From assembly GCA_003650545.1 (NCBI GenBank), contig QMQO01000003.1, forward strand, positions 15,103 to 79,102: a stretch of DNA of 64,000 nt, written 5' to 3'. A program made the translations under genes and the position numbers. The DNA comes from Candidatus Woesearchaeota archaeon (GTDB taxonomy: Archaea > Nanobdellota > Nanobdellia > Woesearchaeales > B72-G16). The notes beneath the pieces were generated by a model. It ran no database searches. It saw nothing but the letters and a program-made list of their open reading frames with translations, and was not told the DNA's origin. Shown one piece after another: positions 1 through 64,000 of this stretch (within the stretch, counting starts at the first letter, position 1; every line of letters begins with the position of its first letter).

Positions 1-482
1 TTCTTCTGGCTCTCTGTTAGCTTAAAGGATAATTTAGGCAAATAAACAACTGAATTTTTATTTTCTTCAGGATTATAGGCAATCTTCCTTACTCTATCAT
101 GCCTAGCGTAAGCAGCAAACAGTAGACCAATAGCCTTCGTCTTTCTGCCTGAAGTAATATTAATGGATATCCAGTCATCTTTAGGCTGTAAATCTATGAT
201 CTCTACACATTTCCTAGTAACTTCCACAATGTCATATACATCTGTTTTTACAGCCTTGACATCAATAATTCTACCCAGTGAATCATTTATGACCTTTAGA
301 GCCTTTTCCTGCTCTTTATTAGGCTCTTTGTCAATAAGAAGTACCAACCTATCAGGGCCAAGTCTATTTGAAGCCAAGAGCACTGGCTCTGGACTATACA
401 ATGTAGCTATTAGTACTTTTTTGCCCCCCATGTTGATGTTTGATTTTTCTTTATTTATAAACATTTCTACATGATTTGCCAT
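1..482 (-). CDS. CARF/Csa3-like Rossmann-domain regulator, N-terminal part (gene runs off the left edge)
   Basis: My own minus-strand translation from the ATG (complement of 480-482) reads MANHVEMFINKEKSNINMGGKKVLIATLYSPEPVLLASNRLGPDRLVLLIDKE...ISINITSGRKTKAIGLLFAAYARHDRV...LSFKLTESQK and stays open to base 1. The strand-loop-helix pattern ending in ITSGRKTK resembles the xTGGTK loop of Csa3/CARF-type domains that precede a wHTH. A GAGGT motif lies about 12 nt upstream. The gene is missing from the ORF track because it has no stop in the window. Track ORF 163..474(+) is its antisense shadow. Confidence 0.45.
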   Translation of the reverse strand, partial: MANHVEMFINKEKSNINMGGKKVLIATLYSPEPVLLASNRLGPDRLVLLIDKEPNKEQEKALKVINDSLGRIIDVKAVKTDVYDIVEVTRKCVEIIDLQPKDDWISINITSGRKTKAIGLLFAAYARHDRVRKIAYNPEENKNSVVYLPKLSFKLTESQK

Positions 483-593
483 TTTCCTATGTTACCTCAA
501 AAATAATCATTTTTAAAAATTTTTCCATTATAAGATAGATTTGTACACCAAATAATAGAAAAGTATATATATTTGTAAAATTTTACTTATTAT

Positions 594-848
594 ATGAATG
601 ATTACACGAATCTCAATATGAATGCTCTGAAAAAAACTGCAGTTGTTTTGATATTTATCGTCTTAGCGCTTGGATTTTTCTTAATAATTTCACATTTCTC
701 ATTGAACCGAGAATGTGAGCCTGGTCAGAATTCAGAGCTAATTGCAGGCAGAACACTTAAACGATGTTATGGTCCATCAGAGTTCGACAGATATTATAAG
801 ATGTTGCGAAATGGCTATGTTTGTGTTGATTGGAGGGCAGTAAAATGA
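594..848 (+). CDS. hypothetical small membrane protein
   Basis: 84-aa ORF with one clear hydrophobic helix (AVVLIFIVLALGFFLIISHF). It is the first of three overlapping, co-oriented small ORFs. No recognisable family. Confidence 0.35.
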   Translation: MNDYTNLNMNALKKTAVVLIFIVLALGFFLIISHFSLNRECEPGQNSELIAGRTLKRCYGPSEFDRYYKMLRNGYVCVDWRAVK

Positions 849-1198
849 GTAGTCAAACAAAACAAATATTTCTGATGTTGGTGCTTATTTTTTTACTTTC
901 TCTGTCTTATGCAGAAGAAGAACCAATTGCCTGCAAACCTTGTCCAGGGAGCATGACATGTGATTCTGAAACAAATACCTGCTTCCAGGATACTGTTTGG
1001 ATTGTACCAACTAAAGCTGAACATACTGCCCAAGCCAAATATGTTAATTCTATAGAATTATCAACTTTTAACTTTATTAACCTAACAATATTCTGTTTTA
1101 TGATAGGTTTATTTGTGGGTTATGTTATATCTAGGCGATCTGATAAATCTAAAAAAGATAAAAGAAAAAAAGCAAGCAAAAAAAAATTGAAATGGTGA
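830..1198 (+). CDS. hypothetical secreted/membrane-anchored Cys-containing protein
   Basis: It has an N-terminal signal-like helix (IFLMLVLIFLLSLSYA), a Cys-rich segment (CKPCPGSMTCDSETNTC), a C-terminal TM helix and a Lys-rich tail. It overlaps both neighbours, consistent with an operon. Confidence 0.4.
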   Translation: MEGSKMSSQTKQIFLMLVLIFLLSLSYAEEEPIACKPCPGSMTCDSETNTCFQDTVWIVPTKAEHTAQAKYVNSIELSTFNFINLTIFCFMIGLFVGYVISRRSDKSKKDKRKKASKKKLKW

Positions 1199-1593
1199 AA
1201 GCAAAAAAGAAACTGACAAAGGTTATGTTTAATTCATATGAAGAAGTAGTTGGCTTTATCAACAAGAACAACATACCCAGAAAAGATATTGTTGCCATAA
1301 ACAAATCCCGCGTTTTCACATTTCCTGCCTATTCTCTAGATGTGTTTCTTTCTGAACATCTGTTACCAAAAGTAAAAAAATTAAATAAAGAAGCAGATAG
1401 AGATTTCAAAAAAGCAATCTGGTTTTTGATGGGTTATGGAATATTTTTTGTTATGATGGTGTGTGTGATAGCCAGATTAAACATTGATATTGGTGTTAAG
1501 GTAATGATTATAATTATTGTGTTATTTGGTCCAGTTCTTTTATATATGTTATTAGATCTAATAGAAAAAATAAGAGATTGGAAATCAAAATGA
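1192..1593 (+). CDS. hypothetical membrane protein
   Basis: 133 aa with a soluble N-terminus followed by two hydrophobic helices. Its start overlaps the stop of the previous ORF. Confidence 0.4.
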   Translation: MVKAKKKLTKVMFNSYEEVVGFINKNNIPRKDIVAINKSRVFTFPAYSLDVFLSEHLLPKVKKLNKEADRDFKKAIWFLMGYGIFFVMMVCVIARLNIDIGVKVMIIIIVLFGPVLLYMLLDLIEKIRDWKSK

Positions 1594-1666
1594 AAAAATG
1601 AAGAGTTAAGAGCGTAATGAGATCGAAAAATATCAGGATACAAAAGAAAAATAAAAAATATTTAAT

Positions 1667-1996
1667 GTGAAAATGAAGACGAACAGTAAATCTGTACACA
1701 AACAAATCCTTGAATGGGAAAAAGATCTGAAGATAAAAAAAGAAATCGTTAAAGACATGATATCAGCACTAACTTTCTCGTCTAAATCAAAAATTAATAA
1801 GCGAGATTTAGTGATAGTTTTAAGAGCCATAAAAAACAGCAGAAAGAAAATAATAGAGATGAAAAATCTCCAAAATAGGTTCAACTACAATCGTAAAGAT
1901 TTTTGTTCTATTATCATAAGGCTAAAAAAGCTGGGTGAGATTTACGATCCTTACCTAACCGAAGAAAAAGAAGGCATATTTATTTCAGTTATCTGA
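1667..1996 (+). CDS. hypothetical protein
   Basis: 109-aa Lys-rich ORF. Antisense ORFs in the same region are low-complexity. No family recognised. Confidence 0.3.
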   Translation: MKMKTNSKSVHKQILEWEKDLKIKKEIVKDMISALTFSSKSKINKRDLVIVLRAIKNSRKKIIEMKNLQNRFNYNRKDFCSIIIRLKKLGEIYDPYLTEEKEGIFISVI

Positions 1997-2030
1997 TTAT
2001 AGAATAAAGAGAGAATATAGAGGGATAAGT

Positions 2031-2228
2031 ATGAAAAAAGATAAAGATAAAATCGTTAAACAGTTTAGAGAAGATGTAATAAGTCTGCAAAAATCAAGCA
2101 TTGAAATGCTAGATGTATTGGGCAAAGAAAAGTCATGTACAAAAACAGGTCGAATTTTACTTGAATGTATGAATGATAGATGTAAACAGCATTGCGGTTT
2201 GGAGAAGACTAGAAATCAAGAAAATTAA
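2031..2228 (+). CDS. hypothetical small protein
   Basis: 65-aa ORF preceded by agagggataagt. No family recognised. Confidence 0.25.
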   Translation: MKKDKDKIVKQFREDVISLQKSSIEMLDVLGKEKSCTKTGRILLECMNDRCKQHCGLEKTRNQEN

Positions 2229-2439
2229 AGCTATCTGAGAATTGTGTATCTGAGAACATCTTCAAATCAAAATTATGCATTTATATTATAAGCATTTATA
2301 ATAATTTACAAAAATGATTTGCAAAAATTTTTTTGTATTACCAAAAGAAACATAGCCATTTGTAATAAATCATTGAAAATCATAACCAACCATTGTAAAA
2401 ATCATAACTATTATAAAATAAAAAATTATTCTTTGTGAT

Positions 2440-2676
2440 ATGTACAACTTAGAATTAGATAAAGCAGTAGAAGAGATAAAGAAGAGTAATGCAAAGACAG
2501 TTTGCATACAGCTACCAGATGGGCTAAAGCCAAAAGCAAAAGAGATACAGGAAGAGATAGAGCTAAAAACTGATGCGATTGTTTTTATTTGGGCTGGTAG
2601 TTGTTATGGTGCATGTGATGTTCCAAAGTTAGATGTTGATTTGCTTATTCAATGGGGACATAGCGAGTGGAAATGA
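2440..2676 (+). pseudogene. dph2: N-terminal fragment of diphthamide synthase Dph2 (2-(3-amino-3-carboxypropyl)histidine synthase)
   Basis: The 78-aa product MYNLELDKAVEEIKKSNAKTVCIQLPDGLKPKAKEIQEEIE...CYGACDV...LLIQWGHSEWK matches the N-terminus of archaeal Dph2 (AKRVLIQxPEGL..., YGACD, LIHxGHS). It stops right after the GHS motif. Full-length Dph2 is about 330 aa, and only about 100 bp of non-coding DNA separates the stub from the next gene. Confidence 0.6.
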
Positions 2677-2775
2677 AAAAAAACAAAAAAACATCTGTCA
2701 GATAGCAGGCAGTTAAATCTAAACAGCATAAATCGTATAAATAGTTTTAAATAACATCAATTATTTCGATAGTTT

Positions 2776-4557
2776 ATGATAAGGGTTAAAAAACTAGGTG
2801 GTGGAAAAAATATATATGACCTTAAGCTAGGAGAGTTATACATTGCTTGGTTTGAGAAGGGTAAACTATTTCTTAATAAAAATGTTCTTGTCCGCTTAAA
2901 AAGTAGAGAGCAACCCACAAAAGATACTCCTGTGATGGTGAAGAAGATAATCCCCCCTAACATAGTTGAAGCTGAAAAAATAAATGACGAATATGAGATA
3001 ATAGAAGAACCAATCGAGTTTATAAATTTGTCATTTGATAATGCTGGTGAAACAATAACAGTCATATGTAGAATAGATGACATTTATCAAACCTCTGGAC
3101 CAACCTCTTTCACGCTATTCGATGGTACTTCAACGCTGAGAGCAAGTGCATTCAGTGGAGCTGGCAAAAGAGCCTTTCCAGAGCTGAAGAAGGACGATAT
3201 TATTAGTGCGAGGTTGCTGCTCAAAAAAAGGGAAGATTATCTTGAATCTGAGTTGGTCAGCTTTAAAAAAATACAAAATAAAGATGTCTTCATTAAAAAA
3301 CTCGACAGTTTAATCGAGAAAAAATCACAACCCGATAAAGTTGATTTTTTAATTAAATCAGAAACATTAGAAAAACTGAAGCCAAGGATTTTAACAATAG
3401 CAAAAGAAATAAAGAGAGCTATTGTTGAAGAAAGACCTATAATACTAAGGCACCATGCTGATTGCGATGGTTATTCGGGAGCAATTGCATTAGAGCGTGC
3501 TATAATCCCTTTAATAATTGAACACCATAAAGACGAACGTGCACAATGGTTCTACTACAAGAGAGCTCCTACAAAAGCTCCCTATTATGATTATAGCGAT
3601 GTTACAAAGGATCTAACATTCTCTCTGCAGGAAACTGCAAAAAAGAATTATAAAGAACCACTGATAATCCTTGTTGACAATGGAAGCACTGAAGAGGATC
3701 TTCTTGGTATTAGGAAGGTTAAGATTTTTGGTGCAAAAATAGTTGTGATAGACCACCATTTTACATTTATTGAAAACGGCAGAAGTATTGTAGATAATTA
3801 TTTGGATGCGCATGTAAATCCCTATCTTGTTGGGGGAGATAAGAATATTACAGCTGGCATGATTGCAACTGAAATAGCACGATTTATCAATAGAAAAGTC
3901 AGCAACATTTACTTTATTCCTGCGTTAGCTGGATTTGGTGACAGAAGCAGAGGTAATGATTTCGAACAGTATGTTGAGCTTGCAATGAAAGCCGGCTATG
4001 ACAAGGATTTTCTTAAGGCATTATCTGAAGCAATTGACTTTGAAGCACATTATCTAAAGTTTATTGAAAGCAGGGGTCTTATGGACGACATATTTGGAGC
4101 TGATCGCGACAGGCAACACAAGTTGGTTAAACTAATGAAGGATGAAATCGAAAGTAAGAGAGCACAGCAACTTGAAACAATAAAGCATTTTATCAGAGTA
4201 GAAGATCTCGGAAGATTTGTTTTAGCAAAGATGGAGATTGAAAAACTTACGCACGCAGGCGATTTTCCTTCAGTTGGAAAGGCAACAGGCTTGACGCATG
4301 ATTATCTTGTTAGAAAGTATAAAAAGGATGTTTTAACATTAAGCATTGCTTGTAATTTTATTACAGTTAGAGCAACCGAGGGTGTTGGTATTAATGTTAA
4401 CATAATCATCCATGAGTTAAAGCAAAAGATTCCTTATGGTTTTATATCTGGTGGAGGTCATGAAAACGCTGGCTCTATTAGGTTTGTTGAAGCTGTCAGG
4501 GACGAGGTGTTAAAGTTTGTTGAAGAGAAGGTCAAGAACTGGAAGGTCAAGAACTAA
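2776..4557 (+). CDS. RecJ/Cdc45-like DHH-DHHA1 phosphoesterase with N-terminal OB-fold-like region (GAN/RecJ-like nuclease)
   Basis: DHH-family motifs are visible: ILRHHADCDGYSGAIAL (DxD), VVIDHH (DHH) and GGGHENAGS (DHHA1 GGGH). 593 aa. The start codon is uncertain because no SD motif is present. Confidence 0.75.
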   Translation: MIRVKKLGGGKNIYDLKLGELYIAWFEKGKLFLNKNVLVRLKSREQPTKDTPVMVKKIIPPNIVEAEKINDEYEIIEEPIEFINLSFDNAGETITVICRIDDIYQTSGPTSFTLFDGTSTLRASAFSGAGKRAFPELKKDDIISARLLLKKREDYLESELVSFKKIQNKDVFIKKLDSLIEKKSQPDKVDFLIKSETLEKLKPRILTIAKEIKRAIVEERPIILRHHADCDGYSGAIALERAIIPLIIEHHKDERAQWFYYKRAPTKAPYYDYSDVTKDLTFSLQETAKKNYKEPLIILVDNGSTEEDLLGIRKVKIFGAKIVVIDHHFTFIENGRSIVDNYLDAHVNPYLVGGDKNITAGMIATEIARFINRKVSNIYFIPALAGFGDRSRGNDFEQYVELAMKAGYDKDFLKALSEAIDFEAHYLKFIESRGLMDDIFGADRDRQHKLVKLMKDEIESKRAQQLETIKHFIRVEDLGRFVLAKMEIEKLTHAGDFPSVGKATGLTHDYLVRKYKKDVLTLSIACNFITVRATEGVGINVNIIIHELKQKIPYGFISGGGHENAGSIRFVEAVRDEVLKFVEEKVKNWKVKN

Positions 4558-4640
4558 GCAATAGACACTAAGATATAAGCCTGCAAGAATAGTAAGTCTG
4601 CAAGGCAGCACATCAGCTAAGCAAATTAAATGAATAAATT

Positions 4641-6167
4641 TTAAGCAATAACAACTTTCTTTTTTCTGCCATTTGTTGTCTTTATTTTGTACTTTGAATC
4701 ATTACCCTTCCATTTCAATGCAGGAATTGGTTTACTGTAAAGTTCGCTGTTTTCTGCTTCTAATAGTTGCTTTTTAACCTTTTCGCCAATTTTATCAATT
4801 GTAACATTATAACGCTTTTCATATAAATCGTCTGTTAGCTTGTGCATCTTTTCTGCATATTTTTTCAAGTATGGCGCCATTGTTGTAACAATGTTTTCTG
4901 CACCTGGATGAACAGGTTTTGCACCATACTTTGCAATTAAATTACGTAGGATGTGTGGATTGTCAATAATCATACACGGTGTGTAGTGATTCTTGCTATG
5001 AGGCTGGTGACTTCTGATTGCTTTAAAGAAGGGAGACTCTAGAACCTGCTTCAGGCTTTTATTCCTTATATTATCAACAGAAAAATGCACAAACACACAA
5101 GGCTCAACATCGCCTTTGCAGGTTATGTGCAGATAACGTTGACCACCAGCCATACATCCATTGACTAATGTTCCGTCATTCCAAAAATCTCCAATTGCGA
5201 TAGGTTTTGTCTTTCGCCATTTAATGATTGAGTTACGTAGGTGTACACGTTGCTCAGGGGTTTGCATCAGTTCTTTGTCAGGGCCAAGGCCAATTGGGAT
5301 GTACTGGAAGTACCAACCAAATGAGGCTCCTTTTTTGATAAAAAAATCAACAAACTCATCTTTATCAATAATATCTGCGTTTTTTTGGGTACAAGTAACA
5401 CTGATACCAAAAACAACCCCGGCCTCTCTTAGATTATCCATTGCTCGTAGGATGTTCTTAAACATTCCGCTACCTCTTCTTTCGTCAGTCTCTTTTTCCC
5501 ATCCTTCTACACTTATAGCTGGGGCAACATTGCCAAGCTTTGCAAGTTTTTCAGCCATCTTTTTATTGAGTAATGTTCCATTAGTATATGTTAAAAAATA
5601 GCAATCATTATGCTTTTTGAATAGCTTTAGTAACCACGGATTTATGTAAGGCTCACCACCAGAAATCACATAAAAGTAGATCCCCATTTCTTTAGCTTCT
5701 CTTATTATTCTGTCTGTTTCTGAAAATGAGAGATCATCATTCTGTGAATATTCACCAGCATAACAACCAACACACCTAAGATTACAACGCATGGTAGGGC
5801 TTAGAACTATAAGGAATGGAGGCCTAAAACCATATTTTTTTTCAAAATTTTCTCTTTGAAATGAACCTTTAATGCCTGCGTTTGATATTAGATTTTGGAT
5901 GAATTTTTTTCTACAGTTAGAGCTCATCTTTTTAAGCTGCCTATCGCTTAGATAGGCATCAACAAGTTTATTCATGTAATCTCGTCTCTCTTTGAATATT
6001 TTTTCTGGCTCATCTGGGCGTCTTGTACCAGAAGAAATTTTATCTTTTATTAGCTTCCTGATTCCAGCAACTGTTCCTCTTGGAAGATATGGCATAGCTT
6101 GTACAGCTGCTGTGGCCACTGTTTTAGCTGCAGCTGACTTTAGTTTTTGTTGAAGTGTTAGGTTCAT
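4641..6167 (-). CDS. radical SAM enzyme with Cys-containing C-terminal (SPASM-like) extension
   Basis: It has the canonical CxxxCxxC cluster motif (CNLRCVGCYAGEY), a GGEP motif (VISGGEPYINP), and extra conserved Cys in the C-terminal half (NGCMAGG, HITCKGDVEPCVF). 508 aa. An AGGAGG SD precedes the start. Confidence 0.8.
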   Translation of the reverse strand: MNLTLQQKLKSAAAKTVATAAVQAMPYLPRGTVAGIRKLIKDKISSGTRRPDEPEKIFKERRDYMNKLVDAYLSDRQLKKMSSNCRKKFIQNLISNAGIKGSFQRENFEKKYGFRPPFLIVLSPTMRCNLRCVGCYAGEYSQNDDLSFSETDRIIREAKEMGIYFYVISGGEPYINPWLLKLFKKHNDCYFLTYTNGTLLNKKMAEKLAKLGNVAPAISVEGWEKETDERRGSGMFKNILRAMDNLREAGVVFGISVTCTQKNADIIDKDEFVDFFIKKGASFGWYFQYIPIGLGPDKELMQTPEQRVHLRNSIIKWRKTKPIAIGDFWNDGTLVNGCMAGGQRYLHITCKGDVEPCVFVHFSVDNIRNKSLKQVLESPFFKAIRSHQPHSKNHYTPCMIIDNPHILRNLIAKYGAKPVHPGAENIVTTMAPYLKKYAEKMHKLTDDLYEKRYNVTIDKIGEKVKKQLLEAENSELYSKPIPALKWKGNDSKYKIKTTNGRKKKVVIA

Positions 6168-6449
6168 TTTATTCCTCCTTTTTATTTATTTTTTATTCAG
6201 AGTTTATGTTAATAGTAAATAATACAAGCGAATAAACCTATGATATATAAAACTTATCATTTGTGTATACTATTGATAGATTATTATTTTAATCTTTTAA
6301 GATATTTTTCGGTTTTTATTTTTAGGTTTTTGTTACTATTTAGTTGTTCTCGGTTCAAGGAGTATTCGAGACAGGAATTAAAAAAATTCAGTTTAGACTA
6401 TAAAACTATAAATAGAAATCTTATCTTTTATACAACTTATTTTATTATT

Positions 6450-7535
6450 TTACCTTTCTTTTCCTATTTTCCAGTTTTTCAGATAAACTGTTCTTGTCGG
6501 GAATGGGATACCAATCTTTGCTTTGTTTAATGCATTATAAATTTTTTCTGTTGCTTCTAGCTTGGCATCAAAAGCTTGACTCTGATCTTCAACCCACATT
6601 CTAGCCTGAAACACTAATGCAGAATCTCCCATCTCTGTAAAGATGACATCAGGTGCAGGTTCTTTTATAATATTCTTTATTTTTGTGATTATAGGTAGGA
6701 TTAATTTCTTAACTTCATCTGGATTAGTGCCATACTCAACATTGAAGTTCACAACAATGCGCTGCTTTAGTGTTGGTTGTGTGAAGTTTTGGATGCGCGA
6801 GTTAGCAAGCTGACCATTTGGTATGACGATGCTCTCATTGTCAAATGTCCTTAAACGAGTACTTCTCAAACCAATATCTATGACGATACCCAGTTCGCCT
6901 GATTGAAGCTTTACTTTATCGCCAACTTTGATTGCTCTGTCCAAGATTAGAGAAACTCCCCCAAAGATATTAGCGAGGCTGTCCTTTAATGCAAATCCCA
7001 AAACAAGGCCTACCACTCCTAGCGAGGCCAACATTGGTGTTATGTTGACTCCCCATACACCAAGCACAATCACAATTCCTATTACCCAGATAGCTACTTT
7101 TGAAAATTTTTTAAACATAGGCAATAACTCATCATCGATGTCTGATTTTGTTTTTTTTGCAAAATGTTCAGCCCACACTTCTAAGATAACTTCAACAGTT
7201 ATAACTGCAATTGCTGTTGCTGTTAGTATAACTATAGTGTCAAGGAGACTGATTATGTATTTGTTTGTGAAGTTTAATGGCTTTAGTGCCAGCTTGATGC
7301 CTACGAAAAGCATTATATAAGAAAAAGGCGGTCTGATTTTTGCAACAAGAACATCGTCCCATTTGGTTTTTGTTTTCTTTGCTATTTTGCTCAACCAAAC
7401 CTTGGTGATCCAGGTTAAGATGAAAGCTGCAATTAGAAATAATAGAACAATAAGTCCAGCCTGTGCATATTGGTTGTTAAAATGAGGTATTTTGCTCATC
7501 CAATGAATCAAGTTTTCGGTTTTGTTTATCACCAT
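6450..7535 (-). CDS. mscS: small-conductance mechanosensitive channel (MscS family)
   Basis: N-terminal TM helices are followed by the MscS pore/beta-domain signature ALKDSLANIFGGVSLILDRAIKVGDKVKL...GIVIDIGLRSTRLRTFDN. Confidence 0.85.
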   Translation of the reverse strand: MVINKTENLIHWMSKIPHFNNQYAQAGLIVLLFLIAAFILTWITKVWLSKIAKKTKTKWDDVLVAKIRPPFSYIMLFVGIKLALKPLNFTNKYIISLLDTIVILTATAIAVITVEVILEVWAEHFAKKTKSDIDDELLPMFKKFSKVAIWVIGIVIVLGVWGVNITPMLASLGVVGLVLGFALKDSLANIFGGVSLILDRAIKVGDKVKLQSGELGIVIDIGLRSTRLRTFDNESIVIPNGQLANSRIQNFTQPTLKQRIVVNFNVEYGTNPDEVKKLILPIITKIKNIIKEPAPDVIFTEMGDSALVFQARMWVEDQSQAFDAKLEATEKIYNALNKAKIGIPFPTRTVYLKNWKIGKER

Positions 7536-7869
7536 CTTTTTATAGTAAGATAAATTAAGTTGTATAAAAATGTTATGTCGATTTAAATCGATTTAATTAT
7601 CTTCTATTCTTGGTTTAAGATTTTTTTTAAGATTTTCTTGATGAGCATTCCTATAAGTCTCATGAGTCATAAGTTTCCTAGTGAGTTAAGTCTCCTAATA
7701 AGTCATTATATGCTTTTCTCGCTTTTCTCCTTATCCCTTTACTTAGCTCTTTACTCATCTCTAACTTCTTGATTTTTTTCTTGGTTTTTTATGGACGATT
7801 ATTGGAAAAAAACACTAAAATTAGAATTAAAATTTATTAAAAATTTTTCTGCGTAATGAAAAAACTAAG

Positions 7870-7909
7870 GGTTTATGAAGATATGAATTGGTTTATGAAG
7901 ATATGAATT
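7870..7909. repeat. perfect 20-bp tandem duplication (2 copies of ggtttatgaagatatgaatt)
   Basis: Read directly at 7870-7889 and 7890-7909, immediately 3' of the rpl10e stop codon (7917-7919, minus strand). Confidence 0.9.
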
Positions 7910-7916
7910 TCTGGTT

Positions 7917-8441
7917 TTATGCTATTTTTTCAGCAATAATATGATAAGAATTAGGTAGTTTTTGTTTTGCTCTTATTAGAGCTTTTTTTGCTGTTGCTAA
8001 TCCTGATTTGTTAACAGCAACTGTCATGATCTTCTGGCCTTTTTTGATGCGAGCCGCAATACCAATTGATTTGCCGAATGAATGCTTCATCCCTGTTGAC
8101 ATACGATCTGCGCCAGCTCCAGCTGCCAGTGGATTCTCTCTGAGAACATGATGTGGATAAACCATTATTTTTAGAAAATAGTTAACCCTACCCAATGTTT
8201 TTTCTAATAATCGATTAGATGTTAGTCTCATTGATTCCAATGCTAGGTCGCGTATTTGTAAATCAGTATCGCTTATAAGATGCAGCTTATACTGAAATTT
8301 CCCAGTAGGATTTCCCATCTCGTATCGTACAATTCTATTAGCAGGCGTGGTCCTAACAAAACTTTTCTCTCTGTATTTACTTTTTCTTGTATACGGGCGT
8401 TCTATACGCCTATAAGCTATGAATTTACGTTTCTTTGCCAT
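7917..8441 (-). CDS. rpl10e: 50S ribosomal protein L10e (uL16)
   Basis: MAKKRKFIAYRRIERPYTRKSKYREKSFV...RYEMGN...GADRMSTGMKHSFGK is typical of L10e. I trimmed the start from track position 8495 to the internal Met (MAKKRK), giving about 174 aa. Confidence 0.9.
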   Translation of the reverse strand: MAKKRKFIAYRRIERPYTRKSKYREKSFVRTTPANRIVRYEMGNPTGKFQYKLHLISDTDLQIRDLALESMRLTSNRLLEKTLGRVNYFLKIMVYPHHVLRENPLAAGAGADRMSTGMKHSFGKSIGIAARIKKGQKIMTVAVNKSGLATAKKALIRAKQKLPNSYHIIAEKIA

Positions 8442-8908
8442 ACCTCGTAGGATTTCAAAGCATTTATAAAGATTACTATGCATTTTTAAATGCAAACATA
8501 GATCAGTCTAAAAAGCAGTAAATTTAGTGGCATAGTTTAGTAGCATGGATTTCAGCATATTTGCTGACATACAGGTCTAATTTTAAATTTTTAAAGCATT
8601 GAAAGGTATTTAAAATCTATTGATAGAAAAGATAGAAAAAACATAAAAATTTAGTTTCTATTTTTTCTGCATCTTTTTCAATTTTCTCGTCAAATTGATT
8701 TAGATAACAATATTTTAGATGTTTAATATCAAATTACTATATTAGTTTTATTTTGTTGCAATCTATAAAAAGATATAAAAAGATCTTTTGCAATCTATAA
8801 AAATATCTTTATCACAGAATCAACAAGCAACAAGCAGAAACATTTATAAATAAGCTGAACTTTTCGTAGCTTATTGGTTATGAATTAAGTTTTGAAAGAG
8901 GTGCTAGG

Positions 8909-9379
8909 ATGAGGCATAAGAAAAAGGGAAGTCTTAATCTGTCTATGAATGCGATTGTGACTCTTATTCTTGCGGTGAGCATGCTTGCGGTTGGCTTGTT
9001 TGTTGTAAATTTCGTAAGGGGTAAGGCAACAACGATTTTTGAGCAGCTTGAATCTGAGATTCCAACTCCTGAAAGAGCAACACCAGGAAATCCACTCACA
9101 ATTTCAGGGCCAGTTGCTGCTCCAAGCGGAAAAACAACAGGAATTAAGATATCATATTATTCAGCTTCATCAGGTAACTTCAAACCTGATGTTGTATGTA
9201 CAGGTGAATTGGGGAACAGGTTAACTGTGCAAGCAACAAGCAAGAATTTTGCTGCAGGTGAATCAAAAGAGTTTCTTATATTGTTAACAGCAGATAAAGA
9301 CACACCACCTGATAGATATTTATGTACTGTGTCAATAGAGTATGAAGATCTTGACTTTTCATTCACTGTAACATCTTAG
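8909..9379 (+). CDS. archaeal type IV pilin-like protein (class III signal peptide)
   Basis: The N-terminus MRHKKKG/SLNLSMNAIVTLILAVSMLAVGLFVV has a basic stretch, a Gly and a hydrophobic helix, the prepilin-peptidase substrate pattern. The remainder is beta-rich. A GAGGTG SD lies upstream. Confidence 0.55.
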   Translation: MRHKKKGSLNLSMNAIVTLILAVSMLAVGLFVVNFVRGKATTIFEQLESEIPTPERATPGNPLTISGPVAAPSGKTTGIKISYYSASSGNFKPDVVCTGELGNRLTVQATSKNFAAGESKEFLILLTADKDTPPDRYLCTVSIEYEDLDFSFTVTS

Positions 9380-9380
9380 G

Positions 9381-9614
9381 GTGATAATCATGGCTAAAAA
9401 CAAAAAACGATTAACAAGGCAGGAAGAATTTGATATCATGAAGCTAGTGCTTGATAAATTTCTGTGGCTTGGTTTTGGTGTGATGGTGTATGGTTTGTAT
9501 AACATCCTGACAAAAGGCAGGGTATTCGAAGGTTTTGCATACATAGTAGCAGGAGCAATTGTGTTGATAATCTTCATGATATTGATAGTAAGAGAGTACG
9601 AGATAATAAAATAA
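9381..9614 (+). CDS. hypothetical small two-TM membrane protein
   Basis: 77 aa, located between the two pilin-like genes, with two hydrophobic helices. The true start may be Met4 (MAKNKK). Confidence 0.35.
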   Translation: MIIMAKNKKRLTRQEEFDIMKLVLDKFLWLGFGVMVYGLYNILTKGRVFEGFAYIVAGAIVLIIFMILIVREYEIIK

Positions 9615-9632
9615 TCTTTTTTTCTTTTTAAA

Positions 9633-10178
9633 ATGACTTATAGAGTAAATAAAAAAGGAGCAATACAACTTTCTACTAATTTTTTAGTTTCCCTGATTAT
9701 TGCTCTGGCTTTTTTTGGTGTTGGAATGTTCATCATCACAACAATTGTTGGAAAGAGCAGAGAACTTTGCGTTGGTGGAGTCTGTCTAAATGATGAAGAG
9801 TGTGATAAGTTTGGCTGCCTTCCGGGAGAGGATGTGTGCATTGATTCCAGCAGCAAGGTCATGCATAAAAAAGCAGTGACATTTTGCATGACTATATTTA
9901 ACAAATATCTGAATACGCATAAATTTAAGTGGAGCATCGATGGACCATATAGAGTTACACCTGAAGGACTAGAACCCGGAGCTGGCTTAGAATATAAAAT
10001 GACAACTATTAACGATTTTGTTCTGATTCAACCAAAGAAATCAGTAAAGAAACATATCCTTATCAAAAACATAGGTGCTGAGCCTGGAACTTATTCATTT
10101 AATTTAACAGTCAAACATAAATACAATGGGCATCTATCTGATTATGAAAAAGAGGTATTTTTTGTTACTGTTCCTTAA
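9633..10178 (+). CDS. archaeal type IV pilin-like protein (class III signal peptide)
   Basis: The N-terminus MTYRVNKKG/AIQLSTNFLVSLIIALAFFGVGMFII shows the class III signal pattern. It is followed by a Cys-rich segment and then a beta-rich domain. Confidence 0.55.
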   Translation: MTYRVNKKGAIQLSTNFLVSLIIALAFFGVGMFIITTIVGKSRELCVGGVCLNDEECDKFGCLPGEDVCIDSSSKVMHKKAVTFCMTIFNKYLNTHKFKWSIDGPYRVTPEGLEPGAGLEYKMTTINDFVLIQPKKSVKKHILIKNIGAEPGTYSFNLTVKHKYNGHLSDYEKEVFFVTVP

Positions 10179-10246
10179 TTCATATCCTAAGATTAGAAAA
10201 TTAATTTCTGATTTTTAATACTGAGATTTTTTATTTCTATTTCTGA

Positions 10247-10870
10247 TCAAAATTTCTGATCAAACCTTTTTTCTGCAAACACATTCAGCCAGTTATAGCT
10301 ATTTTCGCGTTCAGAATAGGCTCTAATAATGTGAAAACCAGCCTGTTTCATTAAAGCTGTTAATTCATCAAGCTTGTAAAATGCAAAAAACCTTGGAAGA
10401 TTCCCTGATTTAGAATAGGTTACCATGCGCTCGCCATCACCTTCGCGTAAACCAATATAAATAATTCCTTTTGTCTTTAGTACGCGTTTGTACTCTTTTA
10501 GTAGATCCAGTGCATTTTTTTTTAAACAATGACAGAAGGTTGCATGACACCACACTCCATCGAATATGCCGTCTTCAAAACTCATGTTGAACATATCCAT
10601 CACCTTGAATTTTCCTTCTGGAACGCGTTTCTTTGCTTCATCTATCAGGTTTTTACTTGCGTCTATTCCAATTGTATCAAAGCCATCTTCTATTAGATAT
10701 TGAACATCTCTTCCAGAAGCACATCCAACATCAAGCACTTTAGCTTTCTTTGGCAGAAATGAGATAAATTCATTTAAAGGGAACTGAACAATCTTCTGGA
10801 AGTTGTATTCAGCATACTCTTTTGCGAACTTATCATAGACTGCTATTGTATCTTTAAGTTCTTGCTCCAT
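10247..10870 (-). CDS. class I SAM-dependent methyltransferase
   Basis: Motif I VLDVGCASGRD, the post-I segment IGIDAS, and LKTKGIIYIG are present. 207 aa. Confidence 0.8.
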   Translation of the reverse strand: MEQELKDTIAVYDKFAKEYAEYNFQKIVQFPLNEFISFLPKKAKVLDVGCASGRDVQYLIEDGFDTIGIDASKNLIDEAKKRVPEGKFKVMDMFNMSFEDGIFDGVWCHATFCHCLKKNALDLLKEYKRVLKTKGIIYIGLREGDGERMVTYSKSGNLPRFFAFYKLDELTALMKQAGFHIIRAYSERENSYNWLNVFAEKRFDQKF

Positions 10871-11054
10871 TCCAGCATAGAAGAAGTTGTTGTTTTTAAA
10901 GATTTCTGTATGATGAATGATGTATGATGATGATAACTTGAAGAAAATCCCACGAAGGTTTCACAAATAATCTAACATGGTTTTATTAGAGCTAATTGTT
11001 ATTTAAGATTGTTATTTCATAAAGATAATTTTATTTCAAATTGCTATTTTAAAT

Positions 11055-11717
11055 TTATTTCATAACATCCTTAACAATCATCACCAATGCATCTTTTGGC
11101 TTTCTAGCTTTAACAACAGCAGAAGAAAGCAGAACCCCTTTTGCCCCAAGATCAATAGCTAGCTTGATGTCTTTACTATTGTGGATACCTGCTCCTACTA
11201 ACAGCGGTGTTTTAAGGTATTTAGCTATGTTCTGAATTATGTGTGGTTTTGCTTTACTAACACTGATCCTTCCTGCAATCAGCTCAGGTGGCTCGATAGC
11301 AATGAAGTTAGGTTGCAGCGCATCTATCAATCTAGCGTCTGCACTATTTGGAGCACAGACTATTGATTTTAGGCCAGTTTCAATGCATCTCTCTATTGTC
11401 TTTTCTATATCTATAAATCTAACTGGGTGCTCTGAATGATTAATTAGTGTACCTATAGCACCTGCTGATCTAACAGCCTCTGGCAAAATAAAGCCTGTAT
11501 GTTTTCCTAGGTTGATTGGATCAACATGCTGCGCTACTATTGGAATATCAACCACTTCATAAATACGTTCTATATCAAGAAGTTGCGGAGCAATTGCGAT
11601 ATTTGCATTGGTTTCTTTAGCAGCACGATCACAGGCTTTTGCTAGTATCATGGCTTGCTTTCCTGTTGCTTCTTTATAAGCCTTAAAGTTAACTAATACA
11701 AATGGAGTCTTTAACAT
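11055..11717 (-). CDS. tpiA: triosephosphate isomerase (short archaeal type)
   Basis: VLVNFKAYKEATG, the catalytic region LINHSEH, IAIEPPELIG and VGAGI are present. The 220-aa length is typical of archaeal TIM. Confidence 0.9.
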   Translation of the reverse strand: MLKTPFVLVNFKAYKEATGKQAMILAKACDRAAKETNANIAIAPQLLDIERIYEVVDIPIVAQHVDPINLGKHTGFILPEAVRSAGAIGTLINHSEHPVRFIDIEKTIERCIETGLKSIVCAPNSADARLIDALQPNFIAIEPPELIAGRISVSKAKPHIIQNIAKYLKTPLLVGAGIHNSKDIKLAIDLGAKGVLLSSAVVKARKPKDALVMIVKDVMK

Positions 11718-11809
11718 TTAGAATAGATATATTTGAGTATATATATATTTTATGTTAGAATTAAGCCCTTGTTTTTAATAAAATAGGATTTTAATAAAAT
11801 AGGAAAAGA

Positions 11810-11956
11810 TTATGCTTTTCCTAGTATCCTGAACACTTTAGTTCCACAGGTTGGACACTCACCTTTGATGGCTTTCATACCATTCTTAAGAACAACCTCT
11901 TTGCCATTCTTAATCTCAACCTGTTTTTTACACTTCATACACCTTCCCTGTGCCAT
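11810..11956 (-). CDS. small zinc-ribbon protein (DUF5679-like)
   Basis: MAQGRCMKCKKQVEIKNGKEVVLKNGMKAIKGECPTCGTKVFRILGKA contains CxxC...CxxC. I trimmed the start to the internal Met preceded by GGGGAGGTG. Confidence 0.5.
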   Translation of the reverse strand: MAQGRCMKCKKQVEIKNGKEVVLKNGMKAIKGECPTCGTKVFRILGKA

Positions 11957-12152
11957 TAATAACACCTCCCCAAATATGAAATTATTTAGTAATAATTGAG
12001 TTTTATATATAAACATTTCTATTATTATTCATATTTATTCTCTATATTTGAGAATTATTCGTCATTGTATAAAGACGACAAATTATACTTTTCTTTGTCA
12101 AACATCACATCAAATATCAGAAAAAATAAAAATTCACCTCTTTTATTTAGGT

Positions 12153-12317
12153 TTATCTAGCCATTTTACAGCCACGTGTAAATGCATGGCCGATTAAGTC
12201 ACCATCATCAATATCTTCGTCAATAGCTTCTTCCTCTTCCTCAGCTATTGAGTCATAACCTTTAGATGCGATTTCGAGTAGCTCCTTTTCAATCTCTTCT
12301 ATCATATCCTTTACCAT
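12153..12317 (-). CDS. hypothetical small acidic protein
   Basis: MVKDMIEEIEKELLEIASKGYDSIAEEEEEAIDEDIDD.... The start is preceded by AGAGGGGTGAG. No family recognised. Confidence 0.25.
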   Translation of the reverse strand: MVKDMIEEIEKELLEIASKGYDSIAEEEEEAIDEDIDDGDLIGHAFTRGCKMAR

Positions 12318-12841
12318 GGAACTCACCCCTCTCTGATTTATTATTTTATAACAGTAATTTAACATCATGCTGTGTATATAAAGATTTGTTGTGGCATTTA
12401 ATACAACAAACGAAAAGATTAAATATTAAGGGTGTATCCAGAGATGTAGAACAGAGATATAGGAGATAATAACAGAGGTATAAGAGCATAACAACAAGAT
12501 GTAGGGGTAATAGCATATATACTTGTTTATTGACATTATGTGCTATATATACTATATATTGGCACTATACGACACTTACTATAGCAAGATATACTGAGTA
12601 GCAGGGTAAAGCAGGGTAATATCCATTAGATCAATAGCTCTGAAACCTTTAATATGATTTAGAAATTTTAGTAAATAATACTTACATAACATATTCAGAA
12701 ATAACATCAAACATAACATAAACCACATAACAAAGATTAGTTATGTTTGGTTCATTATTTACAGGTTATATTCAAAGTAACATAATATTAATCATAGACA
12801 TCTATGTTGTGACATCTATGTTGTCTATATGGGGGGATAAT

Positions 12842-13582
12842 ATGCATGAAAAAATATTGAGGGAGATTGGTCTTAGTAATAATGAAGCAAAAATTTACCT
12901 TGCACTGTTAGAATATGGCTCTGCTACAGCTTGTAAAATAGCAGAGAAGTCTGGGGTACATAGGAGTAATGTTTATGATGCATTAGAGCGTTTGTTAGAA
13001 AAAGGTCTTGTGAAATATGTGATTAAAGGAAATGTGAAGGTGTTTGGTGTTTTATCTCCAGAAAATCTTCTAAGCTATGTTAATCAAAAAAGCGAATTAT
13101 TAAAGAAGATTTTGCCTGAGATGATGCTTAAGCATAGCTTGACTGAAGAGAAAACACGTGCATATATACATCAGGGTGTATCTGCATTTAGACTAATATT
13201 GCAAGAGTGGCTGAAAAAGAAAAAACCAATTCTTGTTTATGGCATTCCAAAGAATGCAATTGATCTTATTGGTCCCTGGATAGAGGTGTTTCATAATGAG
13301 AGGATCAAGAAAAAGATTCAGATGAACCACATCTATAATGATGATGCTAAGGAGAGGATTAGTTTTCTTAACAAGTTGCCTTATACCGCGGCTCGTTTTT
13401 TGAATAATAAGTACGAATCAATGGTATCAACAAACATCTGTGGCGATGAGGTAATGCTATCATTGTGGATTCCTCCAGTTATCGTCATTAGGATAACTAG
13501 CTCTAAAATAGCAGAATCCTACAGAAATTATTTCAATGTTCTATGGAATGTTGCCAGGCAAGATGCTAGGCAGGATGATTAA
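12842..13582 (+). CDS. TrmB-family transcriptional regulator
   Basis: The N-terminal wHTH reads MHEKILREIGLSNNEAKIYLALLEYGSATACKIAEKSGVHRSNVYDALERLLEKGLV. I moved the start to the ATG at 12842, which is preceded by GGGGGG. Confidence 0.75.
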   Translation: MHEKILREIGLSNNEAKIYLALLEYGSATACKIAEKSGVHRSNVYDALERLLEKGLVKYVIKGNVKVFGVLSPENLLSYVNQKSELLKKILPEMMLKHSLTEEKTRAYIHQGVSAFRLILQEWLKKKKPILVYGIPKNAIDLIGPWIEVFHNERIKKKIQMNHIYNDDAKERISFLNKLPYTAARFLNNKYESMVSTNICGDEVMLSLWIPPVIVIRITSSKIAESYRNYFNVLWNVARQDARQDD

Positions 13583-13625
13583 TATTTCAAATTGGATTTC
13601 AAATTAAAAATTATTTTTAATACTT

Positions 13626-14897
13626 TTAATAGTTAGGTTTAAAAGCAACAATACCGCCTATCTCTGCGCCTGGTTTGCTTATATCCTTATTTGGTCTAGA
13701 AGCTTTTATGTTCTCAAACCCTGCTTCCAATAACAATCTTTCTATGAATCGTCTAGAACTGTAGTATTCGACTCTACCAGATAGTGCTAGTTTCATTTCA
13801 TCATCTACATCACGCAATAATTGGTCGATTATGCCGTACTTATCAACATCTGTACCCTCTAATGCTTCTATAAAAGGTCTTGTTCCATCATAGAATTGTT
13901 TAACTGGTTTGATAAAATTTTTTTCATCGTCCTCTATACCGCTATCTATCAGAGGAATTGCTCTCTTATCTTCTTTTAATTTCATTATAACAACATTATA
14001 CCCCATATTCTTAAATTTAGTTACATGCTTTTTTTCGATTGGCAATATAACTAGGCCTTCATTATCTATTACTATTTCGTGTTCTGCTTTTGGTTTTTCT
14101 TTGCAGTATTCAATATCAAATTGGGTGCATCCTTTTGGCACGTTCAGATAGTAAGTTATGTCAGCGTCTCTTTTGTCTATAACAGCTATGTTTGTATTCA
14201 GTAGCTTTGAAACATCTTCTGCTATCTTCTTTATCTTAGCTTCACTATATCTCATATCTGCAAAACCTGTTCCATAGTATAACATGCCACCAGGCTTTAA
14301 CATACTCCATATACCTTTTACAACGTCAAATAATGCATCCTTGTAAGGCGCTGTATGGTGAAGTGTTAGTGTAGCATCTACACAATCTGCACTCTCGTCA
14401 GCCACACAGAAACCTGTTCTTATGTCGTTCTCGATAAGTGTTATAGAACTATTTGGAAGTTCTGATGCTGTGATATTCTTCTTTATATTCTTTTTTGATT
14501 TATGAATAATGTTCTCTATGCCGAGCTCTTCACTTTGCTTTATGTGTTTTAGCCGGTTTAGCAACTCTTCTTTTGAAGAACTTAGTTGTATGGAAGTGAT
14601 AAAGAAATCTTTTGACCTCTTGTAAGTGTATAAAGCAGCCATCCCAAGAACTTCTGGATTATAGTCTAGACCAATGATTTTCAGATTTGGTCCAAGATTT
14701 GCTAATATGTTCATTTTATCTCCATAAGGAGCCAAGTTGGAACCAACGCCAACTATACAAAGGACTTTAGAATCACTTTGTCTTAAATAGGATATCACAT
14801 GCTTGAAAAGGTCCTTATGCAGATTGCTGAATATCTCTGCTTTTATGAGTGCTCTGTATGGCAATGTTTTTGCAGCGATGTCTTGTTTGTTTGACAT
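13626..14897 (-). CDS. SAM-methyltransferase-fold protein with large insertion and C-terminal extension
   Basis: Class I methyltransferase-like motifs are present: VLCIVGVGSN (motif I-like), IIGLDYNPEVL, ADCVDATLTLHH and LKPGGMLYYG. An insertion of about 70 aa follows motif II, and a 190-aa C-terminal region has no recognisable family. Confidence 0.55.
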   Translation of the reverse strand: MSNKQDIAAKTLPYRALIKAEIFSNLHKDLFKHVISYLRQSDSKVLCIVGVGSNLAPYGDKMNILANLGPNLKIIGLDYNPEVLGMAALYTYKRSKDFFITSIQLSSSKEELLNRLKHIKQSEELGIENIIHKSKKNIKKNITASELPNSSITLIENDIRTGFCVADESADCVDATLTLHHTAPYKDALFDVVKGIWSMLKPGGMLYYGTGFADMRYSEAKIKKIAEDVSKLLNTNIAVIDKRDADITYYLNVPKGCTQFDIEYCKEKPKAEHEIVIDNEGLVILPIEKKHVTKFKNMGYNVVIMKLKEDKRAIPLIDSGIEDDEKNFIKPVKQFYDGTRPFIEALEGTDVDKYGIIDQLLRDVDDEMKLALSGRVEYYSSRRFIERLLLEAGFENIKASRPNKDISKPGAEIGGIVAFKPNY

Positions 14898-14914
14898 AGT
14901 ACTAAAGTTTTAAT

Positions 14915-16174
14915 TCAATTATTTTTAACTAAATTTTTAATAAAAGAGAGCTCTTCAAGAATTTCTTTTTTTGATAAGAGTGAATAAGAAGTATCTATTG
15001 GTCTATCAGAATAGCTTTTTATTACAGAGGTTATGTTAGGAGCTCTATTGTATAATTCCTTGAACGACTCTTTTGATAGATCCTTAGCTTGTTCAATCAT
15101 TTCGGTTTCTTCTTCTGTTAGATCTAACCTTTCGTCTCCTGTTGGGTTCAGTTCTTCTAATGGCACTGGATAAAATTTTCCATCCTGGAATTTACCTTTG
15201 GTGCCTATACAATACCCAATATCTGCGGTTAGCTCACCAAAACTTGGAGAAAAACAACCAACATTTGCAGTTTTGTTGTCTAGAAGATCTATTAGAAGAT
15301 CATAAATAAAAGATGGGTTCTGTTCGATTCCACTGTATGAGCCAATATAGCTCTGGTCAAAACCCTTTTCTGGAGCATTATGAAGTATACCTCTCACAAG
15401 CGGAGTCATCTCTTCATCTATAAGTATGTTGTATTCTTTTAAAAAAGGAAAAGGTATGCCATTAATTTTGATCTGTGAAAATAAGTAGACTGGTTGATGG
15501 TGGACACCTGAGACAAGTGTGTTTTCTATACTCAATTCTTCATCAGACTGATCTTTGACATATTGATATAGATCATGTCCTTTATCTTTTTTTATTTTTC
15601 TAACAGCTGTGAGTATTTTCTCTTGATGATTAACACCATTTGGGCCAAGCCAATATCTGAGGCTTTTATAAAACCTATCAGAATCTAATATAGGACTGAC
15701 CAATAATTCATCAGGATAGCCTGCTATGTACTTTGTTATGATTGCGTTTTCTTCTGGTAGATTAGAAGACATGAAAACAGTGGCTTTTTTCCTGGTTTTT
15801 GCCAGAAGTTTAGCAAATTCTATTATTCCACTTAGATTATGTTGATGAATCAAAAAACGCGATCCCTGTACTGTGGCTTCTTGTTCTGGTTTATGTTGTT
15901 TTATTGCATTTACAACAACATCACAATTATCAATAAGATCTGGTGATAGTTCACAAAAAGGAATAAACTGGACATCTTTTTCAGGATCTTTTTCTTTAGC
16001 CCTCTCTATTCTTCGTTCATATGCTTCTTTTTGCGAATTCAATATAGAGTGGCTTCTTCTAACAGCATAGATCTTTTTAACACGATCGTTGTTGATTGTA
16101 TCTGTCAATAACTTGTCTCCAGTAAACCCTAGACCTAAGATTAACAGGTTAATTTGGTCTAATGCAGCACCCAT
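14915..16174 (-). CDS. divergent LDH/MDH-like NAD(P)-binding Rossmann protein
   Basis: It has INLLILGLGFTG (GxGxxG), VFMSSNLPEENAIITKYIAGYP..ILDSDRF (compare vvvsNPvD...LDsaRF of lactate/malate dehydrogenases) and SGVHHQPV (compare GEHGDS). There is a C-terminal extension of about 100 aa. I moved the start to the ATG at 16174, which is preceded by AGGGGG. Confidence 0.5.
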   Translation of the reverse strand: MGAALDQINLLILGLGFTGDKLLTDTINNDRVKKIYAVRRSHSILNSQKEAYERRIERAKEKDPEKDVQFIPFCELSPDLIDNCDVVVNAIKQHKPEQEATVQGSRFLIHQHNLSGIIEFAKLLAKTRKKATVFMSSNLPEENAIITKYIAGYPDELLVSPILDSDRFYKSLRYWLGPNGVNHQEKILTAVRKIKKDKGHDLYQYVKDQSDEELSIENTLVSGVHHQPVYLFSQIKINGIPFPFLKEYNILIDEEMTPLVRGILHNAPEKGFDQSYIGSYSGIEQNPSFIYDLLIDLLDNKTANVGCFSPSFGELTADIGYCIGTKGKFQDGKFYPVPLEELNPTGDERLDLTEEETEMIEQAKDLSKESFKELYNRAPNITSVIKSYSDRPIDTSYSLLSKKEILEELSFIKNLVKNN

Positions 16175-16308
16175 TGCGTACCCCCTGTAATGTAGTAAAA
16201 CCAAGTCATATTTATAAAGATTTCTATTCTCTATCTCTAGTGTTGTGTTGTTGGTTCAAGAGATGATTTTTAATAGAATTAATAAAACTGTTAATAAAAT
16301 TAAAAAGT

Positions 16309-16911
16309 TCAGAGCTCGATATCTGCTATTGAGTTATACTTTCTTATGTTGTCTACATTGTAGATGTTAGCTATGGTTAATATGTCATCGATATAACTAG
16401 GAGGATCTACAATATATAGACAACCTTTTTTGCCTCTTTTATCTATTTTGTTTCTTAAACGGTCTGCATTTGCAACAAAGATATCTCCAACAGTTTTTGA
16501 ATCAATGTAGCGTGCATATTTTAGAAAGAAAACTAAATTTTTGTTGTACTTTACTAACTCGTCTATCTTTGCGATATTGGTCTTATACCTAGCTTCATCT
16601 GTATACCATAGATCGCCCTTGATTATGATAACTGTGGTATCTTTGACTTTTTCAAAAGCAGGATTTATATCATACCATTTTATTATCCATGGCGCCATTT
16701 CTTCTAACATAGCTATATTCCTATCAGTACTAGGACAGATGTACACACCTTCTTTTTTGTGCTTATAGAGATTTCTAATTTTTATTCTCATTGGTTTTGT
16801 ACCTAAACCCTCTCTCATCTCTAGTTCAGCTTCTATTCTATCTGTTTGTCTCTTACCATCACATTGGAATATATTATCAGCAGGCATCGAAAACGCACCA
16901 TAATTTTTCAT
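16309..16911 (-). CDS. hypothetical protein (first gene of a 3-gene operon)
   Basis: 200-aa ORF with normal composition. It is co-oriented with and tightly spaced to the next two genes. No family recognised. Confidence 0.4.
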   Translation of the reverse strand: MKNYGAFSMPADNIFQCDGKRQTDRIEAELEMREGLGTKPMRIKIRNLYKHKKEGVYICPSTDRNIAMLEEMAPWIIKWYDINPAFEKVKDTTVIIIKGDLWYTDEARYKTNIAKIDELVKYNKNLVFFLKYARYIDSKTVGDIFVANADRLRNKIDKRGKKGCLYIVDPPSYIDDILTIANIYNVDNIRKYNSIADIEL

Positions 16912-17008
16912 ATAATACCCCCATTATGTTGTGTGTGTGTTTTAATTTATAAAGGTTTCTGTTTATAAAATAATAATGATAATAACAAATGATTATAATA
17001 ATTTCTTG

Positions 17009-17920
17009 CTATTTTGATTTAGCATTGAAAATACTGTGAATAGCGCGACTACCCTGCGAAGCAGCTGTTATGATCTGTTTGAACTCGGTTTCATTTGTGA
17101 TGTCTCCGGCAGCATAAACTCGGGCTATGTTTGTTGCCATATTTTTGTCAACTTTAACATAGCCGTATTCATCCATTTCTATGCCGAGTTCTTTTACAAT
17201 TGCTGTGCTTGGCACTTGGCCAATCTCGATTAGAACAGCTTCAACTTTAAGTTCAGAATTGTCTTTTAGAAGCACCGAGCTTACAAGTTGTTCGCCACGA
17301 ATCTCTTTGACTTCTGCAAAAGTTTTAATTTCAATATTCTGCCTTTTTTTAACAGACTCTATGTTAATGGGCTCAGCTTTAAATCTGTCAGAGCGAACAA
17401 GAAGATAAACTTTATTTGCTATGTCAGACATAAACAATGCTGTTTTAAATGCCGCGTCACCGCCACCGACAACAGCTACATTCATGCCTTTGAATAAAGG
17501 ACCATCGCAAGTTGCGCAATAGGTCACACCTTTGCCGTAAAATTTGTCCTCACCAGGAATGTTTAATTTTCTTCTTTTGGTGCCTAACGCAACAATGAGG
17601 TATTTGCCAAAATAATCTTCTTTATCTGTTATGATTCTAAACAATTCCCCCTCTTTTTTTGCTTCTTTAATATTGGTTTGTACAATAGGAACATTCAATG
17701 ATTCTGCATGCTCTTGCATTTTTTTCATAAGATCTGGACCAGAAATACTCTTATAACCAGGATAATTCTCAACAAGATGTGTTGTAGCAGCAAGACCACC
17801 TAGCTCCTTCCCAATAATACAGCTCTTTATTTGATAGCGTGCTGCATATATACCTGCAGCAAATGAAGCAGGTCCTGCACCTAAAATTAGCACCTCATAA
17901 GTATTTTTTTCATCAGCCAT
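17009..17920 (-). CDS. trxB: thioredoxin-disulfide reductase
   Basis: It has FAD motif VLILGAGPASFAAGIYAAR, redox-active CATCDG, NADPH motif VVGGGDAA and C-terminal AAGD. 303 aa. Confidence 0.9.
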   Translation of the reverse strand: MADEKNTYEVLILGAGPASFAAGIYAARYQIKSCIIGKELGGLAATTHLVENYPGYKSISGPDLMKKMQEHAESLNVPIVQTNIKEAKKEGELFRIITDKEDYFGKYLIVALGTKRRKLNIPGEDKFYGKGVTYCATCDGPLFKGMNVAVVGGGDAAFKTALFMSDIANKVYLLVRSDRFKAEPINIESVKKRQNIEIKTFAEVKEIRGEQLVSSVLLKDNSELKVEAVLIEIGQVPSTAIVKELGIEMDEYGYVKVDKNMATNIARVYAAGDITNETEFKQIITAASQGSRAIHSIFNAKSK

Positions 17921-17945
17921 TCATATATGAGAAATATGGTTGTAT

Positions 17946-17960
17946 ATATGTGTTGCGATT
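17946..17960. repeat. left arm of a 15-bp perfect inverted repeat (atatgtgttgcgatt)
   Basis: Its exact reverse complement is at 18078-18092. The arms bracket about 117 bp containing further direct repeats (tagtcaYtaacact) and an inner 9-bp inverted repeat (ctaactaac/gttagttag). Confidence 0.85.
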
Positions 17961-18077
17961 TCTCTCTAGTCACTAACACTTCACTAGTCATTAACACTTT
18001 ATTAACACTGGTCATTAATATCAGCTAACTAACTGTTCTTAATATTAGCTCTGAGTTAGTTAGGATTTAAAACTTAA

Positions 18078-18092
18078 AATCGCAACACATAT
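18078..18092. repeat. right arm of the 15-bp perfect inverted repeat (aatcgcaacacatat)
   Basis: Reverse complement of 17946-17960. It lies in the trxB/polB divergent intergenic region. Confidence 0.85.
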
Positions 18093-18267
18093 TTAGCATT
18101 TTACTAAAAGCTGATTAGAATTTAGAACATTTAGAACATATTTTGACAAAATATATAAATACCAATCAATAGTTAGATATAGTTATTTTGATTATTGTTA
18201 TGTACTGTATGTAGCATGTGTTGGTTGCGTATGCTATACACAAAATTACTATTTTAAGGTTTTGATT

Positions 18268-20694
18268 ATGGCTAACATCCGATTTTATCCAATAGACATA
18301 ACCTATGTTACTGAAGGAGAAGAAACAAAGATTCTTTTATTTGGCAGAACAGACAAAGGCGAGCAAATAGCAGTTAAGGATAGTTTTGAGCCATACTTTT
18401 ATGTGTTACCAGATCGAGGTTTTAATCCTGAAACAATACAAAAAACTATTGTTGAAGGCAACAGAATATTCAAGATTAAAAAAATGAATGAAGAGGTTCG
18501 TTCTTATATGGGTAATAAGGTTGGTGTCTATAGAGTTGTGGTTAATCATCCTTCTGCTGTTCCTCTCTTTAGATCTCTATTTTTATCTGATGAAACTGTT
18601 AAAAATGTGTTTGAGGCTGATATACTCTTTACAAGACGTTATTTGATAGATACAAAGCTAGCGATGATGACATTGTATGAGGTTGAAGGAGAAGAAGAAG
18701 CGTCACACCTTAAGGTGCCTGTTTTTAAAGCTAGGAAGATGACACAGATCAGTTCGGATTTGTTTCAGGGAGTCAGGGCGCTAGCTGTTGATATCGAAAC
18801 TTACAATCCTGGCGGACGTTACTCTAGCTCTGACAAAGACCCAATTATTATGCTTGCAGTATATGGAACAGGTTATCAAAAGATTGTTACCTGGAAGCGT
18901 TTTAAAACAGACAAAAATATAGAATTTGTTAATAGCGAAGCAGAATTAATCCAGAAGTTTCAGGAATATGTTGAAGAATACAAACCAGATGTTATCATCG
19001 GGTATTTCTCAGATAGGTTTGATCTCCCTTATATTAAAAAACGTGCTGAGAAGTACAAGCTGAAACTCGATCTTGGCTTAAACCACACAGGTATTCAGCT
19101 TTCGCGCGGATACTCAAGCGATGTTAGGATAATTGGTATCTGCCACCTTGATATATACCAATTCATTTTCAACACAATGCGTGTAACAATGAAGACTGAC
19201 ACTTATGATCTTAGTTCTGTTTCAGCAGAAATACTTGGTGAAGAAAAGCACGATGTGAATATTGCGAATCTGGGTGAGATCTGGGATAATAGTCCAGATA
19301 AACTTGAAGATTTCTGCATGTACAACTTGCAAGATGCAAGGATGACCTATCTGTTGTTTGGAAAGCTATTTGCAAACATGGCCGAAATGGTTAACATCCT
19401 TGGCCTGAGTCTATACGATGTAACAAGGATGTCTTTTTCGAATCTGGTTGAGTGGTATCTTATTGGCCAAGCAAAGGAGAGGAATGTCATCGTTCCTAAT
19501 AAACCGAATAGTGAAGAGCTTAATGCAAGAATGAATAGAGAACCTTTTATTGGTGCAATGGTTCTAGAACCAGAACCTGGTTTGTATAAGGATATTGCTG
19601 TGTTTGATTTTCGCAGTTTGTATCCGAGCATTATCGCATCTCACAATATTGGGCCTGATACGCTTAACTGCGACTGCTGTCCTGATGCAGATAATGTTCC
19701 AGAACATAATTTCCATTTCTGCAAGAACAAGAAAGGATTCATCTCATCTGTTATTGAGGATATTATAAAGAGAAGGTCAAGGATAAAAGAAATTATGAAG
19801 AAGAATTACGATGATTTGTTATATGCTAGGCAGTACACATTAAAGACACTCCTTAATTCAACCTACGGTTATTTTGGTTTTTATGGTAGCAGATGGTATT
19901 CACCTGAATCAGGAGAGAGTGTTACTGCTTATGCAAGGCATTATGTTAGAACTGTTGTTCAGGCTGCAAAAGAAAATGGCTTTAAGGTTATATATGGTGA
20001 CACAGACAGTGTTTTTATTCAGATTCCAGAAGGAAAGACAAAACAGGATGCTCTTAACTTTATGCACACAGTTAACAGTAAATTACCTGGCATAATCGAG
20101 TTAGAGTTTGAGGGTTATTGTCCTGCAGGTTTGTTTGTTTTTACTAAGCATGGTGGCGGCGCAAAGAAGAAATATGCTTTATTGACAGAAGATGGCAAGA
20201 TAAAGGTTGTTGGCTTTGCTTTTGTTAGAAGAGATTGGTCTAATGTTGCAAGAGAGACTCAGAGAACAGTCTTAGAAATTATTTTAAAAGAAAAAGACCC
20301 AAAGAAAGCATTTAACTATGTTAGAGATGTTATAGAGAAAGTTAAGCGTCATGAGATTCCTGTTAAAGATGTAGTTATTTCAACTCAGCTCAGACGCGGG
20401 GTTAGCAGCTATGAGCAGTATGGGCCACATGTTGCTGTTGCGCAAAGGATGAGTGCTCGTGGTATTATGGTTGGACCAGGGAGTATGATTAGATATGTGA
20501 TTGTTAAGGGCAATGAGAAGATACGCGACAGAGCTCGTTTGGTTGATGAAGTTAGTCAAGATGATTATGATCCTGTTTATTATGTAAATAATCAGGTTAT
20601 ACCTGCTGTAGAGCAAATTCTTAATATTGTTGGCTATGGTAGAGACGATCTATTAGAAGATAAAGACCAAAGTAAGTTAGAGAGTTTCTTTTAA
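18268..20694 (+). CDS. polB: family B DNA polymerase
   Basis: It has Exo I (LAVDIETYN), Exo II/III regions, Pol motif A (DFRSLYPSIIASHNI), motif B (KTLLNSTYGYFG) and motif C (YGDTDS). No intein-sized insertion is present. The ATG at 18268 is preferred over the TTG at 18262. Confidence 0.95.
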   Translation: MANIRFYPIDITYVTEGEETKILLFGRTDKGEQIAVKDSFEPYFYVLPDRGFNPETIQKTIVEGNRIFKIKKMNEEVRSYMGNKVGVYRVVVNHPSAVPLFRSLFLSDETVKNVFEADILFTRRYLIDTKLAMMTLYEVEGEEEASHLKVPVFKARKMTQISSDLFQGVRALAVDIETYNPGGRYSSSDKDPIIMLAVYGTGYQKIVTWKRFKTDKNIEFVNSEAELIQKFQEYVEEYKPDVIIGYFSDRFDLPYIKKRAEKYKLKLDLGLNHTGIQLSRGYSSDVRIIGICHLDIYQFIFNTMRVTMKTDTYDLSSVSAEILGEEKHDVNIANLGEIWDNSPDKLEDFCMYNLQDARMTYLLFGKLFANMAEMVNILGLSLYDVTRMSFSNLVEWYLIGQAKERNVIVPNKPNSEELNARMNREPFIGAMVLEPEPGLYKDIAVFDFRSLYPSIIASHNIGPDTLNCDCCPDADNVPEHNFHFCKNKKGFISSVIEDIIKRRSRIKEIMKKNYDDLLYARQYTLKTLLNSTYGYFGFYGSRWYSPESGESVTAYARHYVRTVVQAAKENGFKVIYGDTDSVFIQIPEGKTKQDALNFMHTVNSKLPGIIELEFEGYCPAGLFVFTKHGGGAKKKYALLTEDGKIKVVGFAFVRRDWSNVARETQRTVLEIILKEKDPKKAFNYVRDVIEKVKRHEIPVKDVVISTQLRRGVSSYEQYGPHVAVAQRMSARGIMVGPGSMIRYVIVKGNEKIRDRARLVDEVSQDDYDPVYYVNNQVIPAVEQILNIVGYGRDDLLEDKDQSKLESFF

Positions 20695-20903
20695 CTGTTT
20701 GCACATTCTTTTATGTGTTTATTTTATGTGTTTTTATGTGTTTATGCACTTGTACGCTTGTATTGTCTTTGTCTATTGTCTTGTCTGGTTCAGCCAAATG
20801 AGGTTATGCTTCTAAAGGAACCAAAAACCTAAAACCAGAATCTAAAACCAAAAGTCTTAAATACAAATAATTTTTTTAAGGTTAGTTAAATAAGGGTGGA
20901 AAC

Positions 20904-21233
20904 ATGCGTTATAAAGCTTATAGTGCAATCATTGGAAGAAAGAAAAGAACCGAGGAACAAAGAGCAAAAGATGATGACAACAGACCAGTATTTGTACATT
21001 TATTTGATGTTCATGATCCTCATAAAACAACAGAAGTACCAAAAGAGATGCTAGATTTCAATGTTCATAGGGTAAAGATACATGGCTTAGATGTTAATTA
21101 TTTGCCTGCCGGCAATGATATTCTAATAAACAGGTTGAAGTGGATTGAGGTTGGCACAGAAGAAAAGGAGCCTAAACATCTGTTGATTAAAGGAGAGCAG
21201 ATACCAATCGGTCAGAAGAGTGAAGAGAAGTAA
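20904..21233 (+). CDS. hypothetical protein
   Basis: 109-aa ORF preceded by an AAGGGTGG SD, lying upstream of bud32. No family recognised. Confidence 0.35.
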   Translation: MRYKAYSAIIGRKKRTEEQRAKDDDNRPVFVHLFDVHDPHKTTEVPKEMLDFNVHRVKIHGLDVNYLPAGNDILINRLKWIEVGTEEKEPKHLLIKGEQIPIGQKSEEK

Positions 21234-21265
21234 ATGTTTTTAAGTTAAGATTTGTCAATTTTACT

Positions 21266-21859
21266 ATGAAACAAATATATCAAGGAGCAGAAGCAAAGCT
21301 ATATCTTGAAGGAAATAAAGTTATCAAAGATCGCTTTAAAAAAAAGTACCGCCATCCTGAGCTGGATAAAAAGCTGACATATTCCCGCACTAAAAGAGAA
21401 GCAAAGGTTCTACAAAAGTTGCAAGAGCTTGGATTTCCTGCACCAAGATGGATTTTTAATGATAAAAACATCCTTGAGATGGAGCATATTAAGGGGGCAC
21501 AGCTAAAAGATGTTTTTAAATTGAAACATTGCAAAAAGATCGGAGAGATGATTGCAGAGATGCATAATGCAGGAATAATACATGGAGACTTAACAACATC
21601 CAACATGATAATGAATGAGAAAATATTCTTTATTGACTTTGGTTTAAGTTTTTTCAGTAAAAAATTAGAAGACAAAGCTGTTGATTTGCATTTACTAAGA
21701 CAAGCTCTTGAAAGTAAACACTATGAAATCTGGCAGGACGCATTCGATAAAGTTCTAAAAGGTTATAAGGCTAAAGCCAAAAAAGCCAAGGAAATTATTA
21801 TGCGTTTGGAGAAAGTTGTCGAAATGCGGGGGCGGAATAAAGCAAAAATATCACATTAA
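21266..21859 (+). CDS. bud32: Kae1-associated kinase Bud32 (KEOPS subunit)
   Basis: GAEAKLY..., KKYRHPELDKKLTYSRTKREAKVL, the catalytic loop IIHGDLTTSNMI, and IDFGLS are present. The 197-aa length is typical of archaeal stand-alone Bud32. Confidence 0.8.
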   Translation: MKQIYQGAEAKLYLEGNKVIKDRFKKKYRHPELDKKLTYSRTKREAKVLQKLQELGFPAPRWIFNDKNILEMEHIKGAQLKDVFKLKHCKKIGEMIAEMHNAGIIHGDLTTSNMIMNEKIFFIDFGLSFFSKKLEDKAVDLHLLRQALESKHYEIWQDAFDKVLKGYKAKAKKAKEIIMRLEKVVEMRGRNKAKISH

Positions 21860-21877
21860 ATTTTCTTAATTATAAAA

Positions 21878-22762
21878 CTAAAATTTCTCAATAATATAAA
21901 ACAACTCGTTTTTGACTTTAAATTTGTTATAGTTGTAACCAATAGAATTAAGTAATGTATCAAACCAATGACGTTCCTCTTTTAGCTTTTTGCCTGATAG
22001 AGATTTGATTGGAAAACTTGCAATTATATACTCTGCATTGATAGAAAGCAAAACATCTCTTGTGATGTTCCTTTTAATATTTTCAAGTGTATCGATTGTC
22101 TTAAACATAAAACAAATGTCTGCCTTAATTTTTTTTAGTTTTTTAGTTTCTGCCACTAAATTGAGCTGGACCGAAGTGCCAGTAATTCCTATCAGTTTTA
22201 GGTATTCTTGAATTGTTTTACAATCCTCTTTGTTTAGTTCAGATGTAATAAATATTATGTGCTTGAAGTCAGGGATCATGAAATAAGAAAAAGGGTTTAA
22301 GCCACAGGCTATATCTAATACAACAGTTACTTCAGGAATGGCTTTAAAGATTCTTCTATAGATCTTTTTGTAGTGTGGGAGTCGTTCTTTTGTTGATTTA
22401 TGATGTTCCAGAACATTCTTATGTAATGCTATTAACTTACGATCCTTAAAATCAATATTGATATTTTTGTTTTTATAATTAGTATTAATATAATTTAATA
22501 ATTCTTGAATTGCTTTTTGTTCATTTGACAGCTTAAACATCCCGTAGCTTTTTCTTGCTAATGAGCGGATTGCTTTTAGAAGTCGTTTATATTCTTTGCT
22601 ATGCTTTAGTCTTGCAAAAGATTTTTCTTTATTTATTTTTTCTTTGATTTTTTTATTCTTTTTTAGGTACCTTTGGATCTCTTGTTTTATAAAGGAATCT
22701 TCTATTTTCTTAAGTTCTTTTTTTGATTTAATATCTTCGATTATCTCACTTATTTTGACCAT
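21878..22762 (-). CDS. FmrO-family 16S rRNA (guanine-N7) methyltransferase-like protein (RmtB/ArmA-like)
   Basis: Several blocks are colinear with my recollection of RmtB: SKKELKKIEDSFIKQEI (RmtB SKKYRALCPDTVRRIL), HKSTKERLPHYKKIYRRIF (HASTKERLAELDTLYDFIF), VLDIACGLNPFSY (VLDIACGLNPLAL), SFPIKSLSGKK (SFPTRSLGGRG), and C-terminal ELFYIIEKF (ELIYLIKK). Confidence 0.65.
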   Translation of the reverse strand: MVKISEIIEDIKSKKELKKIEDSFIKQEIQRYLKKNKKIKEKINKEKSFARLKHSKEYKRLLKAIRSLARKSYGMFKLSNEQKAIQELLNYINTNYKNKNINIDFKDRKLIALHKNVLEHHKSTKERLPHYKKIYRRIFKAIPEVTVVLDIACGLNPFSYFMIPDFKHIIFITSELNKEDCKTIQEYLKLIGITGTSVQLNLVAETKKLKKIKADICFMFKTIDTLENIKRNITRDVLLSINAEYIIASFPIKSLSGKKLKEERHWFDTLLNSIGYNYNKFKVKNELFYIIEKF

Positions 22763-23137
22763 AAAAATAGTTAATTTGTGGGCTATTTTAATTTTTGCTT
22801 TTTAATTATCCATCTAAGAAAACCAGATTTTTGAAATCAATAAATAGATTCTTTTTTACATATTTAGTTTATATAATGTTTAACATAATTTGTGTTTATA
22901 AGAGTCTTACATTTTATACACATTTTATACTTTATAACATTTTATACAAAACTTATTAAATAATTTTATAATTTTGATTTTTCACTTAATCTTATTTAAT
23001 TTCTCTTAACTTGACTTTTAACTTAGGTTTTGACTAAGTGTAATAGCTTTCCTACTTTTTTTTAACTTCTACAGAATAGATATATTTTTAAACTATCGAA
23101 AAATAAATAACTCATCATATTCCTGGAGGGTGATAGA

Positions 23138-23701
23138 ATGAAAATTGTTGCTATATCTGGTAGCCCTACAAAGGGTGGAAATACTGAGTATGTTGTAGAT
23201 TTTGCTTTAAACATTGCTAAGAGACGTGGCCTAGATGTAGAGAAGATAGCATTAAGCGAGCTTGAGATTGGTTATTGTGTGGCATGCTATCGTTGCATTG
23301 GAACAAATATGTGTAAAACTCATGAGGATGATATGCAATTTGTTTATGATGTTTTACGTGAAGCTGATGGTATAATATTTGCAAGTCCTGTGATGTTTGG
23401 AGGTGTTACAGGCCAACTAAGGACGATGATGGACAGGTTGCGTGTTCTTAAAAAGAATAATATGCAACTAAAGAATAAGATTGGTGCGGCAATGGTCGTT
23501 TATGAGCGAGGTCATGAGGGGCAAGAGTTGGTTTTACAAGATATACAATCGTTTATGTTAAGTCAAGGAATGATTGTTATTGGTGGTCAAGGTGAGTTTG
23601 GAGGCATAGTAAAAAAACCAGCAGAAGAAGATGAAGATGGCTTGCTAACAGTGGAAAAAACTGTAAACAGAATGTGCGATTTATTAGAGGTTCTACAGTA
23701 A
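23138..23701 (+). CDS. iron-sulfur flavoprotein / NADPH-dependent FMN reductase family
   Basis: It has the flavodoxin-like start MKIVAISGSPTKGGNT, the compact Cys motif CVACYRCIGTNMC (CX2CX2CX5C, as in Isf proteins), and IIFASPVMFGG. A GGAGGGTGA SD is present. Confidence 0.75.
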   Translation: MKIVAISGSPTKGGNTEYVVDFALNIAKRRGLDVEKIALSELEIGYCVACYRCIGTNMCKTHEDDMQFVYDVLREADGIIFASPVMFGGVTGQLRTMMDRLRVLKKNNMQLKNKIGAAMVVYERGHEGQELVLQDIQSFMLSQGMIVIGGQGEFGGIVKKPAEEDEDGLLTVEKTVNRMCDLLEVLQ

Positions 23702-23854
23702 ATAGTAATAGGGTTATAGTAAATATCAGTTCTGTTTTTTTTTCCGAAAAGTTAGGAAAGGGCAAATTCAATCAAGCATAAAGTGCAATAAATGAAATGA
23801 AGTAAAGGCAGTGCGTTGGTAATATTTATATACCACTTTATAATAATAACTCAT

Positions 23855-25211
23855 ATGAAAGTTCAACTAATACAACCAGCAGTAAATAAAAAATATTCAA
23901 GAATTTTGTCTAGCGGAACCATTCAGCCGATTGGATTAATATCATTAGCTACATTTCTACATAAGAATTTACCAGAAATAGATGTTGAAGTTTTCGATGG
24001 AGAGGTAACACCAGAAGAAGAAATTGAAAAGTGTATTGATGGAGATATAGTTGGTGTAGGTTCCACTTTAGTTACTCATGATAATGCTTTAAGAATTGCA
24101 GAAATTGCTAAGGAAAAAGGTGCTACAACTATCATGGGTGGAAAAAATGCAAGCGTATTGGCTGAAAATATTTTAAGAAACAGACCCTATATTGATTATG
24201 TAATTTCTGGTGATGGGGAACTTGCACTATTAGACTTAGTAAAGGGTATTTCTCCACTTTCAATTCCAGGGGTAATATATCGAACTAATAGTATTCCTGT
24301 TAGAAATGATGAACAATTTGTAGACTTTAGAGAAATTCCATTTCCAAATTTAGATTTTACAGACATGTCGAAATATTTTAAGATTTATAGAGCAAAACAC
24401 CCACACAGGGCACACGATGGCATGATTGGAATATATTCTCAAAAAGGTTGTGAATGGAGAGAAAAAACAAGAGGATGTGATTTTTGTGGTAGACTTGAAT
24501 ATAAAACTCAACAAAAAGATCAAAAGGAATTATGGGAATATTATTCAGCACTTAGGTCTTTATATGGTTCTGATATAATCTTTTTTATATGGTTCTGATA
24601 TAATCTTTTGGGATGTTTGTGATAATGTTACTGGAAATAGAGAATGGTTTGATAGTTTTGCTGCAGAAAAACCATCTGATTTTGATAATGAATTGAAATT
24701 TTACGTTAGAGCTGATAGATTACCACTAGAGGTAGTTAAAGCATTACGAAGGATTGGTACAAGTATTGTTTTTGTTGGTTTTGAAAGTGGAAGTGATGAA
24801 ATATTGCGTGGCATCGGAAAAGGTATAACCACTGAACAGAACTTTCAAGCGTCAAGAAGGCTTGGGCAGGAGGGTATTAAAGTTGAAGCTTCATTTGTAG
24901 TTGGATTACCCGGAGAAACAGAGGAATCTTTGGAAAGAACTTACCAACATGCAAGAGAAATTGCAGATGTCTGTGATGTAGAAATGTGTTTTGCGAATAT
25001 AATAATGCCTGTTCCTGGCTCAAAAATATATGAAAGACTTGTTAATTCGCCGTATGGATCACAATATCGATTATCAGATAACCCTGATCTAGAAGAAATC
25101 ACACGAGCTTATTTGCAAGGATTCACTCACGTTGGTTTTGAAACATTACAGGAATTTGGAAAACGATTAGAACAAGTTGGAAGATTAAGAGGAAGTCATG
25201 GGTATATCTAA
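23855..25211 (+). pseudogene. B12-binding-domain radical SAM gene disrupted by a 25-bp tandem duplication (frameshift)
   Basis: The N-terminal cobalamin-binding-like domain (MKVQLIQPA...PIGLISLATFL...IVGVGS...IMGG) and a Cys cluster (GCEWREKTRGCDFCG) lie in ORF 23816..24598. The radical-SAM core continues in ORF 24693..25211 (VFVGFESGSDEILR...). Deleting one 25-bp copy joins them in frame: ...SLYGSDIIFWDVCDNVTGNREWFDSFAAEKPSDFDNELKFYVRADR.... Confidence 0.75.
24561..24610. repeat. 25-bp tandem duplication inside the radical SAM gene
   Basis: Copy 1 (24561-24585) reads tatatggttctgatataatcttttt and copy 2 (24586-24610) reads tatatggttctgatataatcttttg. The 25 extra bases shift the frame by +1 and create a TGA at 24596-24598. 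Confidence 0.9.
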
Positions 25212-25275
25212 ATGCCCTGTCCTTTTATTTTAAGGTCTTTTTCTCAATAGAATAAAATGATCGTTCACTCAGGCG

Positions 25276-25316
25276 AGACTCAGCACTAAAGTGCTGGGCA
25301 GCCTTGGGTATTGTAG
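25276..25316. repeat. 41-bp perfect direct repeat, copy 1 (agactcagcactaaagtgctgggcagccttgggtattgtag)
   Basis: Identical to 26825-26865. It contains the hairpin cagcac-taaa-gtgctg. It is embedded in a GC-rich spacer, which is unusual for this AT-rich genome. Confidence 0.9.
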
Positions 25317-25445
25317 GTAGAGCGACCGGCAGTATGACGCAGGATTTTCACACATATTAATTTCTTTGGGCTGGGAGGAAATGTAGTAACTATCATGTAA
25401 TAAATAACTAAAAGGTTTATAAATGATTGTAATAATTATACTTAT

Positions 25446-26108
25446 ATGTTAGAAAGAATAGTAAATAGTTTCGGTAGATTGAGAAAATTACAAAGTATTG
25501 GTAGTTACGAAAGGTCAATGATTGAATATGGCTTAAATGAAGTAAATCAACATTGCGATAGTAGTAATACTTTGGTTCTTGCTAAAAGGATTTCTTTATT
25601 TTCAAAAGATGTTGATGACTACATTAGAAGAAGAGCAAGAACAGATTTACCTGCTTCACAATTTGTGGGCATTCCAGAAAGAAGAGAAGAATTTGTAGAA
25701 ATTGGTGGAGTTCTGGTTTATGGAAATAATGGCTTGATTGAAGTTCGATATTCTTCGCTAGATGTAGAAAATGTTAGGGAACTAGTTGAATTGCCAACAT
25801 CCAATTATCCTTGTGAATTTGCAGTTCCAAGAAAAACACGGGATGATTTCTATGGCGGAAGGCCATATAAAACTTACATAGAAACATCTACTGAATATCG
25901 TGTAAATCCCGAAGATTTTAATCAAGGAGATATAGTTATCGATTGGCATACACATCCTGATGAGGGAGTACCGAGTTTAGAAGATGTTAATTCAATGTTA
26001 AAGTTAGATGGTCTTATAGGGAATAAAAAATTGTATTCTGTTATTTATGTTCCTAGAGATGATCAATCTTATTGGTTCAAGATAGAAAAAGCCCAGCCCA
26101 AAGAGTAA
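25446..26108 (+). CDS. JAB/MPN (JAMM-like) metalloprotease-domain protein
   Basis: The C-terminal motif DWHTHPDEGVPSLEDVNSM has the HxH...S..D arrangement of JAMM/MPN+ domains, with one residue fewer between H and S than canonical. The N-terminal 160 aa match no recognised family. Confidence 0.5.
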   Translation: MLERIVNSFGRLRKLQSIGSYERSMIEYGLNEVNQHCDSSNTLVLAKRISLFSKDVDDYIRRRARTDLPASQFVGIPERREEFVEIGGVLVYGNNGLIEVRYSSLDVENVRELVELPTSNYPCEFAVPRKTRDDFYGGRPYKTYIETSTEYRVNPEDFNQGDIVIDWHTHPDEGVPSLEDVNSMLKLDGLIGNKKLYSVIYVPRDDQSYWFKIEKAQPKE

Positions 26109-26149
26109 AGTTTTTCTAATTTAGTGAAAATCCGAGTAATATTGCACAT

Positions 26150-26167
26150 AACATATGCGATCGCTGG
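26150..26167. repeat. palindrome-centred motif aacatatGCGATCGCtgg
   Basis: A near-identical copy, aacatccGCGATCGCtgt, is at 27846-27863. A degenerate copy, aacatcgcacttgctgtt, is at 26801-18 inside the 7-bp inverted repeat cctaaca/tgttagg. Each lies at the 5' end of a GC-rich inter-cassette spacer. Confidence 0.8.
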
Positions 26168-26286
26168 TTAACCGAACCGACCTCTACGAAGTGGGGGTAG
26201 TTAAGGCACAGGACAGATTAAAAACCAAAAGATTTTTATATAATTAAATAATCTTATTTAATATTAAATAATTTTGGGTGATTGAT

Positions 26287-26508
26287 ATGGTTTTAAAAAC
26301 ATTTAATGTGCAAGAAGATGTGTATAATAAATTTTCCCGTTTTTGTAAGAATCTTGGAATAAGTATGAGTAAACAAATAGAATTCTTTATGGAATCTTTT
26401 ATAGAAAATGAACCTGAAGCTAAGAAACAATATCTGGAGAAACTTGAAAAAATTAGAAGAGGAAAATTTGTTAAAGTTAAAAGTTTCGCTGATAGATATG
26501 GGTTGTAA
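26287..26508 (+). CDS. ribbon-helix-helix (CopG-like) antitoxin
   Basis: MVLKTFNVQEDVYNKFSRFCKNLGISMSKQIEFFMESFI shows the beta-strand/helix/helix RHH pattern. It ends 2 bp before the RelE-like gene. The ATG at 26287 is preceded by GGGTGA. Confidence 0.55.
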   Translation: MVLKTFNVQEDVYNKFSRFCKNLGISMSKQIEFFMESFIENEPEAKKQYLEKLEKIRRGKFVKVKSFADRYGL

Positions 26509-26510
26509 TT

Positions 26511-26774
26511 ATGAGTTATGATCTAGCAATTTCTGAAAAAGTAGATAAAAAGTTTAGTAAGTTGAGTAAAAAGAATAAAAAACAATTAAAGATAATTAAC
26601 AAGAAAATTCAAGAAATTCTTACTAACCCATATCACTTTAAACCGTTGCGTGGTGATTTAAAAGGAGCAAGAAGAATTCACATAGATAAATCTTTTGTTT
26701 TAGTATATGAAATAGATGAAAAAAATAAACTTGTAAAAATTTTAGATTATGATCATCATGATAACATATACTAA
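26511..26774 (+). CDS. relE: RelE/ParE-family type II toxin
   Basis: 87 aa with ...ILTNPYHFKPLRGDLKGARRIHIDKSFVLVYEIDEKNKLVKILDYDHHDNIY, the typical RelE/YoeB-like core (L.G.L.G..R.r.g.yR..Y.I....v.i......H...Y). Confidence 0.75.
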   Translation: MSYDLAISEKVDKKFSKLSKKNKKQLKIINKKIQEILTNPYHFKPLRGDLKGARRIHIDKSFVLVYEIDEKNKLVKILDYDHHDNIY

Positions 26775-26824
26775 GGTCTGTCCGAGCATTAATTGCGCCT
26801 AACATCGCACTTGCTGTTAGGGCA

Positions 26825-26865
26825 AGACTCAGCACTAAAGTGCTGGGCAGCCTTGGGTATTGTAG
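26825..26865. repeat. 41-bp perfect direct repeat, copy 2
   Basis: Identical to 25276-25316. Here it sits in the centre of an imperfect palindrome of about 85 bp (left arm cgcctaacatcgcacttgc, right arm gtgcaacgatgccgaaggcg). Confidence 0.9.
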
Positions 26866-26945
26866 TGCAACGATGCCGAAGGCGAAAAGAGTTTTCGCAA
26901 TCGCCATTATTCACAGAACGAAGTGATACATCAAAGACAAGAATC

Positions 26946-26963
26946 AAGGGGACACACTCAAAC
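26946..26963. repeat. left arm of an inverted repeat (aaggggacacactcaaac; perfect 15-bp core ggggacacactcaaa)
   Basis: The reverse complement of 27809-27826 is aagggggacacactcaaa. Aligned by codon, the arms differ by only two substitutions over 21 bp. Both arms encode I-(K/R)-G-T-H-S in open frames on opposite strands. Confidence 0.85.
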
Positions 26964-26983
26964 AAAAAACAAGAATCGGGGGC

Positions 26984-27313
26984 TTAATGATATCGGTTTT
27001 TATATTCAGGATATTGTTCAAATAACTCTTTTTGTAATTGTTCATTTGAATTTTTAGAATTTTTGAGTATCCTCTTCACTTTTATTGAAAACCAGAATGA
27101 AGCAAATATCATAATTGCTCCTAAAATTATTACCACGCATATTGTATATAAAGTAATTCCATTAATGGCGATTATAATTGCTACAACAGAAAGCAGTAAA
27201 GCAATTAGAGAAATAGCAAAAGATAGCATAAATGTCGCAGTATTAGATAAAAAATCTCTGTTTGATTGATCAAATTGAATCCAAAAAAGTTTATCTTGTT
27301 TTGTTCTCTTCAT
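26984..27313 (-). CDS. hypothetical two-TM membrane protein
   Basis: 109 aa with two long hydrophobic helices. Its start overlaps the stop of the upstream fragment ORF (ATGA overlap). Confidence 0.35.
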   Translation of the reverse strand: MKRTKQDKLFWIQFDQSNRDFLSNTATFMLSFAISLIALLLSVVAIIIAINGITLYTICVVIILGAIMIFASFWFSIKVKRILKNSKNSNEQLQKELFEQYPEYKNRYH

Positions 27314-27798
27314 TTAATACAATCCTCAATTATTTTAATTTCTTTACTTTTTAGATTGTATAAGTCATAAAGAATAATATTTATCTGTTCAATAATCGCA
27401 TTTATTTGTCTTAATAATAAATTTTTTTCATGTTTTAAATCAGTTGAATTATATCTCTTTTTTAACTCGATTACATTGGAAACCATATTCACAATTTTAT
27501 CATGTTTATCTTTTTCAGAAGAATCATTAAAATTAATCCTTCTAATTGGTATTTCTCCAGCGAATTGCTTATTTGTGGCATAGAAGCCGCCACTCAGAAA
27601 AATGCTAGTTTTACTTATGAAAAATGATGCAATTGGACTGTTTAGAATTGCTATGAAATAAAATGGGTTTTCTTTCACTTCATCTTTTAGTATTATTCCA
27701 TTTGCACCCACATTATCAAGGCAATATTCACCTTGATTATCAATTGCTGAAACTGTCTTTTTAACGACATGAGGAATCAATATCTTTTTTAAATGCAC
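27310..27798 (-). pseudogene. C-terminal fragment of a type IIG/Eco57I-like restriction-modification enzyme (TaqI-like target-recognition domain)
   Basis: ...NPFYFIAILNSPIASFFISKTSIFLSGGFYATNKQFAGEIPIRRINF... followed by a helical tail (IEQINIILYDLYNLKSKEI) matches the pattern of the C-terminal specificity domain of N6-adenine methyltransferase/restriction-modification fusion enzymes. Only 162 codons remain, it has a GTG start, and no methyltransferase domain lies upstream. Confidence 0.5.
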
Positions 27799-27808
27799 GA
27801 AGTGCCTT

Positions 27809-27826
27809 TTTGAGTGTGTCCCCCTT
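27809..27826. repeat. right arm of the inverted repeat (tttgagtgtgtccccctt)
   Basis: See 26946-26963. It lies in the open frame just upstream of the restriction-modification-fragment ORF (…KKIRGTHSKRHF-VHLKK…). Confidence 0.85.
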
Positions 27827-27845
27827 ATCTTTTTTATTCTAAATT

Positions 27846-27863
27846 AACATCCGCGATCGCTGT
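27846..27863. repeat. palindrome-centred motif aacatccGCGATCGCtgt
   Basis: Second copy of the motif at 26150-26167. The sequence after it (to about 27925) aligns loosely with the spacer at 26168-26215. Confidence 0.8.
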
Positions 27864-27983
27864 TGTGCGAAGTAAGCCGCAGTTCGTGAGGGCTTATACG
27901 GGCCAGGTGAGGATTTATTTGTGAGGATTCAAGCTTTTTGAATGGGCTGAGGAGACTGTTTTTCTAATTTTTTTACTTCAGTA

Positions 27984-28101
27984 GCACCACCACTGGCGCC
28001 GGCGAGACAAATCAAAATCCCGATGAGCTTGCGAGTCGAGATTTTGATTTGGCGAGTAGGATTTGCAAAGCAAATCCGTCGGCTGCCTGTTGTGGTGGTG
28101 C
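27984..28101 (+). ncRNA. unclassified GC-rich Y-shaped structured element (candidate ncRNA or DNA structure)
   Basis: Helices read directly from the sequence. P1 pairs 27984-27993 gcaccaccac with 28092-28101 gtggtggtgc (10 bp). P1b pairs 27995-28003 with 28078-28087 (9 bp, including one G-U and one bulged U). P2 pairs 28008-28019 caaatcaaaatc with 28040-28051 gattttgatttg (12 bp, 20-nt loop). P3 pairs 28059-28066 ggatttgc with 28070-28077 gcaaatcc (8 bp, aaa loop). The strand assignment is weak and rests only on the single G-U pair. Confidence 0.35.
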
Positions 28102-28364
28102 ATATAATTCTCCATAAAAAAACAGCAATCCGAATGTACGCATAACTATTTCTTATAACTAGACTAGATTGTTGAGTTTTTTTGAAATAAATACCAAAAG
28201 ATATATATATTAAAGCTGCCAAATAAAAATTATATAAAAAATTAGTTGGATATAAAGATTTAAAGATTCCAAATGTTATTCAGATTTGAAAATTATAAAA
28301 AAAGTTGATACAATAGAGAATCTAAAATTTAATCAGCATAACTTGTTGAGGTGGTATTTTTCTG

Positions 28365-28601
28365 ATGACAGGGCCATTACAATCAAAAAAACTTCTAAGA
28401 GGAGCTAAAGTATATATCCACTTTAAAGATGAGTATGCTAAGATTGAGCACATCGATGTTGAACATCCTAAATTAAATGAAATTATTAAAGATAAGGAAA
28501 GTACGTATGCAGCTGGCAAGAAAGGCGGATTTTTTCTAGGGCTAAAGAAACCTATGTTAGAAAGGTTGAGGAAAATCTACAAGGTTAAATCTAAAGGTTA
28601 A
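28365..28601 (+). CDS. hypothetical small basic protein
   Basis: 78-aa ORF with a GAGGTGG SD about 12 nt upstream. No family recognised. Confidence 0.35.
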   Translation: MTGPLQSKKLLRGAKVYIHFKDEYAKIEHIDVEHPKLNEIIKDKESTYAAGKKGGFFLGLKKPMLERLRKIYKVKSKG

Positions 28602-28777
28602 AAGAATAAAATATAAATTGGAAAATTGTAAATAAATGTTCGGAATTAAATCTTCTTAAGACAAAAATTTAAATAACCCATCACACCATCGTTTTACCAT
28701 CTTCTGGGAATAACTATATCTTTATATACAAAATCACTAATCCAAATATAATAATCCAAATATAAAAGAGGTGCTAG

Positions 28778-30547
28778 ATGGTTGAGGTTTTTGCTAATGT
28801 ATTTGTACAGATGGGGATAATCATTATTGTTGCGACTCTTGGCGGCTATCTCTCTAGGCTTCTCAAACAACCTCTGATTCCACTTTATATCCTTATTGGA
28901 GTTCTGTTAGGACCAGAGTTAGGTTCACGTCTCGGTGCTATGCTAGGCATTAATTTTGCAGGCCTAATTACAAATCAAGCATTAATCCAAGATCTAGCGA
29001 TGTTTGGTATTGCTTTCTTGTTGTTCATAGTAGGCCTTGAGATGAACATAAAAAAGCTAAAAAACATCGGTCATATATCAATTATAGGAACACCAATTCA
29101 GGTTGCACTGATGTTCATATTTGGCTTTGTTATTACAACTGCTTTTCTTGGCAAATTCTTTCCTGGCACAAGGGACGCAATCTATATAGGATTAGTGCTG
29201 GCGTTCAGTAGCACTGTTGTGGTGATAAAGCTATTAGCAGATAGGCGTGAGCTAGATACATTACATGGGAGAATCGCTATTGGAATATTAATTGTGCAGG
29301 ATATCATAGCTATTTTAGCCATAACATTCTTGTCAGCGATTGGTGTTACATCTATTGTTAAACTCATACTTACATTATTAGGGGCTGTAGCGTTGATCGT
29401 GATAGCGTTGTTATTGGGTAAGTATGTGTTTCCGAAGATATTCAATTTCGCAGCTAAAAGTGAAGAGCTTCTGCTTTTAAGCTCTTTAGCAGTGCTATTT
29501 GTGTTTGTGTTTTTGTTTAATGCTATTGGTTTCTCAATAGCAATTGGTGCCTTTGTGGCAGGTCTAGCATTAGCTAATCTACCTTATAACTACGAAGTCA
29601 TTGGCAAGGTTAAATCAATAAAAGATTTTTTTGCTACAATATTTTTTGTGGCATTAGGTATGCAGTTTTCTTTAATAGGTATTAATACCTCGGTCTGGAT
29701 TCCGCTATTGATACTGTTTGTAATGATCGTGATAGCGAAACCAATAATATTTATGTTTCTTGGAGCTTTTTTTGGATATACCGAGCGTACTCTATTTTTA
29801 TTTTCTTTTTCACTTGGACAGGTTTCAGAATTCTCGCTCATCATAGTCAGCCTAGGTGTGCTAGAACTAAAACAGGCTTCAACCGCGTTATTATCCGTCA
29901 CTATTGTTCTTGCTATAGCCACAATTGCATTCACTTCTTACTTCATCAAGTTTGAAGATAAGATCTACAGATTCCTGAAGCCACGGTTTAAGATATTTAG
30001 CAGGACTACGGCAGACTTAGAGTATTTGCCTGCTAAATATGAATATGATATTATACAGATTGGCTATGATAGGATTGGCTATAGCATCCTAAAAACATTG
30101 CAAGATAAAAAAGATAGGGTTTTAATATGTGATTTTAATCCTGAGATAATTAAAAAACTCATCGTACAAAAGATTCCTTGTATTTATGGTGACGCGGCAG
30201 ATGAAGAGATACTAAAAAGGCTCCATCTAAATAAAGCCAAACTAGTGATATCAACTTCGCCGAATTTCGATGATAATGTAATAATCATAAGAAAAACAAA
30301 AGCAGCTAATAAGAGAGCACATGTTTTTGTAACTGCAAACACAGTTGATGAAGCACTAGAACTTTATAGGCATGGTGCTGATTATGTGATCATACCACAT
30401 TTTCTCGGTGGTGAAAAAGTTTCTTCAATATTAGAGCAAGCATCAAAGAATTACAGAAAGTTTAGATCATTAAAAAAAGAGCATGTAGCACATCTTAAAG
30501 AAAGATTAAAAATGGGGCATCGAAACACACTAAAGAATCATCGTTAA
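28778..30547 (+). CDS. CPA2-family cation:proton antiporter with C-terminal RCK/TrkA-N domain (Kef-type)
   Basis: An N-terminal polytopic membrane domain of about 390 aa shows typical Na+/H+-exchanger helices (LGPELG, VQDIIAIL). A C-terminal Rossmann region (IIQIGYDRIGYSILKTL...VLICDFNPE...IYGDAADEEIL) follows. Confidence 0.85.
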   Translation: MVEVFANVFVQMGIIIIVATLGGYLSRLLKQPLIPLYILIGVLLGPELGSRLGAMLGINFAGLITNQALIQDLAMFGIAFLLFIVGLEMNIKKLKNIGHISIIGTPIQVALMFIFGFVITTAFLGKFFPGTRDAIYIGLVLAFSSTVVVIKLLADRRELDTLHGRIAIGILIVQDIIAILAITFLSAIGVTSIVKLILTLLGAVALIVIALLLGKYVFPKIFNFAAKSEELLLLSSLAVLFVFVFLFNAIGFSIAIGAFVAGLALANLPYNYEVIGKVKSIKDFFATIFFVALGMQFSLIGINTSVWIPLLILFVMIVIAKPIIFMFLGAFFGYTERTLFLFSFSLGQVSEFSLIIVSLGVLELKQASTALLSVTIVLAIATIAFTSYFIKFEDKIYRFLKPRFKIFSRTTADLEYLPAKYEYDIIQIGYDRIGYSILKTLQDKKDRVLICDFNPEIIKKLIVQKIPCIYGDAADEEILKRLHLNKAKLVISTSPNFDDNVIIIRKTKAANKRAHVFVTANTVDEALELYRHGADYVIIPHFLGGEKVSSILEQASKNYRKFRSLKKEHVAHLKERLKMGHRNTLKNHR

Positions 30548-30559
30548 AGCGTATTAAAA

Positions 30560-30895
30560 ATGGACAAACAACTGTTAAAGCAACTAAAACAAAAAGTAAA
30601 ATTGCTTCCTGCTGTTACTAGGATTGGTAAGAATGGTTTAACTGATGCTGTTGTAAAGGAGATCATAAAACAATTAAACAAAAAGAAGCTTGTTAAGGTA
30701 AAACTGTTAAAAGCAGCGTTTGTGCAAACAGATAAAAAAGATCTAGTCGAAGACATTCTAAAAAAAACAAAAGCAGTGCTTGTTGATGTTACGGGATCTA
30801 ATGTTACTATTACAAAACGTGAAAAAAAGACAACATCTTATTTTAAAGCACACATGGTTTTAATTAATTCAAAGAAAAAAACAAAAAGAATATAA
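30560..30895 (+). CDS. YhbY/CRM-domain RNA-binding protein
   Basis: LKQKVKLLPAVTRIGKNGLTDAVVKEIIKQLNKKKLVKVKLL matches the hallmark of the CRS1/YhbY fold (IGKNGLT...L..ELIKVK). Confidence 0.7.
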   Translation: MDKQLLKQLKQKVKLLPAVTRIGKNGLTDAVVKEIIKQLNKKKLVKVKLLKAAFVQTDKKDLVEDILKKTKAVLVDVTGSNVTITKREKKTTSYFKAHMVLINSKKKTKRI

Positions 30896-30918
30896 AGCTA
30901 GAAAATATCAAATGAGAT

Positions 30919-32343
30919 ATGGCTGAAATAAAAAAAGAGGAAAAAAAAGAAGATAACACTAGTTTGGAGAAGTTTGGTTTTGAGAAAGAAGTATGGGAAA
31001 TAGCAAGATTTGCTAAGCCTGTCGAAACTGGCTTCCCAAAATCAGTTGCAACTTATCATTTTATTAACGAGTCTTTTACTCTGTCCATAGAAGAAACCTA
31101 TTTTTGGCTACTGAATTACATACAAACAGATGAAGGTTTTTACGAGGCTCATAAGATTACAGACCTTTTTGCTGCTGCAGAGCAGAGCTCTTTGTGGGGG
31201 ACGATATCGCAACGTCTAAGCTATCAGGAAGATCGTGTTTCTAATTATCTTGCTGTAATCAGCAAACAGATAAAAGAGTTGTTTCAGATCGTACGCGAGT
31301 TAAGAATTATAGACGAAAGATTGAACTATTATGATCTAAGTGCTAAGGGACACCTCGCAGCAGAAATCGCGTTAAAGGGAATCTGGATTGACATGGTTGA
31401 GGGGGCAAGCAAAAATCCAAGCTCAGTCTATGGTCTGGCGCAGCAGGTTGGTTTTGCAACCTTGCCTGATTTATTCTACGCAACGTTCCCAAAAAGTAAA
31501 GAAGATGTTGACGCGGTTGTGGACAAACTAGAGTTTAATAAAAAAGTCAAGGAAGTACTAAAGAGAAAATTGTTTTCATTTTTATTATGGAAAGAAGAAA
31601 CATACAAAGAGCTTAAAGCACGAAAAAGTTTCCAGCTAAAATTTTTAAGGCAGTTTTATGATGTAATGAAACTGTACATGTCCTGGATAAAGCCACATTT
31701 AAGGCATGTAAAACGTCTAATGGCAAAAGAAAAATTAAAAGAAGAAGCTGTGATAGCAGCTTTTGAGACAACTGCAATCGAGATTGAGACATTGCTAAGG
31801 CAACCGCAGCCTAACAAGCAGTTTCACCCTTGTGTATTAATCAATCTGAAATATACAACAAAACCTTCGCTAGGTTATCAGCAGGTTGAGAGCTATCAGC
31901 GCGGGCCTATACATGTAGGCAGAGTAGATGTATGGATACATGCTTATGCTTGGAGTGATGAAGAGTTAGAGAACTACAAGAAATATAAGAATGAAGAAGA
32001 TCTCGATTTATTAAAGTCTGTCTCTGCATCTGTTGAAGCTGCAATGGATGCTCTTGGAGACGATTTGAAGCGTTACTTGAAGGAGGCTGGTGAAGAGATA
32101 GAAGAACCAATAAAAGAAGAAGAGAAAATTAAACTCCCAACTATTCTAGATCCATTTATATCGGTTGTTAAAGGGTTTGGTGAACTCGGCAGTGTGTTCG
32201 GGTTCAGAATACCTGAGAAGAAGAAAGGGCCTAGTAAATGGGAGCTAGACAAACAGAGGAAAGACGCAGAGAATAACGCTAAGAAAGTTGCATGGCGTAC
32301 ATACAAAAACTATAAGAAAGCGCATAAGATGATAGCATGGTGA
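30919..32343 (+). CDS. hypothetical 474-aa protein (no recognisable family)
   Basis: A long ORF with ordinary composition, predicted helix-rich with an acidic/lysine-rich C-terminus. No catalytic or nucleotide-binding motif was spotted. Confidence 0.5.
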   Translation: MAEIKKEEKKEDNTSLEKFGFEKEVWEIARFAKPVETGFPKSVATYHFINESFTLSIEETYFWLLNYIQTDEGFYEAHKITDLFAAAEQSSLWGTISQRLSYQEDRVSNYLAVISKQIKELFQIVRELRIIDERLNYYDLSAKGHLAAEIALKGIWIDMVEGASKNPSSVYGLAQQVGFATLPDLFYATFPKSKEDVDAVVDKLEFNKKVKEVLKRKLFSFLLWKEETYKELKARKSFQLKFLRQFYDVMKLYMSWIKPHLRHVKRLMAKEKLKEEAVIAAFETTAIEIETLLRQPQPNKQFHPCVLINLKYTTKPSLGYQQVESYQRGPIHVGRVDVWIHAYAWSDEELENYKKYKNEEDLDLLKSVSASVEAAMDALGDDLKRYLKEAGEEIEEPIKEEEKIKLPTILDPFISVVKGFGELGSVFGFRIPEKKKGPSKWELDKQRKDAENNAKKVAWRTYKNYKKAHKMIAW

Positions 32344-32553
32344 TATTAGCTGTAATAGCTGTAATATGATTCTTAGAATACTTAGAAAATACTTAGAATA
32401 TGATACTGTTAATGTTTTTTTTAGATTTTGCGCAAAAATATTGAGCATGAATTTGCTTTATGCTCTATTCTTGAAGTTTTGAAAAGAGAAAAGAATTTTG
32501 AAAACCAAAATCAGCCTTAAAAAAAATCAAAAGGAAAAGAAAAATTAAATAAT

Positions 32554-33111
32554 CTAATAATAGTCAGATAAGAACGAAGGAATATCTAATTTATCATCGG
32601 GTAATCTGATGTTAGAACGCAAAATATCGATAAGATATATTTTCTCCTTTGGACCTTCTTTTAGTTTAGGTAGTCCGATCTCTTCACCAAATTTAACAAG
32701 ATACCCATTTGGTTTGCTCGAAAGGCTACAAGTCACCCCTATTTGTTGTCTCACTTCAACATTTTCAAATTTTGCAAAAATCGCCTTGCTAACATACTCT
32801 TTCATAACGCTTTCAACATGTTGTGCAATTGTTTTGTTAATCTGTAAAACATCATCGTACTGTACTTTATCTATACAGCTTATTAGCTCTTTATACATTC
32901 TTAAAACCGAGGTTCGATTAAAAAGCTTATCTCTGTATTCTTTTCTAAGATGCCATTGTGCACCACAAAGAATAACATATATCTCGCCAAACATCTCAAC
33001 TGGCCTTGCTAATCGCCAATTGATAATTGAAAGGCTATTTTCGACTTCATTACCAATAATTTTTCCAAGGTTATGTTTAATAGACTTATTCATTATCCAA
33101 AAATAATTCAT
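32554..33111 (-). CDS. hypothetical protein
   Basis: 185-aa ORF. The antisense ORF 32609..33106 is Ser/Leu-rich and looks like a shadow. No family recognised. Confidence 0.4.
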   Translation of the reverse strand: MNYFWIMNKSIKHNLGKIIGNEVENSLSIINWRLARPVEMFGEIYVILCGAQWHLRKEYRDKLFNRTSVLRMYKELISCIDKVQYDDVLQINKTIAQHVESVMKEYVSKAIFAKFENVEVRQQIGVTCSLSSKPNGYLVKFGEEIGLPKLKEGPKEKIYLIDILRSNIRLPDDKLDIPSFLSDYY

Positions 33112-33268
33112 CCATCTGTCTGTCTGTTAAAGGCTGATTGATTAATTCTTTAAAACCATCTTTACTTTTCTTTTTTAATTTTATTTCTTCTAATCCAAGT
33201 TCTTCTTCTGTTATGCTCATAATCAAAAAACCCAATAGGTTCTTTATAAAACTTTCGGTTTTCATCAC
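33086..33268 (-). CDS. hypothetical small protein
   Basis: 60-aa ORF overlapping the start of the downstream gene. No family recognised. Confidence 0.25.
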   Translation of the reverse strand: MMKTESFIKNLLGFLIMSITEEELGLEEIKLKKKSKDGFKELINQPLTDRQMDELFLDNE

Positions 33269-33350
33269 TGTCCAGAAGTCCTAATGCCTTAAAAAATATG
33301 AATAATATTTAAATACCATATTTAAATACCTTCAATTATTATTACTAAAA

Positions 33351-34127
33351 ATGGCACAATTGTCTGTCTATCTAAAAAGAGAGCTGATTAAGTATATAAA
33401 GGAAGAACTAGATCGTGGGGTTAAACTTTCAAAAATTCAAGAAGCCTTACTTAAAGGTGGCCATAATCGCAATCTTATAGATGAAGTGATCTATGATCTA
33501 AAAAAACATAACTTTGACATTGTTAAAGCATTAAGAGAGCCCCTAAGACTTAATCCTGAGGCAGAAGAGCTTTATTTTGATATTGTCGAATCCCTTGTTC
33601 GCTACATTGAACAACAACTTGAGCAGGGCTCAACAATTACTGAGGTAAAAGAGACCTTGCTTGATTTTGGTCATGCAGAAGAAACAATTAACAAAGCAAT
33701 AGACCGTGTTCTAGCTGCAAAAGAAAAAGCATCTCGCAGAATTAAGCTTAGTAGTGTAGCTTTATCAGCAATCATCCTGTTCGCAATTATGTTCACATTC
33801 AGTGCAATCACTCTAGAACCTTTTTCTTTAGTTGTAATTGCATTCTTCCCTTCAATACTAATGTTGGCTGTTGGCGCATTTTTTCGCGGGGAAAAAAATT
33901 TATTATTAGTGATGCCATTCTTATTAGCAATAATCTTTTTCCTACTTGGGAGCAAGGTAGGTGTGATAGCAAATATGGAAGTCGGACCATTGACATTTTA
34001 TAATCTAGTATTCAGCCTGGTGATAGCTGCTGTTATCTATGATAAAACAAAAAAAAGAAAAAGGCAATTAAAACTTCGTTGGAGCAAAAAAGAACAGGCA
34101 TTTACTCCAAAATTAGTAAAATTATAA
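33351..34127 (+). CDS. membrane protein with two N-terminal copies of a ~35-aa helical module
   Basis: The internal repeat is ELIKYIKEELDRGVKLSKIQEALLKGGHNRNLIDEVI and SLVRYIEQQLEQGSTITEVKETLLDFGHAEETINKAI. About 4 TM helices follow. Confidence 0.5.
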   Translation: MAQLSVYLKRELIKYIKEELDRGVKLSKIQEALLKGGHNRNLIDEVIYDLKKHNFDIVKALREPLRLNPEAEELYFDIVESLVRYIEQQLEQGSTITEVKETLLDFGHAEETINKAIDRVLAAKEKASRRIKLSSVALSAIILFAIMFTFSAITLEPFSLVVIAFFPSILMLAVGAFFRGEKNLLLVMPFLLAIIFFLLGSKVGVIANMEVGPLTFYNLVFSLVIAAVIYDKTKKRKRQLKLRWSKKEQAFTPKLVKL

Positions 34128-34237
34128 ATTACAACTCAGGAATAATAAAAAATCAAAGAATAAAAATCTATTGGAAAATTATAAATATCAGCGATACATT
34201 TTCCAGTTAAAGTGATATTAAAGTGATAGGTGTATAA

Positions 34238-34558
34238 ATGATAACACTTGGGGGAAATATAGAGCTTACAGGTTTTCGTGAGCTAGATAAAGGAGAACTT
34301 TCTGTAGTTAAGAAGATGGTTGGTAATTATGTTAAGCGCTTTAATGATCTTGCTAGTAATTTTGAGAAGTTAAAGCTAACAATGAGAGCCATAAGCCAAA
34401 CTCCGAAGTCAGAGATTTATGAGATCAATGCTCAAGTCATTGACAATGGTCAAACAATAAATGCAGAACATTCAGATAGAAATTTGTTTTTTTGTATTGA
34501 TCGCGTCCTGAAAAAGATCGAGAATAGTTTTGATGTTATTAAGGGAAAAAAGTTATAA
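34238..34558 (+). CDS. HPF/RaiA-like (ribosome hibernation factor-like) protein, tentative
   Basis: 106 aa. The pattern is colinear with bacterial HPF/YfiA: MITLGGNIELTGF..L...V.....KRF (compare MQLNITGNNVEIT..LR..V..KF.KL) and YEINAQVIDNGQTINAEHSDRNLFFCIDRVLKKIENSF (compare SDATLHVNGGEIHASAEGQDMYAAIDGLIDKLARQL). A TAGGTG SD is present. Confidence 0.4.
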   Translation: MITLGGNIELTGFRELDKGELSVVKKMVGNYVKRFNDLASNFEKLKLTMRAISQTPKSEIYEINAQVIDNGQTINAEHSDRNLFFCIDRVLKKIENSFDVIKGKKL

Positions 34559-34654
34559 AAATTGGTAGTTATTTGAGATAGTTATTTGAAAATTCTTCAA
34601 TATTATGCTGGTTAATCTGAAATACTATTAATCTGAAATACATTAATTGAAATA

Positions 34655-35548
34655 CTATTTAATCACAGCCTTCAAACTTCTAATCGCAACCTCTATCTGT
34701 TTAGAGGTTGGCTCTTTCGTTGTAATATACTGTACCAACTTACCTGGCCACGCCAATGCTCTAAAAAACCAGTTCTTTCGATATTTGCCTGATAAACGCA
34801 AAAATTCATAAGAAAATCCTGCTATCAGCGGCAATAACGCAACTCTAGATCCTAATTTTAACCAAAAGTTCCAATCCTTTGGTATCAGAATGTAGAGCAG
34901 AATACTCACAAAAATCACAACTAACCAAAAACTGGATCCACACATCGGGTGTTTGGTGGAATACTTTTTAACATTCTTAACAGTAAGATTCTTGCCATCT
35001 TGATAGCAATGTACTGTTTTATGCTCTGCACCATGATAACGGAATAGTTGCTGCACATCCTTCATCAGGGATATAAAAAAAAGATAAAGTATAAATATCG
35101 CAATCTTTACAAAGCCTTCAATTAGGTTGAATGTAACATTTCCAACCCGTGTCACAAATCGATCAAATAGAACAGCAAACCACAATGGCAAGAACTTAAA
35201 CAAGAGAAGAGCTAATCCTATAGCAAGAATAAATGTAAAGATTATGACAATTGTGTTTATTCCCTTGTTTTTTTCTCTTTTGCGATGTTTCTTTTTTTCT
35301 TCTTCTATCTGCTGGTTAGAGCTCCATGTCAAAGCCTTGCTACCAAGCACTATAGTATCAACAAGCATAACAAGACCGCGCCAAATTGGGATTTTAGCAG
35401 AAAATTTTCTTTCTTTTATTTTTTTGACTAATACCTTAATTTTATTATTAGGTAGACGTACTGCTATAGCATACTTATTTTTGGTGCGCATTAGAACTCC
35501 TTCTATCACTGCTTGTCCGCCTGCTGCCAATATCTCTTTTTTTGACAT
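34655..35548 (-). CDS. DUF1385-family membrane protein (YqhQ-like)
   Basis: It has the hallmark N-terminus GGQAVIEGVLMR, plus HGAEHK and several TM helices. Confidence 0.8.
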   Translation of the reverse strand: MSKKEILAAGGQAVIEGVLMRTKNKYAIAVRLPNNKIKVLVKKIKERKFSAKIPIWRGLVMLVDTIVLGSKALTWSSNQQIEEEKKKHRKREKNKGINTIVIIFTFILAIGLALLLFKFLPLWFAVLFDRFVTRVGNVTFNLIEGFVKIAIFILYLFFISLMKDVQQLFRYHGAEHKTVHCYQDGKNLTVKNVKKYSTKHPMCGSSFWLVVIFVSILLYILIPKDWNFWLKLGSRVALLPLIAGFSYEFLRLSGKYRKNWFFRALAWPGKLVQYITTKEPTSKQIEVAIRSLKAVIK

Positions 35549-35667
35549 GATTTTAGGATAAATTCAGGGTATATAAACATGTTGCTATAAATTTATAAAT
35601 AACACAATTTATAAATAGACATGTTATACACTTAACAATAGATGTGTTATACACTTAACTACTGAAA

Positions 35668-36735
35668 ATGTCACAAGAACTGGGTGCCAGGGTACCTACA
35701 GAAGATGTAAGGACTTATGCTCATTGTTATTCATATTTATCAGGAAAAAGTCTGCGTCAGATAGCTAAAGAACTTTCTAACATCTCAAAGTTAAAAGAAG
35801 CATCTATTAAAAAATATTTATTTTTAGCTCGAAAAACCGTTCCAGAGATCATTAAAATCACCCTTGAAAAAATTCTTAGAGAAAATCATCACATAACAAG
35901 CATAGAACAAGCAAAAGAAAAAGAAAGTGAGTTAAATAAACAAAATAAAAGAGTCAATAAAGAACTCTCAAAAGCTATTCTAAATTTTATCTGCCAACGC
36001 AACAACTATCTAAAAAAAGACATTTACCAAGATATTGCAGCACTGACTGGATTTAGTAAAAACACGATTAAAGATTATTTTGCAAACAAAAGGCCAACTC
36101 TTCCAGAATCGATTGAATCTACATTAATTTACATGTTACAAACAGAAGCCAACAAAAATGGCTTCTATATTCCAGCCTATCTTCAAACAGCATTATTTTT
36201 CAATGAACGCCCAGATAGGATCAGTAATGTACCCTTGCTTGAATATGTGAGAGAAATCATCAGAGAATCTTGCAAAAACAAAAAAGGATTGAAGATAAGA
36301 TCTTATTTACTGAAAAACCAATCAAATGATTCTATCCTTGTTTATAAAATTAACTCTCCTGTAAAAATACAACGTTGTGTGGCTAAATTAAATAATAAGA
36401 GAAAGGTTTTTTATTCTAAAGCTGATGGATTATTTGAAATAATAAAATATGGCGAAGAGTTCTGGATAGACATAGAGTTGAAATTACCTTACCACATTGT
36501 ATACAAAAATAAACTATTAAGACAAGCAGATACATATATCCAATTTGCTGCATGTGTTTCTGAAAAAGGCATAAAAAGAGTTGACTATTGGTTTGAGAAC
36601 TATAACCTCCCTTTATTCAGAGAAGAACTCAGAGCTCAAGCTGCTTATCGATATCCTGAGCAATCTTCTTCAATTGATGACAGGTTTGATGGATATCCTG
36701 CTCTAGTTCATCAATTAGAGCTGCCAGATTCTTAA
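35668..36735 (+). CDS. hypothetical protein with HTH-like N-terminal repeats
   Basis: 355 aa. It contains two HTH-like stretches (GKSLRQIAKELSNISKLKEASIKKYL and YQDIAALTGFSKNTIKDYF). The rest is unrecognised. Its 3' end overlaps the convergent wHTH gene by 107 bp. Confidence 0.45.
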   Translation: MSQELGARVPTEDVRTYAHCYSYLSGKSLRQIAKELSNISKLKEASIKKYLFLARKTVPEIIKITLEKILRENHHITSIEQAKEKESELNKQNKRVNKELSKAILNFICQRNNYLKKDIYQDIAALTGFSKNTIKDYFANKRPTLPESIESTLIYMLQTEANKNGFYIPAYLQTALFFNERPDRISNVPLLEYVREIIRESCKNKKGLKIRSYLLKNQSNDSILVYKINSPVKIQRCVAKLNNKRKVFYSKADGLFEIIKYGEEFWIDIELKLPYHIVYKNKLLRQADTYIQFAACVSEKGIKRVDYWFENYNLPLFREELRAQAAYRYPEQSSSIDDRFDGYPALVHQLELPDS

Positions 36736-37036
36736 CACGCAACATGTACTTACCGCGCTGGCTTATAACAATCCCAGCTTCCATCAGTCTGTTTAAATGA
36801 AACACAACAGTTCCCCTGCTTAAGCCAAGCCTACTTGCAATCTCATCTGAGCTAAGAGGCTCGCCTTTCTTTGCAGCTTTTAACAACTCTATAAACAGTC
36901 TAAATCTAGACTTGTCCTTGTCACGAAGGTTGAATAATCCTAAAGAAATCCCAAGATATTGTAGCTCATTGTTTATAGTTTGCTGTCTTGGTACAACTGT
37001 TCTTATTATGGTAATTTTTTGGTGACGGATATACAT
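36629..37036 (-). CDS. ArsR-like winged-helix transcriptional regulator
   Basis: RFRLFIELLKAAKKGEPLSSDEIASRLGLSRGTVVFHLNRLMEAGIVISQRGKYML is a classic wHTH, followed by a C-terminal helix. Confidence 0.7.
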   Translation of the reverse strand: MYIRHQKITIIRTVVPRQQTINNELQYLGISLGLFNLRDKDKSRFRLFIELLKAAKKGEPLSSDEIASRLGLSRGTVVFHLNRLMEAGIVISQRGKYMLRVKNLAALIDELEQDIHQTCHQLKKIAQDIDKQLEL

Positions 37037-37172
37037 GACTATAGAAAAACAGAACTAGTATTTATATTTTGTTGATTTAAAATCAACGGTAAAAGCAAGA
37101 TTCTAGCTTTTAATTGTCTTATTCGTTATTCTTATTCATTTTGTTATTTGCTGTTAATATTTCTGTTAATAT

Positions 37173-39320
37173 TTATCGTGTTGGATGATCGGATAATCGT
37201 TTGTTAGAGTAATCTTCTCTTACTTTATATTTTATTTTGGGTGTACTTAAAATTTGACTCAGATCAAGGTTATACACTAATTCAGCAATGAATTTCTCAT
37301 TTAAATGTGGTTTACGCATGATCACATACAAATCACAACCATATTCTAGATTTTTATCTGAATCATTATGTTCTAATCTTAATGGATAATAACTTTTAAC
37401 TGAAAAATCACTAAGCCTTGCTGGACCACTAAAAGAGATAATAGTTCTGTTAGACCATTTATGCATAACATTAGCCAAATTTATTGCATGATTTTTTCCC
37501 TGGCCATTTGAGCAGGATATATTAAACAAAGTGGCATTTGGATGCAGCATGTTAAGATACTCCTTAAATTCGTCATCAAAGATGTCAATAGCGTATTTTT
37601 CACCTTTTGTTGCTTCAAATAATCTTAAATCTACTTCAGCTAAAGAAAGTGAGGTTTGTGATCCGTGACCAGCGAGAATTAATAATTCTATGTTTGGTGT
37701 CTCTTTTATTAATTCATACACCTCATCTTCAGTTGCTACCTTTCTTGTTATCACATCATAAAATAAATTTAGGTTTCTGAAGAACTGAAAATATATCTTA
37801 TTTGTAAATGCACCATTCCAATCAGATCTTGGAAAAATAAACAAGCAATTAGGTTTATCAGTATCATACAACCTAAGGTTTTTTTCGTTTAATTTTAAAA
37901 ATAAGTATAAAACAATGTTATCTCCGTTCAACCCATATTTCTCGTGTAGAAATTTAGCATCTTCAATTTTATAACCCAGCCTAACAAAATCTATTAATGC
38001 GTCTGGACTAAATAGTAAATCTCCATTTTTATTTTTTAATTTAGTTAAGTTTTTAGTTGCTTGGTTTGGTCGGGTGCGTGTGTTTTCTCTTAATGCTTTC
38101 ACAATATTAATAGCATCCATAAAATAATTTCCATTGTTGTCTTCTAAATTCGTATAGTCATTCATATCATCAAAAAAGTCGTCTAAATCTTCCAAGCAAG
38201 AAATCTTATTCATTTCTTCTAGAAGTTCATCAAAATAAAATGGTAGCGAGATATCTGAAAATTTACCAAGTATCTGTGCATACCTCTCCAATCTAGCATC
38301 AGGTATATTAAACTTAGAGTCAAACTTTTGTCTATAAGGCCTTGTTGCAAAATCGATATTTTTATTTTTCATATCATAGATTATAAATACTCCATTTTTA
38401 GATTCTTTATAAAGGGAAACATACTCTTTTAATGTTTTACAGTCTAATTTATTAATCGATTCAACGAAAAGAGGGTCACCTGACAGATCAATAAAGACTT
38501 CACGATTATTGTTAAAAAGATCGTAATTTTGTTCAACAGTTCTTAACCAACAATAAAAATGTAAATTTGATTTTATATTCTTTGCAAACATTGCTATTGT
38601 GCTTAGATTACCTACAAACATGTCTTTTGAAATAAGATCCATTATTGCGCTTCTCTTTAACTGAGCATAAAACTTAAAATCCAGTATAAAATCGCTTGGA
38701 TATTTCAGGTAGTCATCTTCGTGCTCTGCTAAATCTAGATTTTCTCTGGTGTTTTGAACAATAGCAACAAGATCTTCTTGGTTTGATTCTAATATGCCTT
38801 TTGGAACTGTGTCATACATAAATCTAATGTTTTCGATAAATGCGCTATTCAAGTCATAAATCAATTTGTTATATTCTTTAGCACTTTGTTTTTTCATTTC
38901 TGTTAAAAACGAATCTAAATCTGCTTTTTCATATCTAGGATTGCTAGCTTTTCCAATTTCTATAAGTTCTTGATTATACTTTTCAATAAATCTTTCTTCA
39001 AAGAATTCTTTTGCTATTGTCAAATACAGGTTGTCTGTTAGATCAATAACATCAGTATTATTTTGCTTTTCAGTTTTGTTTATCGCAAAGTTATTGTCCA
39101 ATAAGGTAAACCCGTATGATAAAGATTCGTCTATAGAATCCAGATAAGCATGGTTAGAACTTGAAATCAAGCAATTAGAGCATGAAATGTTATTTTCTTT
39201 TATTTTCTGTGCATGATTTGTTGTGCATCTTCCAATGCCAAATGCTTGAACACCTACTAGAAAGATTAAACCATAAACAAGTTTTTTTTCTTTATTTAGA
39301 TAGTCTGATAGCTCTATCAT
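37173..39320 (-). CDS. large membrane-anchored protein with C-terminal caspase/CHAT-like His-Cys domain (tentative)
   Basis: It has an N-terminal hydrophobic helix (LVYGLIFLVGVQAFGI). The C-terminal roughly 200 aa shows strand-HG and strand-C patterns (ELLILAGHGSQTSLSL and ATLFNISCSNGQG), as in the caspase-hemoglobinase fold (CHAT, C14, C11). Confidence 0.45.
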   Translation of the reverse strand: MIELSDYLNKEKKLVYGLIFLVGVQAFGIGRCTTNHAQKIKENNISCSNCLISSSNHAYLDSIDESLSYGFTLLDNNFAINKTEKQNNTDVIDLTDNLYLTIAKEFFEERFIEKYNQELIEIGKASNPRYEKADLDSFLTEMKKQSAKEYNKLIYDLNSAFIENIRFMYDTVPKGILESNQEDLVAIVQNTRENLDLAEHEDDYLKYPSDFILDFKFYAQLKRSAIMDLISKDMFVGNLSTIAMFAKNIKSNLHFYCWLRTVEQNYDLFNNNREVFIDLSGDPLFVESINKLDCKTLKEYVSLYKESKNGVFIIYDMKNKNIDFATRPYRQKFDSKFNIPDARLERYAQILGKFSDISLPFYFDELLEEMNKISCLEDLDDFFDDMNDYTNLEDNNGNYFMDAINIVKALRENTRTRPNQATKNLTKLKNKNGDLLFSPDALIDFVRLGYKIEDAKFLHEKYGLNGDNIVLYLFLKLNEKNLRLYDTDKPNCLFIFPRSDWNGAFTNKIYFQFFRNLNLFYDVITRKVATEDEVYELIKETPNIELLILAGHGSQTSLSLAEVDLRLFEATKGEKYAIDIFDDEFKEYLNMLHPNATLFNISCSNGQGKNHAINLANVMHKWSNRTIISFSGPARLSDFSVKSYYPLRLEHNDSDKNLEYGCDLYVIMRKPHLNEKFIAELVYNLDLSQILSTPKIKYKVREDYSNKRLSDHPTR

Positions 39321-39452
39321 TTAAACATAGCCCCACTACTAGCCAGTAGTCATTTCTATTTAAATATTTTACTGATTTTTAATTTTTGTTAGCTGTTTTA
39401 TTGATTGTTTTGCATAGAAATCGTATAGAAATAAGGGGACCCTCATTAGTAC

Positions 39453-39524
39453 TATAGTACTATTATTATCTAGGAATATAGTACTATTATTATCTAGGAA
39501 TATAGTACTATTATTATCTAGGAA
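39453..39524. repeat. three perfect tandem copies of a 24-bp unit (tatagtactattattatctaggaa)
   Basis: Copies lie at 39453-76, 39477-500 and 39501-24. Each unit contains the 10-bp palindrome atagtactat. Degenerate ttatctag repeats follow to about 39555. The array lies 133-204 bp upstream of the 715-aa gene start (39320). Confidence 0.95.
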
Positions 39525-39588
39525 TCATTATCTAGCAACTATTTATCTAGCAATCTATAATATCATTATAATCAGGTTAGTTGCTAAC

Positions 39589-40767
39589 TTAACTGATTGA
39601 TCTAATTTTTGAAAAACCAATCTTCCATTTTGTGATCAGATATGAAAGCAAAAATGGAACTATGAATTTGAATAAAACCTTGGTTCCTATAAATACTGAA
39701 TAAACGCCCGAACTTATTAGATTATTTTCAAATAGCAACTTTATGATCACAACGCTTGTACTGAATTTCACTGATAAACTTATTCCAAGTAATATTGATT
39801 TTTTTGGGCCTAATACTTTTCTGCCCATTATATAACTGCTTGATACTTTAATTGCTTTGATTACTACTATAAAAAGGAGAACTAATAAGGGGTACTTCAA
39901 TAGATAAGGCATGTTAACATCTAGACCCACCCATAGAAAAAATATTGGCGCTAAAAAACCATAAGCTAGTGTTCTGATTTCGGAATCTATGAATTTCAGG
40001 ATCTTACGGGGTATAATATTTTTAAGGGCGATACCAGCTAACAAAGCACCCAAAGCAGCAGATTCTACATATTTTCCAAGCCCTATAAATAAAAAAATAA
40101 AAAATATAACTAAAAGAAAAAACGAAGGTATGTCTTTGTATTTGAAAGAGCTGAAATATTTTTTAAGTTTTGTTAGTATAAAAACAAGTACAAATAAAGA
40201 AAATAAGATCAATAAATTTATCCAAATGCTTAAGTGAGTATAACCTGTTGATCTACCAAGTATGACCACTATGATTATAATTGTGAGAACTTCTATCACA
40301 TCATCCAGAACACCAATGCCGAGAATTGTTTGTCCAAGTTTGGTTTTCACAAGATTAAATTCGTCGAGTATTGGTAAAAGAACAGCTTCACCAACGGTTG
40401 CAAACGAAAGCGATAGTAGTCCTGCTATTAACCAAGATAATCCAAAAATGTAATGCACTAGAATAGAACCGATAATTGCTTCTGCAAAAATAATAATAAA
40501 AGTTGTTTTGATTATAAATTTGCTACTGGACAATATTTCTTTGATGTCCAATTCAAACCCAATAATAAAAAGAAGAAAATACATACCCAGATGGGCTAAG
40601 AATACGAATTCTGGGGACGTGGTTATTTCCTTAAAAGGATTATACGCAGCCAACACTAATCCTATCAACAGAGCAGAAAAAATCCAAGGAATTCTTATTT
40701 TTTCTAATAACCTTCCAATTAAAAAAGTTGCTAAAAATACTGTTGCTAAAAATAATATCAGGTTCAT
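39589..40767 (-). CDS. CPA2-family cation:proton antiporter (membrane domain only)
   Basis: 392 aa and polytopic, with typical Na+/H+ exchanger features (GIGVLDDVIEVL, ATVGEAVLLPIL). Confidence 0.8.
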   Translation of the reverse strand: MNLILFLATVFLATFLIGRLLEKIRIPWIFSALLIGLVLAAYNPFKEITTSPEFVFLAHLGMYFLLFIIGFELDIKEILSSSKFIIKTTFIIIFAEAIIGSILVHYIFGLSWLIAGLLSLSFATVGEAVLLPILDEFNLVKTKLGQTILGIGVLDDVIEVLTIIIIVVILGRSTGYTHLSIWINLLILFSLFVLVFILTKLKKYFSSFKYKDIPSFFLLVIFFIFLFIGLGKYVESAALGALLAGIALKNIIPRKILKFIDSEIRTLAYGFLAPIFFLWVGLDVNMPYLLKYPLLVLLFIVVIKAIKVSSSYIMGRKVLGPKKSILLGISLSVKFSTSVVIIKLLFENNLISSGVYSVFIGTKVLFKFIVPFLLSYLITKWKIGFSKIRSIS

Positions 40768-40940
40768 ATCTCTGAAAACTATTTTTTTATATAAAAAATT
40801 ATTGATTGATTATATTGATTAATTAGTTATTAGTTAATTTTATCTATTAGTTGATTTAGTTACTTATTAGTTGATTATTTTGATTATTCATTAGTTGACC
40901 TAAAGTTAGTTAAAGCTTTGATTAAAAGCGGCAACAAAAA

Positions 40941-41651
40941 TCAACCAACATAACTAAGTTCTTTCTCTTTTCTTGCTGCAACTGCCTTTTTGCTCTGCTC
41001 GATTATCTTGTTCAACTTTAGCTCCAGTTCTTCAGCCATCTTTATCAATGGGGCAACATCTATCTTTAAGCCAAGATAATCGTTAATGGCTTCTACAATT
41101 TTTGCTGCTGCCTTGCTATCTGGCAACTGAGAATGTGTTTCTGCAAAAAATGCTATAAAAGGTATATCAGCTTTCATGAATAAAGCAGCTGTTACTCCCA
41201 TGATGATGCTCTCTTCCAGCTTCTCTATGTTCACGTCTTTCTTTTCTTGATTAGAAAAATAAAAAACCTTTGCTTCATCTTCAGGTTTTATTGAGCTGAC
41301 ACCCTCTAAACTGATTAGCTCTTTTGCATTAAACTTTTTGGCCACCTCTAGTACGATATCAGCAAGATGCCATTCAGTTCCAACAATAGCTGTTATTGCA
41401 TGCACAATTAACAAGTTATGTTTTTCACAATAATGGAATTCTATCGGGCTGATAACCTTGCCTTTGTGGATAGCTATTGTAGCAGGTAGTTCTTCGATCC
41501 AGTATTTGCCTATCAGTTCAGTCTTTAGATGATTTATTAAGAACTCTGTAGCGATTGTTCCGATTAGACCAAAACCAGGGAAACCTTCTATTAAAATAGG
41601 ATTTTTGGGCTGTTTTGTGAACTTTATTTCGATCTCCTCTTTTTCCATCAA
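40941..41651 (-). CDS. PAC2-family proteasome assembly chaperone-like protein
   Basis: NPILIEGFPGFGLIGTIATEFLINHL is the hallmark N-terminal motif of archaeal PAC2 proteins. 236 aa. Confidence 0.75.
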   Translation of the reverse strand: MMEKEEIEIKFTKQPKNPILIEGFPGFGLIGTIATEFLINHLKTELIGKYWIEELPATIAIHKGKVISPIEFHYCEKHNLLIVHAITAIVGTEWHLADIVLEVAKKFNAKELISLEGVSSIKPEDEAKVFYFSNQEKKDVNIEKLEESIIMGVTAALFMKADIPFIAFFAETHSQLPDSKAAAKIVEAINDYLGLKIDVAPLIKMAEELELKLNKIIEQSKKAVAARKEKELSYVG

Positions 41652-41844
41652 CAGACAGAAATGACAATCATATTTAAAGCTATCGCAAAATTACATAATC
41701 CATAATAAAATCACATAATATTTTTGCATGTGTAGTCAAAAATCGAAACTCTGGGATTTAAAAAAAGATCGCATTAAGATTTTGCTTTAAGCTTTATAAG
41801 TTAAATTTATAAAAATCACTTAAAACCAGCATAAAAATGTCAAA

Positions 41845-42957
41845 ATGTTCAAAATTAAAAAGAAAGATAATAGCAGCAGTGCACGTTTGGGGGAGTTAAA
41901 AACAGAACATGGTAATATAGAAACGCCTTTCTTTATGCCTGTTGCCACTAAGGTAACACCTAAACATGTTAGTGTGTTAGATCTAAAAACGATTAAAGCA
42001 AAAGCAATCATTTGCAATGCTTTTGTTCTCTACCTTAACCCTGGTGTAGAGTTGATCAGAAAAGCTAATGGGGTGCACAAGTTCATGAATTATGATGATG
42101 TTATTTTTACTGATTCTGGAGGATTTCAGATGCTTAGCAATGCTTTCCTGCATAAAGTAAATAATGAAGGTGTTACCTTTAAATCACCGTTTGACGGTAA
42201 AAAGAAACTAATTAAACCCGAGGATATAATGAAAATCGAGTTAGACTTAAAAGCCGATGTAGCTATGACCTTGGATGATGTTCCACATTATAGCAAAGAT
42301 CGACGCTACATTGATATATCAATGAAGCGTACCCATCTTTGGGCTGAGCGTTGTAAAAGAGAGCATGATAAATTAAAAGATGAAACAGGAATCAAGCAAT
42401 TGTTGTTTGGCATCACTCAAGGGGGTGTATTCCCTGACTTGCGTAAGAAAAGTGCGAAATTCATCAATTCCTTAGACTTTGACGGGATTGCATTAGGAGG
42501 TTTGTGCCTCGGAGAGGGCAGAGATTTGATGTTTCAAATGGTTGATGTGCTAGTGCCTAACCTTGATGAAAATAAACCAAGATATTTAATGGGTGTTGGT
42601 TCACCTATTGATTTATTAGAGGCAGTGGCTCGAGGAATTGATATATTTGATAGTAGATTCCCTACTATGTCTGCTAGACATCTCTCACTTTTCACGAATA
42701 ATGGTGTTGTGCGAATAGGGAAAGCAGAGTATAAGCATGATTTTAATAGTTTAGATCCAGAATGTAATTGCTATGTGTGTAAGAATTTTACAAGAGCATA
42801 TTTACACTATCTAGCTAGAGTAAAGGAACCTGTAGCTATGAGATATTTCAGCTATCATAACTTGTATTTTATCCAGCAATTTATAGAAAAAATAAAAGAT
42901 TCTATTAAAAAAGGACAATTTGAAGATCTAAGATATCAATTTATGAAGAAAAAGTGA
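41845..42957 (+). CDS. tgt: tRNA-guanine transglycosylase (catalytic TIM-barrel only, no C-terminal PUA region)
   Basis: ARLGELKTEHGNIETPFFMPVAT, DSGGFQ, GIALGG, PRYLMGVGSP and the zinc site CNCYVC...H are present. 370 aa. Confidence 0.9.
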   Translation: MFKIKKKDNSSSARLGELKTEHGNIETPFFMPVATKVTPKHVSVLDLKTIKAKAIICNAFVLYLNPGVELIRKANGVHKFMNYDDVIFTDSGGFQMLSNAFLHKVNNEGVTFKSPFDGKKKLIKPEDIMKIELDLKADVAMTLDDVPHYSKDRRYIDISMKRTHLWAERCKREHDKLKDETGIKQLLFGITQGGVFPDLRKKSAKFINSLDFDGIALGGLCLGEGRDLMFQMVDVLVPNLDENKPRYLMGVGSPIDLLEAVARGIDIFDSRFPTMSARHLSLFTNNGVVRIGKAEYKHDFNSLDPECNCYVCKNFTRAYLHYLARVKEPVAMRYFSYHNLYFIQQFIEKIKDSIKKGQFEDLRYQFMKKK

Positions 42958-43351
42958 GACTTTGTCTTTAATATTTGAGCTTATTTTCTAAATGATAATT
43001 TTTAAAGCTCTTTTTTAAGAGTTTTTAAATAGAGAACTAATAGTAGCTAAAAGGTAGCTAATAAACAAGAGTGTAGCTAATGGGGTAGTGAAAAAATAAC
43101 TAAATAGGCTAAAAAATAGTTATTTTAGGCACTATTAAAAAAGTGAGTGTTTTTTTGTATTCTGTGGATAGATCAGCTGATTCAGGCATTTTTAAAGCCT
43201 GTTTGGTTATTGATGTAACTAAACATTATTAAATTGATAAGAATAATGATAAGAAATATTAGATGATTTAACTTTTGGTTTACAAATTTCGAACATAAAG
43301 TTTATATAGTATATGATATATCTAAGTTTATAAGAGCCTTTCAGAACTAAC

Positions 43352-43570
43352 ATGAAAAAACTCAGCTTTTTAGAAAAGCAACAATCTATTTTTCTTTCTA
43401 GGAATCTTCTTAATCATGCTAGTGGCTCGACCATGTTGGGAGGGATGCCTATGCCAAATGAAAAAGAGTGCCCTGTGTGTGGAGCTTTTAATGAAGAAGA
43501 CGAAAGTTTTTGTTTTGAGTGTGGAACCAACTTAACTTATGAAGAAGACGAAGAAGCAATCTTTGACTGA
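43352..43570 (+). CDS. small zinc-ribbon protein
   Basis: CPVCGAFNEEDESFCFECGTNL is followed by an acidic tail. The true start is possibly an internal Met. Confidence 0.4.
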   Translation: MKKLSFLEKQQSIFLSRNLLNHASGSTMLGGMPMPNEKECPVCGAFNEEDESFCFECGTNLTYEEDEEAIFD

Positions 43571-43655
43571 GTGGATTTTTTATTTTTTTTAATTTTTTTA
43601 TTTTAGAAGACATTCACTTCAAAAACCAACAAAACAAAAGAAAAATCAAGATATT

Positions 43656-44285
43656 TTATTTCAGTATCTCAACTTCACACTCGCAGAGTTCTTTGAACCT
43701 CTCGGCATCACCTTTATCTCCAATTATAACACCATAATGCATAGGAATAGCTAATTTTGGCTTTATTAATTCATTGCAGGCTTGAGCAGCTTCTTCAGGA
43801 GTCATCACGTATGTTCCTGACACAGGCAATAGAGCAATGTCAATTTCACCAAGGTCTGACATCTCAGGGATTTTGTCAGTGTCGCCTGCAAGATAGATGT
43901 TCTTACCATTAACAGTAAACACATAACCGCACCAGTTGTTGGCTTTTGGGTGATATTTTTTGTTTGTGTTATATGCTGCTACAGCTTTTATTTTGATTCC
44001 TTTTACTGTCATGGTTAGTCCTGGAGATACCCTTTCAATATTTCCTGCGATTTTATCTGCACAATCTTGTGTTGTTACAATTACTGTGTCTGGTTTTTGG
44101 ATCTTTCTCACATCAGGGGGGCTGCAGTGATCAAAATGACTATGTGTTATCAAAATTATATCTGCTTTTTCATGATCGTGGTTTAGTTTGTAGGGATCTG
44201 TATAAATAACAAGACCATGTTCTTTGTCACGGATGCGAAAGCAATCATGGCATATATACTCTATCCAATCTGGCATTTTGGTCAC
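43656..44285 (-). CDS. MBL-fold metallo-hydrolase
   Basis: ILITHSHFDHC (HxHxDH motif). 209 aa. Confidence 0.8.
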   Translation of the reverse strand: MTKMPDWIEYICHDCFRIRDKEHGLVIYTDPYKLNHDHEKADIILITHSHFDHCSPPDVRKIQKPDTVIVTTQDCADKIAGNIERVSPGLTMTVKGIKIKAVAAYNTNKKYHPKANNWCGYVFTVNGKNIYLAGDTDKIPEMSDLGEIDIALLPVSGTYVMTPEEAAQACNELIKPKLAIPMHYGVIIGDKGDAERFKELCECEVEILK

Positions 44286-44482
44286 CTAGTGTTTTTTAAA
44301 AATTTTATAACCTGATCCTGAGCAACTTGGTCCTCTTTAAGGCTTATGTTGAATAACTCACAACAGTTTTCTGAACAAAAAAAATAAATCACTGCTTCTG
44401 TCTTAATATCAACAACATAGTTTTCACCTAGTTGTAACCCACAGTGATCACAACAAAGTATTTGAATAATAACCACCCCCAA
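44282..44482 (-). CDS. small Cys-rich (TRASH/YHS-like) protein
   Basis: CDHCGLQL...FFCSENCCELF resembles a TRASH-type metal-binding motif. Its stop overlaps the start of the MBL gene. Confidence 0.35.
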   Translation of the reverse strand: MGVVIIQILCCDHCGLQLGENYVVDIKTEAVIYFFCSENCCELFNISLKEDQVAQDQVIKFLKNTR

Positions 44483-44741
44483 CAGACACGTGTATATTAA
44501 ATGTGAAATGGGTATATAAATTTATCGGAATGATTTAAATATGAAATGTGATGATTTACTTAACGATGAAAATTGATTATTGTACCCATAAGTGGTAATG
44601 AAAACTTTTTTTAACGTTAATCTTTTGTTTTTTTTGTTTTTGGTGTTCTTAATTGCTATTAGAGCTAATTGCAATAGTTTTAATTATGTTTTTATTATTT
44701 ATTTTAATTATTTCTTGTTTAATTGTGTCCAATGTAAATTT

Positions 44742-45842
44742 CTAAATGATTTTTTTCAGTTCTGAGGATTTTGGCTTCAAAACTTTCAAATTCTCAATCT
44801 TGTACTTCGGCTTAATCAAGCCTGGTAACTTGGGATATATGTCTAGATATTCATGTGCGATTTTCCCATAATACAGCCAGCTTAAATCAGCACCTTTTTG
44901 TTCAAGCTCTTTTAGTTCCAAATAACCTTTTAGATAAACCATTCCTTTAGTGCAACCGCCAGGTTCTGATGTGTCGCCAGCACCACGTTTTGCAGACAAA
45001 GTTAATCTAAAAGCGGCCTTGTCTGGTAGATATATTTTTAATTTGTTGAATGTTTCTATAAAAGAATTTTTTAGGATTGAATCTGCAGCAATAACTCTAC
45101 ACGCGTAATTTCTTAGAGCGTTTGTGTAAAGGACACCAAATTTGTCTTCGTTAAAGACAGCTAAGCCTTCTTCTGATTTTAAATAGTTTGCTGTTCCATA
45201 ATAGAAGATTTTGTATGGTTGAAGTAAACCGTTTTCTGCACACAAAATATGTGTACCTACTTCATGAATTATTAAGCGTTTGACAAAATGAACCGAAAAC
45301 CTTGCGTTGTTTTTGATGAATAGTGTTTTGGTTATATGGTCGGCGTCTGCTGTGGCTGGTTGATCTCTTTTCTCGACATTCCAGTTACATTTAAAATCAT
45401 TGACTGCTTGTCTGAAAAGTAAAATTGCTTTTGCAGACGAAATTAATTTTTTTTCTTTTTTGCGTTCTGTTGTTGTTAGGATTTCGTATGCTTTATTAAC
45501 AAGTTTTTTATCAGGTTTTCCGTATATCTTAACAATATTCTTTGTGAATTCTTTATTATTACCGCGGTTTTGAATCATGTTTATTTTATTGATTAGATCA
45601 TCACGTTTATCGAAAAGTAAATCTCCAAGTGGAGAATCGTCTACTTTAATGTCACGGATAAGTTCTTTCAACCTGTTTAGTTTTGGATTTGTAGGGCTAT
45701 AGATGAAATGTGGGTCTTTTTTGTTGCGAAAAAATTCTTTTTCGATAACAGCGCTTCTTAATGGGTTGATTGCAGCAAATGAGATATACTTACTAGCTGT
45801 GTTAAAGAAGTCATCAACTTTCATTAAGTGACGGATGTCCAT
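44742..45842 (-). CDS. DUF1704 / MATCAP-like metallopeptidase (QEGLA-motif family)
   Basis: A HExxH-like site (IIHEVGTHI) and the family-defining SEEGLAVFNE (QEGLA motif) are present. 366 aa. Confidence 0.7.
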   Translation of the reverse strand: MDIRHLMKVDDFFNTASKYISFAAINPLRSAVIEKEFFRNKKDPHFIYSPTNPKLNRLKELIRDIKVDDSPLGDLLFDKRDDLINKINMIQNRGNNKEFTKNIVKIYGKPDKKLVNKAYEILTTTERKKEKKLISSAKAILLFRQAVNDFKCNWNVEKRDQPATADADHITKTLFIKNNARFSVHFVKRLIIHEVGTHILCAENGLLQPYKIFYYGTANYLKSEEGLAVFNEDKFGVLYTNALRNYACRVIAADSILKNSFIETFNKLKIYLPDKAAFRLTLSAKRGAGDTSEPGGCTKGMVYLKGYLELKELEQKGADLSWLYYGKIAHEYLDIYPKLPGLIKPKYKIENLKVLKPKSSELKKII

Positions 45843-45902
45843 GACTTTTTAAAAAATAGTGTGATATTTAAAGGTTTGTTAATATTAAAAATTCAGAATT
45901 CT

Positions 45903-46415
45903 TTACAGCCATCCCCATTTTGTCAAAAAATATTTCCAGACAGGCTCTAGCTTGCCTTGTTTATCCAGTTTCTTAATCTCTGTTTTTGTCATTAATCTTA
46001 AATCGCGTACTTCTTTTGGATTTGGCTTTAGCCAACCTACACAATCAACTTCATAAACATAGAAATGATGGCCCCTAAAACCATAGTGGCATTCCAGCCA
46101 AGGCAAATATTCTTCATCAATCAAGGTTGCACCTCTTGTGTCCAAGCCTGTTTCTTCTTTGATTTCTCTCATAATGGCTTGTAATGGTGTTTCGTCCTTC
46201 TCAACATGACCAGCTGGACAGGCGTAGCCGTATGGATACTGAACTCTATCGAACATCAACAATTTTTTCCCCTGAGAGATCAGAGCACCAACAGAGGCAT
46301 GTTTTGGCATTAATGCTTTCTTTTTCTGTTGTTTTTCAAATCTAATACGATCATTCTTCAAGCTTACGCCCTTGCATCCTTTTTTTTGGATATGCTTCCT
46401 TGGAATAACGATCAC
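45903..46415 (-). CDS. NUDIX hydrolase
   Basis: The Nudix box is GHVEKDETPLQAIMREIKEETGL (Gx5Ex7REUxEExGU). Confidence 0.8.
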   Translation of the reverse strand: MIVIPRKHIQKKGCKGVSLKNDRIRFEKQQKKKALMPKHASVGALISQGKKLLMFDRVQYPYGYACPAGHVEKDETPLQAIMREIKEETGLDTRGATLIDEEYLPWLECHYGFRGHHFYVYEVDCVGWLKPNPKEVRDLRLMTKTEIKKLDKQGKLEPVWKYFLTKWGWL

Positions 46416-46436
46416 CTATAGTAACAGTTCGGTATT

Positions 46437-47033
46437 TTAGATTAAATCTTTCATCTTTAAAGCCAACACCAAATCGTCCAAACGTTTAACATCGTAACGC
46501 ATTCCATCAACCATTTTTCTTAATTCAGATGTTCTAAAATCAAATTGCATTAGGATATCATAGAGTTCTGATACAAAGTTTTTGATCTTGAACGCCTCAA
46601 CATATTTGCCTGCAATCGTCAGGTTGATTGCTTTCCTTGTGAGCTCACCTGTTAGGTCACAAAGCCCTAGCAGGTAGTATTCCTCATCAACATCTAGAAC
46701 ATTAGATGTGGGAATTTTATTCTGCTTAACAAAACTATAATAGCAGATTGCCTCAACATATTCTTGGATTGCTGCTTTATAACTCCCTATATCCAATTTT
46801 CTGTTGGCCCTAACAATTCTTTTAAGAATCGCTACTTCTTTCTTAATGCTTGCTATGTATTTTGCAGCAGTCTTTAAATCTTTTCTGTGCACGGCATAAA
46901 TGATCTGCTTGCTTAGCTTGATTATGTCGCGCGATTTCTTAATTAGTTTTTCACGCTGATTATCCAACGCTTCCATTTTTCGTTTTATTCTGTTCAGATT
47001 TGTTTTGTTTATAATGCAATTCATTTTCAACAC
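46437..47033 (-). CDS. translin-family protein
   Basis: All-helical 198-aa protein with YLLGLCDLTGELTRKAIN (translin/TRAX signature ylxGlxDxxGEL.R). Confidence 0.65.
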   Translation of the reverse strand: MLKMNCIINKTNLNRIKRKMEALDNQREKLIKKSRDIIKLSKQIIYAVHRKDLKTAAKYIASIKKEVAILKRIVRANRKLDIGSYKAAIQEYVEAICYYSFVKQNKIPTSNVLDVDEEYYLLGLCDLTGELTRKAINLTIAGKYVEAFKIKNFVSELYDILMQFDFRTSELRKMVDGMRYDVKRLDDLVLALKMKDLI

Positions 47034-47164
47034 TGGAGAATATAGATCTATATATAAATGTTTATATAATATTTACAAAATATTGCTTTCTGCTACTTCA
47101 ACAATCAATCGTTATAGGTGAATAACCTAATGCTCCACAATAGAGTTAAGGAGTTGGGAGAGTA

Positions 47165-48283
47165 CTATTTTCTTGTAGATTTTCTCCAAAGTGTTTCAAA
47201 GTATTTTCTATAAACTGATATCATCTCTTTATTCCTACTTACGATTACTCTGAATTTTTTTTCTGTATAGAGGAATTCAACTATTAGGTCATCTGAAAGA
47301 GTAACACAGGCAGGTCCACAGATATCTTTATCTAAAAATTGTATGTTGAATTTCTTCCATTCTATCATTCTTACATTAAAATATTTTTTTGAATTAGAAT
47401 CATCATAAGAGATTAATCTTGCGGGAATATCATTCCTTAATCTTTGTTTGTGCCATTTGTTACTAAAATCCCGTCCATAAATTTGAGCTAATCCCCATGA
47501 AAAACCATATCCTACTAATTCTTTAGATTTTTTAGACACTAATGCCATCCATGCTCTTCTAATGCCTGCAATACCGGAATAAATCTTAATTTCTCTATTC
47601 CAAAGATTGTTGAAAAATAAAGTATTATCTTTAGCGATTTCCTCACTTTCAATAAAGATAGCAACAGGAATATCTGACCATAAAATTAAAATTGTTTTGT
47701 TTCCAAAAGTGAATGTCGTAATATTTGAGGTTTCTTCTTCTGTTAAAAGATCAATCTTTGCTAAGGGTAGTTCAACATCTTCATTAGTAAGAATTTTGAT
47801 TTTTATTTTTTCTTTCTCTCTTCTCTTGTTCCAAATATCGTAGTACTCTTCCATAATTTGTTGAAAACGTGTAATTGAGCCATGCACTAATACTTCTTTT
47901 TTCTCTTTGAGAATTAGATTTAGTACTGTTCTAATTCCTTTTTTTGAAGAAAAAAGCTCTACTTTAGGACCTTCTTTTACAGGTTTTTTAAGCTGCTCTA
48001 ACTCTGGCAGAATCGATTTAACTTGTTCTTCTCTTTCTTTAATAATTTCTAATAAATGGCTTGGTTCAGCAGCTTTGAAATATTTCTTGTTATCTTTAAC
48101 AACATAGCTAACTAAACCTGCATCTATAAGTTTTTTTAATCTGTCATATGTAAATGTTCTGTTTGTATTTGTTTTCTTTGCTAATTCTGTTGCTGTAGCT
48201 TCATCTGCTTTAAGCAATTCCAAGTATAGCTTTACTTCTGCTTCTGTTAGTCCGAAATTCTGTAATATCCTTTCTTTTTGCAT
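47165..48283 (-). CDS. TrmB-family transcriptional regulator with large C-terminal domain
   Basis: ILQNFGLTEAEVKLYLELLKADEATATELAKKTNTNRTFTYDRLKKLIDAGLVSYV. 372 aa. Confidence 0.8.
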   Translation of the reverse strand: MQKERILQNFGLTEAEVKLYLELLKADEATATELAKKTNTNRTFTYDRLKKLIDAGLVSYVVKDNKKYFKAAEPSHLLEIIKEREEQVKSILPELEQLKKPVKEGPKVELFSSKKGIRTVLNLILKEKKEVLVHGSITRFQQIMEEYYDIWNKRREKEKIKIKILTNEDVELPLAKIDLLTEEETSNITTFTFGNKTILILWSDIPVAIFIESEEIAKDNTLFFNNLWNREIKIYSGIAGIRRAWMALVSKKSKELVGYGFSWGLAQIYGRDFSNKWHKQRLRNDIPARLISYDDSNSKKYFNVRMIEWKKFNIQFLDKDICGPACVTLSDDLIVEFLYTEKKFRVIVSRNKEMISVYRKYFETLWRKSTRK

Positions 48284-48372
48284 TTGATAAAGATATCAGA
48301 ATCACTATTTAAATTTGTCGTTTTATTTTAAGACAACATAAATTAAAATACTCATTTTGCTACTACTCTTAT

Positions 48373-49407
48373 ATGGTAAATCCAAACTTATTAGAAGTTG
48401 AAATTGGTAGAACACCACTGATTCGATACAAAGGTAGGGTTCCAAATAAAAATAAAATCTGGATTAAAAGAGAGTGCGATAATCCATTTGGGAGCCATTA
48501 TGATAGAGTGTACCTAAAACTATTCAAACATTGTGAAGAACAAGGGAAGATCTATCCAGGAGATAAGGTCATAGAAACTACTTCTGGAGCTGCAGGAGTA
48601 TCATTTGCTGGAATTGGTAGACTATTAGGCTATGATTGTTATGTAGCTCTTCCTGCAGGAGGAGAAAAAGCCAGAGAAGAAGCCATCAAAAGCCAGTTAC
48701 CAAATGATGACCATCTAATTTTAACTCCAGCAGAGGAATATATTAGTGGTTTTCCAAAATTCTTAAAGAAGTTTTTAGCAGAGCACAAAGATTATTTTTT
48801 CTTAAACCACTCAATGGGCCCTAGAAATAAACAAATAGGAAGATATGAAAATAATGAGATTACATTAAAAGCTTTAGAAGAGATAGCAAAAGAAGTTGTT
48901 GAGGAAATAGAAGTTGATTATTTTATACCTGCTGTTGGAAATGGTTCAAGTGTACTAGGTCCTGGAAGAGAATTCAAAAGAGTATCGCCTAAAATAAAAA
49001 TAATTGCTTTTGAGACTTTTCAGTCGGCGGTTGCTTATGAACAAATGTATCCGAATGAATATGAAAGAATATTTGGAATTAAGCCTGGTACTTTGTCAAG
49101 ACATAGATTGCCAGGAACCAGTTATCAAGGGATTGATTTTCCTCATATAAGAAATGCAGTAGAAGGCGGAATTATAGACGATGTTGTTTTAGTTAGTGAT
49201 ACAAGGATGGACGAAGAATATGAGAGAATTACTGAGAGGAATTGCACAAAAAAATTACCTCATTGGGATATGCCACTTGTAGATCACGAAGATTTAGGTA
49301 GAACTGGAAAAGCAGGAATAGCAGTAGCTCTAAAAATAGCAGAAAAAGTAAACGGCAAAAATCTTGTGGTTATTGGTTATGATAAAGCAGAGAGATATGA
49401 TAGCTGA
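48373..49407 (+). CDS. fold-type II PLP-enzyme homolog (cysteine synthase/CBS-like) lacking the canonical Schiff-base lysine
   Basis: TPLIRY...IWIKRECDNPFGSHYDRVY...VIETTSGAAGVSFA...PAVGNGSSVLG is colinear with CysK/CysM (..KlE..NPgGSvKDR.. ..E.TSGNTGi..). The position of the PLP lysine (SvKDR) reads SHYDR. Confidence 0.7.
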   Translation: MVNPNLLEVEIGRTPLIRYKGRVPNKNKIWIKRECDNPFGSHYDRVYLKLFKHCEEQGKIYPGDKVIETTSGAAGVSFAGIGRLLGYDCYVALPAGGEKAREEAIKSQLPNDDHLILTPAEEYISGFPKFLKKFLAEHKDYFFLNHSMGPRNKQIGRYENNEITLKALEEIAKEVVEEIEVDYFIPAVGNGSSVLGPGREFKRVSPKIKIIAFETFQSAVAYEQMYPNEYERIFGIKPGTLSRHRLPGTSYQGIDFPHIRNAVEGGIIDDVVLVSDTRMDEEYERITERNCTKKLPHWDMPLVDHEDLGRTGKAGIAVALKIAEKVNGKNLVVIGYDKAERYDS

Positions 49408-49644
49408 AAACATGGTTAAAATATGATAGTTAAAATCCCAGATTTTTTCTTTTAACGGTTCTTTCAAAACAATAGATAGTAATAGATAACAAAGATAATT
49501 AAACAGTTACTAAATTTAGTTATAATCACATATTAATATTTTACATATTAATATTTTTTCTTGCTTCTTCTACATTCAAGTATATTTAATGTATAAAGAA
49601 ACTATAATTAAATTTTGAAGAATATGAATAAAAACTTAGTTTGA

Positions 49645-50562
49645 TTATGCACTTTTGAGTTCATTTATTTTATCAACATAACTCATCTTAAGCTCTTCTT
49701 GATTAGCTCCTTTAATACAAAGTCTATGTGTGAAAGTTCCAGTGTGTCTCTCATAAGCTCTGATTATACTACCTAAATCGTAGAACTCTTTAATCATATT
49801 TGATATTAACTCTGCTTGCTTCTTACTTTTTTCTTGTGTACTCATGTGGTGCATGTTTAATGTAATATCATTATTTTGCAAACGCCCCCTTAAATAAAAC
49901 AAGCCATCTATAAAAGTTTTGATTGTTTTATGTCTGAACTTCTTTTCATTTTTGGAGAGATTTTTGGCGTAATATAAATCTTCTATGTATGTTGGGATAG
50001 TCACTTCTTCTTGGCTCTTTTCTCCAATTGGGAAACCGAGTTGGGTAAACAATCTGGGTATTGAACCTGTTATATCAATATATCCATCTGGTGCATATGG
50101 TTCTGTTGCCCTTAATTTGCTTAAAGTATGTTTTATATTTATAGCTTCCTGAGGATTTTTATAGTTAAGATGCATCTCATAGCGAGTTCTGTTTTTTGTG
50201 GAATTATTACTTAATGATCCCCTCCAAAAGAGCCAGGATCCTAGTATGTTTATTATATCGAATTTTTCATTTGAATAAGTGAAAGGAAGAAGGCCTAATT
50301 CAACCAATGTGTTAATTCCATTGATAACACAAGGAATTTTAGGTTCTTTTTTTCTACTCCATGCTTTGAATCTATTATAAAAAACAACATACCTTGTTCT
50401 GTCTGCACTTTTTATACCAAAATGTTCTCTCACTATTCTCCCAAGTGTCCATCCTCTTTCAATTCTGTCTTTAACTTCTAGATATTCTTTAAGTATTCTT
50501 TCTCCATCTGTGTATGTTCTTGCTATGTCTTTTTTAGTTATGTTTAATAACCCCTCTAACAT
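49645..50562 (-). CDS. hypothetical protein, possibly a degenerate double-LAGLIDADG-like DNA-binding fold
   Basis: 305 aa. Two motif-like segments, IINILGSWLFWRGSLS and KTFIDGLFYLRGRL, are spaced about 110 aa apart. They resemble LAGLIDADG helices but lack the acidic catalytic residues. This is very tentative. Confidence 0.3.
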   Translation of the reverse strand: MLEGLLNITKKDIARTYTDGERILKEYLEVKDRIERGWTLGRIVREHFGIKSADRTRYVVFYNRFKAWSRKKEPKIPCVINGINTLVELGLLPFTYSNEKFDIINILGSWLFWRGSLSNNSTKNRTRYEMHLNYKNPQEAINIKHTLSKLRATEPYAPDGYIDITGSIPRLFTQLGFPIGEKSQEEVTIPTYIEDLYYAKNLSKNEKKFRHKTIKTFIDGLFYLRGRLQNNDITLNMHHMSTQEKSKKQAELISNMIKEFYDLGSIIRAYERHTGTFTHRLCIKGANQEELKMSYVDKINELKSA

Positions 50563-50718
50563 CTTATTAATGAAGAAGTGACTTGTTTATAAATTTAGCT
50601 ATTTCAGAGTGGTTATGGAAGATTTTCAATTTTTAGAGAAATCATTATCTTTCATACATAATAAATAGAAACCTTTAAATATTACTGTTATTATTATCAT
50701 TAAAGTAACGATTAAAAA

Positions 50719-51303
50719 ATGGCAGAAGGAACAGTATTTGGAAATGTGTTGCAGTTTTTTTCAGATGCTGGCATTTATCAAGTTGTTCTTCCATTCTTGC
50801 TGATATTTGCAATGGTGTTTGCTATTCTAGAAAAGACAAAAGTCTTTGGCTTGGAAGAGATAAATGGCAAACAATACACTAGGAAGAATGTAAACTCAAT
50901 TGTAGCTTTTGTGATTGCGTTCTTTGTTGTTGGCTCATCGCAATTGGTTGAGATCATACTAAAAGTGTCAAGTCAAGCAATGATTGTTCTATTAGTAGTG
51001 GTGCTTGCAATGGTTCTGATTGGAACCTTCAGCAAGGAAGATGAAGGTTATTTCACAGGCCCATATAAATGGATTTTTATGGTCATTGTTGGCTTAGCGC
51101 TTGCTCTTATAATTGCGAATGCAATCCCTATTGCTGGGACAACTGCATTAAGATATGCATACGACTGGCTTATAGCTAACGTGACCTCAACAATCATAGC
51201 AACGATATTACTCATAGCACTCATCATTGGAGTTATGGTCTTCATAACTAGTGGTGATCTAATCGAGAAATTCCTTGGAGGGGCTAAGAAAAAAGAAGAA
51301 TAG
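50719..51303 (+). CDS. polytopic membrane protein, paralog 1 of 3
   Basis: It shares the N-terminal helix motif VVLPFLLIFAMVFAILEKTKVFG with the next two genes. About 5 TM helices. Confidence 0.5.
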   Translation: MAEGTVFGNVLQFFSDAGIYQVVLPFLLIFAMVFAILEKTKVFGLEEINGKQYTRKNVNSIVAFVIAFFVVGSSQLVEIILKVSSQAMIVLLVVVLAMVLIGTFSKEDEGYFTGPYKWIFMVIVGLALALIIANAIPIAGTTALRYAYDWLIANVTSTIIATILLIALIIGVMVFITSGDLIEKFLGGAKKKEE

Positions 51304-51311
51304 GTGACGTC

Positions 51312-51953
51312 ATGGTATTTGATTATAGATATTATAGCATTGGCAGCTCGTACACAAGTAGCAGCTTTGTTATGTTCTTAAAGAACACGGGCTTTATTGA
51401 CGTCATAATTCCATTTTTGTTAATCTTCACTGTTATTTACGCTGTGCTGCATAAAACAAAGGCAATCTCTGAAGAGAAAAACATTCATGTTATCTTGTCA
51501 TTATTACTCGCAATAATCGCAATACTCCCCCACATTTTGAGTGAAGTGGGGAGACCTATTGTACCTCCTCAATATGACTTTGTGAGAATAATGTATGCTG
51601 TCTTGCCTGAAGTAGCTATTCTTATAATCGCAATTGTATTGATGCTCATAGTTCTTGGGTTGTTCTTGAGCAATGTGAAAATTGGTGGAACTACATTTGG
51701 TGCATGGGGAACTATTATTGCTATACTAATTATTATTGGGATATTTGTAATTAACATTTTTGATATAAACATAGCTAGATATCCTATCTGGAATAGAATA
51801 TTGACTCCACAGAATCAAGCAATATTAATAATCATACTTGTGTTTGCGATAATAATTGCTTGGGTGACGTATGAACCAAAGGCAGAGGGCGGTATTGGAA
51901 AAAGCTTGGATAAATTCGTCAAGGTATTTAGCGAAATAGGTAAAAAAGACTAA
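51312..51953 (+). CDS. polytopic membrane protein, paralog 2 of 3
   Basis: VIIPFLLIFTVIYAVLHKTKAI. About 5 TM helices. It starts 8 bp after paralog 1. Confidence 0.5.
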   Translation: MVFDYRYYSIGSSYTSSSFVMFLKNTGFIDVIIPFLLIFTVIYAVLHKTKAISEEKNIHVILSLLLAIIAILPHILSEVGRPIVPPQYDFVRIMYAVLPEVAILIIAIVLMLIVLGLFLSNVKIGGTTFGAWGTIIAILIIIGIFVINIFDINIARYPIWNRILTPQNQAILIIILVFAIIIAWVTYEPKAEGGIGKSLDKFVKVFSEIGKKD

Positions 51954-51965
51954 GGTTTATTCATC

Positions 51966-52547
51966 ATGGCTTCATTACTTGACTTATCACTAGCGCAACA
52001 TTTCGCTGTTATCTTTGCGCTTTTGTTTATTTTTGTTGTTGTTTATGCTATATTACAGTATACCAAATTTTTAGAAGCTGATAAGAATGTGCACGCGCTC
52101 ATCGCTTTTATAGTTGCGTTCTTGTTCATACTAAGTCCACAAGCTATCAATGCTGTTACTAATTTTGCACCGTGGTTCACTATGTTTTTTGTGTTTGCAA
52201 CATTCTTTATAGCTGCATATACGTTATTTGGAATAAAAACAGAAGATATTGCAAAGGTGATCAAGCACCCAACAGCAGCCTGGACTTTAGGGATATTAGC
52301 CTTTGTGGTAGGTGCTGCAGCCATCGGTGCGGCTTTTGGCCAGACTTTTCTTGAATTTGGTGCTAAAGCAGGCATCCCTGGTGTGACAGAGCCTGGTGAA
52401 ATTACAGATCTTCCAATTAACACAACAGCCGGTTATGTTGCTAATGTCCAAAGAACATTATTTGACCCAAAAGTTATTGGCCTGTTCTTTGTGATGGCAA
52501 TTGCGATTGCAACTATTAAATTGTTAGCAGGAAAAGCGATAGCATAA
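51966..52547 (+). CDS. polytopic membrane protein, paralog 3 of 3
   Basis: AVIFALLFIFVVVYAILQYTKFL. About 5 TM helices. It is more divergent than the other two. Confidence 0.5.
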   Translation: MASLLDLSLAQHFAVIFALLFIFVVVYAILQYTKFLEADKNVHALIAFIVAFLFILSPQAINAVTNFAPWFTMFFVFATFFIAAYTLFGIKTEDIAKVIKHPTAAWTLGILAFVVGAAAIGAAFGQTFLEFGAKAGIPGVTEPGEITDLPINTTAGYVANVQRTLFDPKVIGLFFVMAIAIATIKLLAGKAIA

Positions 52548-52595
52548 AAAAATTAGAAAAATTAGCATGTTAACTAGAAAAACTATTTCTAAAAA

Positions 52596-53252
52596 TTATT
52601 TTTTCTTTGCCTTAGTCTTCACATAACCCGTGACCCTAGATAACTCATTAACATTCTGTGTGAATTGTGGCAAAACTTGAGAAAACACCTTTTCCATTGC
52701 CTTAAGATCTACACCAATTTCTTTAACATGCTTATCATACTCTGCAACTCTTTCAAGGACAGCTTTCTGTAAGTCCTGCAGGCTTCTTGTTATGTCCAAA
52801 ATTTGCTGTTCAATCTTTGTTACGCGCTGGTCAACTTTTTCTTTCCAGTCAATGACACGCCGCATTCCTTTTTCAAGCTCGTCCCATTTTTCATCAATAA
52901 TTGCTTCTGCAATCTCTTCAATCTTTTGATCTTGAATTTGTTGTTCAGGCATAGTTGGCATCTGGCCTGGTACAGGCATTGTTGGTGCTGCTGGTGCAGC
53001 TCCTGCCTGAGCTGGAAGTATATCAGAAGTTATTTTTGTTGATTGTGAATCTAATGCTGGCTTTTTTATTGTCTGCATCATCTCTGCTTGGTTCATTGCA
53101 TCATAAACCTGCTGCACTGTGTAGCCATCTCTCTGTAAGTTCTGGATTATTTGGTTATTGCTAAGACCATGTTTACGCATTTCAATAACTTTATCAATAG
53201 GAATATCCTGAGGTTGTGCTTGCTGTCTAGATTTGCCAAAAATAGCCATCAT
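52596..53252 (-). CDS. coiled-coil protein with N-terminal ~35-aa helical module and P/Q/A-rich linker
   Basis: The N-terminal IDKVIEMRKHGLSNNQIIQNLQRDGYTVQQVYDAMNQA has the same pattern as the repeats in the 33351 gene. A low-complexity linker and a C-terminal heptad-rich region follow. Confidence 0.45.
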   Translation of the reverse strand: MMAIFGKSRQQAQPQDIPIDKVIEMRKHGLSNNQIIQNLQRDGYTVQQVYDAMNQAEMMQTIKKPALDSQSTKITSDILPAQAGAAPAAPTMPVPGQMPTMPEQQIQDQKIEEIAEAIIDEKWDELEKGMRRVIDWKEKVDQRVTKIEQQILDITRSLQDLQKAVLERVAEYDKHVKEIGVDLKAMEKVFSQVLPQFTQNVNELSRVTGYVKTKAKKK

Positions 53253-53410
53253 ACCACCTTTTTAATCACTGGAAGCAATTTCTAATGATTAATTTTCTTG
53301 ATTAATTTTCTTATTGTCAATTTATTCAATTTCCAACTTTTCTGTGCATTAAAAATGGTTTCATGTTTTTAAAGGTTTCGTTTAAAGTTTTGTTCTATAA
53401 ATAATGTCAA

Positions 53411-53899
53411 CTAAGCCTTTTCTTCTTTGAATTGCTGTAATTTTTCGTCTATAATTTTAAGCACTTCATCATGAGTAACAAATTTAACAGGTTGCCACAT
53501 TTCTATATAACGCTGCAACACTTTATAATCGTCAAGTCTGACTGTGTTTTCAATCTCTTTTATCAATAGATGTATATTTTGCTTGATGTCATGTAACTCT
53601 TGCTTGATATCTTCTATGTCTGCGTTTGTTAAACGTAAGTTTTCATGTAGTTTTTTATCATTTTGTATGGTGCTTTGCTCGAATAATTGCATTCTTCTGC
53701 GCAGATTTGAGTATTGCTCTTCAATCATACGCATTCTTCTTGTTAGGTCAAGGATATCGTTACGAAAGTTCGGTTGTGGCTGAGGGTTTTTTTTTTCAAA
53801 CAAACCAGGCCTTTCTTCTGGCTCAGGTGCAATTGGAGGTGGCATCCTTCCACCACTAAAGAGTCTTGCGTGTTCTTCTTCAGGTAAAAGCTTTGCCAT
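53411..53899 (-). CDS. coiled-coil protein
   Basis: 162 aa with a Pro-rich N-terminus followed by long heptad-like helices. It is divergent from the ATPase gene. Confidence 0.45.
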   Translation of the reverse strand: MAKLLPEEEHARLFSGGRMPPPIAPEPEERPGLFEKKNPQPQPNFRNDILDLTRRMRMIEEQYSNLRRRMQLFEQSTIQNDKKLHENLRLTNADIEDIKQELHDIKQNIHLLIKEIENTVRLDDYKVLQRYIEMWQPVKFVTHDEVLKIIDEKLQQFKEEKA

Positions 53900-54013
53900 T
53901 TTTATATCACAATTATATAATAATATTTAAATATATATCTGAATTTTGTTTTATTTAAGCAATATGATAAGTTGATGTTAGTATATTAAAGTAGTTAAAA
54001 TAAGGGGTGTTAG

Positions 54014-56305
54014 ATGCCTGAAGAAGTCTATAGTTATGAAGTAGTGCACGAAGCAGAAGATAATACTCTAAGAATTAATGCAGAAAACATACCGAAAGTT
54101 CCTTCAATAGAAGACGACCCTATAACCATGGCCAAGACAGTTGAGATGCTCGCTGCAACAAAAGGAATCACTAAGATTGTCTTTTATCAAAAACGCGATT
54201 ATGAATATGATTACTATCAGACACAAATATTAACAGAGATAGCTAAGATATATAATTCTCTATTAAAACAAAGAGACGCGTTGAAGTACGATATGACATC
54301 CGGCATTTATGGTAGATATTATGATGCGCGTTATACAGAGCTGCAGTATATTATATACACCACGCTTAAATCTGATCCGATTGCAGCATATGTCAGGCTA
54401 AGAAGGTTACTTAGGCGGGAGGGTATAGAACTTCAGCGTAACATCGATCCTAGAATGGAGCCTGTAATCAAGAAGTTTATCTCTGTTGTAAAATATATTC
54501 TCGACATACTTGAGAAAACAAGGCTTATCACACTTGCAAAGCCATATTTAACAGGCTATACATTGGGCGATCGTAATATTTATAGAAGGATATTTGCACC
54601 AATCATCAGACCAGACTTTATGTATACGAAGTTACAAGCACAATATCCTGTTGACGCTACAGAGATAGATAATTTTACTATTGGCAGGGGTACAGAGGTT
54701 AGTGTGTTTAGGCTACATGACTCTGTACAAACTCTCTATCATATTACACCGCCAGAGTTTAAGCTAACCGAAGATGAATATGAGATTCTTGATTTAGCTA
54801 GAAATATCCTCTCCGAGCACAAACCTACAAGAGAAGAGTTTGTTGATCCATTAAGAATGAGAGAGGTCTTCCTTAATGTTGGTCGCGACTTAATAGAAGA
54901 ACTGGCCACCTATCATAATGTGAAATTAGGTCCAGAAAAGATTGAGATGCTTGCAGAGATCTTAATAAGGTATACAGTCGGCTTCGGCTTGATAGAAGTT
55001 ATTTTACAGGATTCTGATGTTCAAGACATCTCTATAAATTCGCCAGCAGGTAATGTGCCTATTTTTATTGTGCATGGAAAATATGATGACTGTGTCACTA
55101 ATATTTTACCAACGAGAACTGAAACAGATTCCTGGGCTGGTAAGCTTAGGATGATCTCTGGTAGACCATTAGACGAAGCTAATCCCATACTTGATACTGA
55201 GTTAACCTTGCCGAGTGCAAGGACGAGGGTTGCTGTTATCACAAGCCCCTTAGATCCAACAGGATTGGCTTTCTCTTTTAGGAGACATCGTGACAAGCCC
55301 TGGACACTTCCATTGTTCATACATTATAAGATGATTGATCATCTTGCAGCTGGTTTGATTAGTTTTCTGATAGACGGCACAAGAACAATACTAATTGCTG
55401 GAACAAGAAGCTCGGGAAAAACAAGTTTTATAGGTTCTATGCTAACAGAAATCATGAGACGTTATAGGATTATAACGATTGAAGACACACTAGAACTTCC
55501 TACCGACTCTTTGAGAAAACTTGGGTATAACATTCAGTCATTAAAAGTTGCAAGTGCTCTTGAAAGAGAAACAACTGAAGTGAGTGCAAGTGACGGCATC
55601 AGAAGCACATTGCGTTTAGGGGATTCTGCATTGATTGTTGGAGAGGTTCGTTCAAGAGAGGCTATTTCTTTGTATGAAGCAATGAGGGTTGGAGCTGCTG
55701 CTAATGTTGTGGCAGGAACTATTCATGCTGCAAATCCATATGGTGTATATGATCGTGTGGTTAATGATATCGGTGTTCCTAATACATCGTTTAAAGCAAC
55801 AGATATCATTATTGTGGCCAATCCAATCAAGAGTCCTGATGGATTGCATAAATGGCGCCGCATCACCCAGATAACTGAGGTGAGAAAACACTGGACAAAG
55901 GATCCATTAGTAGAGAAAGGTTTTGTAGATCTGATGAGGTATGATGCTAAGAAGGATAGACTTGTGCCGACAGACGAGTTCATAAATGGCGACAGTGATG
56001 TATTGAAGGCGATAGCAGGAAATATTAAAGAATTTGCAGGAAACTGGGATGCTGTTTGGGATAATATTGAATTACGTGCTAAAATAAAAAAACGTTTAGT
56101 GGAAGTCGCTGAAAAGAATAATGATTTAGATATGTTAGAAGCTGATTTTGTTATTCTGGCAAATGATATGTACCATCTTTATGCTGAAGAAGTCAAGGAA
56201 AGGACTGGAAAACTTAAGTCTCAGCAGATCTTTCTTAAGTGGGACAACTGGTTAAAGAAAGCAGTAAGACAAAGAAAGATGAAAAAGGAAGGAGAGAGAG
56301 AATAA
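54014..56305 (+). CDS. type IV pilus/archaellum-type secretion ATPase (FlaI/PilB/VirB11 superfamily) with long N-terminal extension
   Basis: It has Walker A (LIAGTRSSGKTSFI), Walker B/Asp box (ALIVGEVRSREA) and a His box region (GTIHA). 763 aa. An AAGGGGTG SD is present. Confidence 0.85.
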   Translation: MPEEVYSYEVVHEAEDNTLRINAENIPKVPSIEDDPITMAKTVEMLAATKGITKIVFYQKRDYEYDYYQTQILTEIAKIYNSLLKQRDALKYDMTSGIYGRYYDARYTELQYIIYTTLKSDPIAAYVRLRRLLRREGIELQRNIDPRMEPVIKKFISVVKYILDILEKTRLITLAKPYLTGYTLGDRNIYRRIFAPIIRPDFMYTKLQAQYPVDATEIDNFTIGRGTEVSVFRLHDSVQTLYHITPPEFKLTEDEYEILDLARNILSEHKPTREEFVDPLRMREVFLNVGRDLIEELATYHNVKLGPEKIEMLAEILIRYTVGFGLIEVILQDSDVQDISINSPAGNVPIFIVHGKYDDCVTNILPTRTETDSWAGKLRMISGRPLDEANPILDTELTLPSARTRVAVITSPLDPTGLAFSFRRHRDKPWTLPLFIHYKMIDHLAAGLISFLIDGTRTILIAGTRSSGKTSFIGSMLTEIMRRYRIITIEDTLELPTDSLRKLGYNIQSLKVASALERETTEVSASDGIRSTLRLGDSALIVGEVRSREAISLYEAMRVGAAANVVAGTIHAANPYGVYDRVVNDIGVPNTSFKATDIIIVANPIKSPDGLHKWRRITQITEVRKHWTKDPLVEKGFVDLMRYDAKKDRLVPTDEFINGDSDVLKAIAGNIKEFAGNWDAVWDNIELRAKIKKRLVEVAEKNNDLDMLEADFVILANDMYHLYAEEVKERTGKLKSQQIFLKWDNWLKKAVRQRKMKKEGERE

Positions 56306-56506
56306 GTTACTTACAGATCAGTATTACGCCAAATTGACTCTCCTGTTTTGCCAATTTTAACTTCATTTTAACTTTTTAAAAACATTTATAAATCTCTGCC
56401 CGATTCTAGTCTCTGAAGAGAGGTGAACTTTGAATGTATTGCGCGATACATCAATACAACTATATTCTAGTTTCTCCTCTCTTTTTTTTGATTTGAAAAT
56501 ATAAAA

Positions 56507-58681
56507 ATGGCTATACCAAAAGAAGAAGTACAAAAAATAATGAGAAAGTATACGCAACAGCTAGACAAAAATCTTGGAACTGCTTCGCCTGTTGAACCAA
56601 TTTATTCTAGACATTATCAAGAATTCCGTGAAGAGTATCAGCCACCACATCTAAATTTGTACGAGAAAGCTTGTAAGATTGCATACAATATCCTAAAGAT
56701 ACGCCCAGACCAAAAATCAGCACAAAAGATACAACAGGATATTGAAATGGCACACCTTAATATTACTCCGGGTGGTGTTTTAAGCTTGGCTATTTTTGCT
56801 CCACTGATCGTCTTTATTGTTGGTGCACTTTTATCATTTCTTGTAGTTAGCTTGATTGGTGCAGGTTCGCCTATGTTCTTCATCCTATTTTTTCTAATTA
56901 TAGCCGCTGCAGTTTTTATGGTATTTAATAGATTACCTAGTTTCCTTGCAGTAAATTACAGGCTGAAGGCTAGCAATCAGATGGTGCAATCTGTGTTCTA
57001 TGTTGTAACTTTTATGAGGCACACCTCTAATCTTGAAAGAGCGATAAACTTTGCCGCAGATCATGTAACACCACCACTTGCACTTGATCTGAAAAAAGTG
57101 TTGTGGGATGTTGAAACAGGGAAGTTTGACACAGTTATACATAGCTTAGAAGCATACCTTGAAACATGGAAAACTTATAATAAAGAATTTGTTGAAGCAT
57201 TTCATTTGATAGAGTCTTCTTTATACGTTCCTTCTGAAGCCAGAAGACTTGAAGCATTAGATAAAGCACTTAATGTTATTCTTGATGGCACCTATGAGAA
57301 AATGTTGCATTACGCACAAAATCTTAAATCCCCAATTACTACATTGTTTATGATGGGCGTTATCTTGCCTGTTCTTGGTTTAGTGATTTTGCCACTGATA
57401 ACAACGTTTATGTCAAAACCACCTAATGGTACAAACCCTTACATACTTGCAGTTTATATTGGTGCATTGTATGTTATAGCTCTGCCTGCAGTGGTATACT
57501 TTCTAGGAAAAAAGATACTAGCTAGTAGGCCAACTGGTTATGGTGCGGTTGATGTAACCGATATTAACCCAAAACTGAAAAAATATAAAAAAGTAATGTT
57601 TAATGTTGGCAACAAAACATATTATATAAACCCTGCGATTATAGCGATAGTAACTGGCTGCTTGATGTTTATTCTTGGATTGTCGCCTGTTATTTTACAT
57701 GCTGTAGGTTTTGGTGGCCCTGACGAAGTGCCATTTATGGGGGTACACAAATTTTTTGATTATAAAGAGTGGAGTGCAGGAACATTCATCGGCCCTTATG
57801 GGCTTGGCGCAACTCTTATTAGTATGATATTCCCATTAGCCCTTGGGCTCTCAGCAGGATTGTACTATCATCTAATTTCTAAAAATGTGATTAAGATTAG
57901 AAAACGCTCTAAAGAGCTCGAAGCAGAGTTTGCATCTGCTTTATTCCAACTGGGAAATAGGCTAGCTGACGGGGTCCCTGCAGAGCTTGCTTTCCAGGAT
58001 GTTTCAAAAAGCATGACAGGAACAGTTTCGGCAAAATTTTTTAATATCGCTGTGAATAATATGCGTAACCTCGGCATGGGTATTGAGGAGTCTTTGTTTG
58101 ATGAGAAGATAGGAGCTATCAAATATTTTCCTTCAAGTCAAATTATTAGTGCAATGAAAGTTCTTGTTGAAAGTGCAAAAAGAGGTCCTTTGGTTGCTTC
58201 TAAAGCAATGATTAATATTTCAAAGTATATCAAACAGATGCATAAGGTTAATGAACGACTTAAAGATTTACTTGCTGAAGTGCTTTCGTCAATGAAATCG
58301 CAGATAAGATTTATGACACCAATAATTGCAGGTATTGTTGTAGGTATAACGTCCATGATCACAACCATTGTAGGACAATTAACATCAGGTAAATTTTCAG
58401 AAGCATTGGGGGAGCAGGCTGCTATTGCAAATCTACTCGGCTTTGGTGTACCTTCCTACTTCTTTGTGTTGATTGTTGGCGCGTATGTTGTACTGTTGAT
58501 TTATATCCTAACTGTCATAGTGAATGGTATTGAAAATGGTGCAGATGTGATGAATGAGAGATATTTATTAAGTAAAAACATGGTTAGAGCGACATTGATG
58601 TTTGTGTTAATCACGTCAATTGTTACATTGGCATTTAATTTCATCGCAGGCAATATATTAGCTAGTTTGGGTGTTTCTTAA
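56507..58681 (+). CDS. FlaJ/TadC-like polytopic platform protein (T2SS-F-like)
   Basis: 724 aa, alternating cytoplasmic helical domains and TM clusters, immediately downstream of the ATPase. This is the canonical archaeal ATPase-platform gene pair. Confidence 0.7.
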   Translation: MAIPKEEVQKIMRKYTQQLDKNLGTASPVEPIYSRHYQEFREEYQPPHLNLYEKACKIAYNILKIRPDQKSAQKIQQDIEMAHLNITPGGVLSLAIFAPLIVFIVGALLSFLVVSLIGAGSPMFFILFFLIIAAAVFMVFNRLPSFLAVNYRLKASNQMVQSVFYVVTFMRHTSNLERAINFAADHVTPPLALDLKKVLWDVETGKFDTVIHSLEAYLETWKTYNKEFVEAFHLIESSLYVPSEARRLEALDKALNVILDGTYEKMLHYAQNLKSPITTLFMMGVILPVLGLVILPLITTFMSKPPNGTNPYILAVYIGALYVIALPAVVYFLGKKILASRPTGYGAVDVTDINPKLKKYKKVMFNVGNKTYYINPAIIAIVTGCLMFILGLSPVILHAVGFGGPDEVPFMGVHKFFDYKEWSAGTFIGPYGLGATLISMIFPLALGLSAGLYYHLISKNVIKIRKRSKELEAEFASALFQLGNRLADGVPAELAFQDVSKSMTGTVSAKFFNIAVNNMRNLGMGIEESLFDEKIGAIKYFPSSQIISAMKVLVESAKRGPLVASKAMINISKYIKQMHKVNERLKDLLAEVLSSMKSQIRFMTPIIAGIVVGITSMITTIVGQLTSGKFSEALGEQAAIANLLGFGVPSYFFVLIVGAYVVLLIYILTVIVNGIENGADVMNERYLLSKNMVRATLMFVLITSIVTLAFNFIAGNILASLGVS

Positions 58682-58875
58682 TTCTAGGAAGCAGGAACAG
58701 TAAATAAACTTAAATAGAAAGTAGATGAGTGTAGATGAGTCTATTGTAAAAACTATATAAAATCTGTAACATTGAGGTGAAATTTTCAAGCTGATGTGAA
58801 ATGTTTTGGTTTTACTCATCTAGTTGAGATGTAAACGAAATGTTTAAAAATGAGTTCTAAATTTGGTTGATATAT

Positions 58876-59082
58876 GGGAACGTAGCTCAGCCTGGGAGAG
58901 CACTAGACTGAAGATACCAGACTGACTGGAAAAGATCTGATGAGGCTTAGCCAATGATTATCAGAGATCTAGGTGAATGGTGCAACAAAAGTGCATCGTG
59001 GTGCATCGTCCTGAATCCGGGGTTCAAACTGGCAGAAGCTGTTGAAAGTCAAGCTTCTTTCACGAAAATCCCCGCGTTCCCA
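58876..59082 (+). tRNA. tRNA-Phe (anticodon GAA) with three intervening sequences
   Basis: Exon segments read by eye. First: GGGAACG-UA-GCUC-AGCCUGGGA-GAGC-A-CUAGA-CUGAAG (58876-58913). Second: AUCUAG (58967-58972). Third: about 5 nt of variable loop somewhere within 58973-59017. Fourth: CGGGG-UUCAAA (59018-59028). Fifth: U-CCCCG-CGUUCCC-A (59069-59082). The acceptor (7 bp), D, anticodon (5 bp) and T (5 bp, G53-C61) stems all pair perfectly. No CCA is encoded. Confidence 0.85.
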
Positions 59083-59147
59083 TTCATAAATTTTGTTGAA
59101 TCCCGTCAAAAAATTCAGAAATAATCAAACTGATAAAATTTAATTTA

Positions 59148-59606
59148 TCATTCTTCCTCTAGCTTAACATCCTCTTCATTGACTTCAGGTTCTTCTTCTA
59201 ATCCCAGCTCCTCTTTCTTGGTTGGTATTGTTGGGCCAACATCTTCCTCTGTCTTTCCATTTAAAAGATCTGATTCTAGTCTTTCGTCCCCTGTAAGGAT
59301 TTGCTCACCTTCATCTGTTTTGCCAATAACTTCCATGCTTCCATACTTCCCTGCTGATAATTGCATCTCTCCTTGAAACTCTGAGACATAACCATTCTTA
59401 ATGTGAATTGTATCACCCACATTAACTCTATCAATATCTTCATTCCACAAGGTCAGCTTAATCTCGCCTGTTTGGTCCTTGATTTTAGCATTACAAACGC
59501 GGCCTTTTTGACCGAATTTCTCAAACTCTCGCACTTCTCCTTTCTCAATAACCTCAGCTATGAGGTCAACTTTGCCTTGTTTTGGATATAGGTCTTTGAT
59601 TGCCAT
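59148..59606 (-). CDS. OB-fold single-stranded DNA-binding protein (SSB/RPA-like) with acidic C-terminal tail
   Basis: GKVDLIAEVIEKGEVREFEKFGQKGRVCNAKIKDQTGEIKLTLWNEDIDRVNVGDTIHIKNGYV is a typical archaeal OB fold. The C-terminus is Glu-rich. Confidence 0.7.
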   Translation of the reverse strand: MAIKDLYPKQGKVDLIAEVIEKGEVREFEKFGQKGRVCNAKIKDQTGEIKLTLWNEDIDRVNVGDTIHIKNGYVSEFQGEMQLSAGKYGSMEVIGKTDEGEQILTGDERLESDLLNGKTEEDVGPTIPTKKEELGLEEEPEVNEEDVKLEEE

Positions 59607-59863
59607 AGTAACTGTATAGAAAAAATTTCTATTATTTAAATGTATGTTAAAATAATTGGTTAAAAAAATTAAAATATTAAAAAAAGGTTGTTAAGATTAA
59701 TTTTAAGCTCGTATAGATTCGTATAGATTTCGGATAAGAATTTCATATTTCTATAGTGTACCAAACAAAGACAAAGTTAGAATTTTATCTTTAAATATTA
59801 CAATAAGCGCTCTTAGGTATGATAAAATATTTTTTATTGTAAATAATTAAAATTATTTAATAA

Positions 59864-61384
59864 TCAATTTATATACTTACCAAAATCTGAAAGTTTTGAC
59901 CCTTCAAATAACTTAGTTAGAATTGACTTTAACTCTTCAACTTTAATTCTTATCTGTTTTTCATCGTCTCTATTTCTAATGGTGACTGTTTTATCTTCTA
60001 ATGTCTGGAAGTCAACAGTGATACAAAAAGGTGTACCTGCTTCATCATTTCTTAGATACCTTCTACCAATTGCTCCTGATTTATCATAGACAGCTGTGAA
60101 ATCTTTCAATAATTCGCGATGGATCTGTTGTGCAATCTCGGGCAGCTTTTCCTTGTTTACTAATGGAAAAACTGCTACTTTTATTGGAGCCAATTTGTAA
60201 GGAACTTTGAACATTGTTTTTCCTTCACCTTTTACCCTTTTTTCATAAAATAGATCCAATAAAGCGAATGTAGGTCTATCTGTACCAAAGGCAATCTCTA
60301 AGATGTGAGGAATCTGTTTATTGTTTTTATAATCCCTTGCAACTAGCTCTTTTCCACTAAACTTGCTATGCTGCTTTAGATCATAGTTTGATCTGTCATG
60401 AACACCGCAACACTCTGTCCAGCCGAATGTATTAAGCTGAATTTCAAGATCCCAAGCATCTTCTACATAGAATGCTTTTTCATCATCTTGATGTTGTCTA
60501 AAGCGCATTTTTTCTTTTGGTATGCCAATGTTTAGAAAAAGGTCGTATGCAATGTACAATGTCCATGCAAAGGCTCTATTAGTAAGCCAACCTTTGAGGA
60601 TCGCATCTTCTATCTTGATGAAGGCGGGTTGTTTTTTTTCTTTTTGCATTGAAGAACTCCATATCGGAAGTTCTCTATCTTTAACATCATTATATGGTTC
60701 GAATTCATTTTTTTGGTCTTCGAAAATGAATAGTTGCGCTTCTGCCTGGGTAAACTCGCGCATTCTCAATACATGCTGTCTTGGGCTTATCTCATTCCTG
60801 AAAGCCTTACCAATTTGAAAGATGCCAAATGGAAGTTTGTCACGAAAAAAATCAACATACCTTGTAAATGGTAGGTATGTTGTTGTTGCTGTTTCAGGTC
60901 TGTTGTAAGCTTCAATGTCAACCCCAACGGTGGTGCGCATCATCAGACTGTGCTGTTTTATCTCTTCCCTGAGTTTTCCACTACATGTTGGACATTTTAT
61001 TTTATGAGCTTTTATTATTTTTAGTAATTCTTTGTTTTTCAACCCAGATATAGTTTGTTCTGGCAAGAATTCTTCTATTAATGTATCAACTCTAAAAATT
61101 GATTTGCACTTCTCGCATTCTATCATAGGATCTGTAAAACCCGTAAGATGACCGCTGGCTTCCCAAACACGAGCTGGCATCACTGTTGGACATTCTACTT
61201 CGTACATCTCATATTTCTGGAATGTCTTTCTTATTGCTTCCTCAACATTGTTTTTTAGAAGTTTGCCTAGGGGAGCAAAAGTGTAAAATCCTGCAAGACC
61301 ACCATAGATCTCTGGGCTTGGTCCCCAGATAAAACCCTTCGATTGCATAAACGCTATTAGCTCTTTTAATGCTTCTTTTTCCAT
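59864..61384 (-). CDS. glyS: glycine--tRNA ligase (archaeal/eukaryotic type)
   Basis: GFIWGPSPEIYGGLAGFYTFAPLG, motif 2 FRNEISPRQHVLRMREFTQAE, and motif 3 region IEIAFGTDR are present. 506 aa. Confidence 0.9.
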   Translation of the reverse strand: MEKEALKELIAFMQSKGFIWGPSPEIYGGLAGFYTFAPLGKLLKNNVEEAIRKTFQKYEMYEVECPTVMPARVWEASGHLTGFTDPMIECEKCKSIFRVDTLIEEFLPEQTISGLKNKELLKIIKAHKIKCPTCSGKLREEIKQHSLMMRTTVGVDIEAYNRPETATTTYLPFTRYVDFFRDKLPFGIFQIGKAFRNEISPRQHVLRMREFTQAEAQLFIFEDQKNEFEPYNDVKDRELPIWSSSMQKEKKQPAFIKIEDAILKGWLTNRAFAWTLYIAYDLFLNIGIPKEKMRFRQHQDDEKAFYVEDAWDLEIQLNTFGWTECCGVHDRSNYDLKQHSKFSGKELVARDYKNNKQIPHILEIAFGTDRPTFALLDLFYEKRVKGEGKTMFKVPYKLAPIKVAVFPLVNKEKLPEIAQQIHRELLKDFTAVYDKSGAIGRRYLRNDEAGTPFCITVDFQTLEDKTVTIRNRDDEKQIRIKVEELKSILTKLFEGSKLSDFGKYIN

Positions 61385-61530
61385 AGATGTTTGTTGTTTT
61401 TGGGAGATTTATAAAGTTTATCCTAGTTCTAAGGAGTGACTTCAGATTCTTGCTGTATTTTTATCAAAAGACAGAATGATTATATTCCTTTATAACAATA
61501 TTTAAAAACTTCTAAAACATAAACTTAGAT

Positions 61531-62922
61531 ATGACACAAATAGCTAAATTCGGAGGGAGCTCGCTCTCAACATCAGAATATTTCATTAGAGTAACTAACA
61601 TAATTAAGGAATTTTATAATCCTGGAGATATAATCATTGTCTCTGCAGTTGGTGTCGAACCAGGTGATGATGGTGATAAAACAACGGATGAATTGATAAC
61701 CCTATCAGAATATTATTCGAATGAAAATTATGACAAAGAAAAAGAAATGTGGAATTACATCAAGAGAAAACATCTGGCGTTGGCAAAGAAACTTTCATTG
61801 AAAAAAACTATATTCAATAAGACGTTTAAGCTTGCAGAACAGATGCTGAATAAAAAGAATCGAAATAGGTCTGCAGACTATTATCACGATAGGTTTGCTC
61901 CGATAGGGGAGTGTCTATCTGCTGAGATTTTGGTGGCTATACTAAACAATGAAGAAAATACTAAAGCAGAAGTGATATATCCACACAAAATTGGATTTTT
62001 ACTAGAAGGTAAATTTAAGGATGGAAGATTCACCCAAGAAGGATTGGATAGCCTTGATGGAGCTACACAGGATGAAGTGATTTATGTTATGCCTGGTTAC
62101 TATGGTGTTAATGATGAAGGGGACTGGCTCACTATAGGAAGAGGAGGCTCTGATGCTAGCGCTGCTGCAGCAGGCATTGCTAAAAAAGCAAAACGTATAG
62201 ATATATGGACAGATGTTGATGGTGTTTATAGAGCAAATCCAAAATATTTTAATGACGAATATGTTAAAAGTCAGCTTAGGCTAGATAGACTTGCATATGA
62301 TGAAGCATTGCAAATTGCAGAGTTTGGTGCGACTGTTATACACCCAAAAGCCATTTCAACCATAATTGGCTCGGAGTATAAACCACCAGTTTATATTAGG
62401 AAAACAAATGAACCTCACGGAAAGTATACAATAATCTCGGACACAACGATTCTGACCCCTAATGGATATAAAGGAATTGTTGATTGTCGGCTCACAAGAA
62501 TAATCTTAGAAAATCCTTTAATGGTTGGGCAGTATGGTTTCGCTGCTGATTTTTTTTCATTATTCAAAAAACACAAAATTCCTATAAAATACATGAGTGA
62601 TTCAGAAATTGGTATAACTGTTGCATTCGACAGCGAGCATAACATAGAAAGATTATTAAGAGATTTGGATAGTTCAAATCTGGGTAGTGTAGAGGTTTCG
62701 ACTATCGGCTTGCTTGGTATATATGGAAGAGAGTTACGCGGCCAAGTTGGCATTGCTGCCGCTTGTGAATATGCTTTAGCTAATTCGCACATCAACATAG
62801 AAGATAAAACTCAGTCCAAAGAGAGGAGTATGAGATTTTTAATAGAGAGTGATAAGCGTCCTGAAGCAGTTAAGGCTGTTTATAAAGTATTAGAGGAAAG
62901 AGCAAAGCTAGTTAAATGTTAA
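61531..62922 (+). CDS. aspartate kinase-like amino-acid kinase with C-terminal ACT-like region
   Basis: IAKFGGSSL, GRGGSDASAAAAGIA and IWTDVDGVYRANP are aspartokinase signatures. An N-terminal insertion is present. 463 aa. Confidence 0.7.
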   Translation: MTQIAKFGGSSLSTSEYFIRVTNIIKEFYNPGDIIIVSAVGVEPGDDGDKTTDELITLSEYYSNENYDKEKEMWNYIKRKHLALAKKLSLKKTIFNKTFKLAEQMLNKKNRNRSADYYHDRFAPIGECLSAEILVAILNNEENTKAEVIYPHKIGFLLEGKFKDGRFTQEGLDSLDGATQDEVIYVMPGYYGVNDEGDWLTIGRGGSDASAAAAGIAKKAKRIDIWTDVDGVYRANPKYFNDEYVKSQLRLDRLAYDEALQIAEFGATVIHPKAISTIIGSEYKPPVYIRKTNEPHGKYTIISDTTILTPNGYKGIVDCRLTRIILENPLMVGQYGFAADFFSLFKKHKIPIKYMSDSEIGITVAFDSEHNIERLLRDLDSSNLGSVEVSTIGLLGIYGRELRGQVGIAAACEYALANSHINIEDKTQSKERSMRFLIESDKRPEAVKAVYKVLEERAKLVKC

Positions 62923-63943
62923 TCCCCTCTGGCAGGAAGGTATACTTATACTCTTGATAAGCGAATAATGCTTCATAGGATCTAATAGAGTTGCCGAAAT
63001 TAGTCCTTAACTCATTGATAAACTCATGAAACTCTTTTTGGTTACTTGTTATTATGTACATTAAAACATCCCATGCACCAAATGTTCTTGTGCACCACAA
63101 AACAGAATCATTACATTTCAGAAAAGACGATAACTTTCTTTCTTCTTCCTTTGTTAGGCAAACTGTCTTGATCAGCAAAGCCTGGATTGATAGATTTAAT
63201 GTGTAATAATCAATCACTGGTCGAAACTCAACAATATAACCATTTGTTATAAGCTTTTTTATTCTATATGTTATTGCATCTGGCGAAAGTTCAACCTTGT
63301 CTGCAATATTTTTAATCTTTATGTTTGCATTGTTTGCCAGCAACCTCATTATTTTTAAGTCTGTTCTATCAATCTTGTAATCATTTTTCTTCGGAGAGTT
63401 AAACTCTTTGTGAAAAGAAAAATCATTTTTGCCCAGAGTGGCTTTTGGTAACTTCTCTAAAAACTTGTTAGGTAATACAATCCCTTTTATCGTGTTGAGC
63501 AAGATCAGAATATGTTCATCTTGTATATTTATATCTTGTAGAAGCTCATTATAAATATCATAAAAATCCTCAGGTGTCTTTGTCATTATAGAAACTTCAA
63601 AGTCCCACTTCCCACTGTACTTGATCACTGCATTAACATTTTGGTTCTCTTTGAGTTTTCTTAGAAACCCTGGTTCATCTTTTGGATTGTGTAATGAAAT
63701 AAATACATGAAACGAAAAATGATTTAACTTTCGGATGTTGATCAGGGTTCTGGAGCCTACAATGACGTGTGCATCTGACAAGCGTTTTATTCTGTATTCG
63801 ACTGCTTCTCTTGATAACCCAACAAGGTTGCCTATCTTAGATAAAGGAATTCTAGCATTCTTACAAAGTGCTGCCAATATCTCCTTATCTTTTTTATCTA
63901 ATTTTATCCGTTTTGATTTACCTTCTTTTTCTAGAACTCTCAT
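62912..63943 (-). CDS. tandem-duplicated Lrp/AsnC-family transcriptional regulator
   Basis: Two HTH_AsnC units (DKKDKEILAALCKNARIPLSKIGNLVGLSREAVEYRIKRL and DRTDLKIMRLLANNANIKIKNIADKVELSPDAITYRIKKL) are each followed by a RAM-like domain. 343 aa. Confidence 0.75.
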   Translation of the reverse strand: MRVLEKEGKSKRIKLDKKDKEILAALCKNARIPLSKIGNLVGLSREAVEYRIKRLSDAHVIVGSRTLINIRKLNHFSFHVFISLHNPKDEPGFLRKLKENQNVNAVIKYSGKWDFEVSIMTKTPEDFYDIYNELLQDINIQDEHILILLNTIKGIVLPNKFLEKLPKATLGKNDFSFHKEFNSPKKNDYKIDRTDLKIMRLLANNANIKIKNIADKVELSPDAITYRIKKLITNGYIVEFRPVIDYYTLNLSIQALLIKTVCLTKEEERKLSSFLKCNDSVLWCTRTFGAWDVLMYIITSNQKEFHEFINELRTNFGNSIRSYEALFAYQEYKYTFLPEGINI

Positions 63944-64000
63944 ATGTTTCTTGAATAAAAACGGAAAAAACTATAAATTTTTCGGTTTTTGGTGAATTTT

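Follow-up and report, generated by a model that had tools for sequence, protein, structure and literature searches.

Small gene modules with co-oriented hairpin elements in a Woesearchaeota chromosome: a possible integron-like cassette array with a different site

Are the GC-rich spacers between small accessory genes in a Woesearchaeota (DPANN) chromosome sites at which those genes are exchanged? The question is raised by region 25212-28364 of the window, the whole 64-kb stretch of DNA analysed here, where three small gene modules form a short array with core genes on either side. A sequence-only reading had described them as promoter-less cassettes separated by spacers sharing four sequence blocks. 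The genes and their control regions are:

23816-25211, + strand: left flank, B12-binding radical-SAM gene (Pfam B12-binding, Radical_SAM)
25408-25425, + strand: JAB promoter, BRE/TATA-like, CTAAAAGGTTTATAAATG, read from sequence, 21 nt before the ATG
25446-26108, + strand: module 1, JAB/MPN-domain protein (Pfam Prok-JAB 26.7 bits, cutoff 25)
26223-26271, + strand: toxin-antitoxin (TA) promoter AACCAAAAGATTTTTATATAA and 18-bp perfect palindrome TTATTTAATATTAAATAA
26278-26774, + strand: module 2, RHH-like antitoxin and ParE/RelE-family toxin (Pfam)
26984-27798, - strand: module 3, reversed, TM protein and TaqI-like specificity-domain fragment (Pfam TaqI_C 4.7e-10)
28778-30547, + strand: right flank, Kef-type cation/proton antiporter, a core gene (Pfam Na_H_Exchanger, TrkA_N)

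The gene content is as first described, with Prok-JAB, the ParE/RelE toxin, a weak RHH, the TM protein and a partial TaqI_C all found. Module 2 is composed of the antitoxin (26278/26288-26508; RHH_5 weak, E 0.016 only) and the toxin (26511-26774; ParE-like_toxin 6.5e-10), whose homologues in many archaea are 70-79% identical. In module 3 the TM protein (26984-27313) adjoins a 5'-truncated TaqI-like fragment (27310-27798); the TaqI_C match covers profile positions 40-118 only, and the gene is thus truncated. The radical-SAM gene is split by a 25-bp perfect tandem duplication at 24559-24608, and removing one copy in silico restores a single ORF of 456 aa. Kef antiporter homologues are common across DPANN. 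Two Candidatus Woesearchaeota proteins, DRJ17_01220 and DRJ17_01250, match the JAB and Kef proteins, respectively, at 100% identity. A family-B DNA polymerase gene is also present in the window.

The modules are not promoter-less. BRE/TATA-like boxes can be read before the JAB gene and before the TA pair (26223-26243), and each module possesses a BRE/TATA-like promoter of its own, which differs from integron arrays, as do the private inverted-repeat brackets described below. The JAB promoter block is also found in related contigs, at L003 9952-10000 and at L002 8611-8651, where it precedes another gene. The 18-bp palindrome (26254-26271), presumed to be the antitoxin operator, also precedes the homologous TA pairs of L126, L128 and L130.

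That the spacers are GC outliers was borne out by a windowed analysis. They have 44-51% GC against 17-25% in ordinary intergenic DNA, with 100-nt peaks of 0.50 (25250-25349), 0.50 (26800-26899) and 0.51 (27850-27949) against a window mean of about 0.34; spacer 2 is the weakest outlier, peaking at 0.39. In a genome of 33% GC a stable hairpin requires G+C, which accounts for the high GC of the hairpin elements in the spacers. These elements, with other features of the spacers, are:

25272-25316, - strand: IS200/IS605 relic, copy 1, with one hairpin, CAGCACTAAAGTGCTG
26141-26173, + strand: head hairpin 1, ATTGCACA-TAACA-TAT-GCGATCGC-TGGTTAACC
26181-26197, + strand: GC-rich post-head hairpin with GAA loop, CCTCTACGAAGTGGGGG; G-T/G-U pairs on this strand only
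26792-26822, + strand: head hairpin 2, a variant, ATTGCGCC-TAACA-TC-GCACTTGC-TGTTAGGG, assigned by family comparison
26821-26865, - strand: IS200/IS605 relic, copy 2, between head and conserved linker
26863-26898, + strand: linker and GAA-loop hairpin conserved in the head family, TAGTGCAACG-ATGCCGAAGGCG-AAAAGAGTTTTCGC
27841-27867, + strand: head hairpin 3, AAAT-TAACA-TCC-GCGATCGC-TGTTGTG
27868-27975, + strand: GC-rich post-head tail of spacer 4, containing CGAAG
27984-28101, strand unassigned: 118-nt three-way-junction element, folding equally well on both strands

The palindromic head proposed for spacers 2 and 4 is real: TAACATNNGCGATCGCTG lies at 26149-26166 and 27845-27862, and its core GCGATCGC occurs at these two places in 64 kb and nowhere else (0.12 expected), with none of 2000 shuffles aligning as well. 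Of the degenerate copies suggested elsewhere, the one in spacer 3 (26792-26822, ATTGCGCCTAACATCGCACTTGCTGTTAGGG) stood when judged against about 35 family members, and that in spacer 1 did not (1374/2000 and 1168/2000 shuffles as good). Similarly, what had been loosely aligned after the head in spacers 2 and 4 amounts to CGAAGT alone (1511/2000 shuffles as good), and the direct block aggattt...tgggctgRgga of spacers 1 and 4 is matched by 255/2000 shuffles. Rather than one mosaic of four blocks, only two repeats are real, each of a different origin.

The second of these is the 41-bp block of spacers 1 and 3, which consists of 40 perfect nucleotides, or 45 with one mismatch (25272-25316 and 26821-26865); the 64-kb window has no third copy, and chance would produce none. 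The repeat was correctly recognized, and its role as a boundary site was not: it is a 45-nt relic, unrelated to the boundary sites, of an insertion sequence of the IS200/IS605 family, whose members are single-strand transposons. In copy 1 the hairpin lies between left-end-type and right-end-type sequence, without tnpA, and copy 2 occupies the place of a variable hairpin in intact members of the head family. An intact element with a Y1_Tnp gene is carried by the related metagenome contig L002 (8694-9425). As in known IS200/IS605 elements, its gene lies between two identical subterminal hairpins, terminal inverted repeats and target duplication are lacking, and the element directly follows, on the 3' side, a short CTA-type target; copies with internal deletions, comparable to PATEs or MITEs, are also present (L002, about 200-330). 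Unlike the intact element, the window relics keep a single hairpin with left- and right-end flanks fused into 45 nt, and they should be immobile because the known mechanism requires two ends.

The heads belong to a family of the form ATTG-N4-5-TAACA, a one-sided bulge of 2-3 nt, a palindrome of 6-8 nt of free sequence, and TGTTR, after which follow one to three small GC-rich, CGAAG-rich hairpins. Members are present in contigs of Woesearchaeota, Nanoarchaeia and Micrarchaeota, and in contigs binned as Methanosarcinales. The head family conserves structure, not sequence. In fact, the loop palindromes are perfect yet differ (GCGATCGC, GGCATGCC, GGAATTCC, GGGCCC, GCGCGC, AGCGCT), the longest averaging 5.7 nt versus 2.3 in shuffled sequence (0/5000), and four distinct stems occur in the GAA-loop hairpin that follows GTGCAACG (TCGGC/GCCGA, TGCC/GGCA, TCCC/GGGA, TTGGGC/GCCCAA). 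The element is also a discrete unit that is conserved where the flanks are unrelated (L041/L060, 93% over 84 nt; L101/L102, 82% over 89 nt; L001/L122, 92% over 53 nt). The linker at 26863-26898 matches L003 9876-9911 and L002 8694-8730, as well as L041, L060, L101, L102 and L075. For the tail of spacer 4 (27868-27975) neither fold nor repeat is significant. The 118-nt element folds at -63.0 kcal/mol (z -7.4) on the + strand and -58.2 (z -7.5) on the - strand, with neither an Rfam match nor a second copy among the fetched loci.

Heads keep to the modules and are not spread over the sequence. The three of the window lie within 1.7 kb, and the other intergenic regions of the 64 kb have none. In related contigs they occur singly or in arrays of strictly one orientation (window 3/3 on +, L003 7/7 on +, L080 3 on +, L002 9/9 on -, L001 3/3 on -), while the genes in these arrays face both directions. 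The one-sided bulge is constant among family members, and CGAAG is biased 32:1 towards the head strand in 6.9 kb of array spacers (p = 4e-9), versus counts of 24 and 18 in 60.8 kb outside the island; the folding advantage of the head strand is weak (23-25/36, p = 0.02-0.05). The finding of the same site family at module ends in L002, L003, L001 and L080 corroborates the cassette-like layout with structured sites. Moreover, the same modules are found in different neighbourhoods, JAB in the window, L003 and L004 (homologues 67% identical, in differing contexts) and the TA pair in the window and L130; in other Woesearchaeota the JAB and TA modules are each followed by that host's head type.

Many modules are also flanked by a private inverted repeat, placed just outside the promoter and just past the stop codon:

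25342-25351: JAB-module inverted repeat, left arm, 10 nt, GGATTTTCAC, 19.8 bits
26124-26133: JAB-module inverted repeat, right arm, GTGAAAATCC
26943-26962: module-3 inverted repeat, left arm, 20 nt, 90%, 31.6 bits
27809-27828: module-3 inverted repeat, right arm

Inverted matches of at least 24 bits join 9/29 adjacent spacer pairs versus 4/104 non-adjacent ones (Fisher p = 1.4e-4), and direct matches join 2/29 adjacent pairs. The 10-nt JAB repeat is weak alone, and its position fits the pattern of other arrays. Comparison of L003 with L004 shows that its right arm belongs to the module's own 3' flank, which counts against the explanation preferred below.

Our preferred explanation, held tentatively and at slightly less than even confidence, is a cassette array that resembles an integron but relies on another kind of site, a single-strand hairpin. 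The hairpin elements, as single strands, would be strand-specific boundary sites at which modules may be gained, lost or exchanged, following the logic of integron cassette arrays with a much shorter site. In keeping with this, an independent assembly of the same organism breaks within head 3: a Logan contig starts at 27858, the centre of GCGAT/CGC. As in integron arrays and CALINs, small modules of about 0.65-1.05 kb with TA and unknown genes stand in tandem, each module end has a co-oriented imperfect-palindrome site irrespective of gene direction, site type is uniform inside a genome and different between genomes, and no integrase is nearby. A scan of 44 window ORFs found no recombinase or transposase, in agreement with the earlier reading; tblastn with TnpA found no transposase, and a tyrosine recombinase close to a head was found at a single related locus, L101. 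The acting enzyme would be encoded elsewhere and could be a tyrosine recombinase of Xer/IntI type, a candidate because the TAAC/GTTA pair is the integron R box core, or an HUH Y1 enzyme. A TAAC-GTTA spacing that varies between 3 and 14 nt does not sit easily with a double-strand core site for a tyrosine recombinase, and two recombinase monomers would have little room on a head stem of about 5+2 bp. Neither excision products nor empty sites were seen, nor was any polymorphism at the level of cassettes; the nearest Kef relative shares 56% identity and lacks synteny.

Xer-dependent dif modules (pdif modules) were reportedly described on Acinetobacter plasmids by Blackwell and Hall in 2017. They are small, often toxin-antitoxin modules bounded by short recombinase core-type sites, and the housekeeping recombinase that moves them has its gene elsewhere. 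The window modules resemble them in size, TA content and short core-type sites, and the head half-site TTAACAT/ATGTTAA resembles the XerD arm of dif; pdif sites, in contrast, measure 28 bp, their 6-bp centre is fixed and their orientation alternates, whereas heads are co-oriented with a variable centre.

A serious but unlikely competitor is selfish or neutral repeat debris: REP/BIME- or MITE-like heads and hairpin chains would have accumulated together with IS200/IS605 relics in a tolerant accessory region, without a role in gene movement, the cassette look being a by-product. Across genomes the discrete unit, of about 85-130 nt, indeed keeps 80-93% identity although its flanks are unrelated, spacers are mosaics of short common blocks in either orientation, and IS200/IS605 genes occur in the same regions (tnpA in L002 and L102, tnpB in L076), one such element being inserted in the head-element linker. 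Single head copies are common, many genomes having one element per 8-kb block and no array, and the TA homologues in L126 and L128 are without any head. Like REPs, heads are short GC-rich imperfect palindromes just outside genes, with a short conserved motif preceding the hairpin (ATTG in heads, GTAG in REPs), mosaic clusters and an association with single-strand-acting IS200-type Y1 enzymes. Unlike REP/BIME, however, they are restricted to accessory arrays, absent from the remaining roughly 60 kb of the window despite dozens of intergenic regions, and strictly co-oriented, not alternating; no RAYT-like gene was found, and the sole Y1 gene (L002) has its own, different end hairpins. Strict co-orientation over arrays of 8-11 kb and a regular place 0-120 nt past the module end are not expected under random insertion, neither terminal inverted repeats nor target duplications were seen, and the module-specific brackets would be left unexplained.

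It is improbable that the elements act at the RNA level, as a transcribed 3' UTR hairpin chain (terminator, insulator or transcript stabiliser) carried by moving genes. Most heads lie 15-120 nt past a stop codon on the same strand, several stems have G-T/G-U pairs on the head strand only, stems co-vary, and CGAAG is strongly strand-specific. Nevertheless, at module 3 of the window and at L002 7261-7647, 6201-6667 and 4318-4677 the preceding gene is antisense, so the head is outside its transcript. Archaeal terminator-type T-runs 3' of the hairpins and Rfam family matches are lacking, and the GAA loops closed by C-G point to DNA mini-hairpins over RNA. Such three-nucleotide loops typify DNA mini-hairpins of very high stability, less so RNA; Hirao and colleagues are said to have found d(GCGAAGC) to be such a mini-hairpin.

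A canonical cassette array without integrase is very improbable, although some genomes of Nanoarchaeota/Woesearchaeales have been found to carry CALINs (Ghaly et al. 2022, PMC9668308), the layout and TA content here are those usual in such arrays, and in heads the YTAAC...GTTR core of R''/R' is present. Based on nine attC sites with experimentally shown recombination, a covariance model reached at best 15.7 bits in the window (E 0.18) and aligned heads through the TAAC/GTTA pair only, skipping 49-51/66 positions (the whole L box and loop), which excludes a canonical integron and agrees with the earlier remark that attC rules are unmet. Real attCs are one long imperfect ssDNA hairpin with extrahelical bases and an L box, whereas heads lack all three, add a chain of short GAA-loop hairpins and hold their core pair 3-14 nt apart, versus 40-130 nt. 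Least probable of all are decayed higher-GC gene fragments or foreign/chimeric DNA, suggested by spacer GC in an AT-rich genome and by short ORFs (40-97 aa) across spacers, since no spacer ORF reaches the Pfam cut-off (sole match 14.2 bits, E 0.041, cutoff 19), no plasmid or phage DNA matches except at the toxin gene, and the same elements recur across independent assemblies and genomes.

With an integron-like layout whose sites failed the integron test, this array may reflect a mechanism of module exchange that has yet to be described.

The island (25212-28364) consists of self-promoted accessory modules in an integron-like array. The three modules listed in the sequence-only reading, a JAB/MPN gene, an RHH-RelE toxin-antitoxin (TA) pair and a TM gene with a fragment of a restriction-modification specificity domain, were recovered with the same gene content by ORF and Pfam analysis. 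They had also been called promoter-less, which does not hold: BRE/TATA-like boxes, as read from the sequence, lie upstream of the JAB gene and of the TA pair, and comparable ones lie upstream of modules on L002 and L003, two of the related loci that we fetched.

Genes and candidate promoter boxes of the island
25408-25425, BRE/TATA-like box of the JAB module
25446-26108, Prok-JAB protein (Pfam)
26223-26243, BRE/TATA-like box of the TA pair
26278-26774, weak RHH protein, then a ParE/RelE toxin (Pfam)
26984-27313, opposite strand (-), TM protein
27310-27798, opposite strand (-), TaqI_C fragment, profile positions 40-118 only

A perfect 18-bp palindrome, TTATTTAATATTAAATAA (26254-26271), is located directly upstream of the RHH-ParE pair, and near-identical palindromes precede homologous TA pairs in three further archaeal contigs (L126 at about 2630, L128 at about 5715 and L130 at about 770); it is probably the antitoxin operator. 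In the TaqI-like ORF the first 39 profile positions and the entire methyltransferase part are missing, and its truncated 5' end adjoins the right arm of an inverted repeat and head 3, the last of the hairpin elements that follow the modules. A once-larger restriction-modification gene therefore appears to have been cut here by the module boundary.

The window has a G+C content of about 34% and carries core genes, including those for a family-B DNA polymerase, tRNA-guanine transglycosylase, TrmB and Lrp regulators and others similar. Its JAB and Kef proteins are 100% identical to the Candidatus Woesearchaeota MAG proteins DRJ17_01220 and DRJ17_01250, which identifies the host as a DPANN archaeon; the nearest Kef relative shares 56% identity and lies at a locus, L125, without synteny to the window. 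ARAGORN detected no tRNA in the window, and the Rfam 15 scan gave no match at the gathering score, the island yielding only chance matches (E > 2). On the left flank, the B12-binding radical-SAM gene is split by a perfect 25-bp tandem duplication (TTTATATGGTTCTGATATAATCTTT twice, 24559-24608), and a single 456-aa ORF is regained once one copy is deleted in silico; the cause is a recent frameshift or else an artefact of assembly.

The four spacers around the modules had been described as GC-rich. In 100-nt windows they peak at 0.50-0.51, against 0.17-0.25 in normal intergenic DNA, except for spacer 2, which is weaker (0.39). Two of the repeats proposed for them are real: the 41-bp block of spacers 1 and 3, which extends to 45 nt with one mismatch (25272-25316 and 26821-26865), and the palindromic head of spacers 2 and 4, found as TAACATNNGCGATCGCTG at 26149 and 27845. 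Both of these heads contain GCGATCGC, which occurs nowhere else in the 64 kb. As for the degenerate heads claimed in spacers 1 and 3, that of spacer 3 is a true variant (26792-26822), whereas that of spacer 1 is at chance level in a shuffle test; by the same kind of test, neither the post-head block attributed to spacers 2 and 4 nor the aggattt...tgggctgRgga block is better than chance. A 118-nt three-way-junction element (27984-28101; stems of 10, 12 and 8 bp) separates head 3 from the small ORF/Kef operon and folds with -63 kcal/mol and a z of about -7.4 whichever strand is taken. It is single-copy across all fetched DNA and has no Rfam match; it may serve as an ncRNA, regulate the antiporter in cis, or be a hairpin site that is unoccupied.

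The boundary elements are a DPANN-wide, strand-specific hairpin family without a match in the Rfam scan or the literature search, where we found no description of them. Copies of the head motif are present on L001 and L002, with variant forms on L003, L004 and L130. About 35 heads have in common ATTG-N4-5 followed by a bulged hairpin, and matches to the motif are intergenic with one exception. The consensus is ATTG-N4-5-TAACA, two or three unpaired nucleotides on the 5' side only, a perfect palindrome of 6-8 nt, and TGTTR. The palindromes vary among copies (GCGATCGC, GGCATGCC, GGAATTCC, GGGCCC, GCGCGC, AGCGCT) and greatly exceed those of shuffled loops in length (5.7 nt versus 2.3 nt; 0/5000), so that symmetry or pairing, and no fixed sequence, is conserved. 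The head is followed 3' by one to three short GC-rich hairpins, frequently with GAA loops; DNA mini-hairpins of the d(GCGAAGC) type are exceptionally stable. In one subfamily a conserved linker, TTTAGTGCAACG, precedes a GAA-loop hairpin whose stem takes four different complementary forms, a covariation judged by inspecting the sequences themselves. A strict count of GAA-loop hairpins (at least four Watson-Crick pairs) gives small numbers, about 13 versus 5. In the array spacers, 32 copies of CGAAG lie on the head strand and a single one on the opposite strand (p = 4e-9), a bias that was not found outside the island; the folding-energy difference between the strands of the elements is weak.

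Scanning species-representative genomes with TAACANNNGCGATCGCTGTT returned 118 loci, mostly noise from cyanobacterial HIP1 (GCGATCGC), from which true family members were chosen by downstream homology and low GC.

Loci with family members, by lineage
Woesearchaeota: L041, L056, L060, L122
Nanoarchaeota/Nanoarchaeia: L076, L102, L104
Micrarchaeota: L080
Contigs binned as Methanosarcinales: L009, L040, L075, L101

Similarity between genomes is limited to the element (93% over 84 nt, 82% over 89 nt and 92% over 53 nt), the flanks being unrelated. The heads on the four Methanosarcinales-binned contigs are full-length, and one of these contigs, L075, has a GC content of 61%; either the element has spread across lineages or DPANN contigs have been mis-binned.

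The three heads of the window (26149, 26800 and 27845) share the + strand and are confined to 1.7 kb of the island, with none in the intergenic DNA of the remaining 60 kb or so. Heads are co-oriented on each contig (three in the window, nine on L002, three on L001, seven on L003 and three on L080), and the intervening genes run either way. The JAB module (67% protein identity) is found in three unrelated neighbourhoods and the TA module (74%) in at least two Woesearchaeota arrays; the head after each copy is of the type that characterises its own genome. The TA homologues of L126 and L128 have no head at all.

Many modules are moreover bracketed by a private inverted repeat, whose left arm lies just 5' of the promoter and whose right arm lies 0-20 nt past the stop codon.

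Examples of inverted-repeat brackets
JAB module of L003: 32 nt, 100%
TA pair of L002: 16 nt, 100%
Module 3 of the window, 26943-26962 and 27809-27828: 20 nt, 90%

Strong inverted matches join 9/29 pairs of adjacent spacers versus 4/104 pairs of non-adjacent ones (Fisher p = 1.4e-4); direct matches join 2/29 of the adjacent pairs. One origin that we considered for the brackets, insertion of modules into a hairpin loop that was already there, does not square in any simple way with the comparison of L003 and L004, where the right arm is part of the JAB module's own 3' flank. Not readily explained, the brackets offer a concrete lead. On L003, a motif of 13-16 nt, GTGGCGGAATTTT, stands at one module boundary after another, its orientation alternating (6997-7012, 8741-8756, 10823-10838 and 11178-11190), forming nested brackets round one or two modules, which recalls alternating dif-type sites.

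In an independent Logan assembly of the same organism (SRR6823441), positions 1-30 of contig L006 correspond to the window from 27858 onward, so that the contig starts in the middle of head 3, at the GCGAT|CGC centre. This start may mark a branch of the assembly graph, with an alternative upstream sequence; the break is compatible with such a branch and is no proof of polymorphism.

The 45-mer has a different origin from the heads. A 22-mer from the 41-mer block matched only L001 and L002, from metagenome Ga0180301, several matches being at contig ends, and had no match among species-representative genomes in the genome-collection scan. On L002 the hairpin CCCAGCACTAAAGTGCTGGG stands on either side of a tnpA gene (8895-9359, 154 aa; Y1_Tnp, an IS200-like transposase, 1.8e-28), giving an element with subterminal hairpins at both ends and no terminal inverted repeats, as in IS200/IS605; further copies on L002 and L001 are internally deleted (one) or lie at contig ends. 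The window 45-mer consists of a right-end-type flank, one hairpin and a left-end-type flank (GGCRAGAC and CAGCCTTGGGTATTG) and is therefore a tnpA-less relic with its ends fused at the hairpin. The Y1 HUH transposase that defines IS200/IS605 was not found in the window by tblastn; the two copies are IS200/IS605 relics or debris, not elements. Since they have the same boundaries within different flanks, and a common T absent from L002, they stem from one miniature ancestor. In spacer 3 the relic lies between head and linker, the place of a variable hairpin in intact family members.

Two further genes of the IS200/IS605 family lie 0.4-1.3 kb from head elements: a TnpB (IS605 OrfB-like) gene on L076 (1748-2629) and, on L102 (1862-2344), another IS200-like tnpA, which is divergent and has end hairpins of its own. 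Regions with heads seem to be frequented by IS200/IS605-family elements, which transpose in single-stranded form and show a replication-linked orientation bias. REP loops, for their part, are insertion targets of IS1397 and ISKpn1.

Archaeal integrons and CALINs are known, Woesearchaeales included (PMC9668308), and ten attC sequences that recombined experimentally are given in the supplement of that paper. From nine of these ten we built a covariance model, R1 (two long loops trimmed, structure given by hand, 14 pairs), which is small and home-built, not IntegronFinder's model, and was run with filters off. Its best window match (15.7 bits, E 0.18) is an unrelated AT-rich hairpin outside the island. 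The heads score 9.8-12.9 bits, aligning through the R''/R' pair only and skipping 49-51 of the 66 model positions. They do carry the R''/R' core (RYYYAAC, GTTRRRY) as YTAAC...GTTR(R), the halves only 3-14 nt apart, and they lack the L''/L' box, the unpaired central spacer and the variable loop that make attC a single imperfect hairpin, some 55-140 nt long. As ssDNA, real attC controls fold into one long imperfect hairpin closed by R''/R', and the spacers into chains of short hairpins. The earlier remark that the spacers fit attC rules badly is borne out: the head site has the integron R-box core, but is no attC.

The top R1 match, ACATAACAAAGATTAGTTATGT (12725-12746), is an isolated TAAC...GTTA mini-hairpin that spans the start codon of a TrmB-family ORF (12743-13582); another, TAACACAACAGCCGGTTA (52418-52435), lies within an ORF. 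Both are probably chance.

Co-oriented sites, at least two and less than 4 kb apart beside short ORFs, are found in the window and on L001, L002, L003 and L080, as in integron arrays. Integron cassettes mostly have no promoter of their own and are expressed from a shared one; the modules carry predicted boxes. The absence of a recombinase reported for the window is confirmed: no Phage_integrase-type match, as an IntI-type tyrosine recombinase would give, occurs among the 44 window ORFs that were scanned or on L001-L004. CALINs lack such a recombinase and attI by definition. Contig L101 has a 260-aa XerC/D-like tyrosine recombinase (961-1743, HTLRHSFATHLL...GHKDLKTTQIYTHV) that ends 230 nt 5' of a complete head (1970-2066); as this is the sole such case among the fetched loci, no linkage is claimed. 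The pdif modules moved by XerC/D differ from the heads: dif sites span 28 bp, a fixed 6-bp centre between two 11-bp arms, and alternate in orientation, whereas the heads have a centre of 3-14 nt and are co-oriented.

The strongest rival to an exchange site is a selfish repeat, REP/BIME- or MITE-like. The heads are indeed short imperfect extragenic palindromes with a conserved 5' motif and many copies, a discrete unit shared horizontally in the company of IS200/IS605 elements. However, REPs are dispersed genome-wide and go with a single-copy RAYT gene between inverted REPs, and a selfish origin leaves the confinement to arrays unexplained and fits neither the strict co-orientation nor the inverted-repeat brackets; the sole Y1 genes seen, on L002 and L102, are flanked by their own hairpins, different from the heads. 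A role at the RNA level, as 3' UTR or terminator, agrees with the strand bias and with the common position of the elements after stop codons, but some heads follow genes of opposite orientation. The idea that the spacers are a decayed gene is unsupported, as no spacer ORF reaches the cut-off of any Pfam family and the spacer DNA has no match in plasmid or phage records.

We infer, tentatively and at somewhat short of an even chance, that the hairpins mediate gain and loss of modules, probably as ssDNA, through a trans-acting tyrosine or HUH enzyme. A wider claim, that DPANN archaea, and perhaps some methanogens, own an undescribed gene-cassette system, is more doubtful. In it, self-promoted modules, each with its private bracket, would be inserted, excised or exchanged at the heads, and the site acted upon in trans would be a short strand-specific ssDNA hairpin: TAACA, bulge, palindrome, TGTTA, then GAA-loop hairpins. 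Such a system would parallel integrons functionally with another site architecture, independent of attC.

To our knowledge, integrons are the sole well-understood system that stockpiles and shuffles single-gene cassettes, and those of archaea have been recognised to date solely via bacterial-type attC sites. The locus and its relatives are cassette-like arrays of DPANN archaea; the sites at their boundaries do not pass as attC yet share its TAAC/GTTA core. Even if selfish, the heads would be a DPANN-wide family of repetitive extragenic palindromes, absent from the Rfam scan and the literature found, that breaks assemblies at these loci. If they are recombination sites, present integron finders would overlook a class of archaeal gene-exchange platforms, at which small host-dependent archaea may gain defence, toxin-antitoxin and other accessory genes.

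Follow-up and report, generated by a model that had tools for sequence, protein, structure and literature searches.

Gene-cassette junctions of a Woesearchaeota genome carry probable relics of an IS200/IS605-family insertion sequence

Insertion sequences (ISs) of the IS200/IS605 family encode a Y1 HUH transposase and move by a single-strand 'peel-and-paste' mechanism; their transposases work on single-stranded DNA only. Other mobile elements, IS1397 and ISKpn1, insert in REP palindromes. Group IIC-attC introns target the attC sites of integrons (PMC3001079). Transposase-less derivatives of IS200/IS605 elements (PATEs or MITEs) have been described, for example, in Haloquadratum (PMC3119063), and archaeal integron attC sites and CALIN arrays were reported by Ghaly et al. 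(2022; PMC9668308).

Here, we analyzed a 64,000-nucleotide stretch of contig QMQO01000003.1 from a Candidatus Woesearchaeota archaeon (in the following referred to as the window), in which two direct repeats flank three genes. According to the original prediction, this pair is a DNA-level signature of mobility or recombination, possibly an att-like site, an integron attC site, or a target-site duplication. The signature and its hairpin are supported by our results, whereas the latter three assignments are not, because the repeat is a chimera of two subterminal ends of an IS200/IS605-family element. We propose, with a probability of roughly 0.78, that the repeats are same-orientation relics of one such IS, collapsed to a single hairpin and located at cassette junctions. 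The repeat is then an ordinary mobile-element relic within an unusual cassette array.

The repeat pair and the genes between its copies

The 41-mer AGACTCAGCACTAAAGTGCTGGGCAGCCTTGGGTATTGTAG is present without any mismatch at both 25276-25316 and 26825-26865, as had been claimed, and 0 matches of this kind are expected by chance (100 shuffles). Identity reaches 45 nt (25272-25316 versus 26821-26865) with one mismatch, a G at position 25275 and an A at 26824, which marks the left edge of identity. The hairpin postulated within the repeat and its TAAA loop were recovered, with a stem of 8 bp instead of 6 bp (CTCAGCAC paired with GTGCTGGG, including one G-T pair). An imperfect palindrome of about 85 bp around copy 2 was not recovered: folding favors separate local hairpins, which make up the 216-nt region around this copy (fold z = -3.6). 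The region around copy 1 (z = -0.8) and the two 45-mers (z = -1.5 and -1.1) fold unremarkably. No Rfam family was detected at gathering thresholds in the whole window, and a permissive Rfam search over 25100-28300 returned chance-level matches only, including a weak Acido-Lenti-1-like match (E 2.6). ARAGORN found neither a tRNA nor a tmRNA, so there is no tRNA-type att target, and no tRNA or Rfam gene is available at the window as the target of an integrative element.

The original prediction named a lack of additional copies as evidence against it. Further copies do exist beyond this locus, one at the end of contig C2 of the same genome and others on a metagenome contig. In total, the genome contains two relics and one IS end, the latter being the third, partial copy on C2. 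Among 400 genomes of the order, exact copies of the hairpin are restricted to the window's own genome and one other. In that other genome, the hairpin 18-mer lies inside a 297-aa transposase-like ORF.

The features of the locus are listed below, with coordinates referring to the window:

25251-25314, - strand: copy 1, a complete transposase-less mini-element of 64 nt identified by alignment to full-IS ends; read on the + strand, it consists of an RE tail (25251-25271), the outer-stem half GGCGAGA (25272-25278), the hairpin (25279-25298), and the LE linker CAGCCTTGGGTATTGT (25299-25314)
25315-25341, + strand: flank of copy 1, AG GTAGAGCGACCGG..., a second recurrent target context of the IS family
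25342-26133, + strand: JAB cassette, with a 10-bp inverted-repeat bracket (GGATTTTCAC, 25342-25351; GTGAAAATCC, 26124-26133), a TATA-like AAAGGTTTATAAAT (about 25411-25424), and the ORF
25446-26108, + strand: JAB/MPN ORF (Prok-JAB, E 5.5e-6), HxH..S..D motif visible
26148-26172, + strand: junction core at the boundary of the JAB and toxin-antitoxin cassettes, ATAACAT-ATGCGATCGCTG-GTTAAC, preceded by ATATTGCAC and followed by the hairpin ACCTCTAC-GAA-GTGGGGGT
26211-26783, + strand: toxin-antitoxin cassette, an antitoxin-like ORF and a toxin in a short bracket (GGACAGA, 26211-26217; TCTGTCC, 26777-26783) of 7 bp, weak alone
26278/26287-26508, + strand: antitoxin-like ORF, by position only
26511-26774, + strand: toxin ORF of the ParE/RelE/YafQ family (E 6.5e-10 and 4e-22)
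26790-26822, + strand: module start TAATTGCGCC and core CCTAACA-N10-TGTTAGG, a dif/attC-like 7-bp inverted repeat
26821-26863, - strand: copy 2, a probable IS relic without RE tail identified by alignment to IS ends; GGCAAGA, hairpin (26828-26847), and LE linker up to ..GTATTGT
26864-26900, + strand: 3' domain of the module, AGTGCAACG and a GCC-GAA-GGC hairpin with a degenerate closing strand
26916-26952, + strand: second conserved spacer module CAGAACGAAGTGATACATCAAAGACAAGAATCAAGGGG, leading into the next bracket
26943-27828, - strand: next cassette in opposite orientation, with a 109-aa membrane ORF and a 162-aa TaqI_C-domain fragment in a 20-nt inverted repeat (15 nt perfect; 26943-26962 and 27809-27828)
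27844-27865: following junction core

The JAB and RelE assignments of the original prediction agree with the database matches. An RHH antitoxin could not be confirmed, since the corresponding ORF shows no Pfam, NCBIfam, or PDB sequence match and owes its name to its position alone. Rather than one repeat-defined module, the three genes make up two cassettes. Each of them is enclosed by an inverted repeat of its own, and a junction core separates the two. A JAB homologue with 67% identity (locus L160) is bracketed in the same manner; its inverted repeat is perfect over 31 bp and lies between two junction modules. Neither a donor nor an empty site was found in the contexts of the JAB homologues searched.

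A full-length insertion sequence and the two window copies

The metagenome contig Ga0180301_10004353 (L027) carries five copies of the hairpin and an intact, full-length IS of 696 bp with a Y1 transposase. L027 and L156 are the same DNA, and the sample of L156 also yielded the window's contig; an ENA contig from this sample (L166) is 100% identical over 8.6 kb and thus contributes no information at the population level. The source-sample assembly also gave the ERZ27227320 contigs k141_301127 and k141_854897. The transposase is encoded by a 154-aa ORF between two hairpin copies (PF01797, Y1_Tnp; E 1.8e-28), and the same domain is found in 132/132 of its homologues. The end hairpins are identical 20-mers, CCCAGCAC-TAAA-GTGCTGGG, arranged in direct orientation 631 nt apart. 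The IS therefore has same-strand subterminal hairpins at both ends, without terminal inverted repeats, and related ISs also carry hairpins of the type CC......-TAAA-......GG at both ends.

This ORF is not present in the window, and the genome assembly to which the window belongs contains neither an intact IS of this kind nor a cognate transposase. All that was found there is one LE, located at the end of a contig, and a Y1 fragment of 42% identity on contig C27. This LE is the one found on the metagenome contig: C2 ends inside it (at 91911), with 43 nt identical to copy 2, and breaks within the IS promoter region at the same base as Ga0180301_10004353.

An alignment with the IS ends revealed the composite nature of the window copies. 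Both share GGCAAGAC and the hairpin with the RE (27/28 nt) as well as the hairpin and CAGCCTTGGGTATTGTAG with the LE (36/36 nt). Hence, the left 9 nt of the repeat together with the hairpin represent the transposase-distal end, and the hairpin together with the right 16 nt the transposase-proximal one. A deletion between the two end hairpins of the IS yields exactly the 45-mer of the window.

Copy 1, in which the active (top) strand of the element is the - strand, retains the parental termini: RE tail, RE-side stem half, hairpin, and an LE linker ending ..TATTGT/AG (the slash marks the element boundary), but no tnpA. Its left flank reaches a score of 9 against three related IS RE tails (p ~5e-5), compared to a random mean of -4.2 (sd 3.0). 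The GAGCGACCG motif of the other flank is also found directly beside the LE of a related full IS (L161), and the target of copy 1 (..CTACCT/) agrees with the consensus in the last bases only. Copy 2 retains the termini only in part: its left flank shows no similarity to RE tails (score -3). Beside it, the RE tail is missing, as are about 40 nt of the expected junction module, and an extra deletion is needed to account for copy 2. Neither copy has two end hairpins. Given that each is a single fused hairpin and that there are few copies in the genome, we prefer the term relics over proven mobile MITEs.

Junction modules as insertion targets

The boundaries of the full-length ISs, obtained from six contexts of an 80%-identical transposase and from four further relatives, read ..TTGCACT/LE....RE/ and show no target duplication. 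Nine of the 13 distinct LE junctions are at AG[T/C]GCAACG. In L172 and L169/L171, the two flanks rebuild TTGATTTTT/AGTGCAACG exactly, with nothing duplicated, and this target, TTGATTTTT, fits exactly to the AGTGCAACG of the junction module. L172 also contains one static RE/LE head-to-tail junction.

The attC-like arms noted near copy 2, GCCTAAC...GTTAGGG, are real (26797-26822). They lie outside the repeat and belong to a separate conserved core, for which we calculated a DNA fold of -5.1 kcal/mol (26790-26822; z = -2.7). This GCCTAAC..GTTAGG core occurs across many DPANN genomes, in agreement with the cassette-like neighborhood proposed originally. The consensus core of the module family is ATTGA-NNN-TAACA..TGTTA. 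In the full module, this core is followed by a variable hairpin and then by a helix that surrounds (T)AGTGCAACG together with a C-GAA-G hairpin, with ..CAAAGT at the end; six pairs of the enclosing helix show compensatory changes. The 21-mer TAGTGCAACGATGCCGAAGGC of the 3' domain is found exactly in >120 contigs of DPANN MAGs, and the modules are common in Woesearchaeota and Pacearchaeota. Positions 26790-26900 of the window match this pattern, with copy 2 occupying the slot of the variable middle hairpin at the preferred target of the IS family, T/AGTGCAACG. The spacer at 26916-26952 recurs with 86-92% identity in several further families of this order.

Cassette brackets were identified at 46/82 modules, compared to 7/82 in each of two controls, and the orientation of neighboring genes is about 50:50, without bias. 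A model of the module as a TIR-MITE was rejected: the two flanks of a given module lack complementarity to each other (56/73 show nothing). Complementarity instead links neighboring modules, between the right flank of the first and the left flank of the second.

Based on these observations, we infer that the relics arose by deletion from hairpin to hairpin. Recombination or replication slippage between the identical end hairpins would delete tnpA and leave a single hairpin between an RE-side and an LE-side flank, which is the structure of the 45-mer. The IS subfamily inserts 3' of ..TTGCACT on its top strand, which corresponds to the position between T and AGTGCAACG on the cassette strand, where AGTGCAACG would be the conserved unpaired sequence of a folded module separating gene cassettes. 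Since the insertion target is the motif of the junction module, relics should pile up at cassette junctions in the same orientation. Copy 1, a complete mini-element, would then mark where a small cassette array begins on its left side. Copy 2 lies inside the junction module following the RelE cassette, with its outer RE tail lost, and the JAB and toxin-antitoxin cassettes would be bracketed because of where the targets are located. As transposase-less IS debris, the repeats would not be a purpose-built excision site for three genes.

Elements with only one hairpin are not known to serve as substrates for IS200/IS605 transposases. Consequently, there are three conceivable routes to two identical relics: two independent insertions, each with an identical later deletion, one recombination event, or a putative mobility of the mini-element. 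The relics may have originated either independently or by transposition or recombination of a single one. Through their 45-bp homology, the 1,549-bp segment could now be lost, an outcome against which the enclosed toxin-antitoxin pair would select.

A more far-reaching interpretation, which we regard as unlikely, is that an IS200/IS605 lineage has specialized on T/AGTGCAACG of an integron-like, IntI-less cassette system of DPANN archaea, with its relics driving cassette shuffling. If so, the strong motif preference of transposases acting only on single strands would be indirect evidence that the module is extruded in vivo. The junction would tolerate the relic hairpins in the variable-hairpin slot or even make use of them, and the 45-bp identity would drive the gain, loss, or rearrangement of entire cassettes, JAB and toxin-antitoxin among them.

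Irrespective of this extension, our preferred reading replaces the attractive notion of an 'excisable JAB-toxin-antitoxin module' by one of IS200/IS605 debris and suggests annotating two relics and two cassettes, but no single mobile unit. It also documents an IS200-type family of Woesearchaeota and Pacearchaeota whose target is long and well defined. This target coincides with the motif that is most conserved in the modules between the accessory-gene cassettes of these ultra-small archaea. Furthermore, the reading provides a case in which identical end hairpins would predispose an IS to single-hairpin collapse. Should the junction modules act as folded single strands, these ISs would be natural probes of that state and would also supply homology to reshuffle or delete cassettes.

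Alternative explanations and comparison with known systems

The two copies could also be the working ends of one 1.6-kb non-autonomous transposon of the IS200/IS605 type, with copy 2 as LE and copy 1 as RE on the minus strand, JAB and toxin-antitoxin genes as cargo, and a Y1 transposase acting in trans. Indeed, copy 2 provides a canonical target/LE junction on the minus strand (CGTTGCACT/ACAATACC..), copy 1 ends RE-like (..TTTTATT/), both hairpins are on one strand as this family demands, and toxin-antitoxin cassettes are also found between hairpin copies in L027. We nevertheless consider this improbable: every copy has both LE-type and RE-type flanks and so resembles a collapsed whole element, and the interior, with its core at 26148-26172 and a bracket for each cassette, resembles ordinary array content. 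Moreover, such a transposon would contain the module core (26798-26821) while leaving the 3' half of the module outside, and our searches did not recover the 1.5-kb unit anywhere else.

Comparably doubtful is a capture event, in which a circle carrying JAB, toxin-antitoxin, the core, and one relic recombined with a resident relic, either by homology or through a Xer-type or other recombinase of the array, generating attL-like and attR-like hybrids. The left flank of copy 1 joined to the right flank of copy 2 (AGTGCAACG...) does give a canonical mini-IS at its target, the only mismatch (25275/26824) is at the left identity edge as expected for a crossover within the repeat, and the cassette architecture is compatible with circular intermediates. 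However, the same relic must have been present beforehand in both parents, the covariation of the helix enclosing AGTGCAACG argues against a crossover of the system at the right edge of the repeat, and this contig lacks a recombinase gene.

An attachment site of a tyrosine recombinase or an integron attC site, as envisaged in the original prediction, is very improbable. On C2, a Phage_integrase-family ORF and the third copy are 290 nt apart, a RYYYAAC..GTTRRR-like pair adjoins copy 2, and archaeal attC clusters have been published for this phylum (PMC9668308). But the C2 ORF scores far under the XerA and IntI cut-offs and is separated from copy 3 by a junction module, other hairpin copies in L027 have no adjoining integrase, and contig C3, to which the window belongs, shows no PF00589 match and no integrase of any type. 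The integrase/att idea was dropped because copy 3 is an IS LE shared base-for-base with the metagenome contig; with no integrase between or beside the window copies, an integrative element of the tyrosine-recombinase type was rejected as well. None of the features defining attC sites (an imperfect palindrome of 55-141 nt, terminal R'' RYYYAAC and R' GTTRRRY, L boxes, extrahelical bases) is found in the 41-mer, which lacks R''/R' boxes. With a length of only 24-28 nt, the attC-like core does not belong to the repeat; as GCCTAAC-N12-GTTAGGG (26-28 nt), it matches R' at 6/7 positions. The best recombinase of the genome is XerA-type and under the IntI cut-off, and the supplements of PMC9668308 contain no sequence matching the junction module. 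A simple local duplication, or else a conserved small-RNA element, as suggested by two copies 1.5 kb apart, the hairpin, and the Acido-Lenti-1-like match, can hardly be reconciled with copies on other contigs and in another assembly joined to a transposase gene, unrelated flanks past 45 nt, no Rfam family at threshold, and the unremarkable folds of the 45-mers.

How does this locus relate to described systems? Like integron and CALIN arrays, it comprises small accessory cassettes (toxin-antitoxin, restriction-modification fragments) between folded separators that are conserved in structure, variable in sequence, and built around an AAC...GTT core. Here, however, the separator is not the 41-mer but a 24-28-nt core followed by a three-hairpin module, there is no IntI, and the cassettes have both orientations, 10-31-bp inverted-repeat brackets, and their own promoters, with TATA-like boxes inside, whereas integron cassettes are co-oriented and mostly promoterless.

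REP/BIME elements and their RAYT (TnpA-REP) proteins resemble our case in that dispersed intergenic single hairpins are related to a Y1 recognition site and a ..GTAG is conserved near the element edge. In contrast, GTAG is 14 nt from the stem here instead of adjoining it, the genome has three copies only, and the transposase is IS200-type with its own LE and RE, whereas RAYTs are domesticated, single-copy, and flanked by inverted REPs. With PATEs and MITEs, the copies share the nature of short, non-autonomous derivatives scattered through intergenic DNA, but they are single-hairpin LE/RE chimeras of 43-64 nt instead of the usual two-hairpin derivatives.

IS1397, ISKpn1, and the group IIC-attC introns also specialize on a repeated, hairpin-forming intergenic site, with copies at equivalent positions and in the same orientation; the element described here differs in its target and in the single-strand chemistry of a Y1 HUH transposase. 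The closest relatives are IS200/IS605 elements such as IS200, IS608, and ISDra2, which agree with the full copy in the PF01797 Y1 HUH domain, the direct subterminal hairpins on the same strand, the absence of terminal inverted repeats and target duplication, insertion 3' of a short target, and the RE/LE junctions. What distinguishes the family presented here, known from sequence, is its DPANN host and a 7-9-nt target inside a conserved, folded cassette-junction module.

The repeat pair and its surroundings

The window contains two exact copies of the 41-mer (25276-25316 and 26825-26865), where shuffled sequences give an expectation of none. This confirms the original prediction of perfect direct repeats, and the true identity extends to 45 nt (25272-25316 versus 26821-26865) with one G/A difference. 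The predicted hairpin has the TAAA loop but an 8-bp instead of a 6-bp stem. The host genome is an archaeal MAG of 1.64 Mb with 36% G+C in 133 contigs. Three open reading frames (ORFs) lie between the copies:

25446-26108, Prok-JAB protein
between the copies, antitoxin-like ORF of 73-76 aa, named antitoxin from its position alone
26511-26774, toxin of the RelE/YafQ/ParE family

The JAB and RelE-family assignments held; the RHH identity proposed for the small ORF was not confirmed, this ORF having no match in family or PDB searches. Nearby, a perfect tandem duplication of 25 bp (24559-24608; TTTATATGGTTCTGATATAATCTTT twice) marks the exact point where the gene of a B12-binding radical SAM protein breaks into two ORFs (23816-24598 and 24693-25211), apparently a recent frameshift pseudogene. 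A homologue of FmrO-family 16S rRNA methyltransferases is encoded on the minus strand a little beyond the cassette region (21878-22762; E 1.8e-22).

An insertion sequence with matching ends

The original prediction had suggested searching for further copies in the bin and in related genomes. A whole-genome search located a third copy on contig C2 of the same genome (91782-91824, minus strand); it shares 43 identical nt with copy 2, and 90 nt separate it from the contig end. Among public metagenome contigs, a scan picked out one, L027, which is 10.9 kb long and has five copies of the hairpin. Three of these sit in a ~160-nt unit that closely matches the C2 end (megablast ~97% identity, 130-158 bp) and begins at the same base where C2 breaks. 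The other two are longer, GGCAAGA-CCCAGCAC-TAAA-GTGCTGGG-TATTAA-TCTTGCC, with a DNA fold of -13.1 kcal/mol (z = -5.4). As a separate observation, G065, another genome of the order, contains three exact copies of the 18-mer CAGCACTAAAGTGCTGGG (L151 635-652; L153 656-673; L155 minus strand), inside a multi-copy 297-aa transposase-like ORF with unrelated flanks; ~0.01 matches are expected by chance.

Between one long hairpin and one ~160-nt unit, L027 encodes a 154-aa IS200-type Y1 transposase (PF01797, E 1.8e-28). The same DNA is found on L156, a contig from an ENA assembly that also contains the window's own contig; L156 lies outside this genome's bin. The 132 close homologues of the enzyme are mostly on ~1-kb contigs, as expected of a repeat that breaks assemblies. 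The intact element measures 696 bp and carries the same 20-mer hairpin at either end, with 631 nt between the two. The cognate transposase is absent from the assembled contigs of this genome, whose sole Y1 sequence is a 42%-identical fragment at the start of contig C27 (3-257, minus strand). This fragment carries an in-frame TGA, is flanked by different hairpins and is part of a second IS200-type element.

The limits of the insertion sequence (IS) were drawn from six contexts of an 80%-identical transposase, together with several contexts of less similar enzymes. Read along the coding strand of tnpA, it is ..(C)GTTGCACT|ACA.ATA...GGCTG-hairpin ... tnpA ... hairpin-CTTGCC-CGAGC....TTTTATT|, and the contexts compared show no target duplication. 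The transposase-distal end (RE) adjoins AAAAATCAA, a hairpin and ..CTAACAGG in L172, and the transposase-proximal end (LE) adjoins AGTGCAACG, a hairpin and AAAAATCAAAGT in L167, L169 and L171; together, these flanks rebuild an unbroken conserved element, with the split falling precisely at TTGATTTTT|AGTGCAACG. Nine of the 13 distinct LE junctions in the subfamily lie at AG[T/C]GCAACG and two, L161 and window copy 1, at AG..GAGCGACCG; a 61%-identical IS has a different, T-rich target. Both window copies terminate in a true LE/target junction, ..GTATTGT|AG. A single head-to-tail RE|LE junction, where two IS copies meet in L172 (1-270; ..CGTTTTATT|ACATATATAGGGCTG..), reflects a tandem dimer or, alternatively, the circle junction of this IS200-type element as assembled.

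Aligned to both ends of the full IS, the window copies match RE (GGCAAGAC.CAGCAC..) at 27/28 nt left of and through the hairpin, and LE (..GTGCTGGGCAGCCTTGGGTATTGTAG) at 36/36 nt through the hairpin and rightwards. This alignment shows the 45-mer to be a chimera of both ends of the L027/L156 IS. Because the end hairpins are identical 20-mers, any deletion between them would give exactly this 45-mer. The 21 nt that precede copy 1 on its left (AATAAAATGATCGTTCACTCA) are similar to RE termini from three related ISs (score 9; random mean -4.2, sd 3.0; p about 5e-5), so copy 1 is an entire element of 64 nt that lacks a transposase gene. The left flank of copy 2 scores -3 and lacks an RE tail.

Junction modules and cassette brackets

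The 21-mer TAGTGCAACGATGCCGAAGGC is present exactly in >120 DPANN MAG contigs, often at contig ends. It marks a module that separates gene cassettes and serves as the target of the IS family; in an alignment of copies, this module comprises a core (ATTGA-NNN-TAACA ... TGTTA, short at 24-28 nt or enclosing a ~55-nt insert), then a variable hairpin, and finally a helix of 6 pairs with compensatory changes, which encloses (T)AGTGCAACG and a C-GAA-G hairpin, before the end ..CAAAGT. Genes beside the module have no preferred orientation (46/43 upstream, 55/42 downstream), so it is neither an mRNA leader nor an mRNA trailer.

For 46 of 82 modules, the bases that directly follow recur 0.3-3 kb downstream as a perfect reverse complement of 11 nt or more (direct and reversed controls, 7/82 each). 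The partner typically stops exactly at the next ATTGA, and the two flanks of one module, when compared, show no complementarity. Each cassette of the DPANN arrays (L160, L028-L147, window 25342-27828) is framed by a separate perfect inverted repeat, 10-31 bp long, whose outer ends abut modules. In L160, a 67%-identical JAB homologue is bracketed by 31 bp (3912-3942/4680-4710) between two modules, and the next two genes by 13 and 12 bp. In a circle or single strand, pairing of such a bracket would enclose the module in a single large hairpin. The window repeats this arrangement:

25342-25351 and 26124-26133, bracket of the JAB gene
26211-26217 and 26777-26783, bracket of the toxin-antitoxin genes
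26943-26962 and 27809-27828, bracket of a membrane ORF and a TaqI_C fragment
26148-26172, 26798-26822 and 27844-27865, junction cores

Copy 2 stands where the variable hairpin of module 26790-26900 belongs.

Several further features were seen here. The TaqI_C fragment is a 162-aa ORF (27310-27798, minus strand) with the target-recognition domain alone (E 4.7e-10), without methylase or nuclease part, co-oriented with the 109-aa membrane ORF of its cassette. A second spacer module, CAGAACGAAGTGATACATCAAAGACAAGAATCAAGGGG (26916-26952), recurs with 86-92% identity across several further families of the order, always just before a cassette bracket, and is partially repeated at 26969-26983 (ACAAGAATCGGGGGC). 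After core 27844-27865, the stretch 27866-27935 (CGAAGTAAGCCGCAGTTCGTGAG ... GAGGATTTATTTGTGAG) is shared with the flank of an IS LE from another sample (L161), a similarity that suggests a second type of junction module. A GC-rich multi-helix element at 27984-28101, which includes a hairpin with 16-nt arms (28008-28023 and 28036-28051) that are 94% complementary, has no match in Rfam or in the compared loci.

Origin of the two relics

We propose, with a probability of nearly four in five, that both repeats are relics of the IS200/IS605 type, each at a cassette junction, and that the genes they enclose make up two cassettes of the ordinary kind. The copies would be oriented alike since their targets are oriented alike. 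For the origin of two identical relics, some support exists for a single recombination event in which two relics crossed over and the 1,549 bp came in: the left flank of copy 1 and the right flank of copy 2 together give the canonical arrangement of a mini-IS at its target, and the single mismatch lies at the edge of identity. Two insertions, each with a later, predictable hairpin-to-hairpin deletion, are another possibility, as is movement of the mini-element itself. A composite transposon carrying the enclosed genes as cargo is possible but unlikely, because each copy resembles a collapsed whole element and the interior resembles normal array content.

Readings as a plain duplication, an RNA, or an att or attC site fail on the evidence. 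Against the attC/att suggestion of the original prediction, the repeat is an LE/RE chimera and contig C3, which carries the window, encodes no tyrosine recombinase. The fuller modules of this genome are on C2, where one full module (25318-25458) has the gene of an XerA-type recombinase (NF040815, 222 bits) at a distance of 2.3 kb, with partial modules at 25587-25671 and 33823-33917 beside a type III restriction helicase; this region (22218-35000) is probably the main cassette array of the genome.

Follow-up and report, generated by a model that had tools for sequence, protein, structure and literature searches.

A tRNA-Phe(GAA) gene in four exons with three predicted bulge-helix-bulge introns in a Woesearchaeota archaeon

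Whether a tRNA gene interrupted at three places can still be functional is the question raised by a 207-nt locus on the forward strand (58876-59082) of the window, the whole 64-kb stretch of DNA that was analysed. The host is an AT-rich (33.6% GC) MAG of Woesearchaeota. An initial annotation had proposed a tRNA-Phe(GAA) gene with one insert at 37/38, a second in the variable region and a third within the T loop, and the proposal is borne out by the cloverleaf, by bulge-helix-bulge (BHB) motifs, by orthologues and by a TATA-like box. The exons, introns and flanking elements are arranged as follows:

58836-58850, + strand: putative archaeal promoter, cgaaa followed by a TATA-like TTTAAA (58843-58848) at -33 to -28 from tRNA nt 1
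58876-58913, + strand: exon 1, nt 1-37, with the acceptor 5' strand, D arm, anticodon stem 5' strand and C32 U33 G34 A35 A36 G37
58914-58966, + strand: intron 1, 53 nt, at the canonical 37/38 position
58967-58975, + strand: exon 2, nt 38-46, with A38, the anticodon stem 3' strand UCUAG and G44 U45 G46
58976-59015, + strand: intron 2, 40 nt, between G46 and U47
59016-59028, + strand: exon 3, with U47 C48, the T stem 5' strand CGGGG and U54 U55 C56 A57 A58 A59
59029-59068, + strand: intron 3, 40 nt, between A59 and U60 in the T loop
59069-59082, + strand: exon 4, with U60, the T stem 3' strand CCCCG, the acceptor 3' strand CGUUCCC and discriminator A73
59091-59097, + strand: oligo-T tract ttttgtt, 9 nt 3' of the gene, a likely archaeal transcription stop

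Removal of the three introns (37/38, 46/47 and 59/60) leaves a 74-nt product that ARAGORN identifies as tRNA-Phe(GAA). Fitted to a cloverleaf template, it forms 21 of 21 stem pairs, with CUGAAGA as anticodon loop and UUCAAAU as T loop. The Phe-typical nucleotides G20, G34 A35 A36 and A73, which we take to be the identity elements of tRNA-Phe, are present, and CCA is not encoded at the 3' end of exon 4. A split or permuted tRNA gene of the Nanoarchaeum or Caldivirga type is ruled out because the four exons are colinear on one strand within 207 nt. With a probability of roughly 0.88, the sequence evidence points to a functional tRNA-Phe(GAA) gene whose four exons are predicted to be spliced in a DPANN host from Woesearchaeota.

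ARAGORN and the Rfam tRNA model overlook this gene entirely, so that a genome carrying it would score as lacking tRNA-Phe. ARAGORN called no tRNA in the whole window under default, -i or relaxed-score settings, and Rfam returned none at gathering thresholds or, on 58700-59300, at E<=10. The standard detectors gave weak snoRNA and hammerhead matches at chance level. Silence of this kind is what a decayed pseudogene would also produce, i.e., an old tRNA-Phe broken by three unrelated insertions and neither expressed nor spliced. A blind scan was made in which BHB-like inserts were removed before ARAGORN was run, covering 614,513 intron-removal combinations in 16 kb of intergenic DNA on both strands. 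tRNA calls occurred at the 58876-59082 locus only, where the single 76-nt, three-junction tRNA-Phe solution has exactly the same three intron coordinates; further hidden tRNAs with up to three strong BHB introns were not found in the window.

The three inserts differ in how closely they follow the canonical splicing motif. Intron 1 has a strict hBHBh' motif with a fully paired central helix (CUGA/UCAG, 4/4), the 5-bp anticodon stem as outer helix and an inner helix of 2 bp; its coordinates, which the initial annotation had already given, were recovered exactly in the blind scan. In intron 2, the central helix pairs exon UAGG (nt 41-44) with intron CCUG (4/4), the bulges are UG|A and AA|U, and the inner helix has 8 bp (AUGGUGCA/UGCAUCGU). 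It has no outer helix, which is the relaxed HBh' form. The ends of this insert of about 40 nt had been left ambiguous; they are now settled at 58976-59015, the only register that yields both a BHB and the 5-nt variable loop (GUGUC) found in orthologues. A gtgcatcgtN repeat noted earlier within it corresponds to a Tandem Repeats Finder call at 58991-59009 (period 10, 1.9 copies). Intron 3 has a central helix of three pairs in four, UUC(A)/(C)GAA with an A57.C mismatch, and the 5-bp T stem as outer helix. Its inner helix comprises 3 bp, a C.U mismatch and 7 bp (AGAAGCU 59034-59040 / AGCUUCU 59052-59058), the latter including the gaagct/agcttc hairpin that had been described within the T-loop insert. 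Runs of A permit slippage of 1-3 nt at the ends of intron 3 with the same product, and a BHB-like fit is obtained at shift 0 only, i.e., at the ends originally proposed for this 40-nt insert.

Chance formation of these motifs was assessed by shuffling the introns, with splice sites fixed by the cloverleaf, and comparing BHB scores. Shuffled versions of intron 1 reach the observed score at P of about 0.004-0.014; P is <1e-5 in the case of intron 2 and about 4e-5 in that of intron 3, one inner-helix mismatch being allowed there. Failure to form a BHB at two or more junctions had been named at the outset as grounds for rejecting the gene as a decayed pseudogene; BHB geometry is present at all three. 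Two details would suit decay, namely the mismatch in the central helix of intron 3 and the recent-looking 10-nt tandem duplication in intron 2, but the duplication affects the hairpin towards its loop and spares the helix next to the BHB, the four exons retain every stem pair and canonical loops, and each insert sits in a BHB (P<=0.014). Self-splicing group I or II introns, or other mobile elements that are not substrates of the splicing endonuclease EndA, might account for one or more inserts, since a paper reporting archaeal group I introns makes mention of Woesearchaeota as well (PMC6125680). Inserts of 40-53 nt are, however, too short for a ribozyme, no Rfam intron family matches them at E<=10, all three have BHB geometry, and neither the window nor 91 loci contain a further copy of their sequences. 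This origin is scarcely credible for any of the three.

Further evidence comes from comparison with relatives. At more than about 54% identity to the neighbouring genes, the sole match is a Logan contig of identical sequence; SRR6823441 contains an identical contig. The FlaJ-like neighbour of the window gene (NCBI locus tag DRJ17_01395) also adjoins tRNA-Phe in distant relatives, whose proteins are about 50% identical. No tRNA-Phe lies near GlyRS in three GTDB-genome loci (L001-L003; 51-54% identity), and GlyRS synteny is therefore uninformative. Orthologue exons were delimited by multi-reference alignment, cropping and a cloverleaf template, with junctions refined by BHB score; a 66-nt "variable" insert obtained from single-reference alignment proved to be two introns plus an exon. 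In this way 47 distinct orthologous genes were reconstructed, all of which ARAGORN identifies as tRNA-Phe after splicing. They contain 0-5 introns at about ten sites (3/4, 13/14, 18/19, 20/21, 27/28, 37/38, 44-46/47, 52/53, 59/60 and perhaps 63/64), while exon sequence and structure are strictly conserved. Two genes, L012 4848-5071 and L068 4014-4238, are predicted to have five introns and seven to have four. Every intron site of the window recurs (24 genes have 37/38, 23 have 59/60 and 13 have 46/47), and one orthologue (L083) has the same trio. The same sites carry different intron sequences in different orthologues. Upstream of the 47 genes, a TT[TA]AA[AT] box is most frequent at -33 to -30, often after cGAAAg, and a run of at least four T occurs within 11 nt downstream in about 35 of them.

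Compensatory changes accompany this positional conservation. RNAalifold on 13 orthologous 46/47 introns gives the same BHB as consensus, with six of eight pairs changed on both sides, and the intron strand follows the exon (UAGG with CCUG or CCUA; GUGG with CCAC). Because junctions were refined by BHB score, anchored pair statistics lean towards BHB in all classes; the 46/47 RNAalifold result is free of that bias. For 59/60, 90% of cells in the central helix are paired across 20 orthologous introns and the T stem covaries, and 95.6% of cells in the class are paired compared to 81% in shuffles and 31-63% with the partner slid. RNAalifold on a MAFFT alignment of these introns recovered the T stem only, because intron lengths differ, and the central helix was counted explicitly instead. 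Its exon side is invariant, so that one-sided changes only are possible. The A57.C mismatch of window intron 3 is shared by another orthologue (L068). Overall, sequence comparison shows covariation in the BHB of intron 2, in the T stem and in the intron 1 hairpin, and less of it in the anticodon stem. A decayed pseudogene is very improbable given that the same three sites are filled, with compensatory changes, in orthologues about 50% diverged at the protein level and that the TATA-like box is conserved.

The orthologues also bear on whether the gene, although spliceable, might be a redundant copy that tolerates introns as a landing pad while a second, uninterrupted tRNA-Phe(GAA) supplies most tRNA-Phe. 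The view of this genome is limited to 64 kb, and the variation from 0 to 5 introns among relatives could reflect relaxed constraint. Against this, strict exon conservation in 47 of 47 genes argues for purifying selection, and neither the window nor the examined loci contain a second tRNA-Phe. tRNA genes in small DPANN genomes are usually single-copy. We regard a redundant copy as improbable, though somewhat less so than a pseudogene, and favour a functional gene.

A splicing pathway can be proposed for the functional gene. A primary transcript of about 207 nt would start downstream of the TATA-like box at -33 and end near the oligo-T tract, and would fold with each exon-intron boundary (37/38, 46/47 and 59/60) in a BHB. 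EndA would cleave two nt into each 3-nt bulge, an RtcB-type ligase would join the exons and CCA would be added afterwards. The central helix of intron 2 takes nt 41-44, which the anticodon stem of intron 1 needs, and introns 1 and 2 would therefore be removed one after the other, with refolding in between. The BHB motifs of introns 2 and 3 can coexist. The predicted precursor MFE structure (-68.6 kcal/mol; z = -2.8) includes the acceptor stem, most of the T stem, the inner helix of intron 3 and a hairpin in intron 2, which uses the other copy of the 10-nt repeat and is therefore not the BHB register. Forcing the BHBs of introns 2 and 3 costs about 6 kcal/mol. The intron 1 BHB is absent from the predicted MFE and competes with an intron-internal helix (about +12 kcal/mol). 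Transcription, cleavage, ligation and splicing order at the locus are thus predictions from sequence and folding.

The competing helix in intron 1 belongs to a recurrent element of the canonical intron:

58934-58962, + strand: k-turn-like module in intron 1, GAUC-U-GAUGA / hairpin GGC-UUA-GCC / AAU-GA-UUAUC

The module sequence fits the k-turn consensus (..UGA-[GGC UUA GCC]-AAU-GA..), whereas its thermodynamic fold is a plain helix with a 5-nt bulge. An xUGA-[hairpin]-RAUGA arrangement matches by pattern in 11 of 25 distinct canonical introns of the orthologues, and slight variants were seen by eye in three more. RNAalifold on 12 aligned introns finds the module hairpin with compensatory changes; UGA and AAUGA on either side of it are conserved and stay unpaired. 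The N+5 register, i.e., the fifth nt upstream of the xUGA box, pairs with nt 39 in nine of the 11 pattern-matching introns (including L024, L027 and L058), which are homologous and hence not independent; in window intron 1 this register was found by hand inspection only, and the automated search preferred another. A full box C/D RNA is ruled out, because each intron has one k-turn-like motif and a guide complementarity of 4-6 bp, where a guide needs two box pairs and roughly at least 8 nt. L7Ae, Nop5 and fibrillarin genes were not seen in the window. The module might bind L7Ae, and could then either switch the fold away from the BHB conformer or guide 2'-O-methylation of nt 39 in the manner of C'/D', but we consider this proposal doubtful. 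The closest parallel is the pre-tRNA-Trp intron of Euryarchaeota, which holds a box C/D guide for Cm34 and Um39 (Clouet d'Orval et al. 2001, cited in PMC2584109). Both are canonical-position introns; the k-turn-type element is a candidate here, and the nt 39 register seen in most of the pattern-matching introns points to the position methylated in tRNA-Trp. Differences are that a single k-turn-like motif stands in place of a C/D plus C'/D' pair, that the guide pairs over 4-6 bp and that the tRNA is tRNA-Phe, so that the likeness is a lead and not membership.

With 3/4 central pairs in intron 3 and no outer helix in intron 2, both introns need an endonuclease that accepts relaxed motifs. Neither tRNA_int_endo nor RtcB was matched in the window (52 ORFs, comprising 50 searched with Pfam and two annotated as GlyRS and aspartate kinase), tblastn with EndA found nothing there and none of the EndA matches found bears the locus-tag prefix of the host MAG. 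EndA of woesearchaeal relatives is single-unit, mostly 157-225 aa with one of 269 aa, and comprises PF02778 and PF01974; the protein of L002 (7911-8402), for example, has 163 aa. It aligns end to end with M. jannaschii EndA, lacks an internal insertion and keeps the catalytic triad of that enzyme (Tyr, His, Lys) invariant. TACK archaea have an (alpha-beta)2 EndA with a Crenarchaea-specific loop, as described in PMC5829648.

Multi-intron BHB tRNA genes are already known, and DPANN archaea have already been flagged for disrupted tRNA genes, so that the window locus belongs to a known class. Genes of Thermoproteales (e.g., Pyrobaculum calidifontis) and Thaumarchaeota have a published limit of three introns per gene (PMC4033280; PMC8450103). 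They share with the present locus BHB introns at canonical and non-canonical positions, relaxed motifs and mutually exclusive motifs removed stepwise; they differ in that the host here is an AT-rich DPANN Woesearchaeote rather than a TACK archaeon, that EndA of its relatives is plain single-unit and that orthologues reach 4-5 predicted introns. The initial annotation had called such a gene unusual outside Thermoproteales, which holds only in part, because Kaneta et al. (2018, PMC5829648) had flagged DPANN for disrupted tRNA genes. Disrupted tRNA genes of DPANN, including those of ARMAN-1/2 with epsilon2 EndA, come from the same superphylum as the host, and the set of that study includes a Woesearchaeota and a Pacearchaeota genome; it states that incomplete DPANN tRNA sets imply unidentified disrupted genes. 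Its main text contains no gene-level account of Woesearchaeota tRNA genes. In the red alga Cyanidioschyzon merolae, nuclear tRNA genes also have as many as three BHB introns, located among other places in the D arm, at 37/38 and in the T loop, and RT-PCR demonstrated their ordered removal (PMC3728597); these are genes of a eukaryote, without common descent with the window locus.

Two features may be new, namely the relatives with four and five introns and the k-turn-like module that is conserved within the canonical intron. Taken together, they could represent a lineage-wide extreme in which a single syntenic Woesearchaeota tRNA-Phe carries 0-5 BHB introns that turn over between organisms with identical mature tRNA, are excised by a single-unit EndA lacking the specificity loops considered a requirement for relaxed motifs and include a k-turn module that adds an L7Ae-dependent folding or Nm39-guiding step; we offer this reading tentatively, at somewhat less than even odds. 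We found no description of such a lineage-wide series in the literature, and the main text of Kaneta et al. has no three-intron tRNA-Phe, site conservation or 0-5 series. Intron-dense tRNA genes were first defined in thermophilic TACK lineages; the locus documents them in detail for a DPANN archaeon that is small and AT-rich and lies outside those lineages. The 47-gene series is a natural experiment on gain, loss and replacement of BHB introns, with which it can be tested whether endonuclease architecture limits intron positions. If confirmed by RNA, the 4- and 5-intron genes would raise the known ceiling of introns per tRNA gene.

Elsewhere in the window, a split radical SAM gene at 24.6 kb was considered as a further carrier of a BHB intron and rejected; its split is a 25-nt exact tandem duplication.

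The 207 bases at 58876-59082 (+) agree with their description in the initial annotation as a tRNA-Phe(GAA) gene split by three inserts. Once these are removed, ARAGORN reports tRNA-Phe(GAA), and the 74-nt spliced product (GGGAACGUAGCUCAGCCUGGGAGAGCACUAGACUGAAGAUCUAGGUGUCCGGGGUUCAAAUCCCCGCGUUCCCA) forms 21/21 stem pairs of a strict cloverleaf template. Its anticodon loop reads CUGAAGA and its T loop UUCAAAU; CCA is not encoded. No tRNA was detected anywhere in the 64-kb window by ARAGORN, with or without its intron option, or by Rfam at the gathering threshold, and an Rfam search of 58700-59300 at E<=10 gave snoRNA and hammerhead matches only, at chance level. As a blind control, every strong bulge-helix-bulge (BHB)-like candidate in the window's entire intergenic sequence (16 kb, both strands) was listed, the candidates were deleted in each possible combination of at most three, and each of the 614,513 sequences was passed through ARAGORN. 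Matches arose at the tRNA-Phe locus alone, where the three-junction tRNA-Phe solution has the same intron coordinates.

Archaeal pre-tRNA splicing relies on a 4-bp central helix (H) with a 3-nt bulge on each side, cut after the second bulge nucleotide; further helices, one outer (h) and one inner (h'), border the motif. When the junctions were checked for BHB motifs, as initially proposed, this type of geometry was found at 3/3, once in full and twice in relaxed form.

Predicted introns of the window tRNA-Phe gene
58914-58966 (+), intron 1, 53 nt: site 37/38; H CUGA/UCAG, 4/4 pairs; h is the anticodon stem, 5 bp; h' 2 bp; full hBHBh'
58976-59015 (+), intron 2, 40 nt: site 46/47; H exon UAGG (41-44)/intron CCUG, 4/4 pairs; no h; h' 8 bp; relaxed HBh'
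59029-59068 (+), intron 3, 40 nt: site 59/60; H 3/4 pairs, A57.C mismatch; h is the T stem, 5 bp; h' 3 bp + C.U + 7 bp; relaxed

The boundaries of insert 2, previously ambiguous, are settled at 58976-59015, since this is the sole register that combines a BHB with a 5-nt, orthologue-like variable loop (GUGUC); Tandem Repeats Finder also recovers the 10-nt repeat noted within it (58991-59009). When the cloverleaf set the splice sites and BHB motif scores were compared over 100,000 shuffles per intron, P was ~0.004-0.014 for intron 1, <1e-5 for intron 2 and ~4e-5 for intron 3 (one h' mismatch allowed).

The predicted minimum free energy (MFE) fold of the precursor (-68.6 kcal/mol, z = -2.8) contains the acceptor stem, most of the T stem and the intron 3 inner helix; its intron 2 hairpin is built from the other copy of the 10-nt repeat and so lies outside the BHB register. 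In constrained folding, imposing the BHBs of introns 2 and 3 jointly carries a ~6 kcal/mol penalty, and the intron 1 BHB competes with a helix internal to intron 1 at a cost of +12 kcal/mol. Nucleotides 41-44 belong both to the intron 2 H and to the 3' strand of the anticodon stem (intron 1 h), which makes the motifs of introns 1 and 2 mutually exclusive, so that stepwise removal is predicted to be required, as described in other multi-intron tRNAs (PMC8450103; PMC3728597). Transcription would start from the TATA box and stop at the T tract, the BHBs would fold in the precursor, the splicing endonuclease EndA would then cut six sites, and the exons would be joined by an RtcB-type ligase and CCA added.

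Orthologues were drawn from 80 metagenomic loci with an alignment to the FlaJ-like protein, whose gene adjoins tRNA-Phe. Mature tRNA-Phe was aligned by a spliced dynamic program; the junctions are computational, refined by BHB score under the cloverleaf template, and every product was run through ARAGORN. There are 47 distinct genes (46 from relatives and the window's own), and 47/47 give tRNA-Phe(GAA) once spliced.

Predicted introns among the 47 tRNA-Phe genes
Genes by intron number: none, 3; one, 12; two, 11; three, 12; four, 7; five, 2
Genes by intron site: 37/38, 24; 59/60, 23; 46/47, 13; 25-27/28, 12; 20/21, 10; 18/19, 9; 3/4, 9; 13/14, 5; three singleton sites, one gene each

All three window sites are found again in orthologues, and one relative (L083) has the same trio. 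For the 46/47 class, RNAalifold working from the sequences alone returns exactly the BHB (H, 3-nt bulges, h'), with 6/8 pairs changed on both sides, and the intron strand of H tracks the exon (UAGG with CCUG/CCUA, GUGG with CCAC). In the 59/60 class the T stem covaries, H joins exon UUCA to intron UGAA/UGAG/CGAA with 90% of cells paired, and 95.6% of all cells are paired versus 81% when shuffled and 31-63% with the partner slid. Anchored pair counts, made for all intron classes, are biased towards the BHB because junctions were picked by BHB score. The A57.C mismatch of window intron 3 also occurs in L068. A TATA-like TT[TA]AA[AT] box is most frequent at -33 to -30 of the tRNA-Phe genes, window included, and an oligo-T run follows most of them.

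58843-58848 (+), putative TATA-like box TTTAAA of the window gene, with cgaaa before it

Recurring intron sites, helix changes, the TATA-like box and the oligo-T run argue, from sequence, for a gene that is probably expressed and selected rather than a relic. Without intron handling, ARAGORN finds 10 tRNA genes (Ala, Gly and three intact Phe) in all the fetched loci L001-L091 (~0.55 Mb); standard annotation thus misses most of the ~45 tRNA-Phe genes there. Because tRNA-Ala and tRNA-Gly are intact in these loci, interruption is not universal among the tRNAs of these organisms.

According to reviews and the tRNAscan-SE 2.0 paper, archaeal tRNA genes have a maximum of three introns each, concentrated in Thermoproteales (PMC4033280; PMC8450103). 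The window gene reaches the same maximum as the multi-intron genes of that order and is of a kind already known. The survey of Kaneta et al. 2018 (PMC5829648) took in one Woesearchaeota and one Pacearchaeota genome, and reports that tRNA disruption is increased in DPANN and that some DPANN and Asgard genomes have incomplete tRNA sets; more specific work on tRNA introns or BHB motifs in Woesearchaeota or DPANN was not found in the literature searched. As far as the literature found shows, the predicted four- and five-intron orthologues exceed the published maximum of three. Five BHB introns (3/4, 18/19, 27/28, 46/47, 59/60) are predicted in L012 4848-5071 (-) and L068 4014-4238 (-), and four in seven genes (L020, L021, L023/L026, L065, L071, L074, L081); after removal, each forms 21/21 cloverleaf pairs and is called as tRNA-Phe by ARAGORN. 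First exons of 3-4 nt, as at site 3/4, are easily placed by chance. This placement is backed by a conserved acceptor-stem intron of 29-31 nt (AUUUGAUAAG...) with a 9-10-bp hairpin (L012, L039, L041, L047, L048, L066, L068, L074, L075), and by a common, conserved 5' leader, UGRGC, predicted by RNAalifold to base-pair with GCUCA in the D arm. Where the pattern matched, the TATA-like box of these genes lies ~10 nt further upstream. L041 2957-3096 and L068 4014-4238 are identical in mature tRNA and 3/4 intron and nearly so in their upstream leaders, but L041 is interrupted at 3/4, 37/38 and 46/47 and L068 at 3/4, 18/19, 27/28, 46/47 and 59/60, with unrelated 46/47 introns. The same tRNA with different introns suggests that introns were recently gained, lost or replaced.

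The internal helix of window intron 1 (module 58934-58962) is part of an element comprising xUGA, a hairpin and RAUGA. The search pattern matched 11/25 distinct canonical introns, and three more (L023, L071, L074) are slight variants by eye; homologous module introns occur in L019, L020, L023, L024, L027, L032, L043, L058, L065, L071, L074 and L075. The hairpin covaries (GGC/GCC, GCC/GGC, GCAAA/UUUGC, GCU/AGC), the 81-nt canonical intron of L065 carries its additional sequence within it, and the adjoining UGA and AAUGA are conserved and unpaired. The module helix overlaps a strand of the BHB central helix, so the two folds are mutually exclusive. As we read it, the module matches the kink-turn consensus in a putative C'/D'-like arrangement. 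In an N+5 register, the fifth nucleotide upstream of xUGA pairs with nucleotide 39 in 9/11 matched introns, all homologous; for window intron 1 the automated register falls elsewhere, and the nucleotide-39 register was obtained by hand only (4 bp, or 6 bp in spliced RNA). Position 39 is also where the intron guides methylation of euryarchaeal tRNA-Trp, according to the passage of PMC2584109 citing Clouet d'Orval 2001. We consider it unlikely that the module binds L7Ae or acts as a guide, given one k-turn-like motif per intron, a putative guide duplex of 4-6 bp and the homology of the introns.

No EndA gene is encoded in the 64-kb window. A Woesearchaeal EndA at L002 7911-8402 (+) is a single unit of 163 aa that aligns over its full length with M. 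jannaschii EndA (PDB 1A79). The 83 homologues, none assigned to the window's MAG, are nearly all 152-225 aa (one is 269 aa), and almost all have PF02778 and PF01974. Eleven aligned with the M. jannaschii enzyme show an invariant catalytic triad (Tyr115, His125, Lys156) and no internal insertion; homologue length differences mainly reflect Lys-rich N-terminal tails of <=~55 aa. A second EndA subunit may accompany the single-unit form.

The window has 33.6% GC, and the ORFs adjoining the tRNA locus are archaeal.

Genes of the window
upstream of tRNA-Phe: VirB11/FlaI-type ATPase
upstream of tRNA-Phe: FlaJ-like membrane protein, 724 aa
59148-59606, downstream, between tRNA-Phe and GlyRS: OB-fold SSB-like protein
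downstream of tRNA-Phe: archaeal/eukaryotic-type GlyRS; aspartate kinase
elsewhere: family B DNA polymerase, L10e, TGT-family tRNA-guanine transglycosylase, RIO kinase, PAC2

In NCBI, hypothetical protein DRJ17_01395 [Candidatus Woesearchaeota archaeon] is identical to the FlaJ-like protein, and Logan SRR6823441 holds a contig identical to the window's; beyond identical matches, the nearest relatives are at 49-54% identity. In other Woesearchaeota, tRNA-Phe lies just beyond the FlaJ-like gene on the opposite strand, convergent with it, and in L010 (6154-7823) GlyRS is directly next; in the window (58876-59606), by contrast, tRNA-Phe is inverted onto the FlaJ strand and the SSB-like gene intervenes before GlyRS. 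Between the FlaJ-like gene and the promoter of the tRNA lie two tandem copies of GTAGATGAGT (58721-58740), with an inverted partner ~75 nt downstream (58814-58823); nine bases of this partner, ACTCATCTA (58814-58822), exactly complement TAGATGAGT. A weak, chance-level snoRNA-like Rfam match (E 0.78) overlaps 58783-58850. Elsewhere, a B12-binding radical SAM gene (23816-25211, +) is frameshifted and divided into ORFs 23816-24598 and 24693-25211. A BHB intron was ruled out there, the break being an exact 25-nt tandem duplication at 24559-24609 (two copies of TTTATATGGTTCTGATATAATCTTT); the broken gene is a pseudogene, a recent mutation or an assembly artefact.
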